From Aeromicrobium sp. (lineage in GTDB: Bacteria > Actinomycetota > Actinomycetes > Propionibacteriales > Nocardioidaceae), in assembly GCF_032084975.1 (NCBI RefSeq), contig NZ_DAMDLR010000003.1, forward strand, positions 7,453-71,452: a DNA stretch of 64,000 bases, in the 5' to 3' direction. Shown one piece after another: positions 1 to 64,000 of this stretch. A program made the translations under genes and the position numbers. Under the pieces are notes generated by a model. It searched no databases. It was given only the letters and a program-made list of their open reading frames with translations, and was not told where the DNA came from. Positions within the stretch are counted from its first letter, which is position 1. Every line of letters begins with the position of its first letter.

Positions 1-190
1 CGGTCCACGCGACGGTCGAGTAGTTCTCGACGCCGAGCTCGGCCTGGAACGTCGGCAGGGCGACGTTGACGACGGTGATGTCGAGGATCGACATGATCGA
101 CCCGAGCACGACGACGCCGGCGATCTTGAGGACCGCCGCATCGATCTTGTCGGGGTACTCCGGCACCTTGGCCGGCCCTGTGTCAGACAT
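1..190 (-). CDS. MFS (DHA2/EmrB-type) efflux transporter, N-terminal fragment; the rest lies off-window
   Basis: Reverse-strand ATG at 188-190. The translation MSDTGPAKVPEYPDKIDAAVLKIAGVVVLGSIMSILDITVVNVALPTFQAELG carries the TM1 LDxTVVNVALP signature of DHA2 pumps. The start overlaps the upstream MarR stop by 8 nt. Confidence 0.7.
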   Translation of the reverse strand, partial: MSDTGPAKVPEYPDKIDAAVLKIAGVVVLGSIMSILDITVVNVALPTFQAELGVENYSTVAWT

Positions 191-629
191 GCGGTTCTTC
201 CTTCGAGAGTGGCTTGAGGGCCTCGACGAGCGCGAGGCACTGTGCGGGGTCGAGGTCGTCGAGCAGCGTGCGCACGGCGTCCTCCTTGGACTTGAGGTGG
301 CTCTGCGCCAGGCTGCGACCTCGGTCGGTCACGGCGACGAGCTTGACCCGCCGGTCCTCGGGGTTCTCGGTGCGCACGAGGAGCTTCTTGCGCACCAGCT
401 GCTCGACGTTGCGGCCGGCGGAAGCCGCCGACAACCCCACCGAATCAGCCAGGTCGCCGATCGCGACCGGATCATCGTGGTGAGCGAGCGTGAAGACGAG
501 TCTGGCCTGCGTGAAGGACAGTTTCAGGCCGGCGACCGTCTCGAGCGACTCACCCTCGGCCGTCGTGAAGACCTGTCCGAGGAAGTCTCGGACGGCGGCG
601 AACGCGCAGGCGTGGGGGGAGTCGGTCAT
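183..629 (-). CDS. MarR family transcriptional regulator
   Basis: 148-aa ORF. It has a winged-HTH core (LSFTQARLVFTLAHHDDPVAIGDLADSVGLSAASAGRNVEQLVRKKLLVRTENPEDRRVKLVAVTDRGR) typical of MarR, and forms an operon with the MFS pump. Confidence 0.85.
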   Translation of the reverse strand: MTDSPHACAFAAVRDFLGQVFTTAEGESLETVAGLKLSFTQARLVFTLAHHDDPVAIGDLADSVGLSAASAGRNVEQLVRKKLLVRTENPEDRRVKLVAVTDRGRSLAQSHLKSKEDAVRTLLDDLDPAQCLALVEALKPLSKEEPHV

Positions 630-730
630 GGCCCGAGAATACTAACCCCCATGCAACTATTGCGGTGACGTGACCTTCGTTACGGCCTGAGTGGACGGGG
701 AAGTTTCGAACCTGCCGTAGGATTGCGCGA

Positions 731-2608
731 GTGCCTACACGCTCTGATCTGCGCAATGTCGCCATCGTCGCCCACGTCGACCACGGCAAGACCACTCTCG
801 TCGACGCGATGCTCCAGCAGCAGGGCGCCTACTCAGACCACCAGGAAGTGACCGAACGGGTCATGGACTCAGGTGATCTCGAGCGCGAGAAGGGCATCAC
901 GATCCTCGCGAAGAACACCGCGGTCAAGTACTACGGACCCGGCACCGAGGAGATCCCCGGCAAGGTCGTCACGATCAACATCATCGACACCCCCGGCCAC
1001 GCCGACTTCGGTGGCGAGGTCGAGCGAGGCCTGTCGATGGTCGACGCCGTCGTCCTGCTGGTCGATGCCTCCGAGGGCCCGCTGCCGCAGACGCGCTTCG
1101 TGCTCCGCAAGGCCCTGATGGCCAAGATGCCCGTCATCCTCGTGGTCAACAAGGTCGACCGCCCCGACGCCCGCATCGCCGAGGTCGTCGACGAGACGTA
1201 CGACCTCTTCATGGACCTGCTCCCCGAGGACGCCGCCGACGACGCGCTCGACTTCCCCGTCGTCTACGCCTCCGGCAAGGCCGGCATCGCCTCGCTGGAG
1301 AAGCCCGAGGACGGCACGCTCCCCGCGGGCGACAACCTGATCCCGCTGTTCCAGACGATCATGGAGCACGTCCCGGCCCCCGAGTACACCGAGGGCGCGC
1401 CGCTGCAGGCGCACGTCACGAACCTCGACTCCTCCCCGTTCCTGGGTCGCCTCGCGCTCGTGCGCGTCGAGGAGGGCCAGCTCAACAAGGGCCAGCAGGT
1501 CGCATGGATGAAGCGTGACGGCTCCGTCGAGCGCGTCAAGATCACCGAGCTGCTGATCACCGAGGCCCTCGACCGCTTGCCCGGCGAGTCGGCCGGTCCC
1601 GGCGACATCGTCGCCATCGCCGGCATCAGCGAGATCAACATCGGCGAGACCCTCGCCGACCCCGAGAACCCGGTCGCGCTGCCGCTCATCCACGTCGACG
1701 AGCCCGCGATCTCGATGACGATCGGCACCAACACGTCGCCGCTGGCCGGTCGCGAGAAGGGCACCAAGGTCACCGCCCGCCTCGTCAAGGACCGCCTCGA
1801 CGCCGAGCTCATCGGCAACGTCTCGATCCGCGTCCTGCCCACCGAGCGTCCCGACGCGTGGGAGGTCCAGGGCCGTGGCGAGCTGGCGCTGGCCATCCTC
1901 GTCGAGCAGATGCGCCGCGAGGGCTACGAGCTGACCGTCGGCAAGCCCCAGGTCGTCACGCGCGAGATCGACGGCAAGCTGCACGAGCCCGTCGAGCGCC
2001 TCACGATCGACGCGCCCGAGGAGTACCTCGGCACGATCACCCAGCTGCTCGCCGTCCGCAAGGGCCGCATGGAGCAGATGGTCAACCACGGCACCGGCTG
2101 GGTCCGCATGGAGTTCCTGGTCCCCGCTCGTGGCCTGATCGGCTTCCGCACCGAGTTCCTCACCGACACCCGCGGCACCGGCATCGCGCACCACATCTCC
2201 GAGGGCTACGAGCCCTGGTTCGGCGAGATCTCGACGCGTCCCTCGGGCTCGCTCGTGGCCGACCGCGCCGGCGCCGTCACGTCGTTCGCGATGACCAACC
2301 TGCAGGAGCGCGGCACACTGTTCGTCGAGCCCGCCACCGAGGTCTACGAGGGCATGATCGTCGGCGAGAACTCCCGTGATGACGACATGGACGTCAACAT
2401 CACCAAGGAGAAGAAGCAGACCAACATCCGCTCGGCGACGTCGGACAACTTCGAGAAGGTCATCCCGCCGAAGAAGCTGTCGCTCGAGCAGTGCCTCGAG
2501 TTCTGCCGCGAGGACGAGTGCGTCGAGGTCACGCCGAACAACGTGCGCATCCGCAAGGTGGTGCTGGACGCCGGCGAGCGCTCGCGCACCGCGCGCAAGC
2601 GCAAGTGA
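731..2608 (+). CDS. typA: Translational GTPase TypA/BipA
   Basis: 625 aa, GTG start. It has G1 [14 protein letters not shown] and NKVD motifs and full-length EF-G-like architecture ending in the BipA C-terminal domain. Confidence 0.95.
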
Positions 2609-2627
2609 CCCGCGACTGAGACATCCA

Positions 2628-2659
2628 GAACGGCCCCCGGCTCCTGCCGGGGGCCGTTC
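2628..2659 (+). terminator. Hairpin terminator after typA
   Basis: Perfect 13-bp stem GAACGGCCCCCGG / CCGGGGGCCGTTC with a 6-nt loop, 20 nt after the typA stop and followed by a T-containing tail (TGCTGTGCTGT). Confidence 0.7.
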
Positions 2660-2680
2660 TGCTGTGCTGTGCGTCTTGCG

Positions 2681-2703
2681 CATAGTGTGCGTCACACACT
2701 ATG
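2681..2703. promoter_or_regulatory. Candidate PadR operator (perfect 9-bp inverted repeat)
   Basis: CATAGTGTG-cgtca-CACACTATG lies 10 nt upstream of the PadR ATG (2713). A further GTGTGACAC palindrome is at 2704-2712. Confidence 0.5.
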
Positions 2704-2712
2704 GTGTGACAC

Positions 2713-3048
2713 ATGGACGACCTCACCCAGCAGCACCTGCAGGAGCTGCGTCGCGGCACCGTCGTGCTGGCCTCGCTGCTGACACTGCGCGAGCCCGGCT
2801 ACGGGTACGGGCTGCTCGAGTCCCTCGAGGGGATCGGCATCTCGGTCGACGGCAACACGCTCTACCCGCTGTTGCGGCGCCTCGAGAAGCAGGGACTGCT
2901 CACCAGCGAGTGGAACACCGACGAGGCGCGGCCCCGGAAGTTCTACCGCACCAGCGCCGAGGGTGACCGGCTCGCCGAGGCGCTGCTGACCGACTGGCAC
3001 CAGATCGACACCGCCCTGGGGCGGCTGACCGACGGAGGAACGCGATGA
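2713..3048 (+). CDS. PadR family transcriptional regulator
   Basis: 111 aa. The core GYGYGLLESLEG...GNTLYPLLRRLEKQGLLTSEW...RKFYRTSAEG is the classic PadR winged helix. Confidence 0.9.
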   Translation: MDDLTQQHLQELRRGTVVLASLLTLREPGYGYGLLESLEGIGISVDGNTLYPLLRRLEKQGLLTSEWNTDEARPRKFYRTSAEGDRLAEALLTDWHQIDTALGRLTDGGTR

Positions 3049-3965
3049 CCACCACCTTGACGGACCGTTACGTGCACGCGGCCACCCGCTGGCTGCCCAC
3101 TCGCCTGCGCACCGAGGTCGACGCCGAGCTGCGGGAGCGGATCGCCGACACCGTCGCGGCGCGCGGCGCCACGGACGAGGCCGAGCGGGCGACGCTCGAG
3201 GAGCTGGGAGACCCGTTGCGGGTGGCCGTCGACTACACGGGACGACAGCCCGCCCTGATCGGGCCGCGACTGTTCTTCCCATGGCTGCGGCTCACGATCC
3301 TGCTCGTCGCGATCGTCGTGCCGATCGTCGCCGCGGTCGTGGTGATCGTGGGCGCGTTCGACGGCGACTCGATCGGATCGATCGTCGGAGCCGGCTTCGG
3401 CACCGCGTTCGACGTGACCGTCCACGTCATCTTCTGGACGACACTCGTGTTCGCCGTGCTCGACTGGACCAACACCCCGGCCGGGCCCGAGACGTGGTCG
3501 CTCGACCGGTTGCCCGAGCCGCAGTCCACCACGAGTCTCTCCGACCTCATCGCGAGCCTCATCTTCCTGCCGGTCTTCGCCGCCCTGATCATCTGGCAGC
3601 ACGTCGGCTCGCCGTTCGCCGAGGGTGGCGAGGCGATCCCGATGGCCGATCCGGCGCTCTGGTCCTGGTACCTGCCGCTGGTGCTGGTGGTCCTGGCCCT
3701 GGAGCTCGGGCACGCCCTCTGGCTGTACCGGACGGGCTGGACGATGGCCACGGCGTGGGCGAACGTCGGCCTCGGCCTGCTGTTCGCCGTCCCGACGGTC
3801 GCGCTGCTGCTCGACGACGCACTGCTCAACCCCGACCTGGTCGCCCACCTGTCGTGGGACCCGGAGGTCGTGACCAACGCGATGACCGGCATCGCGGCCG
3901 CCGTGGTGCTGGTCAGCGCCTGGGAGATCTTCGACGGGTTCCGCCGGGCGCGTCGCCGCGGCTGA
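3045..3965 (+). CDS. PadR-associated membrane protein (HAAS/DUF1700-like N-domain plus multi-TM region)
   Basis: 306 aa, and the start overlaps the PadR stop (ATGA). The N-terminus LTDRYVHAATRWLPTRLRTEVDAELRERIAD...LEELGDPLRVAVDY resembles the helical domain found beside PadR genes. Several hydrophobic helices follow. Confidence 0.65.
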   Translation: MTTTLTDRYVHAATRWLPTRLRTEVDAELRERIADTVAARGATDEAERATLEELGDPLRVAVDYTGRQPALIGPRLFFPWLRLTILLVAIVVPIVAAVVVIVGAFDGDSIGSIVGAGFGTAFDVTVHVIFWTTLVFAVLDWTNTPAGPETWSLDRLPEPQSTTSLSDLIASLIFLPVFAALIIWQHVGSPFAEGGEAIPMADPALWSWYLPLVLVVLALELGHALWLYRTGWTMATAWANVGLGLLFAVPTVALLLDDALLNPDLVAHLSWDPEVVTNAMTGIAAAVVLVSAWEIFDGFRRARRRG

Positions 3966-3971
3966 GCCGGT

Positions 3972-4223
3972 TCAGTACCCGGAGCCGCGCGTCTGGGCCA
4001 GGTAGACGAGCGCCCCGAGGGTGCCCAGCAGCGGGAGGATCCCCAAGGGGTTGCGCCAGACGATGTCCACGAAGACCGCCAGCGGCAGGATGATGAGCCA
4101 CACGCGCTTGGGCAGCGTGCCCGCCATCTCGAAGTCGTAGGGCTTGCGCCGCACACAATCGACCAACGCGAAGACCTTGGTGCAGATGAGGATCCACCAG
4201 ATCACGTCGGTCACGAAAAACAT
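3972..4223 (-). CDS. DUF2516-like small membrane protein
   Basis: 83 aa with two or three hydrophobic helices. Its position next to an hbhA-like gene matches Rv0476. Confidence 0.6.
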   Translation of the reverse strand: MFFVTDVIWWILICTKVFALVDCVRRKPYDFEMAGTLPKRVWLIILPLAVFVDIVWRNPLGILPLLGTLGALVYLAQTRGSGY

Positions 4224-4289
4224 GAGACGAAGACTACGGTGGGCACCCTCCCGAGAGGGTGCCCACCGTGAATTTCGTGCTCGCGTGGC

Positions 4290-5141
4290 TCAGGAAGCCG
4301 ACGCCGAGCCGGACTTCGTGGTCGCCGCCTTCTTCGCGGGAGCCTTCTTGGCGGCCGGCTTCTTGGCGGCCGACGTCGTCGTCTTCTTCGTCGCGGTGGA
4401 CGCGGACTTGGTGGCCGGCGCCTTCTTCGCGGCGGACGTGTTCGGCTTGGCGGCCGGGGCCTTCTTGGCCGCGGTGGCCTTGGTGGCGGAGGCCTTCTTC
4501 GCGGCGGGCGCCTTCTTCGCGGTCGGCTTCGTGGTGCTGGGCTTCGCCGCACCCGAGGCCTTCTTCGCGGCCGGAGCCTTCTTCGTGGTGCTCGAGGTCG
4601 ACGCCGGGCTCTTCTTCGCCGGAGCGGTCGCACGGCGGATGCGGGCGGAGCCGGCGAACGACGCGGCGGCTGCGGTCGCGCCACCGGTGGCGTCCTCGAC
4701 GACCTCGGCGGCCTTGCCGGTCAGGTCCTCCGCCTTGGCCGTGAGCTCCTCGAGGATCTCCTCGGCCTTGTCCTTCAGGTCGTCGACCAGGTCGTCGGCC
4801 TTCTCGCGGAAGTCGTCGACGGCGTCCTTGAGGTCGTCGACCTTGACGTCCGCGGCCTTGCCGCGCAGCTCGGTCACGATGGTCTCGGCGCGCGCGGCGA
4901 GGTCCTCGGCGGCGGACTTCACGTCGTCCACGGTCAGGCCCTTCGCGAGGTTGACCAGGTCGTCGCTCTTCTTCACGAGGTCGGAGTAGGCGGCCGTCGC
5001 GGAGCCGAGTGCGGTCTGCGCGAGCGCCTCGGCCTTCTTCTGCAGGCCGGCGACGTCGAAGCCCTTGACCGAGGTCGGCAGGGCACGGATGTCGTCCAGG
5101 ACGGACTTGATCTGGGCGTTGATGGTGTCGGTGATGCTCAT
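4290..5141 (-). CDS. HbhA-like protein: coiled-coil N-domain plus a long Ala/Lys/Pro-rich basic tail
   Basis: 283 aa. The N-terminal ~165 aa are acidic heptad-like helices (DDLVDDLKDKAEEILEELTAKAEDL). The C-terminal ~110 aa are KKAPAAKKAS-type repeats, as in mycobacterial heparin-binding haemagglutinin and histone-like tails. Confidence 0.7.
   Translation of the reverse strand: MSITDTINAQIKSVLDDIRALPTSVKGFDVAGLQKKAEALAQTALGSATAAYSDLVKKSDDLVNLAKGLTVDDVKSAAEDLAARAETIVTELRGKAADVKVDDLKDAVDDFREKADDLVDDLKDKAEEILEELTAKAEDLTGKAAEVVEDATGGATAAAASFAGSARIRRATAPAKKSPASTSSTTKKAPAAKKASGAAKPSTTKPTAKKAPAAKKASATKATAAKKAPAAKPNTSAAKKAPATKSASTATKKTTTSAAKKPAAKKAPAKKAATTKSGSASAS
4293..4631 (-). repeat. Low-complexity coding repeat (Ala/Lys/Pro/Thr tail of the HbhA-like gene)
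   Basis: Reiterated GCCTTCTTCGCGGC/GGCCTTCTTGGC units on the + strand encode KKAPAAKKA-like repeats on the - strand. Confidence 0.8.
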
Positions 5142-5533
5142 GTGTTCTCCTCGAGGTCTGCGGTTCCGACGAACGAGCGATAGATGTCTCGCAAGGCGGT
5201 CTTCTGGCGGGCGGTCAATCGCGGGTCACGGTCGATCGCGTCCTCGACCGAGCTCGGCCCGGCCTGCTCGGCATCCAGGAATCCCGCGCGGACGTACAAC
5301 GACTCGGCCGAGATCCTCAGTGCCTTCGCGATCTGCTGCAGCACCTCGGCGGACGGCTTGCGCAGTCCTCGCTCGATCTGGCTGAGGTACGGATTCGAGA
5401 CGTCCGCCAACTCGGCCAGCTGTCGCAAGGACATCTGCGCCTGGGTGCGCTGGTCGCGGAGGTACTCGCCGAGCGACCCGACGGCCGAACCGACCGCGGA
5501 CCCGACGGCCTCCTGCACGTTCAGCTTCCCCAT
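5138..5533 (-). CDS. XRE-family helix-turn-helix transcriptional regulator
   Basis: HTH_3 core MSLRQLAELADVSNPYLSQIERGLRKPSAEVLQQIAKAL. The start is taken as the ATG at 5533 (MGKLNV); an upstream in-frame ATG at 5572 is possible. The stop overlaps the hbhA-like start. Confidence 0.8.
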   Translation of the reverse strand: MGKLNVQEAVGSAVGSAVGSLGEYLRDQRTQAQMSLRQLAELADVSNPYLSQIERGLRKPSAEVLQQIAKALRISAESLYVRAGFLDAEQAGPSSVEDAIDRDPRLTARQKTALRDIYRSFVGTADLEENT

Positions 5534-5661
5534 GACTCCATGGTGCTTGCAAAAGTTAGCGATTGCAAGCAACTGTGATGCACGGGACAGATGAGCCGAC
5601 GCGCGACGATCGCACGTTTTCCGGAACCGGGGTCCGTGCGGTTAGCCTGAGGGCTGCCGAA

Positions 5662-7167
5662 ATGTGCTCTCGGGTGGCGCAGTTCCCTTCCCTCGCCCGC
5701 TCCATGCTCCGTCGTTGCCTCCTGGCCATCGCCCTCACCGGGTCCCTGATGCTGGCCCCCTCCATGACACCCGACGCCGAAGCGGCGCCCAAGAAGCCGG
5801 CGAAGGCCACGAAGGTGCGGGCGAAGACCACCACCTCGACGCTGACGATCCGGTGGAAGCGGCCCAAGCGCGCGACGAAGGTGTCCGTCTGCGTCAAGAC
5901 CGCGCCGCGCAAGAAGAAGTGCGTCCGGTACACCCGCACCCGCAAGACCTCCGTCACATTCCGCAAGCTGCGGCCCAACTCGGGCACCGACTTCTACTAC
6001 CAGGTGCGGTCCCATCGAGGGAAGCGCACGGCCGTGACGAAGTGGCGCAAGGCCAACCTCCGCGTCGGCAAGGGCCCGGCCAACGTCGCGGCGATCCGCC
6101 CGTCCGCCAGCCTGCTCTACACGTGGCGCAAGGCGACCAACGCGTCCAGCTACCAGCTGCAGGTGTCGCCCAGCCGCTCGTTCCGTGGCGGCGTCCGCAC
6201 CGAGAACCGTCGCGCTCCCAGCGCGAAGGTCACGGGCCTGAACGGCGGCATGGCCTACTTCGCGCGCGTGCGCGGCGTCAACGGCGCCGCCAAGGGCCCG
6301 TGGGGCCCGGTCTCGCGGATCAAGCTGGTGACCGCCCCGGCCAGGGCGTCGATCGCGACCTACAACCTGTGCGGCGAGAACAAGTGCCGCACGTCCGAGA
6401 GCGGTACGTGGTTCCTTACCAACGTCCCCAAGTGGGCCGTCCGCAAGCCCTTGGCCGGCGCCCTGATCCGCTCGGCCCAGCCCGACATCATCGCCGCGCA
6501 GGAGGCCGCCACCTCGACGGCGTTCCACACCGTCCTGCCCGGGTTCTCCCGTTCGTCCTACAAGGCGGCCCGTTCCATCTACTACAAGCCGTCGCGCTTC
6601 ACCGTCCTCGACGGTGGCTGGATGACGCTGGACGACCGCAACAAGCGCTTCGCCACGTGGAACCTGTTCCGGGACCGCTCCACCGGGACGGCCTTCTACG
6701 TCGCGAACGCGCACCTCGAGCCCTACAAGGGCGCGAAGCTCGACGCGATGCGGAACAAGCAGACGCTGCGCCTGATCCGGCGCATCCAGGCCATGAACGC
6801 GCACAACCTGCCGGTGGTCTGGGCGGGCGACTGGAACTCGAACGACTCCAACGCGAACCAGTCCGCCTATCCGGGCGGCTTCGACGCCCCGAAGCGCCGC
6901 TTCGCCGCGATCGACGTGGTGAACTCGGTCGAGCAGACCCCCAACCTGGTCAACGCCGAGCTCAACAGCGCCAACGCCGGCATCAAGACGCCCCGCGCGA
7001 GCGGTGACCACGTGGACGCGATCTACGTGCCGCGCCGTGGTGTGACGGTCGAGTCGTGGCTCATGCCGGCGAACTTCCTCGACACGGACGAGGGCCGCAT
7101 GTACGCCACTCCGTTCCCCTCGGATCACAACCCGATCGTGGCGAGACTGCTGATCGCCACCGGCTAG
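5662..7167 (+). CDS. Secreted FN3-domain + endonuclease/exonuclease/phosphatase (EEP) family protein, paralogue 1
   Basis: It has a signal-like MLRRCLLAIALTGSLMLAPSMTPDAEA and two FN3-like modules; the first is extremely basic (KKPAKATKVRAKTTTSTLTIRWKRPKRATK...). EEP motifs follow: YNLCG, AAQE, GDWNSN, GDHVD, SDHNP. Start is ambiguous (5563, 5662 or 5704). Confidence 0.8.
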   Translation: MCSRVAQFPSLARSMLRRCLLAIALTGSLMLAPSMTPDAEAAPKKPAKATKVRAKTTTSTLTIRWKRPKRATKVSVCVKTAPRKKKCVRYTRTRKTSVTFRKLRPNSGTDFYYQVRSHRGKRTAVTKWRKANLRVGKGPANVAAIRPSASLLYTWRKATNASSYQLQVSPSRSFRGGVRTENRRAPSAKVTGLNGGMAYFARVRGVNGAAKGPWGPVSRIKLVTAPARASIATYNLCGENKCRTSESGTWFLTNVPKWAVRKPLAGALIRSAQPDIIAAQEAATSTAFHTVLPGFSRSSYKAARSIYYKPSRFTVLDGGWMTLDDRNKRFATWNLFRDRSTGTAFYVANAHLEPYKGAKLDAMRNKQTLRLIRRIQAMNAHNLPVVWAGDWNSNDSNANQSAYPGGFDAPKRRFAAIDVVNSVEQTPNLVNAELNSANAGIKTPRASGDHVDAIYVPRRGVTVESWLMPANFLDTDEGRMYATPFPSDHNPIVARLLIATG

Positions 7168-7176
7168 GATGCACCC

Positions 7177-8682
7177 GTGTCCGGTCTGCCCCGATTCTTG
7201 GCCCTGGTCGGGGCGGGACTTGCGCTGACCGTGACCGCCGGTGTCCTGGCCGCGACGACCGACTCCGAGGGCAACGGCCCCGTCCTGGCCTTCGCCGGCA
7301 TCGAGACCCCGTACCTGAAGCTCGTCTCGGTGGACGTCGAGCCTCGCCAGGTCTCGCTGGCCTGGGCGGGCAACGGCGAGCAGTACCGCGTCAGCCTCGG
7401 CGACGACCTCGCTCGCCCCGACCGCACCATCGTCACGACCGAGCCGCACGTGATCCTGCCGGCCCCGGACGCGGCCGACCCCCAGGGCAAGGTCAACTAC
7501 CGCGTCGAGGAGGTCACCGACGACGCGCGCGGCCTGGCGCTCGAGGGCACCGTCACCCTGCTGCCCTCCGTCCCCCGCAAGCCGCGGGTCCGGCGCACGG
7601 CACCCGAGGGCGCCGTCGTGCGCTGGAAGCCGGCCGACTACGCCACGACGTACGACGTCGCGGTGTCGCGCTCGCGCAAGAAGCTGCCCAGCAAGGTCAA
7701 GCGGCTGGCGCGTGGCGGCACCGCCTTCGCCACGGACGCGCTCGAGCCCGAGACGACCTACTGGGTGCGGGTGCGCGCCGTCGGCGAGGCCGGCGTCAGC
7801 GACTTCGGCCCGGCCACCAAGGTGATCACCCCGCCCGACACGTCCGAGTTCACCGTCGGGTCGTGGAACATCTGCTCCGAGGCGTGCCCGGACTACGGCG
7901 GCCGCGTCGGCGGCCAGGCCTCGCAGGTGCACGCCGCCGAGATCGACATCATGACCCTGCAGGAGGCCGGCGGCGAACGCGTCGGCCCCACGACGCGCGC
8001 CGCGTTCAGCGGTGGTCCGCGCGGGCTCGTCCCGGCCGACGGTGGCGGCAACTCGCGCTACATCCTGTACTCCGCCGACAAGTTCGAGCAGCTCGGCGGC
8101 GGCCGCTGGTCGCTGGGTCACGGGCGCTGGGCCACGTGGGCCCGGTTCGAGGACCTCAAGACGGAGCGGCCGTTCATCGTCGTGAGCGTGCACCTGCTCA
8201 GCGGCCACGGCAAGACCGGCGAGCGGGCCTCCGAGATGCGCTCGCTGATGGGGTCGTTGGCGTCGGTCAACCCCGACGGCGACCCCGTCGTCCTGGCCGG
8301 CGACTTCAACTCGGGCACCCACCGCAGCGGCGACACCGTCGGGCCGGTCGTGCGATCGGCACAGTTCCGCGACACCGTCGAGATCGCCGAGGAGACCGAG
8401 AACGCCCAGGTCAACACCGGCAGCCGTCGCGGCGACACGGCGATCATGTCGGCCGACCACGTCGACCACATCTACGTCTCGCCCGACTGGGAGGTTCCGG
8501 CCTGGAAGCAGTGGGCCAGCCTCTCGGGCACGACCTACGTGGGGACCTGGCTGTCCGACCACAACATGATCGGCGCGACCCTCGGACTCGAGCGCGACCC
8601 CGAGGATGCCGTCGAACGGCCCAGTCAGGTCGTGCGGGTCCCCGCGGACCTCCACGAGGGCTCCCCGGGCACGGTCAACTGA
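7177..8682 (+). CDS. Secreted FN3 + EEP family protein, paralogue 2
   Basis: 501 aa, GTG start 9 nt after paralogue 1. It has a signal peptide MSGLPRFLALVGAGLALTVTAGVLA and an FN3 module (TYWVRVRAVGEAGVSDFGP). EEP motifs are SWNICSE, LQE, GDFNSG, ADHVDHIY, SDHNM. Confidence 0.8.
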   Translation: MSGLPRFLALVGAGLALTVTAGVLAATTDSEGNGPVLAFAGIETPYLKLVSVDVEPRQVSLAWAGNGEQYRVSLGDDLARPDRTIVTTEPHVILPAPDAADPQGKVNYRVEEVTDDARGLALEGTVTLLPSVPRKPRVRRTAPEGAVVRWKPADYATTYDVAVSRSRKKLPSKVKRLARGGTAFATDALEPETTYWVRVRAVGEAGVSDFGPATKVITPPDTSEFTVGSWNICSEACPDYGGRVGGQASQVHAAEIDIMTLQEAGGERVGPTTRAAFSGGPRGLVPADGGGNSRYILYSADKFEQLGGGRWSLGHGRWATWARFEDLKTERPFIVVSVHLLSGHGKTGERASEMRSLMGSLASVNPDGDPVVLAGDFNSGTHRSGDTVGPVVRSAQFRDTVEIAEETENAQVNTGSRRGDTAIMSADHVDHIYVSPDWEVPAWKQWASLSGTTYVGTWLSDHNMIGATLGLERDPEDAVERPSQVVRVPADLHEGSPGTVN

Positions 8683-8728
8683 CCTCCGCTGCGCGTCCGG
8701 CCCGCGAAACCGGCGACGCCTGTGACGC

Positions 8729-10054
8729 ATGAGGCTTAGGCTGGCGTCCATGCGTCTACGCCTGCTCGCCGGTGCCCTGATCGCCGTGCTGGCCGCGGCC
8801 CTGCTCGGCACACCCGCCCAGGCCGCGCCCAGGAAGCCCGGCACCGTCGGCCTCGTGTCGTTCACGACGGGCGTGACCTACACCGCTGGTGGCAGGACGT
8901 ACGCGCGAGTGCGGCTCTCGTGGCCGAAGGCCAGGAGCGCCACCCGCTACCAGGTGTTCGTCGGCCGCACGAAGGCGAGCGTCGCGAAGGCCCGGAAGCC
9001 GAAGGCGACCGTCCGCGGCACCGAGGCCGTCGTCCGCAAACTCGGCCGCGGCACGACGTACTGGTTCCAGGTCCGTGCCCTGAACGGCTCGCGCCCCGGC
9101 AACCGGTCGGCCCGCGTCGCTCGGGTGACTCCGATCAACTCCGCCACGTTGCCGACGTCGACGCACGCGACCCACTCGATGATGAGCTACAACGTCTGCT
9201 CCAACGCGTGCACGAGCCGCCCCTGGACGCGGCGGCAGCCGCTCGTCGTGAACCAGGTCCTCGCGGTGCGACCCGGCGTCCTCGCACTGCAGGAGGCCAG
9301 TCGCTGGTCGACGACGATCCCCGGCTACGTCGAGGCCGAGGGCGGCAAGGACAACCGCCTCCTCTACCGTCCCGGCATCTACGAGCAGGTCGAGCAGGAG
9401 CTGACCGCCGAGCAGCAGTCCGGCGACTGCGAGATCGCCCGCACCCCGGACGGACGCAAGGTGCTCGACGAGAACGGCGACCCGGTCCGCGTCGAGCCGT
9501 GCATCCTGCCCGTCGACGGCGTGGCCGATCCGCCCGGCAAGGACGCGCCGTGGGTCATGCTGCGGCACCGGGTGACCGGTGAGGAGGTGCTGTTCGTCGG
9601 GGTCCACCTGCTGACCGGCAGCACCAACACCAACGCGCGCTACCGCGCCGGCCAGGTGCACCAGGTCTTCGCGGACCTCCGTGCCCAGCTCGACTGGTGG
9701 GGTCGCGACTTCCGCACGACGCCGATCGCCCTGATCGGCGACTTCAACACCAACCGGAGCCGGTCCAACCACGCCGTCGTGGAGTCCGCGATGAAGCGCT
9801 ACGGCTTCTGGGACACGTACGAGCAGGCGCGCCGCCTCTCGCGCCAGCACCAGAACACGGCCAACCCGAACTGGCAGTGGCGCACGCCCACGATCGGCGT
9901 CACGTGGGGCGACCACGTCGACAAGGTGTGGGTGCGCCCCAAGCGCAGCCTCGTGCGCTCGTGGGCGAACGTCGCCCTGATGAATGGCACGCAGTACGCG
10001 GCGCCGCTGCCGTCCGATCACCACCCGCTGCTGGTGCGCGCGCAGCTGTCCTGA
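8729..10054 (+). CDS. Secreted FN3 + EEP family protein, paralogue 3
   Basis: 441 aa; an alternative ATG is at 8750. It has a signal peptide ...LLAGALIAVLAAALLGTPAQA and an FN3 module (TYWFQVRALNGSRPG). EEP motifs are SYNVCSN, LQE, GDFNTN, GDHVDKVW, SDHHP. Confidence 0.8.
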   Translation: MRLRLASMRLRLLAGALIAVLAAALLGTPAQAAPRKPGTVGLVSFTTGVTYTAGGRTYARVRLSWPKARSATRYQVFVGRTKASVAKARKPKATVRGTEAVVRKLGRGTTYWFQVRALNGSRPGNRSARVARVTPINSATLPTSTHATHSMMSYNVCSNACTSRPWTRRQPLVVNQVLAVRPGVLALQEASRWSTTIPGYVEAEGGKDNRLLYRPGIYEQVEQELTAEQQSGDCEIARTPDGRKVLDENGDPVRVEPCILPVDGVADPPGKDAPWVMLRHRVTGEEVLFVGVHLLTGSTNTNARYRAGQVHQVFADLRAQLDWWGRDFRTTPIALIGDFNTNRSRSNHAVVESAMKRYGFWDTYEQARRLSRQHQNTANPNWQWRTPTIGVTWGDHVDKVWVRPKRSLVRSWANVALMNGTQYAAPLPSDHHPLLVRAQLS

Positions 10055-10099
10055 AGGTCGGCCGCCCGGCCCGCCCCGGCCCGCCCCGGCCCGGCCCCA

Positions 10100-10212
10100 C
10101 TCTCGGCCCGACCCGGCTCCGCCACCACTTTTGGTGCGCGATTACGGCGGATCTGCCCCGAGGACGGGAATCCTGCACCAAAAGTGCGGGGCGGGACGGG
10201 CGGGACGGGCGT
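10100..10212. repeat. Nested palindromic intergenic element, copy 1 (core CACTTTTGGTGC ... GCACCAAAAGTG)
   Basis: Core arms at 10126-10137 and 10175-10186 are perfect reverse complements separated by 37 nt. GC-rich outer arms extend them imperfectly (GGCCCGCCCC x2 on the left, GGGCGGGAC x2 on the right). It lies between convergent genes. Confidence 0.7.
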
Positions 10213-10223
10213 CCGCGCGGGAG

Positions 10224-11992
<1,769 letters not shown>

Positions 11993-11996
<4 letters not shown>

Positions 11997-12919
11997 AGGT
12001 TCAATCCGGCCCGCACGTGCAGGCCTGCGTCAGGGTCGACGATGGGCTCCTGCGCGGCGGCGACGCCGTCGGCGAGGAGGGTGGCATCGACCGGAGTGTT
12101 GCGTTTGATGGTGGCGAGCGCGATGGGACCGAGCTCGTGGTGGTGCGCGGCGCTGCCGACCTGGCCGACGACCTTGTCGCCGAGCAGGACGTCGGCGCCG
12201 TGCGCGGGCAGCTGGTTGACCGAGCCGTCGAGGTGCAGCAGCGTCAGCCGCCGCGGCGGACGGCCCAGGTTGTACACGCGAGCGACGGTCTCCTGGCCGC
12301 GGTAGCAGCCCTTGTCGAGGTGGACGGCCGACCCGAGCAGGCCGACCTCGTTGGGGATCGTGCGCTCGTCGGTGTCCAGGCCGGGGCGCGGACGACCCTC
12401 GGCGATGCGCAGCGCCTCCCAGGCGAACACCCCCACCGGCGTCCCCGGCACGGCCGCGACGTCGGCGACGAGCTCGGTCACGGGGCGATCGACCCAGCGG
12501 CCGATCACGAATCGGTCCTCGACCGGCGCGACCTCGACACGGGACATGAAGCGCATCCGGTCGAGGAACTCGATCAGGGGGGCGCCCGCACCGGGCTCGG
12601 TGTGCGCCCAGAAGGTCTCGCCGTCATCGACGCCGGTGAACGCGTGCTCGATGCGACCCTGCGGCGACAACAGCAGCACGTCGGTCCAGACGCCGGGAGC
12701 CAGACCCTCGAGGAACTGGGTCGTGAGCGAGTGCAGCCACGTCAGCCGGTCGGGTCCGGTGACGCGCAGGACGTCGCGGTGCGAGAGGTCGACGAAGCCG
12801 TCGCCGGACAGCAGGACGCGCTGCTCGGCCGCGAAGGCCGAGCCGTAGTGAGCCGCGACGCCCGCGTCGGGCGCCTCGGCCTCGACCGCTCCGGGCCGAT
12901 CCAGCAGCGGGCTAGACAC
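11993..12919 (-). CDS. YgfZ/GcvT-like folate-binding protein
   Basis: 308 aa. It contains LSHRDVLRVTGPDRLTWLHSLTTQ and the KGCYRGQE motif characteristic of the YgfZ family. Its stop overlaps the helicase start. Confidence 0.8.
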
Positions 12920-13415
12920 GCTCGAGCTTTCCCCACAGGTGCGACTGCATGGGCTGGCCCTCGGCGGCCATGTCGTACGCGTACATCAGCGCTCCCTCCA
13001 CGAGGCCGTACATGCGCTGGCCCGCGGTGTACTCCTTGGCCGAGACGGTGCGGGCGACGACGTCGGTGGCCAGCGTGAGCCGCGCCCCGTCGATGTCGCC
13101 GTACCAGATCTCGGCATAGCCGGTGGGGTGCGCGAGGACCAGCTCGACCTTGCCCTCGCCGGACGGGCGCAGGAAGCCCGTCTCGAGGGCGCCGGGGCGC
13201 ACGCGCTCGCCGGCGTCGTCGGTGATCCAGGTGCGGCTGAAGTAGTGCAGGAACGGGCGCGTGTCGTGCGCGAAGACGACGTCCTGCTCGAAGCCGAACG
13301 GCTCGATCGTGGAATATTCGCCCCGACCGTTGCCGTGCCAGTTTCCGAGCAGCCATGCGACCGGCATCAGATCGGGGTGCAGGTCGCTGGGAATCTGGAA
13401 GGCCATGGGTTCCAT
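12912..13415 (-). CDS. Nitrobindin/FABP-like (DUF1794) beta-barrel protein
   Basis: 167 aa. The LLGNWHGNGRGEY motif and overall length match the UPF0678/nitrobindin family (Rv0813c-like position). Confidence 0.75.
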   Translation of the reverse strand: MEPMAFQIPSDLHPDLMPVAWLLGNWHGNGRGEYSTIEPFGFEQDVVFAHDTRPFLHYFSRTWITDDAGERVRPGALETGFLRPSGEGKVELVLAHPTGYAEIWYGDIDGARLTLATDVVARTVSAKEYTAGQRMYGLVEGALMYAYDMAAEGQPMQSHLWGKLERV

Positions 13416-13462
13416 GCTATCGGCCGGTCGCGAAGTGGCTTCGCCACAGTTACGCTCCTCGC

Positions 13463-13900
13463 GTGCGCGCAGTGATCCAGCGGGTGAGTCGGGCCCAGGT
13501 CCTCGTCGACGGCGCCGTGGTCGGCGTGCTCGACGAGCCGGGCCTGGTCGTCCTGCTGGGCGTCACCCACGACGACACCAGCGATGACGCGAAGCGGCTG
13601 GCGGCCAAGATCGTGCGGCTGCGGATCATGCGCGGCGAGCAGTCCGTCGACGAGGTCGGCGGCGGCGTGCTGGCGATCAGCCAGTTCACCCTGTTCGCCG
13701 ACACACGCAAGGGCCGGCGGCCCTCGTGGGGCGCAGCGGCCCCCGGCCCGGCGGCCGAGCCGCTCTACGACGAGTTCTGCGCCGCGATCGAGTCGGCCGG
13801 CGTCACCGTGGCACGCGGCGTGTTCGGCGCGGACATGGCGGTCGACCTGGTCAACGACGGGCCCGTGACGATTCTCATGGATTCACGGTCGGAAACCTGA
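13463..13900 (+). CDS. dtd: D-aminoacyl-tRNA deacylase
   Basis: GTG start. It begins VRAVIQRVSRAQV and contains SQFTLFADTRKGRRPSW and the GPVT motif near the C-terminus, all classic Dtd features. Confidence 0.9.
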   Translation: MRAVIQRVSRAQVLVDGAVVGVLDEPGLVVLLGVTHDDTSDDAKRLAAKIVRLRIMRGEQSVDEVGGGVLAISQFTLFADTRKGRRPSWGAAAPGPAAEPLYDEFCAAIESAGVTVARGVFGADMAVDLVNDGPVTILMDSRSET

Positions 13901-13961
13901 ACGGGACTCTCAGCAACGCCCTTCATACTGGGAAGGTTCCACAACGACAGGAGATCCCCCG

Positions 13962-15071
13962 GTGAGCGACGCCCCCGAACCGGTCCGTAGACCCGGATCG
14001 CGTGCGTCGAACCGTCGCTCCTTCCGCCAGCGCCACCCCGTGATCGTGTGGGCCGTGGTGCTGGTGGTGCTGCTGCCGGTCGTGGGAGGCGCGTCGTACG
14101 CGTGGAACCTCAAGCGCAAGCTGGACGACCTCGAGACGGTCAAGCTGAACCCCTCGAAGGAGAAGCCCGACCCCGACGAGGGCCGCGCGCTCAACATCCT
14201 GCTGCTGGGCTCGGACAAGGGCGAGGCGGGCGAGGGACAGCCCAAGAACACGACGATCGCCGAGGACGCCGCCTCGGGCGACTGGCCCGTCGGCAAGTAC
14301 CGCAGCGACACCCTGATGATCGTCCACATCCCGGCGAACCGGAAGAAGGTCTACCTCGTCTCGGTCCCGCGCGACTCGCTCGTGCCGATCTACGACGAGA
14401 AGGGCGAGTCCATCGGCTCGGACAAGATCAACGCCGCCTTCGCGGCCGGTGGCCCGGTGGCGTCGATCAACACCATCGAGAAGCTGACCGGGCTCAAGAT
14501 GGACCACCTGGCGATCATCGACTGGGAGGGCTTCCGCGACCTCTCGACGGCCGTCGGCGGTGTCGAGGTCACGATCCCCCGCTCCTTCTACGACCCCCAG
14601 CAGAAGATCCAGTGGGACGCCGGGACGCAGACGCTCGAGGGGAACAAGGCCCTGCAGTACGTGCGCACCCGCTACGGGCTGATCGGCGGCGACTTCGACC
14701 GGATCAAGCGTCAGCAGAACTTCATGCGCTCGCTCATGGGCAAGATGCTCGACTCCGGCGTCACCACGAGTCCTCGCCGGCTCAGCAGCACGGTCGGCGC
14801 ACTGACGAAGAACCTGACGGTGGACGAGGGCTGGTCCGGCACCGCCATGGCGAAGCTGGCGCTGTCGCTGCGTGGCATCGGCACCGAGGACGTCACGTTC
14901 ATGACGGCACCGGTCCAGGGCACCGCCAACGACCCCACCCACGGGAGCATCGTGGTGCTGCAGGAGGACAAGATGGGCGAGCTCTTCACCGCGCTGGGCA
15001 AGAGCCGGATGGGCGCCTATCTGAAGAAGTATCCCGACGAGGTCCTGCCGGACGCCGAGGACGTGTCCTGA
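13962..15071 (+). CDS. LCP (LytR-CpsA-Psr) family cell-wall polymer ligase
   Basis: 369 aa with an N-terminal TM anchor, then NILLLGSDKG...RSDTLMIVHIP...VSVPRDS...KINAAFAAGGP motifs. Confidence 0.9.
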   Translation: MSDAPEPVRRPGSRASNRRSFRQRHPVIVWAVVLVVLLPVVGGASYAWNLKRKLDDLETVKLNPSKEKPDPDEGRALNILLLGSDKGEAGEGQPKNTTIAEDAASGDWPVGKYRSDTLMIVHIPANRKKVYLVSVPRDSLVPIYDEKGESIGSDKINAAFAAGGPVASINTIEKLTGLKMDHLAIIDWEGFRDLSTAVGGVEVTIPRSFYDPQQKIQWDAGTQTLEGNKALQYVRTRYGLIGGDFDRIKRQQNFMRSLMGKMLDSGVTTSPRRLSSTVGALTKNLTVDEGWSGTAMAKLALSLRGIGTEDVTFMTAPVQGTANDPTHGSIVVLQEDKMGELFTALGKSRMGAYLKKYPDEVLPDAEDVS

Positions 15072-15075
15072 GGGC

Positions 15076-15489
15076 TCAGCGACCCCGGCGGCTCCACTCG
15101 ATCGCGGGACACGCGTCCATCACCATCGGCACCCCGGCCGCGACGGTGCGCTCGAACGCCGCCTCGTCGATGACGCCCAGCTGGAACCAGACGGCCTTCG
15201 CCCCGACCTCGACGGCCTGGTCGGCGAACGGGCCGGCGTCCTCGGACCGGCGGAACACGTCGACGACGTCGATCGGGAACGGCACGTCGGCCAGCGTCGC
15301 GTAGCCCTGCTCCCCCAGCACCGTCGGCGCGTCCGGATGGATCGGCACGATGCGCTTGCCGCGCCGTTGCAGCAGCTGCGCGATCGAGTAGGCGGTGCGC
15401 GCCCTGTTGTTCGAGAGGCCCACGACGGCCCAGGTCTCGAGGTCGTCGAGCATCAGTGAGACGGAGGTCCGATCCTGCCAGTCGGTCAT
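15076..15489 (-). CDS. CoA-binding domain protein (YccU/YneT-like)
   Basis: 137 aa. The WAVVGLSNNRARTAYSIAQLLQRRGKRIVPIHP pattern is typical of the CoA_binding_2 family. Confidence 0.75.
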   Translation of the reverse strand: MTDWQDRTSVSLMLDDLETWAVVGLSNNRARTAYSIAQLLQRRGKRIVPIHPDAPTVLGEQGYATLADVPFPIDVVDVFRRSEDAGPFADQAVEVGAKAVWFQLGVIDEAAFERTVAAGVPMVMDACPAIEWSRRGR

Positions 15490-15563
15490 GCCTCGACGGT
15501 ATCGCCGTGCGCCGCGTGCCGCCGCTGGACGATGGTGCGCCGATCGGTCCGTATCCTGATCGC

Positions 15564-16031
15564 GTGACGACCGTCCTGACCTACGGAACCTTCGACCTGT
15601 TCCACATCGGCCACCTGCGCCTGCTGGAGCGACTCTCGGCGATGGGCGACCGGCTCGTCGTCGGTGTCTCGACCGATGAGTTCAACGCCGGCAAGGGCAA
15701 GAGCACGGTGGTCCCCTACGAGGACCGGGCCGCGATCGTCGGCTCCATCAAGGGCGTGGACCTGGTCCTGCCGGAGGAGTCGTGGGAGCAGAAGCGGCTC
15801 GACATCGTCGAGCACGGGGTCGACGTGTTCGTCATGGGCGACGACTGGGCGGGCAAGTTCGACGACCTGTCCGACCTGTGCCGCGTGGAGTACCTGCCGC
15901 GGACGAAGGGCATCTCGACCACGGGGCTCAAGGAGATGCTGCGGGTGCTGGACCCCAACCACATCGAGGAGATGCAGGACGCGTTGCGCGTCGTCTCACG
16001 CCTGCTCGACCACTACCGCGACCTGACCTGA
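15564..16031 (+). CDS. tagD: Glycerol-3-phosphate cytidylyltransferase (TagD-like)
   Basis: GTG start. It carries TYGTFDLFHIGHLRLLER (HxGH cytidylyltransferase motif) and the GDDWAGKFD / RTKGISTT motifs. Confidence 0.85.
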   Translation: MTTVLTYGTFDLFHIGHLRLLERLSAMGDRLVVGVSTDEFNAGKGKSTVVPYEDRAAIVGSIKGVDLVLPEESWEQKRLDIVEHGVDVFVMGDDWAGKFDDLSDLCRVEYLPRTKGISTTGLKEMLRVLDPNHIEEMQDALRVVSRLLDHYRDLT

Positions 16032-16067
16032 CCTGAGCTCGCGCCGACGGAGTCCGGCTCAGGACGG

Positions 16068-17390
16068 TCAGATCCCGTACTGGAACTCGACGATCATCCA
16101 GCCGAAGAACCCGAAGCCCAGCGCACACCACACGACGCCCGCCGCCGCGAGCAGGACACCGCCTCCCCATCGACGCGTGCGGTCCCGGGCGACCCACAGC
16201 ACGCCGCGCACGACGAACGGCAGGCTGAGCAGCAGGACGGGCAGGAGCAGCAGCCGCGGCCTGGCGTGCATGATCCCGTCCGACCCCAGCACGCTCCCGG
16301 CCACGAGGATCGCCGTCAGCCAGACCTGCCACGGCAGCCAACGGCGCAGCAACGGCCACAGCGACGAGGCGCACAGCACGCCGGCGACGATGATCGCCCA
16401 GCTCGACAGCACGTAGGCCACCTCGTCGTGGTCGCCCCGGTTCTGCACCACGAGGTGCTCGCTCAGCCACGAGAGCGTGGCCAGACCGAGGTCGAACTGC
16501 GAGCTCCAGCCTCGCTCCTGAGCGGCGAAGTACCCGCCGATCTCGGCGACCACGCCGTCGGCCCAGTGCAGGTACGAAGCCATGCCCAACGCGCCCACGA
16601 AGGGCGCCGTCACCGCTGCGACGGGGAACCCCGGCCGTCGGCGGGCCCACCCCCACAGCTCGACGGCGGCCACGACGACCAGCGTCAGGATCAACGCGAT
16701 CGCGGTGAGACGGGTCAGCCCGGCGAACAGGGTCAGCACGCCCGCGGCGAGATACCGACGGCGCAACATCATCACCAGCGCCCACACCGTCAGGGCGCTG
16801 AACAGCGCCTCGGAGTACGGCATCCAGTAGATGAAGCTCATCGGCGCACCGAAGGCCAGGACGGTGACCGCCACCGTCAGCACGACCTGCGTGCGGACCG
16901 ACAGCGCGGGCGGCACTGACCCCTCGGTGGGCATGCGCCGCGCGACGTCGAGAGCCAGCCGTGCGACTCCCCAGGCGAACACGAAGGAGGCCGCGGCCGA
17001 CACGACCAGCGCCGCGATGAACGTCGCATCCTGCTTCCCCAGCACCGAGAGCGGCGAGGAGAACATCCTGACCAGGACCGGGTAGCCCGGGAAGAAGGCC
17101 ACGGACTGCCACTCGACGCGCTCGCTCGGGTCCGGCGAGACGGAGAACCCGAAGTAGCCGAACTCCGCGATCTTGGTCATCCACCCCGCGTCCCACTTGA
17201 TCAGGACGTCGCGCAGAGCCTTGTCGTCCTGGGCGGCCCACGCAGCGAGAGCCCACGCCTGGAGCAGGCCGAGTGTCGCGGCCGTCACGATGGCGGAGAC
17301 CGGGACGGCCAGCCGGCGGGACCGCGGGGCGGGAGACGCCGGCCGCGTGGGCACGGACTCCTGCACCTCGTCCGCGTACGCAGTCGACAT
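16068..17390 (-). CDS. Polytopic membrane glycosyltransferase (GT-C, PIG-V/mannosyltransferase-like)
   Basis: 440 aa with more than 8 hydrophobic helices. The N-terminal loop motif WDAGWMTKIAEFGY resembles the WDAxWYxxIAxxGY signature of mannosyltransferase family proteins. Confidence 0.65.
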   Translation of the reverse strand: MSTAYADEVQESVPTRPASPAPRSRRLAVPVSAIVTAATLGLLQAWALAAWAAQDDKALRDVLIKWDAGWMTKIAEFGYFGFSVSPDPSERVEWQSVAFFPGYPVLVRMFSSPLSVLGKQDATFIAALVVSAAASFVFAWGVARLALDVARRMPTEGSVPPALSVRTQVVLTVAVTVLAFGAPMSFIYWMPYSEALFSALTVWALVMMLRRRYLAAGVLTLFAGLTRLTAIALILTLVVVAAVELWGWARRRPGFPVAAVTAPFVGALGMASYLHWADGVVAEIGGYFAAQERGWSSQFDLGLATLSWLSEHLVVQNRGDHDEVAYVLSSWAIIVAGVLCASSLWPLLRRWLPWQVWLTAILVAGSVLGSDGIMHARPRLLLLPVLLLSLPFVVRGVLWVARDRTRRWGGGVLLAAAGVVWCALGFGFFGWMIVEFQYGI

Positions 17391-17525
17391 CGTTCTCCCT
17401 CGCTCGACCTGGCCTGCCGCCGACGAGGATACGGGCCCGCATGGACTCGCAGAAGCCTGCGTGAACTGCGAGTTGCACCGTCACCGGCTTCGGTCACGAC
17501 CACCGCCACGGCCGCACGGAACGGC

Positions 17526-17561
17526 GAGAGGCCGGGACCCCGTCGCGGGTCCCGGCCTCTC
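17526..17561 (-). terminator. Hairpin terminator downstream of the rhodanese-DUF1416 operon
   Basis: Perfect 15-bp stem GAGAGGCCGGGACCC / GGGTCCCGGCCTCTC with a 6-nt loop, 12 nt beyond the DUF1416 stop. Confidence 0.7.
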
Positions 17562-17572
17562 GGCGTGCTGTG

Positions 17573-17869
17573 TCAGATGGCGACGGCGACCTCGGCCACC
17601 GAGCCCTTGGCCGCGACGACCTGCGAGTCGACGATCTCGGCGCGCGGCGCGAGCGTGCGCAGCGTCCAGTCGCCCGGCGCGGCGAAGAACCGGAACTGGC
17701 CCGTCGCCGACGTCGGCACCTCGGCGGTGAACTCGCCGTTGCGGTCGAGCAGGCGCACGTAGGCGTTGCCCACCGGCTGGTCGTCACGCAGGACGACGCC
17801 CTGGATCACGGCCTGGTTGGTGACGTCGACGCCCTCCAGGCTCGGTCCACCCTTGATGGCTCCGCACAT
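17573..17869 (-). CDS. DUF1416 protein (SseC-like)
   Basis: 98 aa. It begins MCGA and contains ...YVRLLDRNGEFTAEVPTSATGQFRFFAAPGDWTLR, directly downstream of the rhodanese gene as in Rv0814c/Rv0815c. Confidence 0.8.
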   Translation of the reverse strand: MCGAIKGGPSLEGVDVTNQAVIQGVVLRDDQPVGNAYVRLLDRNGEFTAEVPTSATGQFRFFAAPGDWTLRTLAPRAEIVDSQVVAAKGSVAEVAVAI

Positions 17870-17870
17870 C

Positions 17871-18719
17871 TCAGGCCTCCCCGGGCTCGTCGCCGAGCGC
17901 GACCGGCACGCCGCGCAGCGAGCCGTACTCGCTCCACGAGCCGTCGTAGTTCTTGACGTTCTTGTAGCCGAGGATCTCGCTCAGCACGAACCACGTGTGC
18001 GAGCTGCGCTCGCCGATGCGGCAGTACGCGATCGTGTCCTTGCCCTCGTCGAGGCCCGCGTTCGCGTAGAGCTCCTTGAGGTCCTCGTCCTTCTTGAACG
18101 TGCCGTCGTCGTTGGCGGCCTTGCTCCACGGCACGTTGCCGGCGGTGGGGATGTGGCCGCCGATCTGCGCGGCCTCCTGCGGGAGGTGCGCCGGGGCGAG
18201 CAGGCGGCCGGCGAACTCGTCGGGGCTGCGCACGTCGATCAGGTTCTGCGAGCCGATCGCCGAGAGGACGTCGTCACGGTAGGCGCGGATGTCCTCGCGC
18301 GGCTCCTGCGCCGTGTAGGTGGTGGCCTCACGCTCGGGGACCTCGGCCGTCAGCTCGCGGCTGTCGAGCTCCCACTTCTTGCGGCCGCCGTCGAGCAGGC
18401 GCAGGTCCTGGTGCCCGTAGTACTTGAGGTACCAGTACGCGTAGGCCGCGAACCAGTTGTTGTTGCCGCCGTAGAAGACGATCGTGTCGTCGTTGGACAC
18501 GCCCTTCTCGCTCAGCAGCTTCTCGAGGCGGTCCTTGCTGATGAAGTCGTGGCGGACGCCGTCCTGCAGGTCCTTCTTCCAGTCCAGCTTGACGGCGCCG
18601 GGGATGTGCCCCTTGTCGTAGGCCTCGACGTCTTCGTCGACCTCGATGAGGACGACCTTCGGATCGTCCAGGTGGTCCTCGACCCAGTCGGCGTTGACGA
18701 GTGCGGTCTCGCGGCTCAT
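17871..18719 (-). CDS. Thiosulfate sulfurtransferase (tandem rhodanese, CysA/SseA-like)
   Basis: 282 aa. The active-site loop CRIGERSSHTWF is present, with two rhodanese domains. Confidence 0.9.
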   Translation of the reverse strand: MSRETALVNADWVEDHLDDPKVVLIEVDEDVEAYDKGHIPGAVKLDWKKDLQDGVRHDFISKDRLEKLLSEKGVSNDDTIVFYGGNNNWFAAYAYWYLKYYGHQDLRLLDGGRKKWELDSRELTAEVPEREATTYTAQEPREDIRAYRDDVLSAIGSQNLIDVRSPDEFAGRLLAPAHLPQEAAQIGGHIPTAGNVPWSKAANDDGTFKKDEDLKELYANAGLDEGKDTIAYCRIGERSSHTWFVLSEILGYKNVKNYDGSWSEYGSLRGVPVALGDEPGEA

Positions 18720-18771
18720 GGTGTTCCTTTTCCTCTGCGAAGTGGTGGGTGGGAGGTGATGTCTCAGGCGC

Positions 18772-19209
18772 TCACGCGACGGTGCGGGCGAGGCGGCGGG
18801 TGGTCAGGTAGAGCTCGCAGCCCAGGCAGAAGCCCGTGGCGGCGTTGAGCAGGGCGGCGACGAAGGCGAATCCGACCGCGACCAGGCCGGCGGTGGTGGC
18901 ACCGGCCAAGAGTGCGACGAGCCCGACGACCGAGAACGTGAGTCCGACGGTCTGGGCGAATCGCGGTGGGCCCGGGTCCTCGGTCCGGGCCGAGGCGCCG
19001 ATGCGCGGTCGCACGACCGTGCGGAACAGCCACGACCACGGCGAGGCCGTGAGCGACACGAACGCGCCCAGTGCGAACACGATCGCCTGCGCCGCGAGGA
19101 GCACCTCGCGCACCGGCGAGGGCGTCACGAGGACGAGCGCGAGCACCACGGTGGTGACGGCGGCGGCGAAGCGCAGCGCACGCGGGTCGACCGAGGTCTG
19201 TGAGGGCAT
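18772..19209 (-). CDS. DUF4395 membrane protein
   Basis: 145 aa with four hydrophobic segments and the C-terminal NAATGFCLGCELY motif typical of DUF4395. Confidence 0.7.
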   Translation of the reverse strand: MPSQTSVDPRALRFAAAVTTVVLALVLVTPSPVREVLLAAQAIVFALGAFVSLTASPWSWLFRTVVRPRIGASARTEDPGPPRFAQTVGLTFSVVGLVALLAGATTAGLVAVGFAFVAALLNAATGFCLGCELYLTTRRLARTVA

Positions 19210-19422
19210 GACGGACTCTCCGAACTGGAGGGATGGCTGACAGTACGAAACGTGGGGTGGGACGTCAGCGCAGACGACACAGCGCCGAACGCGTGCGGCA
19301 GTTGTCCACTGCGCGGCGTCGGGTGAGGTGTGTCGTGAACATGCGGCAAGCCTAGGGGGCCATCCGGCCTCGACCCCGCCTGAATCCCGCTATGTGAGAC
19401 GGACGTCCGCATCGCGAGACTG

Positions 19423-19845
19423 TCAGCGGACGACGGCGGCCTCCAGCGCCACCAGCACCTGGTCGCGCGTGGGCGCACCCGAGGCGCGCGTCACGATCGC
19501 GCCCTGCGCGTCCAGCACCAGCACGGTCGGGGTGCGCAGGACGTCGAGTCGCCGCACGAGCTCCAGTTGGGACTCCGCGTCGATCTCGACCGTCGTGACC
19601 CCCGGGACGAGGTCGACGACCTGGGTCAGAACCTGACGCGTCGCGCGGCAGGGCGCGCAGAATGAGCTCGAGAACTGCACGAGCGTCGCGCGGTCGCCCA
19701 GCGGCGCACCGAGCTCCGCCGCCGAGAGTCGTGGGCGGTCCTCACTCGCGGGACGGGCGGAGAAGCGCCCGTTCTTCCACTGCAGGAGGACGGCCGCCAC
19801 CGCCGCCGCCACCAACGCGACTCCCAGCACTTCGATCCCGCTCAT
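19423..19845 (-). CDS. Membrane-anchored thioredoxin-fold protein (ThiX/TlpA-like)
   Basis: N-terminal TM helix MSGIEVLGVALVAAAVAAVLL and a FCAPC redox motif. An alternative upstream start is at 19869. Confidence 0.75.
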   Translation of the reverse strand: MSGIEVLGVALVAAAVAAVLLQWKNGRFSARPASEDRPRLSAAELGAPLGDRATLVQFSSSFCAPCRATRQVLTQVVDLVPGVTTVEIDAESQLELVRRLDVLRTPTVLVLDAQGAIVTRASGAPTRDQVLVALEAAVVR

Positions 19846-20011
19846 CGGCCCTCCCGCCTCGGCGCGCACCCATGTGTCATCGGTGTGACATGGGGCGCAT
19901 GTCGGGGCGCCTGCATCACGCCCCTGTCACATGAAGTATCGTTGACGGCGCAATGAGGCTTCGATGAACACCTGTTCGTCGGGGCCTCGACGTGCATAGG
20001 AGGCCAATTCC

Positions 20012-20767
20012 GTGTCCCACCTGCTGCTGCTGACGAAGACGACGCAGTCCTCTGTCGAGGTCCTGCCCGCGCTCGCGCTGCTCCCCCACCACGTCAAGAT
20101 CCTCCCCGCGGAGGCCAGCGCCCTGCTCGACGCGCCGCCGTGCGATGCCGTCCTGGTGGACGGTCGCCTCGACCTCGCCCAGGTGCGCAGCCTCACGCGC
20201 GTCATCCGCTCGACCGGAATCGAGTGCCCGCTGATCCTCATCCTCACCGAGGGTGGACTCACCGTTGCCGCCTCCGACTGGGGCATGGACGACGTCATCC
20301 TCACGACCGCCGGCCCGGCCGAGCTGGAGGCCCGCCTGCGACTGGGCATCGGCCGGATCGCCGCCGGTGGCGACAAGTCCGACGACGACAGCCACGTCAT
20401 CAGCGCCAGCGGGCTGGTCGTCGACGACGTCACCTACACGGCCAAGCTCGAGGGCCGCTCCCTGGACCTGACGTTCAAGGAGTTCGAGCTGCTCAAGTTC
20501 CTCGCGCAGCACCCGGGTCGGGTCTTCACCCGCCAGCAGCTGCTGCAGGAGGTGTGGGGCTACGACTACTTCGGCGGCACCCGCACCGTCGACGTCCACG
20601 TGCGGCGCCTGCGCGCCAAGCTGGGCCCCGAGAACGAGACGCTCATCGGCACGGTCCGCAACGTCGGCTACCGCTTCGTCGCCAAGCGCGAGGCGGCCGA
20701 GCGCTCGGCCGAGCGGGCCCAGGAGCGCCAGCAGGCGGCACGACAGCAGGTGTCGGGCCGCGCCTGA
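20012..20767 (+). CDS. glnR: GlnR, orphan OmpR-family nitrogen response regulator
   Basis: 251 aa, GTG start. The N-terminus [34 protein letters not shown]...[21 protein letters not shown]...[10 protein letters not shown] closely follows the Streptomyces/Mycobacterium GlnR pattern. The C-terminal OmpR winged helix is ...[13 protein letters not shown]...TVRNVGYRF. Confidence 0.85.
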
Positions 20768-20770
20768 GGT

Positions 20771-21529
20771 TCAATCCAGCGTCGGGATGAGGGTCTCGAG
20801 GTACTCCACGGTGTCCTCCCACCCCTCGACCGCCTGGCACGGGACCCCAAGCGCGAGCACGGGGTAGTCGTTGCCGTCCGGGTCCAGCCGGTCGCCGACG
20901 AACAGCATGTCGTCGAGGCTGATCCCCGTGGCGTCCGCCAACTGCTTCATGCCATAGGCCTTGTCGATGCCCCGGTGCGTGATGTCGACCGACGTGGAGC
21001 CGCCGGATCGCACCTCGAGGTCCGTCAGCCGGGCCGCCACCGCATCGCGCAGCAGCGACTTCTTCGCGCCGTCGGGGTCCCACGCCATCTTCGCGTCGAT
21101 CGGGGCCTGCTGACCCAGCGCCGAGAACGTGATCTGCGAGCCGCGGTCCTCGAGGATGTCGCCCCAGGTCCGCGACTCCCACAGGCCGAGGCGCTTCGCC
21201 TCGTCCTCGACCGCGGCGAGCGCACGGTCACGCTCGTCCTCGGTCAGGGCGTGGGCGTAGACGGTGACGATGTCGCCGTCGCGCAGGCGGTAGTACTGCG
21301 TCCCGCACGTGGGCAGCAGGTGGATGCGCTCGAGGACGGTCGCGTCGGCCGCGGGCAGCTGCTCGACCACCTGCTTGCGGAACTGCTCGAGCTGTCCGCC
21401 CGAGATGATCGCGACCTCGACCCGCTCGGCCAGACGCACCAGCAGGTCGCCGATGGGAGCTGGAATCGCGCACTTCGAGGGGGCGAGGGTGTCGTCGAGA
21501 TCGAAGGCGACAAGTTGGGGTCGGGACAC
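20771..21529 (-). CDS. HAD-IIB family hydrolase (Cof/phosphomannomutase-like phosphatase)
   Basis: 252 aa from a GTG at 21529. Motifs: motif I FDLDDTL, ...SGG..., and a C-terminal FVGDRLDPDGNDYP. The remainder of the 695-aa track ORF is antisense to manA. Confidence 0.75.
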   Translation of the reverse strand: MSRPQLVAFDLDDTLAPSKCAIPAPIGDLLVRLAERVEVAIISGGQLEQFRKQVVEQLPAADATVLERIHLLPTCGTQYYRLRDGDIVTVYAHALTEDERDRALAAVEDEAKRLGLWESRTWGDILEDRGSQITFSALGQQAPIDAKMAWDPDGAKKSLLRDAVAARLTDLEVRSGGSTSVDITHRGIDKAYGMKQLADATGISLDDMLFVGDRLDPDGNDYPVLALGVPCQAVEGWEDTVEYLETLIPTLD

Positions 21530-21553
21530 GCGAGGGAGTCTACTGTTGAGTAC

Positions 21554-22765
21554 ATGCGTCGTCTGCACAACATGACCCAGGCCTACGACTGGGGCTCGAC
21601 CAGCGACATCCCCCGGTTCCTGGGCCGCACGGGCAACGGCGAGCCCGTCGCCGAGATGTGGCTCGGCACCCACCCCCTGGCGCCCTCGCAGGTCGAGACG
21701 CCCGAGGGCCTGCGGCCCTTGTCGGACGTCGCGGGCGACGTGCCGTTCATGCTCAAGATCCTCGCGGCCGAGCAGCCGCTGTCGATCCAGGTGCACCCCA
21801 ACGCCGACGAGGCCCGCGCCGGGTTCGAGCACGAGGAGGCCGCCGGCATCCCCCTCGACTCGCCGCAGCGCGTCTTCAAGGACACGCGGCACAAGCCCGA
21901 GATGGTCTACGCGCTGAGCACCTTCGACACGCTCGTCGGGTTCCGCCCGACGGCCGAGATCCTGCGGGTCTTCGCCCAGCTCGACTCCCCCGCGGTCAAT
22001 GCCGCCTCGGCCACCCTGCGCGCCAAGCCGGGCTTCAAGGGCATCGTCCGGGTCCTCGAGAACCTGCTGATCGCGCCCCCGCCGCCCAACGAGGTCTCGC
22101 AGCTCGTCATCCAGTGCAAGGCGCTGGTCCACGACGGCGTCGACATCAAGCGCGCCTACAGCACCGCGTCGATGATCGCCCGCCATCACCCGGGTGACGT
22201 GGGCATCGTGGTGTCCCTGCTGCTCAACCGGTTCACGCTGCAGCCCGGCGAGGCGATGTTCCTGGGCACCGGCGTGATCCACGCCCACCTGTCGGGCCTG
22301 TGCCTGGAGGCGATGGCGAACTCCGACAACGTCATGCGCGCCGGCCTGACCCGCAAGGCGCTCGATCCCGAGGGCCTGATCCGGTGCCTGGAGGCCGGCA
22401 TGGCGCGCGTGGCGCGGGTCGAGCCCGGCTACCCCTCGTTCTCGACCGAGGTCTACAGCCCCGCCGTCGAGGAGTTCGCGCTGGCCGTCACGCAGGTCTC
22501 GCCCGGCGACCCGGACGGCGTCACGCTCATCACCGCGGCACACTCGATCGTGATGTGCATCGGCGGCGGCGTCCAGGTCCTGAACTCCCACGGCGAGAAG
22601 ATCTCGCTCAGTCGCGGCGAGGCGGTCTACACCGACGTCGAGGACGGCGAGCTGACGCTCGCCGGCACCGGCGAGGTGGCCCAGATCTACCTGCCCGGCC
22701 CGAACACGCCCGACTCCGAGCTCAAGGACCTGCTGGGCGCCCGCCCCGTTCGCGCCATCCCCTGA
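21554..22765 (+). CDS. manA: Mannose-6-phosphate isomerase, class I
   Basis: 403 aa. It contains YDWGS...EMWLGTHP...PFMLKILAAEQPLSIQVHPN...DTRHKPEM...HAHLSG motifs. Confidence 0.9.
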   Translation: MRRLHNMTQAYDWGSTSDIPRFLGRTGNGEPVAEMWLGTHPLAPSQVETPEGLRPLSDVAGDVPFMLKILAAEQPLSIQVHPNADEARAGFEHEEAAGIPLDSPQRVFKDTRHKPEMVYALSTFDTLVGFRPTAEILRVFAQLDSPAVNAASATLRAKPGFKGIVRVLENLLIAPPPPNEVSQLVIQCKALVHDGVDIKRAYSTASMIARHHPGDVGIVVSLLLNRFTLQPGEAMFLGTGVIHAHLSGLCLEAMANSDNVMRAGLTRKALDPEGLIRCLEAGMARVARVEPGYPSFSTEVYSPAVEEFALAVTQVSPGDPDGVTLITAAHSIVMCIGGGVQVLNSHGEKISLSRGEAVYTDVEDGELTLAGTGEVAQIYLPGPNTPDSELKDLLGARPVRAIP

Positions 22766-22801
22766 CCTCTTGCGGCCGCGGCAGCGTTCGCGCTCCCGTC
22801 T

Positions 22802-22864
22802 CCACTTTTGGACGCTGTTCCACGCCATTCGGCACGTCAGGCGTGGATGTGCGTCCAAAAGTGG
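22802..22864. repeat. Nested palindromic intergenic element, copy 2 (CCACTTTTGGACGC ... GCGTCCAAAAGTGG)
   Basis: Perfect 14-bp outer arms (22802-22815 / 22851-22864) enclose a perfect 7-bp inner hairpin, CCACGCC (22820-22826) / GGCGTGG (22840-22846). It lies between convergent manA and manC. Confidence 0.75.
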
Positions 22865-22903
22865 GAACCCGGCGCGGCGCGGACGCCTCGCGGAGCGAAG
22901 CGG

Positions 22904-23956
22904 TCAGAGCAGGTCGTCGCGCTCGAGCTCGGGCAGCCGGCCGACGATCTCCTTGACGCGCTGGGACTGCGCGAGGTCGAGCACGAGGACGGCGTCCGGG
23001 GTCTGCACGACGGCGACGTTGCGCAGGCCCAGCACGGCGATCTGCACGCCTTCCTCACCCCGGGCGACGCCGTCGGCGTCGACCCACAGCACGTCGGGCG
23101 ACGAACCGAGCGGGGCGATCGAGGCGAAGTCGCCCAGGTCGTCCCAGCCGAAGGTCGCCGGGACGACCGCCATGCCACCCTCGGCGGCCAACGGCTCGGC
23201 GACGGCATGGTCGATCGCGATCTTGGCCAGGCTGGGCCACGAGCGGCCCAGCTCGGCCACGAAGGTCGGCTTCCCCCACGTGGCGGCGATCGCCCGCAGC
23301 CCCGCGGCCAACTCGGGCTGGAACCGCGCGAGCGAGTCCAGCAGGACGGACGCTCGGGCCACGAACATCCCGGCGTTCCAGACGAAGTCGCCCGACGCCA
23401 GGTAGTCGCGGGCGGTCTGCTCGTCCGGCTTCTCGACGAACGTGCGGACGGCCCGCGCGGACGCGAAGCCCGCCAGGGGATCCGCCGACTCGATGTAGCC
23501 GAACGCGGTGGAGGGCTCGGTGGGAGAGATCCCGATCGTGACGACGTACCCCTGCTCGGCGACCGTGATCGCCTCGCGCACGGCCTCGGCGAAGCGCTCC
23601 GGATCGGGGATCCGGTGGTCGGCGGCGAACGACCCGACGACGGCGTCGGGATCCGCGCGCTCGATGATCGCCGCGGCCAGGCCGATCGCGGGCATCGAGT
23701 CGCGCGGCGAGGGCTCCAGCAGCAGGTTCACCAGCTCTGGCAGCTGCTCGGCGATCGCGCTGCCGTGGGCGGCACCCGACACGACGTGGATGTTCTCGGC
23801 CGAGGTCAGGGGCAGCATCCGGTCCCACGTCTGCTGGATCAGCGTGCGCCCCGTGCCCTCGAGGTCGAGCAGGAACTTGGGCCGCGAGCGACGCGAGAGC
23901 GGCCACAGGCGGGTACCCGCCCCACCGGCCGGGATGATGGCGTGAAAGGTGGACAC
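22904..23956 (-). CDS. manC: Mannose-1-phosphate guanylyltransferase (GDP-mannose pyrophosphorylase)
   Basis: The N-terminal AIIPAGGAGTRLWPLSRRSRPKFLL motif is a nucleotidyltransferase signature. Start is taken as the GTG at 23956; longer in-frame options at 24019 and 24082 are less likely. Confidence 0.85.
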   Translation of the reverse strand: MSTFHAIIPAGGAGTRLWPLSRRSRPKFLLDLEGTGRTLIQQTWDRMLPLTSAENIHVVSGAAHGSAIAEQLPELVNLLLEPSPRDSMPAIGLAAAIIERADPDAVVGSFAADHRIPDPERFAEAVREAITVAEQGYVVTIGISPTEPSTAFGYIESADPLAGFASARAVRTFVEKPDEQTARDYLASGDFVWNAGMFVARASVLLDSLARFQPELAAGLRAIAATWGKPTFVAELGRSWPSLAKIAIDHAVAEPLAAEGGMAVVPATFGWDDLGDFASIAPLGSSPDVLWVDADGVARGEEGVQIAVLGLRNVAVVQTPDAVLVLDLAQSQRVKEIVGRLPELERDDLL

Positions 23957-24029
23957 GGCGGTCACTGTAGTGGCCGGACCGCGTCCTGGGCACGGGTCGA
24001 GTCGCCCGGAACGGGCCATACTGGGTGCC

Positions 24030-25457
24030 GTGTCCCGACTGACTGCGCGTGAGCTCATCGACCTCGTCCTCGACCCCGGCACGTGGGAGTCGTGGGACGA
24101 GCCGGTCGACCACGACAGCCGCCCCGAGCCCTATCGAACGGACCTGCTGGCCGCCGCCGAGCGGGCCGGCACCGACGAGTCAGTCATCACGGGCCGTGCC
24201 CTCATGCGAGGCCGCCCCGTCGCCGTCCTGGTGAACGAGTTCAAGTTCTTGGCGGGATCGATCGGCCAGGTGGCCGCCGAGCGCATCGTCCGGGCAGTCC
24301 GGCGCGCGACCGCGGAAGGCATCCCGGTCCTGGCCACCACGGCCTCCGGCGGAACGCGCATGCAGGAGGGCACCCCCGCCTTCGTGCGAATGGTCGACAT
24401 CTCGCGCGCGCTGATGGACCACAAGGCGGCCGGGCTGCCGTACCTCGTCTACCTGCGCCATCCGACCACCGGCGGCGTGTTCGCGTCCTGGGGCTCGCTG
24501 GGGCACATCACGATCGCCGAGCCCGGTGCCCTGGTCGGCTTCCTCGGCCCCAAGGTCTACGAGCTGCTCAACGGCACGCCGTTCCCGCCGGGCATCCAGA
24601 CCTCGGACAACCTCGCGAACCGCGGCATCATCGACGCCGTCGTCATGCCCGAGGAGCTGCCGTCGATGGTCGACACCGCGCTGTCCATCCTGATCGACCC
24701 GCCCGCGGAGCCCAGCCGGCAGCGTCGCGGGCCCGCCACCGAGCGGCGGCACGACGCGTGGGACTCCGTGCTGCTGACCCGCACGCCCGACCGACCCGGG
24801 GTCCGCGAGGTACTGCGGTGGGGCACCGACTCCATCATCCGGTTGCAGGGGACCGAGCGCGGTGAGCGCGACGCGGCGATGATCATCGCGCTGGCGCGCA
24901 TCGACGGCGAGCCGTGCATCGTGATCGGCCAGGACCGCACGACGCAGAGCCGGATCAAGCCCATGGGGCCGGCGGCGCTGCGCGAGGCCCGTCGCGGGAT
25001 GAAGCTGGCGAACGAGCTGGGGCTGCCGCTCGTGTCCTTCATCGACACCCCCGGCGCCGAGCTGTCGCCCGAGGCCGAGCAGGGCGCCATCGCCGGCGAG
25101 ATCGCCCGGTGCATCAGCACGATGGCGACGATGCGTGTCCCGTCCGTGTCCGTCCTGCTGGGCCAGGGCTGCGGCGGCGGAGCGCTCGCCCTGCTGCCCG
25201 CGTCGCGGGTGATCGCCGCCGAGAACTCGTGGCTGTCGCCGCTGCCGCCCGAGGGCGCGAGCGCGATCGTGTTCGGCGACGTCGAGCACGCCGCACAGCT
25301 GTCGAAGGAGCAGCGGATCAGCGCCTTCGACCTGCACGAGTCCGGGGCCGTGCATCACCTCGTGCCCGAGCCCGAGGACGACGACCCCGAGTCCTTCGCC
25401 CGGGCGATGGCCGCCGAGGTCGCCCACCAGCTGCGAGCACTCCAGGAGCGCGCATGA
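24030..25457 (+). CDS. Fused acyl-CoA carboxylase carboxyltransferase (beta-like + alpha-like halves)
   Basis: GTG start. The N-half FLAGSIGQVAAERIVRAVRRA...SGGTRMQEG is AccD-like. The C-half PMGPAALREARRGMKLANELGLPLVSFIDTPGA...GQGCGGGALAL is AccA-like. Confidence 0.8.
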   Translation: MSRLTARELIDLVLDPGTWESWDEPVDHDSRPEPYRTDLLAAAERAGTDESVITGRALMRGRPVAVLVNEFKFLAGSIGQVAAERIVRAVRRATAEGIPVLATTASGGTRMQEGTPAFVRMVDISRALMDHKAAGLPYLVYLRHPTTGGVFASWGSLGHITIAEPGALVGFLGPKVYELLNGTPFPPGIQTSDNLANRGIIDAVVMPEELPSMVDTALSILIDPPAEPSRQRRGPATERRHDAWDSVLLTRTPDRPGVREVLRWGTDSIIRLQGTERGERDAAMIIALARIDGEPCIVIGQDRTTQSRIKPMGPAALREARRGMKLANELGLPLVSFIDTPGAELSPEAEQGAIAGEIARCISTMATMRVPSVSVLLGQGCGGGALALLPASRVIAAENSWLSPLPPEGASAIVFGDVEHAAQLSKEQRISAFDLHESGAVHHLVPEPEDDDPESFARAMAAEVAHQLRALQERA

Positions 25458-26242
25458 CCCTGATCGACCTGGCCCGAGTGGCCCACGAGACCGACGGCGT
25501 GGCGCCGTTCAACGAGGCCACGACGATCGCCCTGCGCGACGGTGCCCCGCTGCGCCTCGAGCGGTACGACGAGGTGGTCGGAGCCGTCGCCGTCGGGGAC
25601 GCGCCGGTCGAGTTCGTCGTCCACCCGCGGTACCGGCGCCAAGGGCGTGCACGCGCCCTCGTCGACGACCTCGTCGAGCGCGGCGAGACCCGCTTCTGGG
25701 CGCACGGCGACCTGCCCGGGGCTCAGGCACTCGCCGCGGCGACCGGGCTGCGCGCCCTGCGCACGTTGCTGGTGCTGACGACGGTCGATCGAGACGTCCC
25801 CGAGCCGCGCGCGGCGGACGGAGTCACCATCCGGCCCTTCCAGGACGCCGACGCCGACGGCGTCATCGCGGTCAACGCGCGTGCCTTCGCCACTCACCCC
25901 GAGCAGGGCGCGATGGACCGCGCCGACTTCGACCGGCGCCGCGCCGAGCCCTGGTTCGATCCGGCCGGGCTGTTCGTCGCCGAGCGCGACGGCGACGTCG
26001 TGGGGTTCCACTGGACCAAGGTCGAGGACGGGGTCGGCGAGGTCTACGTCGTCGGGGTCGACCCCTCGGCCCACGGCGGCGGCCTCGGGACGGTGCTGAC
26101 GGCCGTCGGGCTGCGCCACCTATGGGCGCAGGGCGTCGACGCCATCGACCTCTATGTCGAGGGCGACAACGATCCGGCGCTGGCCGTCTACCGCCGACTC
26201 GGGTTCACCGAGAAGGCGCGCGACGTGCTCTACGGGCTCTAG
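25454..26242 (+). CDS. mshD: Mycothiol synthase-like GNAT acetyltransferase (MshD)
   Basis: 262 aa; the ATG overlaps the preceding stop (ATGA). It has two GNAT-like halves (VHPRYRRQGRARAL..., VVGVDPSAHGGGLGTVL...) and an Rv0819-like position after glnR. Confidence 0.7.
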   Translation: MTLIDLARVAHETDGVAPFNEATTIALRDGAPLRLERYDEVVGAVAVGDAPVEFVVHPRYRRQGRARALVDDLVERGETRFWAHGDLPGAQALAAATGLRALRTLLVLTTVDRDVPEPRAADGVTIRPFQDADADGVIAVNARAFATHPEQGAMDRADFDRRRAEPWFDPAGLFVAERDGDVVGFHWTKVEDGVGEVYVVGVDPSAHGGGLGTVLTAVGLRHLWAQGVDAIDLYVEGDNDPALAVYRRLGFTEKARDVLYGL

Positions 26243-26403
26243 GCTCGCACGATCGGGCCGATCCGGCGCTTGCTACACCTCCGCGAGGACCTCATCAGGC
26301 GCACGAGTCACACCAAAACCACCATTCACCCTGCGAGAAGTCCAGACGTGCCTCATCATGAAAGTCAGGACTCAGCGTCTCGTACCCAACGAGAGGAACG
26401 CAG

Positions 26404-26595
26404 ATGAGCAGCAGCAGCGCCAAGGCCGTGCCGTACGAACCGCGCGACCAGCCCAGCCTGGCCGCGCCCCTGGGCGAGACCCCCGTCGCTCGCCCCGGCT
26501 TCCGTCGGTCGATGTCCCTGCTCGTGTTGCTGTCCGTCCCGCTGTGGGCGGCGATCGCCATGAGCGTGTACGTCGCCACCCGACTCCTGGGCTGA
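26404..26595 (+). CDS. Small hypothetical membrane protein (63 aa, single C-terminal TM helix)
   Basis: A strong SD-like GAGAGGAA sits 5 nt upstream of the ATG. Third-position G/C use is high throughout, and the TM segment is SMSLLVLLSVPLWAAIAMSVYVATRLL. I recognise no family. Confidence 0.45.
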   Translation: MSSSSAKAVPYEPRDQPSLAAPLGETPVARPGFRRSMSLLVLLSVPLWAAIAMSVYVATRLLG

Positions 26596-26639
26596 GTTCC
26601 GTTCACCCGCGCTTCACCTGAACGTGCGATCGTGAAGCC

Positions 26640-28772
26640 ATGGAGACCACCGACCTGACGGTGACCGAACCGCTCGCCTCCTCCCCCGACGAGTTCGACG
26701 TCGATCCGCCGTTCGACGCGACGGAGGGCGCGCTGCCCGCCGACCGGTTCCTCGATCGTGAGCTGTCCTGGATCGCCTTCAACGCGCGCGTCCTGGAGAT
26801 GGCCGAGATCGAGTCGTTGCCCCTGCTCGAGCGCGCCCGCTTCCTGGCGATCTTCGCCAGCAACCTGGACGAGTTCTTCATGGTCCGGATCGCCGGCCTC
26901 AAGCGGCGCATCGCCGCCGGCGTCGCGGTCCCGTCGGCCAGCGGGCTCAACCCTCGAGCCGTCCTCAGCTCGAGCCTGCAGGCCAGCCGCGTCCTGCTCG
27001 AGCGCCAGGCCGACCTGCTCCACGAGGCGGTCCTGCCCGCGCTCGCGGAACAGGAGATCTGGCTGCTGCGCTGGCACGAGCTCACCGCCGAGGAGCAGGG
27101 CCGGATCACGGACTTCTACCACCGTCGCGTCTTCCCGGTGCTGACCCCGCTGGCGGTCGACCCGGCGCACCCGTTCCCGTACATCTCGGGTCTCTCGCTC
27201 AACATCGCGCTGGTCATGCGGAACCCGGTGACCGGCAAGGAGCACTTCGCCCGCGTCAAGGTGCCGCCCGTCATCCAGCGCTGGGTCAAGGCGGCGGAGG
27301 GGCGCTTCGTCGCCCTCGAGGACATCATCGCGGCGAACCTCGACAGCCTCTTCCCCGGCATGGAGATCATCGACCACCACACGTTCCGCGTCACGCGCAA
27401 CGAGGACCTGGAGGTCGAGGAGGACGACGCCGAGAACCTGCTCAAGGCACTCGAGAAGGAGCTGCTGCGCCGCCGGTTCGGTCCGCCCGTGCGACTCGAG
27501 GTCGACGAGGAGATGTCCGACGCGGTCCTCGAGCTGCTGGTCGGCGAGCTCGGCGTCTCGGACGAGGAGGTCATCCGGCTGAGCGGGCCGCTGGACCTGC
27601 GCAGCCTCAACGAGATCGCCGACATCGACCGGCCCGACCTGAAGTTCCCCCCGTTCGTGCCCAGCACGCACGAGCACCTCGCCGAGGTCGAGACCGCCAG
27701 CCCGGCCGACATGTTCAGCGCCCTGCGCAAGCGGGACGTGCTGGTCCACCACCCGTACGACTCGTTCGCCACGAGCGTGCAGCGGTTCGTCGAGCAGGCC
27801 GCCGCCGACCCGCAGGTGCTCGCGATCAAGCAGACGCTCTACCGCACCTCCGGCGACTCGCCGATCATCGACTCGCTCGTCGACGCGGCACGCGCCGGCA
27901 AGCAGGTGCTGGTCCTGGTCGAGATCAAGGCGCGCTTCGACGAGCAGGCGAACATCCGCTGGGCCCGCAAGCTCGAGCGGGCCGGCTGCCACGTCGTGTA
28001 CGGGCTCGTCGGCCTCAAGACGCACTGCAAGCTGGCGCTCGTGATCCGCGACGAGCCCGACGGGCTCCGCCGTTACGCCCACATCGGCACCGGCAACTAC
28101 AACCCGAAGACCGCCCGGCACTACGAGGACCTCGGCCTGCTGACCTCGAACCCCGAGATCACGCACGACCTGACCGAGCTGTTCAACAGCCTGTCGGGCT
28201 ATGCGATGACGAGCGACTACGACCGCCTGCTCGTCGCCCCGCGCGAGCTCCGCAAGGGTCTGCTCGCGCGCATCGACCACCAGATCGAGAGCCACCGGGC
28301 GGGCCGCCCCGCCCGCATCGCGTTCAAGCTCAACTCGCTGGTCGACGAGACGCTCATCGACAAGCTCTACGAGGCCTCCCGCGCGGGGGTCGAGGTCGAT
28401 CTCGTCATCCGCGGGATCTGCGCCCTGCGACCGGGCGTGCCCGGGCTCTCCGAGCGGATCCGGGTCCGCAGCGTCCTGGGCCGCTTCCTCGAGCACAGCC
28501 GTGTCTTCACCTTCGGCGCCGGCGAGGACAGCGAGGTGTGGATCGGCTCGTCCGACCTCATGCACCGCAACCTCGACCGACGCATCGAGGTGCTCGTGAA
28601 GCTCCCCTCGCGCGAGCACACCGAGCAGCTGACCGAGCTGCTCGAGCTGATGAGCGACGACGAGACCCTGTCGTGGCACCTGGGACCCGACGGCAGCTGG
28701 ACCCGCGTGGACGGCACGAACGTCCAGGAGGTGCTCATCGCCCGAGCTCGCTCCCGTCGCTCCCGCGCATGA
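26640..28772 (+). CDS. ppk: Polyphosphate kinase 1
   Basis: 710 aa. It contains [32 protein letters not shown], two PLD-like HxK-type domains and HCKLALV. Confidence 0.95.
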
Positions 28773-29632
28773 CGAACAAGGTCATCCAGGCCGCCGGCGG
28801 CATCGTGTGGCGCAAGGCCGCCCCCGGCGCCATCGAGGTGCTGCTGGTCCACCGGCCGCGCTACGACGACTGGACCTTCCCGAAGGGCAAGGCCGATCCC
28901 GGCGAGCCGCTGCCCGTCACCGCGGTGCGCGAGATCGCCGAGGAGACGGGGTACGAGGTGCGGCTCGTGCACCCGCTCCCTGAGGTGACCTACCGCGTCA
29001 AGGGCGGCGTGAAACAGGTCGCGTACTGGACTTGCCGCCTCGTGGGCGACGAGTCGGACTTCCAGCCCAACCGCGAGGTGGACGAGCTGAGGTGGGTGGC
29101 GCCGCGCGACGCCCGCAAGAAGCTGAGCTACGAGCACGACCGCAGCCTGCTGGAGGCGTTCGAGGACGTGACGGCGCAGAAGCGCCACAAGTCGCGCACC
29201 CTGATCGTGCTGCGCCACGCGAAGGCGATGACCCGCGCCGAGTTCGACGGCGGCGACCTCGAACGGCCGCTCGCCGCCGCGGGCCACGACCGCTCGAAGG
29301 AGCTCGTCCCCCTGCTGACCGCCTTCGGCGTCCGCCGCGTCGTCAGCAGCCCGGCGACCCGCACCGTGCAGACCGTCGACCCCTACATCGCGACCACCGA
29401 TGAGCTGCTCGAGCTGGACGACCGCCTCGGCGACGGCGTGCCCGCCGGACAGGTCGAGCGGGCGATCGAGGCACTCATGGGCACGAAGCGGCCGACCGTG
29501 GCGTGCACCCACCGCCCGACCCTGCCGGACGTCTACGCTGCCCTGGGCATCAGCGGGCCGGTCCTGTCGCCCGGCCAGGGCCTCGTGATCCACCACCGCA
29601 AGGGCAAGGTCGTCGCCTCCGAGCTGATCTGA
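28769..29632 (+). CDS. Nudix hydrolase fused to a histidine-phosphatase (SixA-like) domain (MutT1-like)
   Basis: 287 aa; the ATG overlaps the ppk stop. The Nudix box is [22 protein letters not shown]. The C-half LIVLRHAKA...RPL matches the RHG histidine-phosphatase motif. The arrangement matches Rv2984-Rv2985. Confidence 0.85.
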
Positions 29633-29717
29633 GCCCCGGCGCAAGGACGTCGCGTGTGACGTGGCGCACCCGTTCCTGCCCGGATTACCAGGACCTCGAA
29701 CCCATCATTCCCCGATG

Positions 29718-29757
29718 GTTCACCTCCTGTTCACCCTCGTCGCGGGATCGATACACC
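29718..29757 (+). promoter_or_regulatory. PHO-box-like direct repeats upstream of pstS
   Basis: GTTCACC at 29718 and again at 29729, exactly 11 nt apart, plus ATACACC at 29751 (in phase at 22 nt). The block lies 68-107 nt upstream of the pstS GTG and matches the actinomycete PhoP direct-repeat unit GTTCACC. Confidence 0.6.
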
Positions 29758-29824
29758 TGGGATTCCTAGCGTGGGGTTGTTCGAGGCGATCGCCTCCACA
29801 CAGCTCCAAGAGAGGGAAACTCAC

Positions 29825-30919
29825 GTGAACCGCAAGTCCTTGCGCACCATGGCCGCCACCACGGCCGGAGCTGCGCTGCTCTTCGGCCTGTCCGCCTGTG
29901 GCGCCGCCAACGAGGGCGACTCCGGCAGCGACTCCGACGGCGGCAGCTCGCTCAGCGGCACGCTCAACGGTGCCGGCGCCAGCTCGCAGCAGTCCGCCGT
30001 CAACGCGTGGAAGCAGGGCTTCCAGACCGCGAACGCGGACGTCACCGTCAACTACGACGCCATCGGCTCCGGCGGCGGACGTGAGCAGTTCATCGCGGGC
30101 GGCGTCTCGTTCGCCGGCTCGGACGCGTTCCTCGACGACGAGGAGGTCGCGAGCGCGACGGAGCGCTGCAGCTCCGACATCGTGACCGTCCCGGTCTACG
30201 TCAGCCCTGTCGCCGTCGTCTACAACCTCGACGGCGTCGAGGACCTGCAGCTCTCGGCCAAGACGCTCGGCGCGATCTTCGCGGGCGACATCACCACGTG
30301 GAACGACAAGGCAATCGCGGCGGACAACCCCGACGCGGAGCTGCCCGACTCGGCCATCACGCCCGTCCACCGCGGTGACGCCTCGGGCACCACCGAGAAC
30401 TTCACCGCGTACCTCGACGCCGCTTCCGAGGGCTCCTGGTCGCACGGCGAGGTCGAGGAGTGGCCGGTCAAGGGTGGCGAGGCCGCCCAGCAGACCTCCG
30501 GCGTGATCCAGGCCGTCTCCGGCGGCCAGGGCACGATCGGCTACGCCGACGCCAGCCAGGCCGGCGAGCTGAGCACCGTCGCGGTCAAGGTCGGCGAGGA
30601 GTTCGTCGCGCCGACGCCCGAGGCCGCCGCCAAGGTCCTCGACTCCGCGACGCCGGTCGAGGGTCGCGCCGAGACCGACATGGCCCTCGAGATCGACCGC
30701 ACGACCGACGCCGCGGGCGTCTACCCGATCGTCCTGGTCTCGTACCAGATCGCGTGCCAGGAGTACGAGGACGCCAAGGAGGCCGAGCTGGTCAAGGAGT
30801 GGCTGACCTACGTCGCCAGCGCCGACGGCCAGGCCGCGTCCGCCGACGCCGCCGGCTCCGCGCCGCTGTCGGACGACTTCTCCGCCAAGGTCCAGGAAGC
30901 CATCGACTCGATCGCCTGA
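29825..30919 (+). CDS. pstS: Phosphate ABC transporter substrate-binding lipoprotein PstS
   Basis: GTG start preceded by GAGAGGGA. It has a signal peptide with lipobox LFGLSAC, then GAGASSQQSA...GSGGGREQF motifs. Confidence 0.9.
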   Translation: MNRKSLRTMAATTAGAALLFGLSACGAANEGDSGSDSDGGSSLSGTLNGAGASSQQSAVNAWKQGFQTANADVTVNYDAIGSGGGREQFIAGGVSFAGSDAFLDDEEVASATERCSSDIVTVPVYVSPVAVVYNLDGVEDLQLSAKTLGAIFAGDITTWNDKAIAADNPDAELPDSAITPVHRGDASGTTENFTAYLDAASEGSWSHGEVEEWPVKGGEAAQQTSGVIQAVSGGQGTIGYADASQAGELSTVAVKVGEEFVAPTPEAAAKVLDSATPVEGRAETDMALEIDRTTDAAGVYPIVLVSYQIACQEYEDAKEAELVKEWLTYVASADGQAASADAAGSAPLSDDFSAKVQEAIDSIA

Positions 30920-30995
30920 TGCCTTTGGTCCGGGCGAGGGACGATCTTCCTCGCCCGGGTCATGGGCACCAGACGACCTCCACCAAGGACACCAT

Positions 30996-31928
30996 GTGAG
31001 CACCTCCACCGAACCGCGACCGGCCACCAGGCCGGGAGACCGCGTCTTCCGCGGCATCTCCCTGGGCGCGGCCATCGTCATCCTGGCGACTCTCGCCGGG
31101 GTGGCGATCTTCCTGACCGCCGAGGGCATCCCCGGTGTCACGGCCTCCCCCGACGAGGTCAAGAGCGGCGAGACGTTCCTCAACTACGTCACCCCGCTCG
31201 TCTTCGGCACGCTGTGGGCCGCGGTCATCGCCCTGGCCATCGCGACCCCCGTCGCGATCGGCGTCGCGCTGTTCATCTCGCACTACGCACCGCGCAAGCT
31301 GGCGCAGCCGATCGGCTACCTCATCGACCTGCTCGCAGCGGTGCCCAGCGTCGTGTACGGCACGTGGGGCATCCTGACGCTCTCGTCGGCGATCCAGCCG
31401 GTCTACGTGTGGCTCGAGGAGAACCTCGGCTTCATCCCGCTGTTCGCCGGGCCCGCCTCGGCGACCGGCCGCACGCTGCTCACGGCGGCCCTCGTCCTCG
31501 CGATCATGGTGCTGCCGATCATGACGGCGATCTGCCGCGAGATCTTCCTGCAGACGCCGCGCCTGCACGAGGAGGCCGCACTGGCCCTGGGCGCGACCCG
31601 CTGGGAGATGACCAAGATGGCCGTCTTCCCGTATGCGCGCTCGGGCATGGTCTCGGCCGCGATGCTCGCCCTCGGCCGCGCCCTCGGCGAGACGATGGCG
31701 GTCGCCATGGTGCTGAGCGCCTCGGGCGTCATCACCTTCAACGTCATCAGCTCGGGCAACCCCAACACCATCGCGTCGAACATCGCGCAGTCCTTCCCCG
31801 AGGCGAGCGGCCTGACCGTGAACGCCCTGATCGCCACCGGACTGGTGCTGTTCATCATCACCTTCATCGTCAACTTCGCCGCGCGGGCCATCGTCGCGCG
31901 CAACAAGGAATTCTCGGGAGCGAACTGA
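30996..31928 (+). CDS. pstC: Phosphate ABC transporter permease PstC
   Basis: 310 aa, six TM helices and an EAA-type loop (EEAALALGATRWEM). Confidence 0.9.
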   Translation: MSTSTEPRPATRPGDRVFRGISLGAAIVILATLAGVAIFLTAEGIPGVTASPDEVKSGETFLNYVTPLVFGTLWAAVIALAIATPVAIGVALFISHYAPRKLAQPIGYLIDLLAAVPSVVYGTWGILTLSSAIQPVYVWLEENLGFIPLFAGPASATGRTLLTAALVLAIMVLPIMTAICREIFLQTPRLHEEAALALGATRWEMTKMAVFPYARSGMVSAAMLALGRALGETMAVAMVLSASGVITFNVISSGNPNTIASNIAQSFPEASGLTVNALIATGLVLFIITFIVNFAARAIVARNKEFSGAN

Positions 31929-31929
31929 G

Positions 31930-33003
31930 ATGACCACCACCACCCTGACCCCGCCTCCCCGCGCGGACGACCTCGCGGACTCCCTGCGCACGCGGACGCT
32001 TCCCGTCGCGGCCGTGCGCACGATCCACGCCGTCGCGATCGCGCTGGTCGTCCTGGGCCTGTTCGGGATCGTCGGCGGTGTCCGCCTGGCGCTGCTCGGC
32101 TACGCGCTGACGTTCACCGTCCCGATCTGGTCGCGTGTCGTCGAGGGCGGCCGGCGCGCCACCGACCGGCTCGTGACGCTGCTGGTCACCTCCGCCTTCG
32201 GCCTGGCCCTCATCCCGCTCGGCAGCATCATGTGGTCCGTCCTCGAGCAGGGCCTGCCGGTCCTGAGCGCCGAGTTCTTCACGTACTCGATGCGCAACGT
32301 CGTCGGCGAGGGCGGCGGCATCTACCACGCGATGATCGGCACCCTGCTGATCACCGCGGGAGCCACCGCCATCTCGGTGCCGATCGGCCTGTTCACCGCG
32401 ATCTACCTGATCGAGTACGGCGAGGACGGTCGCATGTCGACCTGGATCCGCTTCCTGGTCGACGTCATGACGGGCATCCCGTCGATCGTCGCCGGCCTGT
32501 TCGCCTACGCCCTGTTCGTCGTGTTCTTCGGTGACGGAGTCCGGATGGGCATCGGCGGCGCGGTCGCGCTCGCGGTGCTGATGGTTCCCACGGTCGTGCG
32601 CTCCTGCGAGGAGATGCTCAAGCTGGTCCCCAACGAGCTGCGCGAGGCCTCGTACGCCCTCGGTGTGCCGAAGTGGCGGACGATCGTCAAGGTCGTCCTG
32701 CCGACCGCACTGGCCGGCATCGTCACGGGCATCACGCTCGCGATCGCGCGGGTCATCGGCGAGACCGCTCCCCTGCTGGTCATCGCCGGCGCGACCGACT
32801 CGGTCAACTTCAACCTCTTCGACGGACGCATGGCGACCCTCCCGGTCTTCACGTACTCGTCGATCATGCAGCCCGGCGTGCCGCCGGAGCCCAGCATCGA
32901 GCGCGCCTGGGGCGCGGCGCTCGTCCTGCTGGTCATCGTCATGGTGCTGAACCTCGTCGCCCGCCTCGTCTCCCACTTCTTCTCGCCCAAGGGCGAGCGC
33001 TGA
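31930..33003 (+). CDS. pstA: Phosphate ABC transporter permease PstA
   Basis: 357 aa, TM protein with an EAA loop ([14 protein letters not shown]), 1 nt after pstC. Confidence 0.9.
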
Positions 33004-33022
33004 CCTCCCGGAAGGAACCCTC

Positions 33023-33802
33023 ATGGCCAAGAGCATCGACGTCTCGGACCTGAACATCTACTACGGCGACTTCCTCGCCGTCGAAGGCGTCAACATCGCC
33101 ATCCCCGCCCGCGCCGTCACGGCGTTCATCGGCCCCTCGGGCTGCGGCAAGTCGACCTTCCTGCGGTCACTCAACCGCATGCACGAGGTGATCCGCGGCG
33201 CCCGCGTCGAGGGCAAGGTCCTCGTCGACGGCCAGGACCTGTACGCCGGCGACATGGACCCGGTGAACGTCCGCCGCAAGATCGGCATGGTCTTCCAGCG
33301 GCCGAACCCGTTCCCGACGATGTCGATCTCGCAGAACGTCCTGGCGGGACAGCGGCTGAACAGCAAGCGGATGAAGAAGACCGAGGCCGACGACATCGTC
33401 GAGCAGGCACTGCGGGCCGCCGGCCTGTGGGCCGAGGTCAAGGACCGCCTCGACCGCCCCGGCTCGAGCCTCTCCGGCGGCCAGCAGCAGCGCCTGTGCA
33501 TCGCACGCGCCGTGGCCGTGGAGCCCGAGGTCCTGCTGATGGACGAGCCGTGCTCGGCGCTGGACCCCATCTCGACGAGCGTCATCGAGGACCTTATCCA
33601 CGAGCTCAAGAGCGAGTACACGATCGTGATCGTCACCCACAACATGCAGCAGGCGGCCCGCGTCTCGGACCAGACCGCGTTCTTCAACCTGGCGGGCGTC
33701 GGCCAGCCGGGACGGCTCGTGGAGCTGGGCCCCACGGAGAAGATGTTCGCCAACCCCGACGACCCCGCCACCGAGGCCTACATCCAGGGCCGCTTCGGAT
33801 GA
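33023..33802 (+). CDS. pstB: Phosphate ABC transporter ATP-binding protein PstB
   Basis: 259 aa. Walker [10 protein letters not shown], signature LSGGQQQRL, Walker B LLMDEP. Confidence 0.95.
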
Positions 33803-33923
33803 TGGGCCGATCGCGCTCGCTTCGCTTCGCGCTCACTCCCGGCTCCGCAGAGCTCCGCCGGGTCGGCCCCTCGTCGCTTCGCTCCTCGCCATGGCGACGA
33901 GGTGGCGAGGGCCCTTCCTCCGT

Positions 33924-34949
33924 CTACGGCAGGAACGGGCGCGCGAGGAAGTAGAACGTCGCGGCGACCGCGGCGGCCGCGGGCATCGTGATGATCCACG
34001 CGATGACGATGCCCTTGGCCACACCCCAGCGGACCGCGCTGAAGCGCTTGGTCGCACCGGCGCCCATGATCGCCGAGGTGATGGTGTGCGTCGTCGAGAC
34101 GGGCGCGTGCAGGCCGATCGCCATGACGTAGAGGACGCTGGCAGCCGTCGCCTCGGCGGCGAAGCCCTTCGGCGGGTCCAGCTCGATGATGCGCCGGCCG
34201 AGCGTGCGCATGATGCGCCAGCCGCCCGAGTAGGTGCCGGCGGCGATCGCGCTGGCCGCGGCGACGATGACCCACAACGGGACGTCCTCGCCGTCGTGCA
34301 GGCCGCCGGCCACGAGGGCCAGCACGATGATGCCCATCGTCTTCTGGGCGTCCTGCAGTCCGTGACCCAGCGCCATGCCGGCGGCCGAGACGGTCTGGGC
34401 GGCGCGGAAGCCACGGTTCACGCGCGTCGGCTTGGCCCGGCGGAAGAGCCACATGATCGCGGTCATGAGGCCGAAGGCGAGGAAGAAGCCCAGCGCGGGG
34501 CTGAGGATCATCGGAATCGCGACCTTGTCGACCAGCGTGTCCCAGTGGACGACCGTCGAGGAGGCGACGCCGGCGCCGACGATGCCGCCGATGAGGGCGT
34601 GCGAGGACGACGACGGGATGCCGAAGTACCAGGTGATCAGGTTCCACGTGATCGCACCGACGAGCGCGGCCAGCACGATCGTCAGCGCATGGGCGCGGTC
34701 GGCATCGGTGACGCTGCTGACCCCGCCGTCGATGTCGATGATCCCCTGGATCGTCTTGGCGACCCCGACACCGAGCCACGCTCCGACGAAGTTCAAGATG
34801 GCCGCCATGGCCAGCGCGACGCGCGGCGTCAGCGCCCGGGTCGAGACCGAGGTGGCGATGGCGTTGGCTGCGTCGTGGAAGCCGTTCGTGTAGTCGAACA
34901 CGAGGGCGATCACGACGACCGTGACCACCATGACCATGACCAGGTCCAC
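33924..34949 (-). CDS. pit: Inorganic phosphate transporter, PiT family
   Basis: 341 aa, GTG start. The hallmark FDYTNGFHDAANAIATS motif is present, with polytopic topology. Confidence 0.9.
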   Translation of the reverse strand: MDLVMVMVVTVVVIALVFDYTNGFHDAANAIATSVSTRALTPRVALAMAAILNFVGAWLGVGVAKTIQGIIDIDGGVSSVTDADRAHALTIVLAALVGAITWNLITWYFGIPSSSSHALIGGIVGAGVASSTVVHWDTLVDKVAIPMILSPALGFFLAFGLMTAIMWLFRRAKPTRVNRGFRAAQTVSAAGMALGHGLQDAQKTMGIIVLALVAGGLHDGEDVPLWVIVAAASAIAAGTYSGGWRIMRTLGRRIIELDPPKGFAAEATAASVLYVMAIGLHAPVSTTHTITSAIMGAGATKRFSAVRWGVAKGIVIAWIITMPAAAAVAATFYFLARPFLP

Positions 34950-35567
34950 TCAGGACTCCTTGACGGCGATCTGCTCGATCGTGTTGGCGACGGTCTCGAG
35001 GGCGTCGATCGCCTGCTCCGTCGCCTCGACGATGTCCTTGAGCTTGAGCACCTGCATGGCCTTGTAGTTGCCGTCGAACAGGTCCGCCAGGATCCGGCGG
35101 TGGTTCCGGTCGCCCTCGTTCTCGAGACGGTTGATCTCGATCCAGAACTCCTCGAGGTCCTTCATCGTGCGCAGGCGCGGCATCGCCTCGGCCGTGAGGT
35201 TGCACGCGCGGCGCAGGACCTCGATCTGGGCGGCGAACGCCTCGGGGAACTCGTGGACGCCGTAGAGGGCGACGCTGTCGACGACCTCCTCCATGTAGTC
35301 CATGACGTCGTCGAGGCCGCTGGCCAGGTCGTAGATGTCCTCACGGTCGAAGGGCGTCACGAACGTGCTGTTCACGAGCCGGATGATCGCGTGCGTCGTC
35401 TCGTCCGCAGCGTGCTCGGCGTCGTTCATCTCAGCGGCGAGCGCCGCCGTGTCGACGCCCGGCTCGAGCAGTCGGGCGACGATTCCGGCACCTGTGACCA
35501 AGTGATTGGCCGACTCGGTGAAAAGGTCGTAGAACGAGGTCTCGACCGGTCGGATGCGAAAACGCAC
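34950..35567 (-). CDS. DUF47 (PhoU-like) Pit accessory protein
   Basis: 205 aa from a GTG at 35567 preceded by GAGGAG. It contains FYDLF...ADETTHAIIRLVNSTFVTPFDREDIYDLASGLDDVMD... and lies immediately upstream of pit. Confidence 0.85.
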   Translation of the reverse strand: MRFRIRPVETSFYDLFTESANHLVTGAGIVARLLEPGVDTAALAAEMNDAEHAADETTHAIIRLVNSTFVTPFDREDIYDLASGLDDVMDYMEEVVDSVALYGVHEFPEAFAAQIEVLRRACNLTAEAMPRLRTMKDLEEFWIEINRLENEGDRNHRRILADLFDGNYKAMQVLKLKDIVEATEQAIDALETVANTIEQIAVKES

Positions 35568-35646
35568 GCGGGGCTCCTCAAACAGGCGGGCGGGCAGACT
35601 CTGCCATGGTAGGTGTTCGCGGCGCGCGGCCGTCAACCGAGGCCTG

Positions 35647-35799
35647 TCAGGCGTCCTGGTCGAGGCCCAGCAGACCGTCGATCTCGTCCTGCGAGAGCCG
35701 GTCCCCGGCACCCGACGCGGCGATCATGAGGCGCGAGGTCAGCTCGATCTCGGCCAGCGCGTCATCGTCGCGCAGCCGATCGTCGAGCGGTTCGCTCAC
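35647..35799 (-). CDS. Small acidic hypothetical protein (50 aa)
   Basis: Below the track length cut-off, so I translated it by hand: VSEPLDDRLRDDDALAEIELTSRLMIAASGAGDRLSQDEIDGLLGLDQDA*. Third-position G/C use is high and the start is GTG. Small ORFs sit beside pur genes in other actinobacteria (Rv0810c-like position, from memory). Confidence 0.4.
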   Translation of the reverse strand: MSEPLDDRLRDDDALAEIELTSRLMIAASGAGDRLSQDEIDGLLGLDQDA

Positions 35800-35920
35800 G
35801 CGTTCACCGGGGGGATGCAAGGCCACATACCGAGAGTACGCGGACGAGGGGGGTCGAACCCAAGGTCAGCGCCGAAAATCCCCCATTGGGACTAGACGAC
35901 ACGGTCGGTTCCATTGGCCC

Positions 35921-38900
35921 TCAGTCCACCCAGGCGCGCGCATTGCGGAACAGTCGGGACCACGGGCTCTCGGCCGCCGGATCGCCGGCGTTCCACGACA
36001 TCTGGATGTTGCGCTGGACGCGCTCGGGATGCGGCATCATCGCCGTGAAGCGCCCGTCAGGCGTCGTGACGGCGGTCAGTCCGTCGCCCGCGCCGTTCGG
36101 GTTCGCGGGGTAGGTGGTGGCCGCGTTGCCGTGGACGTCGACGAACCGCGCGACGCGGTGGACCGCGTCGGCGTCGCCACGGCCCGTGAAGTTCGGGAAG
36201 CCCTCGCCGTGTGCGACGGCGATCGGCACCTTCGACCCTGCCATGCCGGCGAACAGGACCGACGGCGAGTCGAGGATCTCGACGAGCGACAGCCGGGCCT
36301 CGTACTGCTCGGAGACGTTGCGGGTGAACCGCGGCCATGCCTCGGCGCCCGGGATGATCTCGGCGAGCGCGCCGAACATCTGGGCGCCGTTGCAGATGCC
36401 GAGTCCGAACGTGTCGGTCCGCTCGAAGAACGTCGTGAAGGCGTCGGTGAGTGCCGGGTTGAACAGGACCGAGCGGGCCCAGCCCTCCCCCGCGCCGAGC
36501 GTGTCGCCGTACGAGAACCCGCCGCAGGCGACCAGGCCGACGGCGTCGGCGAGGTCGAAGCGACCGCTCTGCAGGTCGGTCATGTGCACGTCGTACGCGT
36601 CGAAGCCGGCCCGGTCGAAGCCGAAGGCGGTCTCGACGTGGGAGTTGACGCCCTGCTCGCGCAGGATCGCCACCTTCGGGCGGGCCCGGCCGGTGAGGTA
36701 CGGCGCCGCGACGTCGACCGTCGGGTCGAACGTGGTCTCGAGCGTCAGCAGCGGCTCGTCGGCGCCGATCGCCGCGTGCTCCTCGTCGGCGCACGCGGGG
36801 TTGTCCCGCAGGCGCGCGATGCGCCACGAGACCTCGTCCCACGCCTGCGCCAGGTCGTGCAGCGACTCGTCGATGCCCAGGCCCGGGACGCGGATGCGTC
36901 GCTGCTCGGTGGACGCGCCGACCCGGCTCGCCAGGTCAGCAAGGCCGTGCTCGGCGAGCAGCTCCAGCGCCTCGTCGACGCGATCGGCCGGCACCGCCAG
37001 GACGGCGCCGAGCTCCTCGGTGAACAGGGCGGCGAGGTCGTCGGTGTCCAGCTCCAGGCCGACCCCGCCGGCGAACGCCAGCTCGCAGGCGGCCGCCCAC
37101 AGGCCGCCGTCCGAGCGATCGTGGTACGCCGCGAGCAGGCCCGCGTCGCGCAGCGCGTTGACGCCGTCGACGAGCGCCACCAGGCGCTGCGGGTCGTCGA
37201 GGTCGGGAACGGTGCCGCCGAACTCGTCGTTGACCTGCGCCAGCATCGATCCGCCCAGGCGGTTCGCACCGGCCCCCAGGTCGACCAGCAGCAGTGCCGC
37301 GCCGGCCGGCAGCTCGGGAGTCGCGGTGCCGCGCACGTCGGGCAGCGACGCGAACGCCGTGACGACGAGCGAGACGGGCGCGGTGACCTGCTTCTCGGCG
37401 CCGGACTCGTCGGTCCAGCGCGTGCGCATCGAGAGCGAGTCCTTGCCGACGGGGACCGAGATCCCCAGCGCGGGACACAGCTCCATCGCGACGGCGTGCA
37501 CCGTGTCGTAGAGGGCCGCGTCCTCGCCGTCCTCACCGCACGCCGCCATCCAGTTGCACGAGAGCTTCACGCCCGGGAGGTCGATCGGGGCGGCCAGCAG
37601 GTTGGTGATCGCCTCGCCCACGGCCATCCGGCCGGACGCCGGGCCGTCGGTGGATGCGAGGGGCGTGCGCTCGCCACTGGCCATCGCCTGGCCCGAGAAG
37701 CCCACGTGGTCCGTGAGCGTGACGGCCACGTCGGCGACGGGGACCTGCCACGGGCCGACCATCTGGTCGCGGTGCGTCGTGCCGCCCACGGTGCGATCGG
37801 CGATCGTGACCAGGAACCGCTTCGACGCGACGGTGGGATGCCGCAGCACGGAGTACGCCGCGGAGCGGGCGTCGATGCCGGCCAGGTCCAGCTCGGGCGA
37901 CGACCACTCGACCCGCGTGACGTCGCGGACCATCTTCGGCGGCTTGCCCAGCAGGACGTCCATCGGCATGTCGATGGGGAACTCCCCGCCCGGCTCCTCG
38001 GGCGCGAGGACCAGCTGACGGTCGTCACGGGCGACGCCCACGACCGCGAAGGGGCAACGCTCGCGCTCGCACAGGGCCTCGAACCTCTCGAGCGACTCCG
38101 GCGCGATGGCCAGGACGTAGCGCTCCTGGCTCTCGTTGCTCCAGATCTCCTTGGGCGCCAGGCCGGACTCCTCCAGCGGCACGGCAGAGATGTCGAAGCG
38201 GGCGCCCATGCCCGCGTCGTCGACCAGCTCGGGGAAGGCGTTGGACAGGCCGCCGGCGCCCACGTCGTGGATCGACAGGATCGGGTTGTCGTCGCCGAGC
38301 GACCAGCAGTGGTTGATGACCTCCTGCGCGCGCCGCTCGATCTCGGGATTGCCGCGCTGCACCGAGTCGAAGTCCAGCTCGGCCGCGTTGGCGCCCGCCG
38401 CCTTGGACGAGGCCGCGCTGCCGCCCATGCCGATGCGCATGCCGGGTCCGCCCAGCTGGATCAGCAGGCTGCCGTCGGGGAAGTGGATCTTCTCGGTCAT
38501 CTCGGCGCTGATCGAGCCCAGGCCACCGGCGCTCATGATCGGCTTGTGATAGCCGCGGCGGACCCCGTCGACGGTCTGCTCGTAGACCCGGAAGAACCCG
38601 CCCAGGCCCGGACGGCCGAACTCGTTGTTGAAGGCCGCGGCGCCGATCGGGCCCTCGATCATGATGTCGAGCGGGCTGGCGATGTGCTCGGGCCGGCCGT
38701 ACTGCTCGGACTCCCAGGGCTCATCGGTGTCCGGCAGGTGCAGGTTCGAGACCACGAAGCCCGTGAGACCCGCCTTCGGGGCGGAGCCGCGGCCCGTGGC
38801 GCCCTCGTCGCGGATCTCGCCGCCGGCACCCGTCGCGGCGCCCGGGAAGGGCGAGATGGCCGTCGGGTGGTTGTGGGTCTCGACCTTCATCAGGACGTGC

Positions 38901-39775
38901 ACGTCGCCCTCGCGGGCGCGGTACGGGGTCGGGCCGTCGGCGCCCTCGGGCAGCCAGCGGGTGGCCGGGCCGCCGCGCATGATCGAGGCGTTGTCCTTGT
39001 AGGCCACGATCGTGCCCTCGCCGGCGACGGCCTCGGTGTGCCGGATCATGGCGAAGAGCGAGCGCTCCTGCGGCTCACCGTCGACCACGAAGTCGGCGTT
39101 GAAGATCTTGTGGCGGCAGTGCTCGGAGTTGGCCTGCGCGAACATCATCAGCTCGACGTCGCTGGGGTTGCGGCCCAGGTCGGTGAACGCGTCGACGAGG
39201 TAGTCGATCTCGTCGTCGGACAGCGCCAGCCCGAAGTCGGCATCGGCGCGCACGATCGCGTCGCGGCCCTCACCGAGCACGTCGACACGCTCCATCGGCT
39301 CGGCCTCGCGCTCGGCGAACAGCCCGGCGGTGGCCTCGCGGCTGGGCAGCGCGGTCTCGGTCATGCGGTCGTGAAGTACGTCGGCGCACGTCGCGAGCTG
39401 GTCCTCGGTCAGCGCCGTGCCGACCAGCGTGAACTCGGTGACGCGCTCCACCCGGCGGACGTCGAGCCCGCAGTTGTGGACGATGTCGGTGGCCTTGCTG
39501 GACCACGGCGAGATCGTGCCGAGTCGCGGCGCGACGACGACCAGCGTGCCCTCGGGCGTGGGCTCGGCCGGGTCGCCGTAGTCGAGGATCTGCGCGACCG
39601 TCTCGGCGGTGGCCGCGTCGAGCGGCCGCTCGCTCGCGATCCAGTGGACGTACCGAGCGCTGACGCCGGTCAGTCCCGGGACGACCGCCTGCAGGCGAGC
39701 GAGGAGGGCACGGGCGCGGAAGGCGGAGAGCGCGTTGCCGCCCTCGACCACGGTGAGTTCGACATCGCACGACAC
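35921..39775 (-). CDS. purL: Phosphoribosylformylglycinamidine synthase, single-chain large type (PurL with fused PurS-like and glutaminase domains)
   Basis: 1284 aa, with an N-terminal PurS-like domain, AIR-synthase-like repeats (EHCRHKIF..., [23 protein letters not shown]) and a C-terminal class-I glutaminase (GFSYGD...GICNGAQ...HGEG). Confidence 0.95.
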
Positions 39776-39873
39776 GCGGCCAGCCTAGTCGGCCGTCGAC
39801 CCGGGCTCCCGGGCCGTCTCGGCCTTCCGCGGCAGGGTGGCGCCCCGGCCGAGGTCGGTGCGACAGTCGGCAC

Positions 39874-40590
39874 ATGGCAACCGCCGCCGTGGAGGTCCGT
39901 GCGCTCGTGGTCGAGCGTGGCGGACGGGCTGTCCTCGACGGCCTCGACCTGACGATCCCCCGGGGCCGGGTCACCGGCCTGCTGGGTCCGAGCGGGTGCG
40001 GGAAGTCCACGCTGATCCGCTCGCTCGCGGGCGTCCAGGTCGTGCAGGCAGGCGCCGTCAGCGTCCTGGGCGAGCCGGCCGGATCGGTCGCCAACCGTCG
40101 TCGCGTCGGGTACGTGACCCAGGCCAACTCGATGTACGCCGACCTCACCGTCGCGCAGAACATCGCCTACTTCGCCGCGATCCACGGGACGCCGTCCGAG
40201 CGGATCGCCGAGGTGCTGGAGTCGGTCGACCTGACCGTGCAACGCGGGCAGCTGGTGCGGGACCTGTCGGGAGGACAGCGTGCCCGCGTCTCCCTCGCGG
40301 CCGCCCTGCTGACCGCACCGGACCTCTACCTCCTGGACGAGCCGACCGTCGGCCTCGACCCGGTGCTGCGGCGTGACCTGTGGCGACTGTTCGCGCAGCT
40401 CGCCGGGGGCGGGGCCACCCTGCTCGTCTCGAGCCACGTCATGGACGAGGCCGACCGGTGCGACGAGGTCCTGCTGATGCGGGAGGGGCGGCTCATCGCC
40501 CAGGACACGCCCGCGGCGCTGCGCTCGGCCACGGGAACCGGCGACATCGAGTCGGCGTTCCTCGCCCTGGCCGGGGAGGACCTCCCGTGA
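39874..40590 (+). CDS. ABC transporter ATP-binding protein (ABC-2/DrrA-like)
   Basis: 238 aa. Walker [10 protein letters not shown], signature LSGGQRARV, Walker B LYLLDEP. Confidence 0.9.
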   Translation: MATAAVEVRALVVERGGRAVLDGLDLTIPRGRVTGLLGPSGCGKSTLIRSLAGVQVVQAGAVSVLGEPAGSVANRRRVGYVTQANSMYADLTVAQNIAYFAAIHGTPSERIAEVLESVDLTVQRGQLVRDLSGGQRARVSLAAALLTAPDLYLLDEPTVGLDPVLRRDLWRLFAQLAGGGATLLVSSHVMDEADRCDEVLLMREGRLIAQDTPAALRSATGTGDIESAFLALAGEDLP

Positions 40591-41312
40591 CCGGCACCCT
40601 GGCGACCGCGCGGCGGGTGCTCGCCCAGCTCGGGCACGACCCGCGCAGCGTCGTGATGCTGCTCCTGCTGCCCTCTCTGCTGCTGTTGTTGTTCCGGTAC
40701 GTGTTCGACCGTCAGCCGCAGGTGTTCGAGCGCATCGGGCCGCAGATGCTGGCGCTCTTCCCGTTCATCCTGATGTTCCTGATCACGAGCGTCACGATGG
40801 TGCGGGAGCGGATCTCGGGAACTCTCGAGCGACTCCTGACCACTCCCCTGCGTCGTGGCGAGCTGATCGGCGGCTACGCCGTGGCGCTCAGCCTGGTCGC
40901 GTTGGTGCAGTCGGCGATCAACCTCGCCGTGGGCCAGTGGGCGCTCGACCTGGGCCTGGACCGGCCGTGGGAGGGGCTGCTGTTCGCGATCCTCAGCTCG
41001 GTCGTCGGCACGGCCCTGGGCCTGCTGGCGTCGGCGTTCGCGCGGACCGAGTTCCAGGCGGTCCAGTTCATGCCGCTCGTGATCATCCCGCAGCTGCTCG
41101 TCTGTGGGCTGCTCGTGCCCGTCGACCAGATGCCGGACGTCCTGCGCTGGCTCTCGGTCGTGATGCCGCTGACCTACTCGACCGAGGCGTTCTCGTCCCT
41201 GGCGGCCGGAGGTGACCCGGCCGAGCGGGCGGTCGACCTCGTCGTGCTGGTCGGCTTCGCTGCCGGGTCGATCGCGCTGGCCTCACTCACCCTGCGTCGC
41301 CGGACCCCCTGA
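40587..41312 (+). CDS. ABC-2 type transporter permease
   Basis: 241 aa; the GTG overlaps the ATPase stop (GTGA). It has six hydrophobic helices and the RERISGTLERLLTTPL motif typical of the ABC-2 family. Confidence 0.85.
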   Translation: MTGTLATARRVLAQLGHDPRSVVMLLLLPSLLLLLFRYVFDRQPQVFERIGPQMLALFPFILMFLITSVTMVRERISGTLERLLTTPLRRGELIGGYAVALSLVALVQSAINLAVGQWALDLGLDRPWEGLLFAILSSVVGTALGLLASAFARTEFQAVQFMPLVIIPQLLVCGLLVPVDQMPDVLRWLSVVMPLTYSTEAFSSLAAGGDPAERAVDLVVLVGFAAGSIALASLTLRRRTP

Positions 41313-41336
41313 CCCACCGCGGTCCTCACAGCCGCG

Positions 41337-41960
41337 TCAGCGAGCAGCGGCCGCGATCACGAGCAGCAGGCAGGCCAGGAACGACACCGGCACGAGCAGC
41401 AGTGCGGCGAGGGACAGCGTCACGGACGTGCCGATCCTCGGCGGGAAGAACCAGCGCGCGCGGGGCAGGTCGTCGATGCTCTCGAGGACGCCCGGGGCCA
41501 CGCCGAAGCCGCGCCAAAGGCCCTTGAGCCGCGAGAACACGCGAACGCCGCCCGTGGTCCCCGCCAGCTGTCCGAGGGCCTGGCGCGCCTCCCCGACGTC
41601 GTCACTGAGGGAGACGGCGATGCCCAGCTCGGTCGCGAACTGCGGCTCGTCGCGCACGGCGTCCAGCACGCGGTGCCGGCGCAGCGCGAACGCCGCGGAC
41701 ACGACGGCACCGAGACCCGCGAGCCCGCCCGCCAGCACCTTCAGCCACGTGTCGTCGGCGACCAGCGCCACGACCGCGAGGCCGGCCAGGAACGGCCAGG
41801 CCGCGACCAGCACGAGCAACGAGGGCCAGCGCAGCAGCCGCACCGCCAGCGTGATGACCGGAGCGGCCCTGCGGGCCACGTCGGCGGTCTGCCCGTCGAC
41901 CTTCGAGGCCAGTCCGTCGACGGCCGCGTTGACACGACGGCCACTGTTCCTGATGCCCAT
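41337..41960 (-). CDS. Hypothetical membrane protein
   Basis: 207 aa with about four hydrophobic helices (LLVLVAAWPFLAGLAVVALV; LAGGLAGLGAVVSAAFAL; two at the C-terminus). I recognise no family. Confidence 0.55.
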   Translation of the reverse strand: MGIRNSGRRVNAAVDGLASKVDGQTADVARRAAPVITLAVRLLRWPSLLVLVAAWPFLAGLAVVALVADDTWLKVLAGGLAGLGAVVSAAFALRRHRVLDAVRDEPQFATELGIAVSLSDDVGEARQALGQLAGTTGGVRVFSRLKGLWRGFGVAPGVLESIDDLPRARWFFPPRIGTSVTLSLAALLLVPVSFLACLLLVIAAAAR

Positions 41961-42045
41961 GTCACCAGCCTAGGAGGCGGGTCGATGGCCCGACTGCCCT
42001 CGAGTCGCGCCGCCGGTAACGCACGTTTACGATGTGACTCGATCC

Positions 42046-42061
42046 TGTGTGGTAACTCACA
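42046..42061. promoter_or_regulatory. CRP/Glx-like half-palindrome TGTGT-N6-TCACA
   Basis: TGTGTggtaacTCACA in a lower-GC stretch 86 nt upstream of the 42147 start. It differs by one base from the TGTGA-N6-TCACA consensus of actinobacterial CRP. Confidence 0.3.
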
Positions 42062-42146
42062 GTTCATCGTGTTAGGTTTCCTCGGCAGTCAGTTCGCGCC
42101 CGCCCGGTCCCACCCATGCGGGCACCCGTCCAGAAAGGTGTCCACC

Positions 42147-43058
42147 GTGACCCGTTCTTCCCTCGTGGCGCGCCGTGTGGCGCTCCCCGTCACCGCCGCG
42201 CTCGTCGGCGGTACCCTCGCCGCCATCGGCGTCGCCTCCCCGGCCCACGCCGGCGGCAGCCAGGCAGTCAACAAGTCCTTCGACTACGAGTGCAACGTGG
42301 TGGCCGGCGGCCTCCCGCTCGGTGAGCACATCATCGGCGTCACGGCGGTCGCCAAGGTTCCGGCGACGGCATTCCGCGGGGAGCGCATCGCTCCCACTCC
42401 CGTGGCGCTCACGCTGAAGATGCCCGAGCTGCTGCGCGAGAGCACGGTCACCCTGCTCGGCGGCACCGCCGCTTCGGGCCAGTCGAACGACGCGTCGATC
42501 GTCCTCGCCTCGGGCGGTCGCTCCACGACCATCAAGATCCCGTCGCTCTCCGCCGCGAAGACTGCGATCCCGCAGGTGGCGAACCAGCCGTGGCTCATCC
42601 CCGCCAAGGGCACGGTGCCGGCGTTCGTCGTCCCCAACACCATGACGCGCACGGGGAGCCTCTCACTTCCGAAGGCGTTCACCATCACGGCCACCGTCGA
42701 CGTTCGCAACAACCAGACGGTGCCCGCCAACCTCACGTGCGCGAGCGCGGGGGCCTTGGACCTCGCTACGGTCCGCCAGGTCAACGCCGCGCCGAAGGCG
42801 CCGCGTGCGGTCAAGGTCGTCACCAAGAAGAACAAGGCGAAGAAGTTCGTCATCCGCGCGAAGGACGCCGACGGCAACCGCCTCGTCTTCAAGGCCGGCA
42901 AGGTCAAGAAGAAGGCCGGCAAGGTCATCGTTCGGGGCAAGCGCCTGACGTTCAAGCCGCGCAAGGGCTTCAAGGGCAAGACGTCCGTGATCGTCTCGAT
43001 CCGCGACGGCAAGGGCGGCACCGCGCGCACGAAGGTGAACATCACCGTCCGCAAGTGA
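42147..43058 (+). CDS. Secreted protein: DUF6801-like N-domain plus Lys-rich Ig/cadherin-like C-domain
   Basis: GTG start with GAAAGG 8 nt upstream. The signal peptide is VALPVTAALVGGTLAAIGVASPAHA. The N-domain begins SFDYECNV.., as I recall for DUF6801. The C-terminal ~90 aa (FVIRAKDADGNRLVF...GKRLTFKPRKGFKGKTSVIVSIRDGKGGTARTKVNITV) follows the bacterial cadherin/Ig-like pattern. Confidence 0.6.
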   Translation: MTRSSLVARRVALPVTAALVGGTLAAIGVASPAHAGGSQAVNKSFDYECNVVAGGLPLGEHIIGVTAVAKVPATAFRGERIAPTPVALTLKMPELLRESTVTLLGGTAASGQSNDASIVLASGGRSTTIKIPSLSAAKTAIPQVANQPWLIPAKGTVPAFVVPNTMTRTGSLSLPKAFTITATVDVRNNQTVPANLTCASAGALDLATVRQVNAAPKAPRAVKVVTKKNKAKKFVIRAKDADGNRLVFKAGKVKKKAGKVIVRGKRLTFKPRKGFKGKTSVIVSIRDGKGGTARTKVNITVRK

Positions 43059-43076
43059 CACCTGCACGACCCTGAC

Positions 43077-43108
43077 GTAGGGGCGAGGGCTTCGGCCCTC
43101 GCCCCTAC
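43077..43108 (+). terminator. Hairpin terminator
   Basis: Perfect 14-bp stem GTAGGGGCGAGGGC / GCCCTCGCCCCTAC with a TTCG tetraloop, 19 nt after the stop at 43058. Confidence 0.75.
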
Positions 43109-43206
43109 GCACGTCCCCAGCCGCAACCAGCGCCGGCGCATCCTGGCGCTCGCCTGCATTCCCGAGCGCCCGCGTTCTCCGAGCTGGACACTGCCGCTAC
43201 TCAAAT

Positions 43207-43238
43207 AGACACGCGTCCATAATTGTAGGCACGTGTCT
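43207..43238. promoter_or_regulatory. Candidate operator/promoter of the NTase-HEPN pair
   Basis: AGACACG (43207-43213) and CGTGTCT (43232-43238) form a perfect inverted repeat flanking an AT-rich core (CCATAATTGTAGG), 15-20 nt upstream of the wHTH-NTase start. Confidence 0.4.
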
Positions 43239-43252
43239 GATAAAGTAGCCGC

Positions 43253-43843
43253 GTGGACATGTCTGTGCCGTTCTCCTGCGTGGTTCCCTCTCTCGATGGT
43301 CCGGTGCTCGAAGTGCTTGCCGGGTCCGAGAAGCCGATGACCGGGCGGCAGGTCCACCGGGTCGCACGTCGCGGTAGCGCCGCAGGCGTGGCCAAAGTAC
43401 TGGAACGTCTCGTCTCGACTGGTCTCGTCCACAAGCAGGAGGTCGGCACCTCAGCGCTGTACAGAGCAAACCGTCACCACATTGCTTGGCCCGCCGTCGC
43501 TACGTTGATGGCGCTACGTGCCACGCTCATCGAAAGGCTGACCGAAGCCATCGGTCGTCTCGATCCCGCTCCCGTGAAGGCCGTCCTCTTCGGGTCGGCA
43601 GCGCGGGGCGACGGCAACGAGAGCAGCGACGTCGACATTCTGCTCGTCAGCCCTGGGTCCGACCACTCATGGAGCGCCACCATGAGCGACATCGCGGCCG
43701 ACGTTCACCTGTGGACGGGCAACCACGTCCAGTGGGTGGCCGTGGACGATGCCCGATGGGACCAGATGGTCGGCGACCAGGACCCGCTCATCGAGTCCGT
43801 CAACCGCGACGGCATCTCACTGCTGAGCGACCACCTCGCATGA
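43253..43843 (+). CDS. Winged-HTH + minimal nucleotidyltransferase (MNT/MntA-like antitoxin candidate)
   Basis: 196 aa (GTG at 43253 or ATG at 43259). The N-terminal MarR-like wHTH is VLEVLAGSEKPMTGRQVHRVARRG..VAKVLERLVSTGLV. The NTase motif is LFGSAARGDGNESSDVDILLV (GSxxRGx(n)SDxD). Confidence 0.8.
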   Translation: MDMSVPFSCVVPSLDGPVLEVLAGSEKPMTGRQVHRVARRGSAAGVAKVLERLVSTGLVHKQEVGTSALYRANRHHIAWPAVATLMALRATLIERLTEAIGRLDPAPVKAVLFGSAARGDGNESSDVDILLVSPGSDHSWSATMSDIAADVHLWTGNHVQWVAVDDARWDQMVGDQDPLIESVNRDGISLLSDHLA

Positions 43844-44256
43844 GCAGGGCGGGCAAGAGTGGCCTCCAGCCGTTCACGCGCACGCAGGCTCGCCAGCGCC
43901 TTGACTACGGACAGAAGTGCTTCGAGGTCGCCGACGTCATCAGCGGCGAGCCGGCCGACGACTGGACACCCAAGGTCGCCGTATCCCTTCACGTCCTCGC
44001 GGGCATCGCGGCGGCAGACGCCATCACAGGCGCTCGCCAAGGTGAACGCTGGCGAGGCTCCGACCATCGAGGAGCCATCGCACTCCTTGACGCCGTCACC
44101 GGCGCGAAAGAAGCAGGCAGGGCGCTCAGCGACCTGCTCGACCTCAAGGACAAGGCGCAATACTCACCCCACCTCGTCAGCGCCTCCGAAGAGAAACAAG
44201 CCACCCGGCGAGCCCAGCAACTCCTCGACAAGGCCGCCGAAGCGCTACGGCGCTGA
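43840..44256 (+). CDS. HEPN-like helical protein (HepT-like toxin candidate)
   Basis: 138 aa; the ATG overlaps the NTase stop (ATGA). It looks all-helical and has an Rx4-6H-type motif, RWRGSDH, after HVLAGIAAADAITGARQ. Confidence 0.6.
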   Translation: MSRAGKSGLQPFTRTQARQRLDYGQKCFEVADVISGEPADDWTPKVAVSLHVLAGIAAADAITGARQGERWRGSDHRGAIALLDAVTGAKEAGRALSDLLDLKDKAQYSPHLVSASEEKQATRRAQQLLDKAAEALRR

Positions 44257-44288
44257 GCTGGTCACTCGGCCCGGGAGCTCACACTCGG

Positions 44289-45146
44289 CTACTTCAGGAA
44301 CTTCGAGGTGCTGCGGTCCTTGAGCAGCGCCCCGCCGGTCTGGCACGTGGGGCAGTACTGCAGCGACGAGTCCGCGAAGACGACCTCGGCGATCGTGTCG
44401 CCGCAGACGTCGCAGGTCTGGCCGGCGCGGCCGTGGACTCGCATCCGTTCGCGCTTGGCGTCCTTCAGGTCGGCCGCGGGCTTGCCGTCCGCGGCGGCGA
44501 TCGCCTCGGTCAGCACCGACCCCACGGCAACCTCGAGCCGCTCGATCTCGGCGTCATCGAGCTTCTCGGCGATGGCGAACGGCGACAACCGCGCCTCGTG
44601 CAGGATCTCGTCGCTGTAGGCGTTGCCGATCCCCGCGATGATCGTCTGGTCGCGCAGGAGGCGCTTGACCTGCATCCGGCGGGCCAGCAGCGGCCGGAGC
44701 TCGAACCCGGGAGCGAGCGGGTCGGGACCGAGTCGCTCGATTCCGGAGACCTCGAGGGGGTCGCGCACGGCGTACACCGCCAGCCCCTTGCGCGTGCCGG
44801 CTTCGGTGAGGTCGAAGCCCTCGTGCGGGCCGTCCCCACGATCGACCCGGAACCGCAGCGCCACCGGTCCGCCCATCTTGACGCGGTTCTCGCCGAAGCG
44901 GTCGGACCACCGTAGCCATCCCGCCTTCGCGAGGTGGATCACCAGGTGCAGTCCGTCGACGTCGATGTCGATGAACTTGCCGTGGCGGTGGACGCCGGAG
45001 ACGGTCAACCCGGCGAACGCGGAGACGGCCGGGTCGTAGGTCTTGAGGACCGCGAACGAGGCTGGCTCGATCTCGGCCACCACGGCCCCGTCCAGCTTCT
45101 CTGCCAGCCAGCGGACCAGCGCCTCGACCTCGGGCATCTCGGGCAT
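44289..45146 (-). CDS. Fpg/Nei family DNA glycosylase/AP lyase
   Basis: 285 aa. It has the catalytic N-terminus MPEMPEVE, an H2TH region (IGNAYSDEILHEARL) and a C-terminal zinc finger CxxC...CPTCQ. Confidence 0.9.
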   Translation of the reverse strand: MPEMPEVEALVRWLAEKLDGAVVAEIEPASFAVLKTYDPAVSAFAGLTVSGVHRHGKFIDIDVDGLHLVIHLAKAGWLRWSDRFGENRVKMGGPVALRFRVDRGDGPHEGFDLTEAGTRKGLAVYAVRDPLEVSGIERLGPDPLAPGFELRPLLARRMQVKRLLRDQTIIAGIGNAYSDEILHEARLSPFAIAEKLDDAEIERLEVAVGSVLTEAIAAADGKPAADLKDAKRERMRVHGRAGQTCDVCGDTIAEVVFADSSLQYCPTCQTGGALLKDRSTSKFLK

Positions 45147-45155
45147 GGCGTCAGC

Positions 45156-46379
45156 CTACGAGCCGGAGGGCGCGAACGTCAGCCACAGCAGCACCGCATT
45201 GAGCAGGACGATGGCGCCGGCCGCCGCGACGGCGGCTGCGGTGGTCGCCCGCCGGTTGACGTGCTCGCCCATCACCGCCCGCGAGGACGTGAGCCACACG
45301 AGGGGGACGACGGCGAACGGGATGCCCATCGAGAGCACGACCTGCGACACCACCAGCGCGCGCGTCGGGTCGATGCCCGCGAGCAGGATCGCGAGCGCCG
45401 GGACGAGCGTGACGAGGCGGCGCACGACGGGCGCGAGGTTCCACGGCGTGAGGCTGCGCATGACCTCGGCGCCGGCCGCGCTGCCGACGGACGTGGACGA
45501 GATGCCCGAGCCCAGCAGGGCCACGGCGAACAGCAGGGCCACCCCCGTGCCGATCTCGCTGCTGATGAGGGCGTGCGCGCCCTCGATCGTGTCGGTGCCC
45601 TCGAATCCGTATAGGTTGGCGGCCGCCATGAGCAGCAGGGCCAGGTTCATCAACCCGGCCAACAGGAGGGCGAGCACCACATCGGTGCGCGTGGCGGCCA
45701 GCAGCTCGGTGAGGGTCGATCGGTCACCGCGACGGCCGAGCCGACCGGACGTGAGGCTCGAGTGCAGGTAGACCGCGTGCGGCATGACGGTGGCTCCCAC
45801 GATCCCGGAGGCGAGCAGCACGCTCTCGGTCCCGGAGAACGACGGCACGAGTCCGCCGGCGACGTCGGAGGCGACGGGCGGACCCACCACCAGGCCGGCG
45901 AGGAACCCCACCGCGATGAGCAGGAGGAAGCCGATGATCACACGCTCGAGGACTCCCTGACCGAGCCGATCGCCGATCGTCAGCACCCCCATCGCGACGA
46001 GTGCCGTCAGCACGGCCCCCACCGGCATCGGGACCCCGAACAGCAGGTGGAAGGCGATCGCCCCGCCGATCACCTCGGCCAGGTCCGTCGCGATCGCGAT
46101 GCCCTCGGCCTGCAGCCAGTACGCGAAGCGGACCCGCGGCCGGACGCGGTCACCGACCTGGGCCGCCAGGGAGCGTTGGGTGACCAGGCCGAGCTTCGCC
46201 GAGAGGTACTGGACGAGCACGGCCATCAGGTTGGCCAGCACGATCACCCAGACCAGGGTGTAACCGAACTGGGCGCCGGCCGTGATGTTCGTGGCGACGT
46301 TGCCGGGGTCGACGTAGGCGACCGCCGCGATGAAGGCCGGCCCCAACAGCGCGAACCGGCGGCGCAACGCCGTCGTCAC
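45156..46379 (-). CDS. mntH: Nramp-family divalent metal (Mn2+) transporter MntH
   Basis: GTG start overlapping the GNAT stop (GTGA). It carries the signature GPAFIAAVAYVDPGNVATN and is polytopic. Confidence 0.9.
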   Translation of the reverse strand: MTTALRRRFALLGPAFIAAVAYVDPGNVATNITAGAQFGYTLVWVIVLANLMAVLVQYLSAKLGLVTQRSLAAQVGDRVRPRVRFAYWLQAEGIAIATDLAEVIGGAIAFHLLFGVPMPVGAVLTALVAMGVLTIGDRLGQGVLERVIIGFLLLIAVGFLAGLVVGPPVASDVAGGLVPSFSGTESVLLASGIVGATVMPHAVYLHSSLTSGRLGRRGDRSTLTELLAATRTDVVLALLLAGLMNLALLLMAAANLYGFEGTDTIEGAHALISSEIGTGVALLFAVALLGSGISSTSVGSAAGAEVMRSLTPWNLAPVVRRLVTLVPALAILLAGIDPTRALVVSQVVLSMGIPFAVVPLVWLTSSRAVMGEHVNRRATTAAAVAAAGAIVLLNAVLLWLTFAPSGS

Positions 46380-46657
46380 CCGGCCAGGAGGTCGTGCAGC
46401 TCGGGACGCTCGTCGATGTAGCGGCGCACGTACACGCACGCCGGTCGCACCTTCTTGCCCTGCGAGCGGACGTCGTCCAGGGCGTATGCGACGAGCTGGC
46501 CGGCGAGGCCACGGCCCTCGAAGCGCTCGTCGATCTCGGTGTGCGGGAAGACCACGACGTCACCCTCGACCCGCGCCTCGGCCACCCCCACGCGCTCGCC
46601 GTCGACGGCGATCTCGTACCGCTGGTCCTCGGCGTTGTGAGTGATCTCGATGCTCAT
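46376..46657 (-). CDS. Small GNAT-like acetyltransferase (YjdJ/Acetyltransf_CG type)
   Basis: 93 aa from MSIEITHN. The sequence ...RYEIAVDGERVGVAEARVEGDVVVFPHTEIDERFEGRGLAGQLVAYALDDVRSQGKKVRPACVYV fits this mini-GNAT family. Confidence 0.7.
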   Translation of the reverse strand: MSIEITHNAEDQRYEIAVDGERVGVAEARVEGDVVVFPHTEIDERFEGRGLAGQLVAYALDDVRSQGKKVRPACVYVRRYIDERPELHDLLAG

Positions 46658-46798
46658 GCAGTGACCTTCCCACATGGCGCAGCCACTCGCTCACGCTGTA
46701 CTGGGGCGATCGTCCCGTTCAGGATGTGGACTTCTTATTGTGCTTCGCAGTCTCACCCAATACGATGGGAACATCAGTTCGAGTGAATCGGGGGATTC

Positions 46799-48109
46799 GT
46801 GGACGTCATCGGTGGGCTCAGGTCGGGGCAGCGGTTCCTGGCGTCTGCGCGTGCCCGTGACCTCGATCAACTCTCGGCCGAGGAACTCGCGAGTGAGGCG
46901 ACGGCGATCCAGTCGTTGGAGCGTGACGCCGCAGCACTGAGGATGGCGGTGCTGTCCGCGGCCGCCCGCAAGAACGCTCACCAGACCACTGGCGATGCGG
47001 ACATGACCGCGCTGGTCGCGAACGGCTCAGGGATCACCCGTCGTGAGGCGACCAAGCAGATCAAGCTGGCCACCCGGATCGAGACGGCGCCGCAGGTGAA
47101 GAAGGCGCTCGCGAAGCCGGGGATGTCGACTGCGAAAGCCGCGATCGTCACCGGCGCACTGGACGAGCTACCGGCGGACCTGACCAAGGCTCAGCGTGAC
47201 CAGGTCGAGACCGAACTGGTCGAAGCAGCACAAGCAATGACGGCCGACCAGCTGACGCGCAAGGCCAAGCGCGCGATCGAGACCCTCGACGTGAAGCGTG
47301 CGGATGACATCGAGAACAAGCGCCTGCAGCGTGAGGAGCACGCCCAGCGTCAGTTGAGTGAGTTCTGGATCGGTCGTCCCGACGAGCAGACCGGACTGGT
47401 CAAGTTCGGCGGCAGGACCGACGCCCTGACTGCCGACATGCTGCGCACGGTGATCGAGTCCAAGACCAGTCCCCGCAAGCGGGCACTGGCCGAGGCCGAG
47501 AAGACCGGTGTCGAGACGTCTCCGGTCGAGGATCGCCGCGACATGACGCCGCCTGAGAAGGCGGGCGAAGCGTTCGCCGAGATCATCCGCCATCTACCCA
47601 GTGACTCGTTCGGCAACCACGGCGGCGTCAACGCCGCGCTCGTTGTCACGATCGACGAGAAGGCCCTGCGGGGCGAGACCGACCGGGCCGGTGTCACCGA
47701 GTTCGGCACCAGCATCAGCGCCGGCGAACTCCGCATGATCGCCTGCGGCGCCGGCATCCTGCCCGCTGTCCTCGACGGAAGCTCAGTCCCGTTGGACGTC
47801 GGACGGACCAAGCGGTTCCACACCCAGAAGCAACGCATCGCGCTCGGCCAACGAGACCAGGGCTGTGCCTACCCCGGTTGCGATCGACCACCAGGCTGGT
47901 GCGAATCACACCACGCCACCCGATGGTCCGACGGCGGACACACCACCGTCGACGACGGCGTCCTGCTCTGCGGATTCCACCACCGTCACGTCCACCAGAC
48001 CGACATCCCGATCCGCTTCGTCGACCGCCATCCCGAGTTCCAGATCCGCGGCACCTGGCAACAGAACAAGCGCTACCGACCCCTGCAGCGAGAACTCATC
48101 CCCGCGTGA
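46799..48109 (+). CDS. DUF222 + HNH endonuclease (REP13E12-type)
   Basis: 436 aa, GTG start. The long helical DUF222-like N-region ends in an HNH nuclease core CAYPGCDRPPGWCESHHATRWSDGGHTTVDDGVLLCGFHHRHVH. Confidence 0.85.
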   Translation: MDVIGGLRSGQRFLASARARDLDQLSAEELASEATAIQSLERDAAALRMAVLSAAARKNAHQTTGDADMTALVANGSGITRREATKQIKLATRIETAPQVKKALAKPGMSTAKAAIVTGALDELPADLTKAQRDQVETELVEAAQAMTADQLTRKAKRAIETLDVKRADDIENKRLQREEHAQRQLSEFWIGRPDEQTGLVKFGGRTDALTADMLRTVIESKTSPRKRALAEAEKTGVETSPVEDRRDMTPPEKAGEAFAEIIRHLPSDSFGNHGGVNAALVVTIDEKALRGETDRAGVTEFGTSISAGELRMIACGAGILPAVLDGSSVPLDVGRTKRFHTQKQRIALGQRDQGCAYPGCDRPPGWCESHHATRWSDGGHTTVDDGVLLCGFHHRHVHQTDIPIRFVDRHPEFQIRGTWQQNKRYRPLQRELIPA

Positions 48110-48130
48110 CCCCGGCACACGTCGCCGGAC

Positions 48131-48174
48131 GCACGACGGCCGGCCCCCGAAGGGACCGGCCGCCGTGGTCGTGC
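48131..48174. terminator. Bidirectional hairpin between the convergent HNH and fadD genes
   Basis: Outer stem GCACGAC/GTCGTGC plus inner stem GGCCGGCCC/GGG(A)CCGGCC around a CCGAA loop. Confidence 0.6.
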
Positions 48175-48181
48175 GTCAGGG

Positions 48182-49744
48182 TCAGTCGATCTCGCGCTTG
48201 AGGATCTTGCCCGTCGCGGTCATCGGCAGCTCGTCACGGAACTCGACGACGCGCGGGTACTTGTACTGCGCGAACTGGCCCTTGGCCCATTCACGCAGCT
48301 CGGCCTCGGTCGTCTCGTCGCCGGGGGTCCGGACGACGACGGCCTTGATCTCCTCGCCGTGCGACTCGTGCGGGACGCCGATCACGGCGACGAGCGAGAC
48401 CGCGGGGTGCGTCATCAGCACCTCCTCGAGCTCGCGCGGGTACACGTTGTAGCCGCCGCGGATGATCATGTCCTTGCTGCGGTCGACGATGTAGAAGTAG
48501 CCGTCGTCGTCCTTGCGCGCCAGGTCGCCGGTGCGGAACCAGTCGCCCTGGATCGCCTCGGCGGTGGCCGCCGGACGGTTGTAGTAACCCTTCATGATGC
48601 CGTGGCCCTTGATCGCGATCTCGCCGATCGCCTCGGGATCGTGCGGCAGGTCGCTCCAGTCGTCGTTGATGAGCTTCATCTCGACGCCCTCGACCGGCTT
48701 GCCGATCGAACCGACGCGGACCGCCTCGCCGCGCACGCCGAACGAGGCGACGGGGGACGTCTCGGAGAGGCCGTAGCCCTCCTGGATGACGATGCCGAAC
48801 TGCTCCTCGAACTGGCGGTGGATGTCGGCCGGCAGCGCGGCGCCACCGGCCGCGGCGGTGCGCATGTTCTTGGCGATCGTCGCGACGTCGACACTGCCCT
48901 CGGCCTGCGCGAGGGCCTGCAGCAGACCCCAGTACATCGTCGGGACGCCGGCGAAGAACGTGATCTTCTCCTTGACCAGCAGGTCGAGAGCGGCCTTCGG
49001 CTCGAAGCGCGGCAGGTAGACGATCGTGCCGCCGTAGAGGATCGCGCCGTTCTGGATCACGGTCTGGCCGAAGATGTGGAACAGCGGCAGGACCGCCAGG
49101 TAGGTGTCGGGGTCGTTCTCGTCGGCGCCGAACAGCGAGGTGCCCAGCCCGGCGTTGGCTCGCAGGTTGCGGTGCATGAGCTCGGCGCCCTTGGGCTGTC
49201 CGGTCGTGCCGGACGTGTAGAGGATGACGGCGGTGTCGTCGTCGTCGCGCTCGACCGTCTCGAAGACGGGCGACTGCTCGGCGACCAGCGGGCCGTAGTA
49301 CTCGGGAGCCTCGAGCGGCGCCGGGGCGGCCGAGTCGAGCTTGATCAGGAAGAAGTCCTTGCAGCCCTCGACCTGGTTGAATCCCGCCCAGGCCCGGTCA
49401 CCGATCGGCAGGTCCGGCGTGCCCTCGAAGGCGATGAAGGCGACGGCGTCCGAGTCGTCCAAGTGGTACGCCACCTCTCGCTCGCTCAGCAGGACGTTGA
49501 GCGGCACGACCGTGGCGCCGGCCTTGAGGATGCCGAAGTAGACGACCGTGAAGTAGGGGACGTTCGGGATCGACATCGCGACCTTGTCACCGGGCTTGAT
49601 GCCACGCGACACCAGCAGGTTGGCGACCTGGTTGGCCGCGCCGTTGAGCTGTGCGTAGTTCAGGCGCGTGTCGCCGAAGACGATGGCGGTGCGCTCGGGG
49701 TACTTCGCGGTGGTGTCGTCGAGGATGGCGGCGAGGTTGGTCAC
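48182..49744 (-). CDS. Long-chain-fatty-acid--CoA ligase (AMP-dependent synthetase)
   Basis: GTG at 49744 preceded by GAAAGAAGG. Motifs: AMP-binding motif YTSGTTGQPKGA, plus GYGLSE, TGDL and a C-terminal GKILKR. Confidence 0.9.
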   Translation of the reverse strand: MTNLAAILDDTTAKYPERTAIVFGDTRLNYAQLNGAANQVANLLVSRGIKPGDKVAMSIPNVPYFTVVYFGILKAGATVVPLNVLLSEREVAYHLDDSDAVAFIAFEGTPDLPIGDRAWAGFNQVEGCKDFFLIKLDSAAPAPLEAPEYYGPLVAEQSPVFETVERDDDDTAVILYTSGTTGQPKGAELMHRNLRANAGLGTSLFGADENDPDTYLAVLPLFHIFGQTVIQNGAILYGGTIVYLPRFEPKAALDLLVKEKITFFAGVPTMYWGLLQALAQAEGSVDVATIAKNMRTAAAGGAALPADIHRQFEEQFGIVIQEGYGLSETSPVASFGVRGEAVRVGSIGKPVEGVEMKLINDDWSDLPHDPEAIGEIAIKGHGIMKGYYNRPAATAEAIQGDWFRTGDLARKDDDGYFYIVDRSKDMIIRGGYNVYPRELEEVLMTHPAVSLVAVIGVPHESHGEEIKAVVVRTPGDETTEAELREWAKGQFAQYKYPRVVEFRDELPMTATGKILKREID

Positions 49745-49836
49745 GGTGCCTTCTTTCGGGGGGTGTGGCCTCATTTACATCGTCACTGTAATCGAGGTCA
49801 CGGCGGTTCCGAACACCTGTCCGGTCGCTCGCAGCG

Positions 49837-50697
49837 CTACCAGGTCAGGCCCGTGAGCCGCTCGTACGCCTCGATGTAGCGGTCCCGCGTTCGCTCGACG
49901 ATCTCGTCAGGAAGGCGGGGCGGCGGGGTGTCGGACGCCCGGTCCCAGCCGGACTCCGCCGACGTCAGCCAGTCGCGCACGAACTGCTTGTCGTAGCTGG
50001 GCTGGGAGCGGCCGGGCTCGTAGCGGTCGGCCGGCCAGAATCGCGAGGAGTCGGGAGTCAGCACCTCGTCGGCCAGGATGATCGAGCCGTCGGGTCGCGC
50101 ACCGAACTCGAGCTTCGTGTCGGCCAGGACGATGCCCCGCTCGCGGGCGATGGACTCGGCGCGGCCGTAGACCGCCAGGGTGAGGTCGCGGAGCCGCTCG
50201 GCCATCTCGGCGCCGACCGTCTCGACGACGGCTTCGAAGGACACGTTCTCGTCGTGCTCGCCCAGCTCGGCCTTCGTCGCCGGGGTGAAGATCGGCTCGT
50301 CCAGGCGCGATCCGTCGACGAGCCCGTCGGGCAGCGGGATCCCGCACACGGCACCGGTCTCGCGGTAGTCGATCAGGCCCGAGCCGGTGAGGTAACCACG
50401 CGCGACGCACTCGACCGGGAACATGTCGAGCCGCTCGACGATCAGCGCACGCCCCGCGACCACCGCGGGGACGTCGGTGCTGACGACGTGGTTGGGCACC
50501 ATGTCGCTCAGCTGGTCGAACCACCACAGGCTCATCCGGGTGAGGATCTCGCCCTTGTCGGGGATGCCCGGCTCGAGGATGAAGTCGTACGCGCTGACGC
50601 GGTCGGACGCCACCATCAGCAGGTGGTCGCCATACGTGTACAGGTCGCGGACCTTGCCCGAGTGCAGGTGGGTGGCTCCGGGAATCTCCAGCGGCAT
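49837..50697 (-). CDS. purC: Phosphoribosylaminoimidazole-succinocarboxamide (SAICAR) synthase
   Basis: 286 aa. It contains GKVRDLY...SDRVSAYD...ADTKLEFG motifs. Confidence 0.95.
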
Positions 50698-50780
50698 GGC
50701 ATCAGGCTAGTGGTGGATCCGCGCACGCTCCTTCCGGATCCCGCGTAAATACGAGTTACAGATATGGCAGGCTGTGCCGG

Positions 50781-51962
50781 GTGTCCTCCACCCGGGCCCT
50801 GACGGCCACGCTGCTCGTCGCCGCCCTCGTGGTCTACAGCGCCCAGGGGATGCTCGTGCCGGTGCTGGCGCCGGTCACCCGCCTGGTCGGCCTGGGCGAG
50901 GTCGACCTGGGCGCCGTGATGACGCTCTCGGCAGCGATGCTCGTGCTCAGCGGGCCGTGGTGGGGCCGCGAGGTCGACCGGATCGGCGTGCACGCGGTCC
51001 TCGTGCGCGGACTCGTCCTGGCCACCATCGGCTCGGCCGGCTTCGCCGTGATGGTCGAGATCGCCGCGCGCGAGGACCTGCCCCGGTGGCTCGTGCTGGG
51101 GGCGTTCGCGCTGACGCGCGGCGTGCTCTACGGACTGGGCTTCGCCGCCGTCCCCGTGGCGGGACTGACCTACCTGGCGTCGACCAGCCAGGGAGCCGTC
51201 GCCCGCACGAAGGCGATGGGCGCCTTCGGTGCCGCGCAGGGCCTCTCCCTCGTCATCGGCCCGGCGCTGGGAGGTCTCGCCGCGATCGGCGGCCTGCTGC
51301 TGCCGGTGCACCTCGCCCCCGTGCTGGTCCTGGGCACGCTCGTCGCCGTCTGGCTGCTGCCCGCGCCGGAGCGGCAGGAGCGGCCCGAGCGCGAGCGGCT
51401 CGGCTTCCGCGACCCCCGGGGCCTGCCCTACCTCGTCGCCGGCGGCGCCCTGTTCCTGGGTCTCGCGCTCGTCGAGATCATCCTCGGCTTCCTCGTCCAG
51501 GACCGGCTCGGGCTGTCCGACACCGAGACGGCCCAGGTCGTCGCGGTGGCCGGCGTCCTGATCGGCGTGGGCTTCGCCGCCACCCAGGCGCTCGTGGCCC
51601 CGCGCGTCCCCGGCGGGCCCCGCGGCCTGCTGATGGCCGGCAGCCTGATCGCCGCCCTGGGATACCTCGGCGCCACGTTCGCGACGTCGACCGCGACGCT
51701 CCTGCCGGTGATGATGGTGATCGCGGCGGGCCTCGGTCTCGCACTGCCCGGCTACAACGCCGGTGCCACCTTGGCCGTCGAGCCGGCCGAGCACGCCGCC
51801 GTCGCCGGCCAGCTGTCCGCGACCGTCGGACTGACATACGTGGCCGGACCGGTCCTGGGGGCGGCGATGTACTCCGCGTACGACCTGGCCCCGATCATCG
51901 GGGCGGCACTGCTGTCGCTCCTCGCGGCCGGTCTCGCGTCACGGCTGACCCGCACCGCGTGA
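50781..51962 (+). CDS. MFS transporter
   Basis: 393 aa, GTG start, about 12 hydrophobic helices and a GRxxDRIG-like loop (WWGREVDRIG). Confidence 0.8.
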   Translation: MSSTRALTATLLVAALVVYSAQGMLVPVLAPVTRLVGLGEVDLGAVMTLSAAMLVLSGPWWGREVDRIGVHAVLVRGLVLATIGSAGFAVMVEIAAREDLPRWLVLGAFALTRGVLYGLGFAAVPVAGLTYLASTSQGAVARTKAMGAFGAAQGLSLVIGPALGGLAAIGGLLLPVHLAPVLVLGTLVAVWLLPAPERQERPERERLGFRDPRGLPYLVAGGALFLGLALVEIILGFLVQDRLGLSDTETAQVVAVAGVLIGVGFAATQALVAPRVPGGPRGLLMAGSLIAALGYLGATFATSTATLLPVMMVIAAGLGLALPGYNAGATLAVEPAEHAAVAGQLSATVGLTYVAGPVLGAAMYSAYDLAPIIGAALLSLLAAGLASRLTRTA

Positions 51963-51980
51963 GCGTGCCACGATGACGTC

Positions 51981-52529
51981 ATGGGCATCGTTCACCCCGG
52001 TTCCGAGCTGACCCCGACCAAGGCCGAGCTGTTGGCCGCCTGGCTGCCGCAGCAGTCGTGGTGGCCGCGGGATGCCGCGGTCCCCGACTTCCAGGCGAAC
52101 TTCCGCTTCGACGACCCGGCCGGCGAGGTCGGCATCGAGACGTTCCTGCTCCCTGTCGGCAACGGCATCGTGCAAGTGCCGCTCACCTACCGTTCCGAGC
52201 CGATCGAGGACGCGGTGCTGGTCGGCGAGCTCGAGCACTCGGCCCTGGGCCATCGCTGGGTGTACGACGGGCCCAGCGACCCGGTCTACGTCGCCGAGGC
52301 GACCCGCGTGATCCGCGAGGCCGGCGCCGAGGTCACGATGCTGCGACCCGACGGCACGCCCATCCCCCGCCGGCCCGTCACCGCCGCGGTGCGCGGCAGC
52401 GGGACGGGCGGCGGGAACCTGCAGGTCGCCCGCGTCCTGCCGGCCGAGGCCCCCGACGACGCCACCGGAGTCCTGCACGCCACGTGGGCCGAGCAGCCCG
52501 AGCCGCGCGTCCTCGCCTGGCTCACCTGA
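51981..52529 (+). CDS. Maltokinase N-terminal-cap-like domain protein (stand-alone)
   Basis: 182 aa. The opening MGIVHPGSELTPTKAELLAAWLPQQSWW resembles the N-cap domain of actinobacterial maltokinases. This is recalled from memory, not searched. Confidence 0.45.
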   Translation: MGIVHPGSELTPTKAELLAAWLPQQSWWPRDAAVPDFQANFRFDDPAGEVGIETFLLPVGNGIVQVPLTYRSEPIEDAVLVGELEHSALGHRWVYDGPSDPVYVAEATRVIREAGAEVTMLRPDGTPIPRRPVTAAVRGSGTGGGNLQVARVLPAEAPDDATGVLHATWAEQPEPRVLAWLT

Positions 52530-52536
52530 GCGCGCG

Positions 52537-53958
52537 TCAGAGAATGTCGCCGGGGCTGTAGGCGGCCGCCTGCGGGTGGCGCGCCATGACCTGCTCGGCC
52601 TGGGCGACGACGGCGCCGACCTGGGACACTGCGGCGCCGGTGAACGACAACGGCTCGGCCACGAGGCGCGACAGGTCGTCGGCCGTCAGGCCGAGCCGCT
52701 CGTCGGTCGCCAGGCGGTCGAAGAGGTCGTTCTGCGCCGTGCCCTTCTCGCGCATCTCGAGCGCGACCGCGACGGCGTGCTCCTTGATCGCCTCGTGCGC
52801 CGTCTCGCGGCCGACACCGTGACGCACCGCGGCCATCAGCACCTTGGTCGTCGCGAGGAACGGCAGGTACCGGTCCAGTTCGCGCTGGATCACGGCCGGG
52901 AAGACACCGAATTCGTCCAACACGGTCAGGAAGGTCTCGAACAGCCCGTCGGCGGCGTAGAAGGCGTCCGGCAGCGCGACGCGGCGCACCACGGAGCACG
53001 ACACGTCGCCCTCGTTCCACTGGTCGCCCGACAGCTCGCCGACCATGGAGGCGTAGCCGCGCAACACGACGGCCAGCCCGTTGACGCGCTCACAGGAGCG
53101 GGTGTTCATCTTGTGCGGCATCGCCGACGAGCCCACCTGGCCCGGCTTGAAGCCCTCGGTGACGAGCTCGTTGCCCGCCATCAGGCGAACGGTCAGGGCC
53201 AGGCTGGACGGCGCGGCCACCAGCTGCACCAGCGAGCTGATGGCATCGAAGTCGAGGGACCGCGGATAGACCTGGCCCACGCTCGTGAAGGTGCGCTCGA
53301 ATCCCAAATGGGCCGCGACGCGCTGCTCCAGGTCGGCCAGCTTCGCCTCGTCCCCGCCGAGCAGGTCCAGCATGTCCTGACCCGTGCCGACAGGGCCCTT
53401 GATGCCACGCAGGGGGTAGCGCTCGATCAGCTGCTCGACGCGCTCGATGCCCACGAGGAGCTCGTCGGCGGTCGTGGCGAAGCGCTTGCCCAGCGTGGTG
53501 GCCTGCGCGGCGACGTTGTGACTGCGACCCGCCATGACCAGCTCGGCGTGCTCGGCCGCGAGGCGGGTGAGCCGCGCGAGGGCGGCGACGGCCCGGTCGC
53601 GCAGGAGAGCCAGCGACGCGCGCACCTGCAGTTGCTCGACGTTCTCGGTGAGGTCGCGCGAGGTCATGCCCTTGTGGATGTGCTCGGTGCCCGCGAGCGC
53701 GGCGAACTCCTCGATGCGCGCCTTGACGTCGTGCCGCGTGACCCGCTCGCGGGCGGCGATCGACTCGAGGTCGACCTGGTCCACGACAGCCTCGTACGCC
53801 TCGATGACGCCGTCCGGCGTGTCGATGCCGAGGTCGCGCTGGGCGCGCAGCACCGCGATCCACAGCTGGCGCTCGAGGACGATCTTGTGCTCGGGGGACC
53901 AGATGCGGGCCAGCTCGGCCGAGGCGTAACGGGAGGCGAGGACGTTCGGAGTGGTCAC
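52537..53958 (-). CDS. purB: Adenylosuccinate lyase
   Basis: 473 aa. It contains SRYAS.EL..IWS, the fumarate-lyase signature GSSAMPHKMN, and the long actinobacterial PurB form. Confidence 0.95.
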   Translation of the reverse strand: MTTPNVLASRYASAELARIWSPEHKIVLERQLWIAVLRAQRDLGIDTPDGVIEAYEAVVDQVDLESIAARERVTRHDVKARIEEFAALAGTEHIHKGMTSRDLTENVEQLQVRASLALLRDRAVAALARLTRLAAEHAELVMAGRSHNVAAQATTLGKRFATTADELLVGIERVEQLIERYPLRGIKGPVGTGQDMLDLLGGDEAKLADLEQRVAAHLGFERTFTSVGQVYPRSLDFDAISSLVQLVAAPSSLALTVRLMAGNELVTEGFKPGQVGSSAMPHKMNTRSCERVNGLAVVLRGYASMVGELSGDQWNEGDVSCSVVRRVALPDAFYAADGLFETFLTVLDEFGVFPAVIQRELDRYLPFLATTKVLMAAVRHGVGRETAHEAIKEHAVAVALEMREKGTAQNDLFDRLATDERLGLTADDLSRLVAEPLSFTGAAVSQVGAVVAQAEQVMARHPQAAAYSPGDIL

Positions 53959-53998
53959 CCGCCCATTGTCGCAGGGGCCCGAGGCGGACCCGCGACCG

Positions 53999-54994
53999 TC
54001 ATGCCGGGTGGACCAGCCGGCCCTCGTCGTCGAGCACGTGACCCTGACGCTTGACGCTGCGCGCGACCGTCGACCGGTTGGTCACGGTCCAGCCCGGAGC
54101 CATCGCGGCCGCCGCGGCCTCGAACGACGCCAGCTCGTCGAGCGCCACGAACCGGGCCATGACCGCGAGGTTCGCCGGACCGACCACGGCGGCGCAGCGA
54201 AGCACGGCCGGCAGTTCGGAGATGGCACGTCCGGCGGCATGCGGGTCGTCGACCGAGACCTCGAGGAGCACGCCGCGCGCCGCGCCACCCGCCGAGGCGA
54301 CGACATCGCACCCGAGCCGGATGGCCCGCGACCGCAGCACCCGATCGAGCAGGCGGCGCGCCGTCGGCTCGGACAGGTTCATGCGGCGGCCGAGGTCGGC
54401 CAGGCTCATCCTCGGGTCCTCGAGCAGGACCTCGGCGATCTCGTCGACGACCTCGGGGGCCGGTGCCGTGGCCCGACCCGCCTTGGAGGGCAGGAGCTCT
54501 TGGCGCTGCTCCGGGGACAGCATCCCGAGCCGCCACTGCGCGTCCTCACGATGGACCTCGGACACGAAGAACACGCAGAAGCCGGTGATGTCCTCGTCGC
54601 GGCCGACCAGGGAGTCGACGAGCGCGCGCATGCCGCCCAGCCCTCGGCCGATCAGGATGACGCAGATGTCGTCGACGCCGGCCAGCAGGTCGACCGCGTA
54701 GGCCTCGCGGACGGCGGCGAACCGTTCCGCCACCCGGACCTGCGTGCCGGGACGGCAGTTCAGCTTGAGCAGGACGGCGTCGCGATCGGGTGCCAGCTGC
54801 TCGGCGCTGGGACGGACGACGAACCAGGCCAGCCGCTCCTCCTGCAGGCGCGTCCACCGGCGCGCCGCCGTCACCGGATCGACGCCGACGGCGCGGCCGA
54901 TCGCGCTCCACGGGGCGCGCGGCGCCACCTGCAGGGCGCTCACGAGCGCGAGGTCGGTCTCGGACAACACGGGAAGCGGGCGCGACTCGTCCAT
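53999..54994 (-). CDS. Lrp/AsnC-family transcriptional regulator with duplicated HTH+RAM modules
   Basis: 331 aa with two HTH_AsnC-like units (DLALVSALQVAPRAPWSAIGRAVGVDPVTAARRW; DEIAEVLLEDPRMSLADLGRRMNLSEPTARRLLDRV), each followed by an effector-like domain. Confidence 0.75.
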   Translation of the reverse strand: MDESRPLPVLSETDLALVSALQVAPRAPWSAIGRAVGVDPVTAARRWTRLQEERLAWFVVRPSAEQLAPDRDAVLLKLNCRPGTQVRVAERFAAVREAYAVDLLAGVDDICVILIGRGLGGMRALVDSLVGRDEDITGFCVFFVSEVHREDAQWRLGMLSPEQRQELLPSKAGRATAPAPEVVDEIAEVLLEDPRMSLADLGRRMNLSEPTARRLLDRVLRSRAIRLGCDVVASAGGAARGVLLEVSVDDPHAAGRAISELPAVLRCAAVVGPANLAVMARFVALDELASFEAAAAAMAPGWTVTNRSTVARSVKRQGHVLDDEGRLVHPA

Positions 54995-55095
54995 TCCCGC
55001 ACGTTAGCGGAATCGGTCGGCCAGCCGCACGGGGCCGACGGTTCTCGGACAGATCCCCCAGTTCCGTGACGGATCACGGCACTGGGCCGTGAGTG

Positions 55096-56340
55096 TCAGC
55101 CCGGCTGGCGTGCCGCGATGTCCGTGCGGTGATGGCCACCGCGGATGCGGATCAGGTCGACCGCGGCGTAGGCACGCTCACGCGCCTGGTCGAGGGACTC
55201 GCCGACCGCCGTCACCGACAGCACGCGCCCCCCGGCCGTGACCAGGTTCCCGTCCTCGTCGATTCGGGTGCCCGCGTGGATCACGTCCACGCCCTCGAGC
55301 GCGTTCGCCTCGTCGACCCCCTCGATGCGATCGCCCTGGACCGGGGCCTGGGGATAGCCCTCGGCCGCGACGACGATCGTGACGGCGGCGCCGTCATGCC
55401 ACTGCGGCAGCCCGACCTCGCCGAGCGTGCCGGTGGCCGCGCCGTGCAGCAGCGCCGACAGCGGCGTCTTGAGCAGCGCCAACAGCGCCTGGGTCTCGGG
55501 GTCACCGAAGCGGGCGTTGAACTCGATGACGCGCAGCCCGCGGCTGGTCAGCGCGAGCCCGGCGTACAGCAGGCCCTGGAACGGCGTGCCGCGCGAGGCC
55601 ATCTGCTCGACGGTGGGCACGAGCACGCGCCGGCAGACATCGGCCACCAGGTCGTCGGGCGCCCAGGCGAGCGGCGTGTAGGCGCCCATCCCTCCGGTGT
55701 TCGGTCCCTCGTCGCCGTCGTACGCGCGCTTGAAGTCCTGGGCCGGCTGCAGTGGCAGCACGGTCGAGCCGTCGGTGATCGCGAACAGCGAGACCTCGGG
55801 TCCGTCGAGGAACTCCTCGATCACGACGCGATCGCACGAGGTGCCGTGCGCCAAGGCGGCGTCCCGGTCGTCGGTGACCACGACGCCCTTGCCCGCCGCC
55901 AACGCGTCGTCCTTGACGACGTACGGGGCGCCGAATGCGTCGAGGGCGTCGGCGACCTGCTCATCCGTCTCGCACACGCGCGCCAGTGCGGTGGGCACGT
56001 CGGCCGCGGCCATGACCTGCTTCGCGAACGCCTTCGAGCCCTCGATTTGGGCCGCCTCGGCACTGGGCCCGAAGCAGGCCACACCCGCCTCGCGGACGGC
56101 ATCGGCCACCCCGGCGACCAGCGGCGCCTCGGGTCCGACGACGACCAGGTCCGCTCCGGTGCGGGTGGCGAGGTCCGCCACCGCGACACCGTCGAGCGGG
56201 TCGACCGGGTGCAGGGTCGCGATCACGGCCATGCCGGGGTTGCCCGGGGCCGCGTGGACCTCGGTGACCTGCGGGTCGCGGGACAGGGCCAGGGCCAGGG
56301 CGTGCTCGCGGCCGCCGGTGCCGATGACGAGAACCTTCAC
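55096..56340 (-). CDS. purD: Phosphoribosylamine--glycine ligase
   Basis: 414 aa. It begins MKVLVIGTGGREHALA, has an ATP-grasp core and contains RFGDPE. Confidence 0.95.
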   Translation of the reverse strand: MKVLVIGTGGREHALALALSRDPQVTEVHAAPGNPGMAVIATLHPVDPLDGVAVADLATRTGADLVVVGPEAPLVAGVADAVREAGVACFGPSAEAAQIEGSKAFAKQVMAAADVPTALARVCETDEQVADALDAFGAPYVVKDDALAAGKGVVVTDDRDAALAHGTSCDRVVIEEFLDGPEVSLFAITDGSTVLPLQPAQDFKRAYDGDEGPNTGGMGAYTPLAWAPDDLVADVCRRVLVPTVEQMASRGTPFQGLLYAGLALTSRGLRVIEFNARFGDPETQALLALLKTPLSALLHGAATGTLGEVGLPQWHDGAAVTIVVAAEGYPQAPVQGDRIEGVDEANALEGVDVIHAGTRIDEDGNLVTAGGRVLSVTAVGESLDQARERAYAAVDLIRIRGGHHRTDIAARQPG

Positions 56341-56384
56341 GCGCCGAGCCTAGCGAGGCCTGTCGTCGCGGTTCCGGCACGGCA

Positions 56385-56415
56385 CCGGGGGTCCGGCCGT
56401 CGGCCGAACCCCCGG
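56385..56415 (-). terminator. Hairpin downstream of the repeat-rich surface-protein gene
   Basis: 8-bp stem CCGGGGGT / ACCCCCGG with a 15-nt GC-rich loop, 16 nt beyond the stop at 56431. Confidence 0.5.
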
Positions 56416-56430
56416 AGCCACCCCACGAAC

Positions 56431-58707
56431 TCAGCGCACCCGGATCTTCCGGACATTGCTGGTCTTCGCCGCGGCGAAGGACGTGGCTCGCAGGCGCGCC
56501 ACGACCTTCTGGTTGCCCTTCGCGAGCTTGCTCGTGCGGATGGTCGCACGGCCGGCAGCGTTGACGCGAGCCGTGCCGACCTTCTTGCCGCCGATGAACA
56601 GGTCGACGCGCGAGTTCTTCACTCGCGCCGTCGACGAGACGACGACCTTGACGTTGATCCGCTTGCCGGCCTTGGCCCGGCGAGGCGAGGCGAGACGGAT
56701 TCCGCTGAAGGCCTTGTTGACCTTCACCGAGATCCTCGCGGTGCTGGTGGCACCGCGATCGTCGGTGGCCGTGACGGTCACGTTGCGGGTCGCCCGCGAG
56801 TTGTTCGGAACCGTGACACTCAGGACCTGGCCCGAGATCGAGGCACCGGCCGTGGTCGTCGCGAGCGTCACGGCGTTCCCGTCGCGGTCACTCGCACCGA
56901 GGTCGACCGACACCGGCACGCCGACGCGGGTCACCAGGTTGCGGTCCGGCAGGGTCGGCGCGTGGTTGACGAACGAGTACGTCGTGCCGTCCCACGTGAT
57001 GTCCGAGACCTTCGCCGACCCACCCTTGTCGCTGAGGACACCGAACGCGAGGACCTTGTAGGCCGTCATCTGGCCGAGAAGCTCGCGCAGCGGAGCCGCC
57101 GTGTTCGCCGGGACGGTGCCGACGGCCTTGGTCGCGATCCACCTGTCGTCCAGGTCGATCACATTGGTACCGGGCTTGGCGGGATCGTACGGACGCAGCG
57201 TCGCGAAGCTCGTCCCGGCAGACGCCTCGCTCGAGAAGAACACGGGCACCTGGAGCCACGCGTCGCCCTCCGTGACGGTGTAGGAGGCGGAACCCAGTGC
57301 CCTCCGCAGGTCCACGTTCTTGGTGGCCACGTCGTTCGCGTTGTTCTCGTAGCCCTTGATGACCTGCGACGGGCCGGTCAGCTCGAGACCCCCGGCGGTC
57401 GTGACCCGGTGGTTCCCGGCCGCGTTCGGGTACCCCTGGTGCCACCCGGCGTACGCCGAGTCGTCCGGACGGATGTCACCCTCGGTCACGGTGACCGCCT
57501 CGGTCTGGCCCGCAGCCCGGGTGAAGACGTGCTTCGTGCCCTCCCACGTGATGTCCGAGACGGTCGCCGAGCCGGGCGACGCCTGGTGCACGCCGAACGC
57601 GAGCACCTTGTAGGACCCCAGCCCCGCGATCAGGTCGGAGAGCGGACGGCGCGCGTTGGCGGGAATCGAACCCAGCGCGCGGCTGGAGATCCACTCGTCG
57701 TCCAGCGCGATCGTGTGCGTGCCCGGGCCCTGCTGGGTCGCCTGACGCAAGGTGGCGAACTGGACGCCGGAGCCGTTGTCGAAGTACACCGGCAGCTGGA
57801 AGTTCACGGCACCCTCGACGACCGTGTACGAGGCGTTGCGCACCGCGAACGGCAGCACCGCGTTCTTGACGTCGACGTCCTGCGCGTTGTTCGCATAGCC
57901 GTGGATGACCTGAGAGTTCCCCGCGAGCTCGAGGCCCGCGGCGGTGACCTGGTGTCGGAGGGCTGCGTTGTCATAGCCCTGGTGCCAGCCGGCGTACGTG
58001 GTCGCGTCGGGCGCGACGTCGCTGTCGGTGACGGTCGCCGACGTCGGCGCGCTGGGGACGAAGTCGTACTTCGTGCCGTCCCACGTGAGGTCCTTGACGG
58101 AGCCGGTCATGTTCGTGTCCGTGAAGACGCCGAAGGCCAGGGTCTTGTAGTCGTCGCCCAGCGCGTCCAGGATCTGCCCCAGCGGGTAGGGGCGGTTCTT
58201 GACGATCGTGTCGCCGATGGCGCCGGTGGACAGCCACTCATCGGTCAGCTCGACATCGTTGGCGCCCTGGTCGGCACGCGTGGCCGGACGCAGGGTGGTG
58301 AAGCCGATCCCGTCCGCGGCGGAAGCACTCGGGTAGAAGACCGGGACCTGCAGCCAGAGCGTGCCGGCGCTGACCGTGTACTCGACCTCGGGCAACACGT
58401 CATCGAGGTCGGCGTTCTTGACGGCGACATCCTTGCTGTTGTTCTCGTAACCCTTGATGACCTGGGACTTGCCGATGAGGGACAGGCCGTCGGCGGTGAC
58501 GGCGTGCCGGTCGACGGCACCAGCCTGACCCTGGTGCCAGCCGGCGTAGGGCTCGGCGTCAGCGGCGATGTCACCAGCCGTGACCTGGACTACCGTCGTT
58601 TCGGCGGCAAGCGCCTGCGGCGCCAGCGCGAGCGCGGAAGCGGACAAGGCCGCTACCGATGCTCCGGCGATGAGTCGGCGTGGGCCGATCTTGGACGAGA
58701 CGCGCAT
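56431..58707 (-). CDS. Large secreted protein: three ~180-aa repeats of an unrecognised domain plus cadherin/Ig-like and Big-like C-terminal domains
   Basis: 758 aa with signal peptide RRLIAGASVAALSASALALAPQALA. The repeats are marked by YAGWHQG (aa 54, 238, 419) ...SQVIKGYENN...LQVPVF...FATLR...DDEW...LAFGV...V(S/K)D(I/L)TWDGT. Then come a cadherin-like unit (DLGASDRDGNAVTL...VTVTATDDRGATSTARISVKVN) and a basic Ig-like tail. Confidence 0.75.
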   Translation of the reverse strand: MRVSSKIGPRRLIAGASVAALSASALALAPQALAAETTVVQVTAGDIAADAEPYAGWHQGQAGAVDRHAVTADGLSLIGKSQVIKGYENNSKDVAVKNADLDDVLPEVEYTVSAGTLWLQVPVFYPSASAADGIGFTTLRPATRADQGANDVELTDEWLSTGAIGDTIVKNRPYPLGQILDALGDDYKTLAFGVFTDTNMTGSVKDLTWDGTKYDFVPSAPTSATVTDSDVAPDATTYAGWHQGYDNAALRHQVTAAGLELAGNSQVIHGYANNAQDVDVKNAVLPFAVRNASYTVVEGAVNFQLPVYFDNGSGVQFATLRQATQQGPGTHTIALDDEWISSRALGSIPANARRPLSDLIAGLGSYKVLAFGVHQASPGSATVSDITWEGTKHVFTRAAGQTEAVTVTEGDIRPDDSAYAGWHQGYPNAAGNHRVTTAGGLELTGPSQVIKGYENNANDVATKNVDLRRALGSASYTVTEGDAWLQVPVFFSSEASAGTSFATLRPYDPAKPGTNVIDLDDRWIATKAVGTVPANTAAPLRELLGQMTAYKVLAFGVLSDKGGSAKVSDITWDGTTYSFVNHAPTLPDRNLVTRVGVPVSVDLGASDRDGNAVTLATTTAGASISGQVLSVTVPNNSRATRNVTVTATDDRGATSTARISVKVNKAFSGIRLASPRRAKAGKRINVKVVVSSTARVKNSRVDLFIGGKKVGTARVNAAGRATIRTSKLAKGNQKVVARLRATSFAAAKTSNVRKIRVR
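56968..58599 (-). repeat. Three tandem in-frame coding repeats (~545 nt each) within the 758-aa gene
   Basis: Landmark YAGWHQG motifs are spaced 184 and 181 aa apart, with collinear conserved blocks. The repeats are diverged at DNA level. Confidence 0.8.
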
Positions 58708-58746
58708 GGAGACGATCCCTTCGGGGACACGCCTGGGGAACAGGCG

Positions 58747-58832
58747 GTCCGGAGACTCCGGACCTCGACACCGTAGGTGTCAAGTGGAACGAAAGTGGCG
58801 GGAGTGATCTCGAACCACTCGAAAGTGGTTCG
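58747..58832 (-). terminator. Cluster of three perfect short palindromes after the four-gene operon and upstream of the surface-protein gene
   Basis: GTCCGGAG-A-CTCCGGAC (58747-58763); GACACC-GTA-GGTGTC (58767-58781); CGAACCACT-CGAA-AGTGGTTCG (58811-58832). They could act as a terminator and/or as operators. Confidence 0.45.
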
Positions 58833-58852
58833 TCAGGACTACGTCCGATGAC

Positions 58853-59398
58853 TCAGCAGGACCGACCCGGACCGTCCTGCGCGCGTCGACGCGCTTCGGA
58901 GGCGAGTCCGGTCCAGGGCCGCGGCTCGTCGGCGCCCGTCAGGAACGAGCCCCACGTCAAGGGGACGTCCTGGGGCAGGCTCAGCTCGTCGAAGGCGCGG
59001 GTCCAGCCGGCCAGCAGGCGCTCGTCATAGCGTCCCGACGTCAACAGGAACGAGGTGACAGCCGAGACGGTGCCGCGACGGTCCTCATCGTCCTCGCGCA
59101 GCAGCCCGGCGAGGTCGGCGCCGAACCCCTCGGCGTCGAACTCCGGCCACGAGGCGGCCGCGTGCAGCCCGTCGCGCAGCAGGTCGGGCAGGCGGTCCCA
59201 GTCGGTGAGGTCCTCGCGGAGCGGACCGAACGCGATCGTGGCCAGCGCCGAGACGACACCGTGGGCCCCGATGGCCGCGAAGAAGCCCGCCATCGCCTCG
59301 GGGCGCCGGTACTGGCGCTCCAGGACCCGCATGAGCCGGGTGAAGCGCGCCGCCTGCTGTCGCGAGACGAGATCGGAAGGCGGGAGGACGTCAGTCAT
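58853..59398 (-). CDS. Hypothetical protein D of the four-gene operon (181 aa, acidic, no TM helix)
   Basis: The ATG at 59398 overlaps the stop of the upstream gene by 8 nt. The sequence MTDVLPPSDLVSRQQAARFTRLMRVLERQYRRPEAMAGFFAAIGAHGVV...LREDDEDRRGT... matches no family I recognise. Confidence 0.55.
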   Translation of the reverse strand: MTDVLPPSDLVSRQQAARFTRLMRVLERQYRRPEAMAGFFAAIGAHGVVSALATIAFGPLREDLTDWDRLPDLLRDGLHAAASWPEFDAEGFGADLAGLLREDDEDRRGTVSAVTSFLLTSGRYDERLLAGWTRAFDELSLPQDVPLTWGSFLTGADEPRPWTGLASEARRRAQDGPGRSC

Positions 59399-60137
59399 CG
59401 GCCACCTGGGACCTGCGGCCCGTGACGACGTCGCCCAGCGCCGCGACGACCTCGTCGAGGGTGAGCGGGACGAGCGTGACCTCGACCTCCTCGTCGCCGG
59501 TGCGGGGCGCGTGCTCGACGCGGTACCAGCCCTGAGAGCCCGCGTCGACGACCGTGACGGAGGCGTCGACGGCGCGCTCGGCCAGGTTTCCCGTCGCGCG
59601 CCAGGCCAGGCGCCACCCCTCGAGGATCGGATCGAGCTGCGGGTCCCCGCTCGGGTCGACACCGTCGAGCGTCATGGCCGCGTCGATGACGGTGGTGTTC
59701 GTGCCGACGGTGGCGCGGTCGGCGACGACCTCGCGGTCGAAGATCGCCAGCCACTGGCGCAGCTGGTCGCGAAGCAGGGTCAGCTCCGTGGCCGTCACGA
59801 CGACCGCGCCCTCGGCGTCGGGCGTGCTGGTGGTGGCCCGGCCGTCGGGCATCCAGCCGATGAACATGGGCTTCAGGGTGGCGCCGTCGAAGCGCTCGAC
59901 GACGATGCTGCGCGCGGGGCCCACCGCGACCTCGACGAGGCTGGCGGCCGTGGGATGGACGCCCGCCGGGGTCACGAGCCCCTCCTGGCGCAGGCGGGTG
60001 GGCGCGTCACCCGGGGTGATCCGACCCGCATGGACCTCGGCGAGCTTGATCAGATCGTCGTAGCCGACGGTCAGCTGCAGGAAGGTCTCGTCGAGTTTCG
60101 GCACGGTGGCTCCAGCGTTCGCAGGGGTGTCGTTCAT
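59391..60137 (-). CDS. Hypothetical protein C of the four-gene operon; possible EspG-like chaperone
   Basis: 248 aa from MNDTPANAG. The segment LRQEGLVTPAGVHPTAASLVEVAVGPARSIVVERFDG resembles the EspG pattern (..GIV..g.v.p.la..l.vLa.P...v.v..). This resemblance is judged by eye only. Confidence 0.5.
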   Translation of the reverse strand: MNDTPANAGATVPKLDETFLQLTVGYDDLIKLAEVHAGRITPGDAPTRLRQEGLVTPAGVHPTAASLVEVAVGPARSIVVERFDGATLKPMFIGWMPDGRATTSTPDAEGAVVVTATELTLLRDQLRQWLAIFDREVVADRATVGTNTTVIDAAMTLDGVDPSGDPQLDPILEGWRLAWRATGNLAERAVDASVTVVDAGSQGWYRVEHAPRTGDEEVEVTLVPLTLDEVVAALGDVVTGRRSQVADD

Positions 60138-60145
60138 GTCGTGGA

Positions 60146-61102
60146 TCAGTCCCAGAAGGTGAGCGTGTCGCCGATGTCGGACCAGGTGTCGCCGTCGGTG
60201 ACGGTGTCCCAGGCGTTCGAGGCCGTCTCGCTGATCTCGTCCCAGTGGTCGACGACCTCGGCCCCGGCCCAGACCAGGCCGGTCGTCACGGCGATGGCCC
60301 CGGTGACCGGGTTCGGTGCGATCAGGAACGCGGTCGTGGACGCGCTGAAGGCGGTCTCGGCGACGTCGGCGACGTAGCCCGCTCCCTCGCGCTCGAAGGC
60401 GTCGATCGGGTTGCCCTGCTGGATGAGGTTGTTGACCCCGACGGCGGTGCTGAAGACGCCGCCGGCGATGCCCAGGCCGCGCATGAGGCCCAGTCCGCCG
60501 GGATTGCGCGCGAGCGGATCGGCCCAGCCCGCGGTGGGGAACCGGGTGCCCGGTCCGGCCCACTTCGGCAGCTTGTTGAGCAGCGCGGTGGGCGGCGCGG
60601 CGTGCCGGCCGCCACCGGACAGCATCCAGCGGGCCCACTCGCCGGTGCGCCCGCCGGCGTTGGCCATGCGGGTGAGCATCTGACGGCCGACGAGACCGGT
60701 CTGGAAGATCGGCGCGACGCCCGTGGCCATCTTCTTCATCTTGCCCAGCGCCGTGGCGATCGAGATGAGCGGGAAGTCGTCGTCGTTGCCGAAGATGTTG
60801 CCGAACTCGGCCCCGAGGTACTCGCCCAGCAGGTCGTTGAGGGTGTCGTTGATCGCGCCGAGCGACATCGAGACCTTGCCCTCGCCCGACTCATCGAGCA
60901 GCAGGGCGATGTCGGCGAGCCCGTTGAGCTTCTCGGCGGCATCCTCCAGGAAGGTGGCCTTGTCCTCGATGTTGTCCAGGCTCGGCAGCGCCACGGGGCT
61001 GGCCGACCTCGCCGAGGCGGCGTTCGAGCGGATCTGGCTGGCGAGCTCCTCGGCGCGCGTGGCCGAGAGCGTCAGCTTGTCGTAGTCCATCTCCACGGTC
61101 AT
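60146..61102 (-). CDS. Hypothetical protein B of the four-gene operon: helical N-domain plus Gly-rich hydrophobic C-domain (candidate secreted membrane-active effector)
   Basis: 318 aa. The ATG at 61102 overlaps the upstream stop (ATGA) and is preceded by GAAGGAGAG. The N-terminal ~120 aa are helical and acidic (DYDKLTLSATRAEELASQIRSN...). The C-terminus has GLGLMRGLGIAGGVFSTAVGVNNLI and TTAFLIAPNPVTGAIAVTTGLVWAGAEVV segments and a Trp/Asp-rich end (...TFWD). Confidence 0.6.
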   Translation of the reverse strand: MTVEMDYDKLTLSATRAEELASQIRSNAASARSASPVALPSLDNIEDKATFLEDAAEKLNGLADIALLLDESGEGKVSMSLGAINDTLNDLLGEYLGAEFGNIFGNDDDFPLISIATALGKMKKMATGVAPIFQTGLVGRQMLTRMANAGGRTGEWARWMLSGGGRHAAPPTALLNKLPKWAGPGTRFPTAGWADPLARNPGGLGLMRGLGIAGGVFSTAVGVNNLIQQGNPIDAFEREGAGYVADVAETAFSASTTAFLIAPNPVTGAIAVTTGLVWAGAEVVDHWDEISETASNAWDTVTDGDTWSDIGDTLTFWD

Positions 61103-61629
61103 GAGCGCTGACTCTCCTTCAGTGCAGCCCACAGGGCGATGTGCTCGGGTGCCGCGAGGTTCGCCACGCGCGGCGCGATGAGGTCATACTCGCGCACGAT
61201 CGACCATTCCGTCACCGCGACGTTGATCGGCGCCGCCCACCGACGCGACGCCACGAGGACGCCGGCGTCGCAGCGCAGCGTCACCAGGTCGGGCAGGGAG
61301 CGTCCGGTGTACTCCATCCCCGGCAGGACGAATCCCGCGTCGCCGGTGATGGCGTGCCGCTTGCGCCGGACCAGGCCGCCGGGGCTGCCCTGCGCGGTGG
61401 TCACCGTGGCGACCCGCGCGCCGTTCAGGCTGACCGGGACGCCGTCGTCGAAGACGCTGCGCCACTGGTTCGCCTCGCGCTCGGCCGCGGGACGCCGGTC
61501 CGTCACGTCAAGCTCGATGACCGCGTCCTCGACCGTGGCCTCGATGACGCCGTCGTGCACCACGACGCGCACCGGACCCCAGCGGGCCCGGCGGAACGCC
61601 TGCCACTCGAACCGCTTCTTCTCGTTCAC
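61099..61629 (-). CDS. Hypothetical protein A of the four-gene operon (176 aa)
   Basis: GTG start 30 nt after the purA stop. It appears soluble and beta-rich (RVVVHDGVIEATVEDAVIELDV...VTLRCDAGVLVASRRW...). I recognise no family. Confidence 0.55.
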   Translation of the reverse strand: MNEKKRFEWQAFRRARWGPVRVVVHDGVIEATVEDAVIELDVTDRRPAAEREANQWRSVFDDGVPVSLNGARVATVTTAQGSPGGLVRRKRHAITGDAGFVLPGMEYTGRSLPDLVTLRCDAGVLVASRRWAAPINVAVTEWSIVREYDLIAPRVANLAAPEHIALWAALKESQRS

Positions 61630-61659
61630 ACGTGTCCCCCGTATGTGCCAGTGGTCAGG

Positions 61660-62943
<1,284 letters not shown>

Positions 62944-63193
62944 GGGTCACCCCTCTCAGACGGAAAGCCCGCCAGGCGGGCTCGTGCTCGTCAATCCTAG
63001 CGAGAACGAGCGTGGCACCTTGCGGCCGTCACGGGCCCGGTGCGCGAATCGCACGAAAATCAGGCAGATGAACGAGTTCCCCGAGCGTGATCGACGTCAC
63101 GCCAAAGTGTTGTAGCCTCCGTGTAACTGCTCGTGTAACGGTGAGTTGCAGATGCTCTCCTGAGCACGCGCGGCCGCACTGGAAGGAGACCTC

Positions 63194-64000
63194 ATGCATC
63201 CGCATCGCCAGACTCTCGTTCCCGCGGGTGACGTCCACCTGTGGGTGCCGCGGTCCTCGACGCTGCGTGCCTTCGCCACGACTGCGCCCGACCCCCGGCC
63301 CGTGACTCCCGACCAACAGCGCCGCCTCGAGGTGGCCGGCGAGCCGCGCGAGCTCGACGACGAGGTCAACCCGTGGATCGGCCTGCGCGCCACGTTGCAC
63401 GCGGCGGACTTCGACTCCTTCGCGGGCGCACTGCGCCGCTTCTGCGCCCGGCACGAGAGCCTGCGCTGCATGTTCGTCCGCCGCGACGACGGCAGCTTCG
63501 AGCGTCGCATCGTCGAGCCCGAGCTGATCGGCTTCCAGCCCCGCCACCTGGGTCACCACGCCACCCGCGAGGGCGCCTTCGACACGGTCATGGCCGAGCT
63601 GGACGACCGCACCGGGCCGCTCTCCTGGCCGGCCGCGACGGTCGTGACGGTGACGGACGAGCACGGCGACATGACGGCCTTCGCCGCCTTCGACCACGTG
63701 AGCTTCGACGGCTACAGCGCCTACCTGACGATGGGCGAGCTGAAGCAGCACCTCGAGGCCGAGCTCAACCACGCGCCCCTGCCCGCGCAGGTCGGCAGCT
63801 ACGTCGACTTCGCGCTCGAGCAGCGCGAGATCCAGGACTCGATCACCGCCGAGGATCCCGCCCTCGAGCCGTGGCGCCGCGCCGCGGACCCGAGCGGCAA
63901 CCTGCCGGGACTGCCGCGCGCCACCGGCGTTCGCCGAGGCGACGAGATCCACCACCGGCTGCGGTTCCCCACCTTCGCCGGTCCGCAGCTGAGCGCCGCC
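63194..64000 (+). CDS. Condensation-domain protein (NRPS C-domain/PapA-like), 5' part; continues off-window
   Basis: Not in the track because no stop falls inside the window. ATG at 63194 is preceded by GGAAGGAG. My hand translation MHPHRQTLVPAGDVHLWVPRS...AFAAFDHVSFDGYSAYL contains an HxxxDG-type motif (DHVSFDG). Confidence 0.6.
   Translation, partial: MHPHRQTLVPAGDVHLWVPRSSTLRAFATTAPDPRPVTPDQQRRLEVAGEPRELDDEVNPWIGLRATLHAADFDSFAGALRRFCARHESLRCMFVRRDDGSFERRIVEPELIGFQPRHLGHHATREGAFDTVMAELDDRTGPLSWPAATVVTVTDEHGDMTAFAAFDHVSFDGYSAYLTMGELKQHLEAELNHAPLPAQVGSYVDFALEQREIQDSITAEDPALEPWRRAADPSGNLPGLPRATGVRRGDEIHHRLRFPTFAGPQLSAA

Follow-up and report, generated by a model that had tools for sequence, protein, structure and literature searches.

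A candidate orphan type VII-like substrate/chaperone module in the purA-purD interval of Aeromicrobium

EspG chaperones bind the hydrophobic tip of PPE proteins, and to our knowledge their understood role is limited to the handling of mycobacterial PE/PPE proteins. T7SSb systems reportedly include membrane-active toxins that are fused to LXG or WXG domains and come with accessory proteins, such as S. aureus TspA and S. gallolyticus TelE. In M. abscessus, orphan operons of PE, PPE and EspG-like genes lie away from the ESX loci (e.g., Mab_0147c-0149c; PMC13491425). [quoted passage not shown] According to the accepted scenario, EspG was a late addition that took place in the Mycolata (PMC4791881).

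Here we analyze an operon of Aeromicrobium sp. (NCBI RefSeq GCF_032084975.1, contig NZ_DAMDLR010000003.1), in which four minus-strand genes, A, B, C and D, lie between purA and purD. With moderate confidence, we read it as an orphan type VII-like substrate/chaperone module. All coordinates refer to the window, i.e., the whole 64-kb stretch of DNA that was analyzed. The conserved upstream flank is purA (61660..62943, minus strand), and gene A (61099..61629, minus strand; 176 amino acids, GTG start) begins 30 nt after the purA stop at 61660. It is followed on the same strand by B (60146..61102; 318 amino acids), C (59391..60137; 248 amino acids) and D (58853..59398; 181 amino acids), and the conserved downstream flank is purD (55096..56340, minus strand). 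A and B have an ATGA in common at their junction, 8 nt lie between B and C, and C and D overlap within ATGACTGA. An earlier note, made from the sequence, had described this start/stop coupling, and its coordinates were reproduced exactly. Independent gene calls in a second assembly (L045) gave identical lengths for all four genes; the NCBI call for C is 11 codons shorter (237 amino acids). The products are all present in public databases, labeled as Aeromicrobium “hypothetical protein.” GC3 of A and B is 0.92-0.95. All four genes are under purifying selection: in comparisons with the closest relatives, B, C and D have dN/dS values of 0.11-0.25, A of 0.25-0.69 and purA of 0.06-0.08, and the constraint on B is similar to that on purD. 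The earlier note had called the four proteins unrecognized. Neither Pfam nor NCBIfam returned a match at E ≤ 1 for B, C or D, while A yields sub-threshold noise in Pfam and nothing in NCBIfam. PADLOC returned no match for any of A-D, and PHROG none for A and D.

Is the cassette a recent arrival at this site? The same purA-purD slot holds it in every Aeromicrobium locus examined, including that of one distant species. What has been inserted is a 2.4-kb strain-specific element between D and purD, which carries a surface-protein gene and a block of palindromes. In two related loci (L004 and L005), the D stop lies approximately 40 nt from the purD start, and both the surface-protein gene and the palindromes are absent. 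The surface-protein gene (56431..58707, minus strand; 758 amino acids) encodes Ig-like domains (Pfam: Big_9 and Big_3_5) and is outside the module. The palindromes (58746..58832, no strand assigned) are three inverted repeats grouped in the intergenic region between D and the surface-protein gene: two are perfect, with 9+9 arms (58746-58764 and 58811-58832), and the third has 8 of 9 positions matched (58764-58784). No T-tract is present among them, and an Rfam search of the block found no family. The block had been described as three perfect palindromes that end the operon. Three repeats do exist, two of them perfect, but they are not a conserved operon end, because they lie inside the strain-specific insert and D nearly abuts purD in L004 and L005. 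The cassette itself is not a recent insertion, contrary to the view of it as an accessory one.

The clearest structural signal comes from C. Its AlphaFold2 model (pLDDT 89.7, pTM 0.82) has the two-lobed beta-sheet/helix architecture of EspG1, EspG3 and EspG5. When the model was compared with the PDB by Foldseek, the top 13 matches were all EspG3 or EspG1 (E-value 1e-9 to 6e-8, TM 0.46-0.55, probability 1.00, approximately 200-265 aligned columns), and the first non-EspG match had an E-value of 1.6e-3, weaker by a factor of approximately 1e5, and a TM of 0.16. A resemblance to EspG-type chaperones had been suspected from a stretch of the sequence, and the structural check bears it out: judged by its model, C looks like an EspG-fold chaperone-like protein. 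UniProt names proteins nearly identical to C “EspG.” At the sequence level, C of the window matches nothing in Pfam at E ≤ 1, including PF14011 (ESX-1_EspG). Among its relatives just one of 29 matches PF14011 (E = 1.7e-5), and the family profile gives a weak signal to EspG1 (5vba; E = 0.006).

The family of gene B has no annotation and comprises 193 clusters at 50% identity; its hydrophobic core is always C-terminal. The AlphaFold2 model of B has a pLDDT of 83.2, and Foldseek found no significant structural match to it. The variable N-terminal domain (residues 1-104; 60791..61102, minus strand) is modeled as a helix-turn-helix hairpin (helices 7-34 and 41-69, pLDDT 84-96). In relatives, the position of this domain is taken by WXG100 or T7SS_signal domains (matched in six and four of 29 homologues, respectively). 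A W-x-G motif is found in 33 of 108 family members, and the family profile matches EsxB structures with E-values of 0.013-0.04. The N-domain encoded in the window lacks the W-x-G motif and has no Pfam match, PF06013 included; the Aeromicrobium-type N-domain alone reaches a probability of 15% against WxG-type N-domains (hhalign) and does not match EsxB. Near the end of the domain, in a flexible stretch of low pLDDT, residues 95-99 (Y-L-G-A-E; 60806..60820, minus strand) form a conserved [FYW]xxx[DE] pattern, with an aromatic residue at position 95 in 91 of 108 members and Asp or Glu at position 99 in 86. Resembling the YxxxD/E motif, Y95-L-G-A-E99 is a candidate type VII secretion motif.

A conserved linker leads from the N-terminal part to the hydrophobic core (residues 202-290; 60233..60499, minus strand), which is predicted to form helices 202-228, 241-261 and 265-285 with a QQGNPIDAFEREGAGY loop. 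Across four actinobacterial classes this core hardly varies (approximately 60-70% identical between classes), and its hydropathy peaks at 1.3-1.5, below a classical transmembrane helix. The core includes the QQGNPIDAFEREG loop. The acidic tail (residues 287-318; 60149..60244, minus strand) has a Trp approximately every 11 residues (W287, W298, W309, W317), and 11 is also the modal Trp spacing of the tail in the family (117 of 526 intervals). The combination of a helical N-domain and hydrophobic C-terminal segments, noted earlier from the sequence, agrees with the model and with the WXG100 and T7SS_signal domains of the relatives. Taken together, B looks like a candidate type VII-like substrate with a membrane-inserting tail.

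Tape-measure proteins are usually longer than 600 amino acids and are encoded in the tail-gene module of a phage or prophage. The core of B weakly matches six tape-measure PHROGs (phrog_58, 1272, 28, 1535, 991, 16297). Shuffled and reversed B controls match none, so the resemblance comes from residue order rather than composition. The family profile also matches Gp14 of phage NF5 (PDB: 9m8o; E = 7e-4). As in siphophage tape-measure proteins, repeats with a Trp approximately every 11 residues come after hydrophobic helices rich in Gly, Ala and Thr. Unlike them, B is short and chromosomal, lies outside any tail module, has no significant structural match, and has no relatives in phage, plasmid and IMG/VR collections; the E-values range from 7e-4 to 0.06. 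We considered B as a phage tail tape-measure protein and rejected this, given its 318 amino acids, its place between purA and purD and the weak, local similarity. It is also very improbable that A-D are a degenerate prophage (tape-measure) remnant or a cytoplasmic module tied to purine metabolism, with the EspG and WXG likeness incidental. The genes do share their strand with purA and purD at gaps of 30 nt and, in relatives, approximately 40 nt, and the tape-measure matches could be taken the same way. But there are no phage genes nearby, the EspG fold match of C is strong and specific, and outside Aeromicrobium the module occurs in unrelated contexts (gyrB/gyrA in L001, alaS in L043, EssC-like ATPase genes elsewhere).

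We return to the substrate/chaperone reading and ask how B and C are distributed. They are neighbors in 40 of 44 related loci, which span four actinobacterial classes (Actinomycetes, Acidimicrobiia and Nitriliruptoria among them). The expectation that all four genes would be co-conserved fails in this survey: B and C stay together throughout, while A is found in 22 and D in eight of the 44 loci. In 15 of 44 loci, an EssC-like FtsK/SpoIIIE ATPase gene lies within 10 kb of B-C. The linked ATPase has a triple P-loop, to which an FHA domain is added in L017 and L042, and small WxG proteins are often encoded near it. In L017, the genes for the ATPase, B and C follow one another on the same strand. 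Most A-type loci, including those of Aeromicrobium, are in housekeeping contexts with the ATPase not nearby. No type VII ATPase or Ecc gene was found in the 64-kb window, which fits the earlier description of an orphan substrate locus. At one Streptomyces locus, B-C adjoins an Rhs protein.

The arrangement recalls the mycobacterial PE/PPE-EspG units. In both, an EspG-fold gene lies beside a helical substrate with a YxxxD/E-type motif, the unit can stand far from the secretion-machine genes, and the presumed task of the chaperone is to cover a hydrophobic portion of its substrate and hand the substrate over to an ATPase of the FtsK/SpoIIIE type. There are several differences. The client B is a single polypeptide with a tape-measure-like hydrophobic C-terminal domain rather than a PE-PPE heterodimer, and its hosts are non-mycolate (Nocardioidaceae, Streptomyces, Acidimicrobiia, Nitriliruptoria). 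In at least two of the linked loci (L017, L042) the ATPase has an FHA domain, as in firmicute EssC, and C is too divergent for PF14011.

The gene order in L017 (EssC-like ATPase, B, C, CpaB-like, TadZ-like, TadA-like, TadC-like; closely spaced on the same strand) raises a different prospect, namely that B stays in the membrane as a resident part of a non-canonical envelope machine built from the FHA-EssC-like ATPase and Tad-like secretion genes, with C as an assembly chaperone. Approximately eight Streptomyces loci and L015 likewise have these Tad-like genes after a C-B module, no canonical EccB, EccD, EccE or MycP occurs among the Pfam-annotated neighbors in L042 and L044, and the extreme conservation of the B core would suit such a part. 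Nevertheless, we regard this as quite improbable: Aeromicrobium and most A-type loci have no ATPase or Tad gene within 10 kb, the hydrophobic helices of B stay below classical transmembrane hydropathy, and the Streptomyces cases may go back to a single ancestral arrangement.

A and D are lineage-specific accessory factors. A is soluble and basic, with an N-terminal RRxxWGP motif and no credible relative in Pfam or the PDB. Its family adjoins B-C in Aeromicrobium, Salsipaludibacter and Acidimicrobiia, never alongside the accessory genes f3 or f4, and it is duplicated (A-A) in L010 and L043. Of the four genes, A evolves fastest (in L005, A is 61% and B 94% identical). D is limited to Aeromicrobium and its nearest relatives (27 clusters, all at least 60% identical). 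It had been described as a small acidic cytoplasmic protein, but residues 34-61 (59216..59299, minus strand) form a TM-like hydrophobic helix (Kyte-Doolittle maximum 1.84), conserved in D homologues, between a basic N-terminus and an acidic C-terminal domain. From its sequence, D is probably membrane-anchored. Membrane-type accessory proteins near B include D, f3 and a 65 amino acid long two-TM protein in L001. No homology was found among A, D, f3 and f4, or between D and C.

Could such genes protect the producer from B? Polymorphic toxins combine a conserved trafficking N-domain with variable C-terminal toxin domains. B might be a secreted, membrane-depolarizing antibacterial toxin (cf. TspA, TelE), with C as its export chaperone and D or A conferring immunity. 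Like TspA and TelE, B is predicted to have an N-terminal helical secretion domain fused to a Gly-rich hydrophobic membrane-active C-terminal domain, and small accessory genes cluster with it. Its Gly/Ala-rich helices of sub-transmembrane hydropathy are as expected of a protein that passes from a soluble to a membrane state, some relatives have T7SS_signal domains, and the small, fast-evolving and sometimes duplicated genes beside B, the membrane-type proteins nearby and the Rhs neighbor would all fit. The evolutionary pattern is the reverse of that of polymorphic toxins: the N-domain varies, conservation is highest in the presumed toxin domain, and the sole universal neighbor is the EspG-like C. 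The earlier comparison with a polymorphic toxin/immunity cassette is therefore not supported. Because the accessory genes are mutually unrelated, there is no conserved immunity partner that tracks the invariant domain. B is single-copy at a fixed core-genome site, vertically inherited and absent from plasmids, phages and viral contigs, with a dN/dS as low as that of purD. It further differs from TspA and TelE in having no LXG domain, no conserved membrane immunity gene, a C-terminal domain that is not polymorphic, and an EspG-fold partner instead of a small helical one of the Lap type. We therefore think a toxin rather unlikely.

For the orphan type VII-like module that we prefer, the observed folds, family architecture and gene linkage lead us to infer how B may be bound, exported, inserted into a membrane and brought to its final destination. 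B would be made in the cytoplasm, where C would keep it soluble, most likely by attaching to residues ~90-290, either at the conserved linker or at the hydrophobic region, much as EspG does with the PPE tip. An EssC/EccC-like FtsK/SpoIIIE ATPase, with its gene at another place in the genome, would then recognize the hairpin and Y95xxxE99. After export, the tape-measure-like helices and the Trp-periodic tail might insert into a membrane or lie on it. Three features of B point to a conserved envelope or channel function in the producer rather than an interbacterial toxin: the near-invariance of its C-terminal core in four classes, a single gene copy at the same place in the core genome, and the lack of a conserved immunity gene beside it. 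A parallel may be drawn with EsxE-EsxF, which are also type VII-type helical proteins proposed to form a channel in the producer membrane and not to kill competitors, although they have neither a separate hydrophobic domain nor an EspG partner.

Across Nocardioidaceae, Streptomyces, Acidimicrobiia and Nitriliruptoria, these results place an EspG-fold protein beside a client family of another kind, so far unannotated. For the type VII-like systems of actinobacteria other than mycobacteria, which are poorly understood, they offer a substrate and chaperone that can be tested as a pair, and they add a new protein domain for annotation, the B family with its ~190 clusters at 50% identity. They also hint that a type VII substrate and the segment of phage tape-measure proteins that inserts into membranes may be linked in evolution. 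A bolder proposal, which we hold to be unlikely as it stands, takes B-C for the conserved core of a secretion module that is ancient and actinobacteria-wide, in which an EspG-type chaperone serves a single-chain WXG-type substrate and the tape-measure-like domain is the envelope conduit of a non-canonical machine of FHA-EssC-like ATPase and Tad-like parts. If this were true, EspG chaperones would predate PE/PPE proteins and the mycomembrane, and would not be a late invention of the Mycolata.

In this window, from a 92-kb contig of an Aeromicrobium sp. (Nocardioidaceae), the four candidate genes lie on the minus strand between purA and purD: A (61099-61629, 176 amino acids), B (60146-61102, 318 amino acids), C (59391-60137, 248 amino acids) and D (58853-59398, 181 amino acids). 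These positions agree exactly with the open reading frames (ORFs) proposed in an earlier note made from the sequence, and the start/stop coupling described there is also present: A begins 30 nt after purA, A and B overlap in ATGA, 8 nt separate B from C, and C and D overlap in ATGACTGA. The same four gene calls are made on an independent assembly, and all four products are in public databases, each labelled “hypothetical protein.” The dN/dS ratios against the two closest relatives (loci L004 and L005) are 0.11-0.14 for B, 0.16-0.21 for C, 0.22-0.25 for D and 0.25-0.69 for A (flanking genes: purA, 0.06-0.08; purD, 0.15-0.18), indicating that A, B, C and D are all real genes. None of them has a meaningful match in Pfam, NCBIfam or PADLOC. 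No canonical promoter or terminator was found at 58.6-61.8 kb of the window, and no Rfam RNA family at 54-64 kb. Elsewhere in the window, a minus-strand ORF of 440 amino acids (16068-17390) has gene-like codon statistics (GC3 0.94) and no Pfam match at E<=1e-4.

Is the operon an accessory insertion, as had been suggested? It is not: the module sits between purA and purD at every Aeromicrobium locus recovered. A distant species (L003) keeps the site; its B differs at the N-terminus and reaches a local identity of only 48%. In the closest relatives D abuts purD, with approximately 40 nt from the D stop to the purD start, while in the window a 2.4-kb segment (56341-58852) is inserted between them, bearing an inverted-repeat block and a minus-strand gene for an Ig-like surface protein (56431-58707). 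Since this segment is absent from the closest relatives, the new arrival is the surface-protein gene, with the palindromes as part of it. All three of the palindromes noted earlier as perfect exist, but only two are perfect 9+9 pairs, the third matching at 8/9 positions; none has a T-tract. The surface protein has Big_9 and Big_3_5 domains at its C-terminus, and its N-terminal part contains three tandem repeats (approximately 185 amino acids each) of a domain without a Pfam match, each including “YAGWHQG…SQVIKGYENN…VKN.” A plus-strand ORF of 1227 amino acids (55093-58776) is an antisense shadow of real genes in this approximately 70% GC DNA.

The likeness of C to EspG-type chaperones, first noticed in one stretch of the protein, is borne out at the fold level. 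C has no Pfam or NCBIfam match; a profile of 29 C relatives finds EspG1 as its top match, weakly (E = 0.006), and one of the 29 reaches PF14011. Modeling of C with AlphaFold2 from a 27-sequence alignment gave a confident structure (pLDDT 89.7, pTM 0.82). When this model was compared with the PDB by Foldseek, the top 13 matches were all EspG3 or EspG1 (E = 1e-9 to 6e-8, probability 1.00, TM 0.46-0.55), covering most of the length, and the next match beyond EspG had an E-value of 1.6e-3 and a TM of 0.16. The true start of C is uncertain, since NCBI places it 11 codons downstream (237 amino acids, WP_313404393, versus 248 elsewhere) and the model shows disorder at residues 1-9.

Protein B has no curated-family match in Pfam or NCBIfam, and an exhaustive search places it in a family of 193 clusters at 50% identity. 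The region common to its relatives, which are approximately 300-680 amino acids long, starts near residue 90 and is always C-terminal. Within it, the core (residues approximately 202-290) hardly varies between classes and has the consensus GIAGGxxST…LxQQGNPIDAFEREGAGYVADVAxTAFSASTTAFLIAPNPVTGA…VWAGAEVVDHWD, while the N-terminal domain is variable. A short N-domain with a W-x-G motif occurs in 33/108 family members; Pfam WXG100 is matched by 6/29 relatives and T7SS_signal by 4/29, and one neighbor in L015 is above the WXG100 threshold. The first 80 positions of the family profile match EsxB-type structures at E = 0.013-0.04. The Aeromicrobium-type N-domain is a predicted helical hairpin (helices 7-34 and 41-69) with no W-x-G and no sequence link to WXG100; the profile of this type alone found no WXG100 match in the PDB. 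Directly after the N-domain is a [FYW]xxx[DE] motif (Y95-LGA-E99 in the window), whose aromatic position is kept in 91/108 members and acidic position in 86/108; in sequence it is similar to the type VII signal YxxxD/E. The proposed helical N-domain followed by hydrophobic segments thus holds, with the hairpin and hydrophobic helices at 202-228, 241-261 and 265-285. These helices peak at only 1.3-1.5 on the Kyte-Doolittle scale, which fits a B that is soluble until membrane contact. No significant structural relative of the B model was found by Foldseek in the PDB or BFVD.

Residues approximately 195-314 of B match six PHROG families, all annotated as tail tape-measure proteins (E = 8.6e-4 to 0.06), and a 45%-identical homolog again matches two tape-measure families. 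The family profile also matches Gp14 of Brochothrix phage NF5 (9m8o, three copies; E = 7e-4), which is probably a tape-measure protein (PMC12917162). The acidic tails of the family have a tryptophan spacing with a mode of 11 residues. As a control for composition, we scanned eight tail-shuffled and one tail-reversed B against PHROG and obtained zero matches, so the resemblance, though weak, is not explained by composition. Nor does it indicate a phage origin, since neither tblastn of B against collections of phages and plasmids nor a scan of IMG/VR yielded any relatives, and a prophage or plasmid origin is rejected on these grounds.

We compared 44 loci from Aeromicrobium, Streptomyces, Salsipaludibacter (Nitriliruptoria), Egibacteraceae, and Acidimicrobiia and Ilumatobacteraceae MAGs. 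C accompanies B in 40/44; among the four without it are two contigs that are short or edge-limited and two loci where the match to B is very partial. The expected co-occurrence of all four genes therefore stands for B with C but not for the others: A-family genes are present in 22/44 loci, and D is limited to Aeromicrobium and its nearest relatives. In 15 of the 44 loci there is an EssC/EccC-like ATPase gene no more than 10 kb away. This ATPase has FtsK/SpoIIIE domains (three P-loops in L017, an Acidimicrobiaceae locus) and, as confirmed for L017 and L042, an N-terminal FHA domain; small WxG proteins are often beside it. Canonical EccB, EccD, EccE and MycP are not among the Pfam-annotated neighbors in L042 and L044. 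The 64-kb window contains no EssC-like ATPase, Tad or WxG gene, in agreement with the earlier observation that type VII core genes are absent from it. In L017, genes for the ATPase, B, C, and CpaB-like, TadZ-like, TadA-like and TadC-like proteins are consecutive on one strand, and the same Tad-like genes are downstream of C-B modules in about eight Streptomyces loci.

A supercluster recurs in L017 (1470-12648, single strand, short gaps), L015, L028, L029, L032, L036, L039 and L040: an EssC-like FtsK/SpoIIIE ATPase and one or two C-B modules, followed by Tad-like genes (for CpaB-like and TadZ-like proteins, a T2SSE ATPase and two T2SSF proteins). The Streptomyces examples also carry a small WxG protein or a DUF3093-like membrane protein. 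In Streptomyces typhae (L038, 12377-18076), a 1899 amino acid Rhs-repeat protein (DUF6531 and RHS repeats) adjoins tandem C-B modules. The 1299 amino acid “family f13” of Streptomyces loci (L032, 396-4295, plus strand) was discarded as an antisense shadow of the EssC-like ATPase gene.

The accessory genes differ in distribution and rate. A evolves much faster than B, C and D: in L005 its counterpart (9477-10004) is 61% identical, versus 94% for B, 88% for C, 85% for D and 95% for purA. Either A is rapidly diversifying or it is replaced by recombination. A is tandem-duplicated in L010 and L043 and stands on both sides of the module in L003. It never occurs alongside the Streptomyces-type families f3 (DUF3093-like, two transmembrane helices) or f4, and its family profile has no relative in Pfam or the PDB. 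Comparing A, D, C, f3, f4 and two further families (f7, f36) by hhalign revealed no relationship, which excludes D as a diverged form of A, f3 or f4. Immediately upstream of B in Salsipaludibacter (L001, 9723-9920) is a gene for a 65 amino acid protein that has two hydrophobic helices and may be a further membrane partner specific to its lineage.

The earlier note had read the operon as a candidate toxin/immunity cassette. In B, conservation is highest in the putative toxin domain and the trafficking end is variable; no accessory family tracks the supposed toxin domain; and the gene belongs to the core genome, where it is present in one copy, is inherited vertically and is under selection no weaker than that on purD. 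Together these observations leave the toxin/immunity reading weakly supported, and we therefore favor a predicted conserved membrane or channel role for B. The best-supported reading of the operon is an orphan locus of a candidate type VII-like substrate (B) and an EspG-fold putative chaperone (C). The closest known analogs of the pair are the mycobacterial orphan PE/PPE/EspG-like operons (PMC13491425), and no description of the B family or of its pairing with C was found in the literature searched. In the accepted evolutionary scenario, EspG was added late, in mycolate bacteria (PMC4791881). Whereas the mycobacterial EspG clients are PE/PPE proteins, the predicted client of C is not; what is new here is an EspG-fold putative chaperone with a non-PE/PPE client in four actinobacterial classes.
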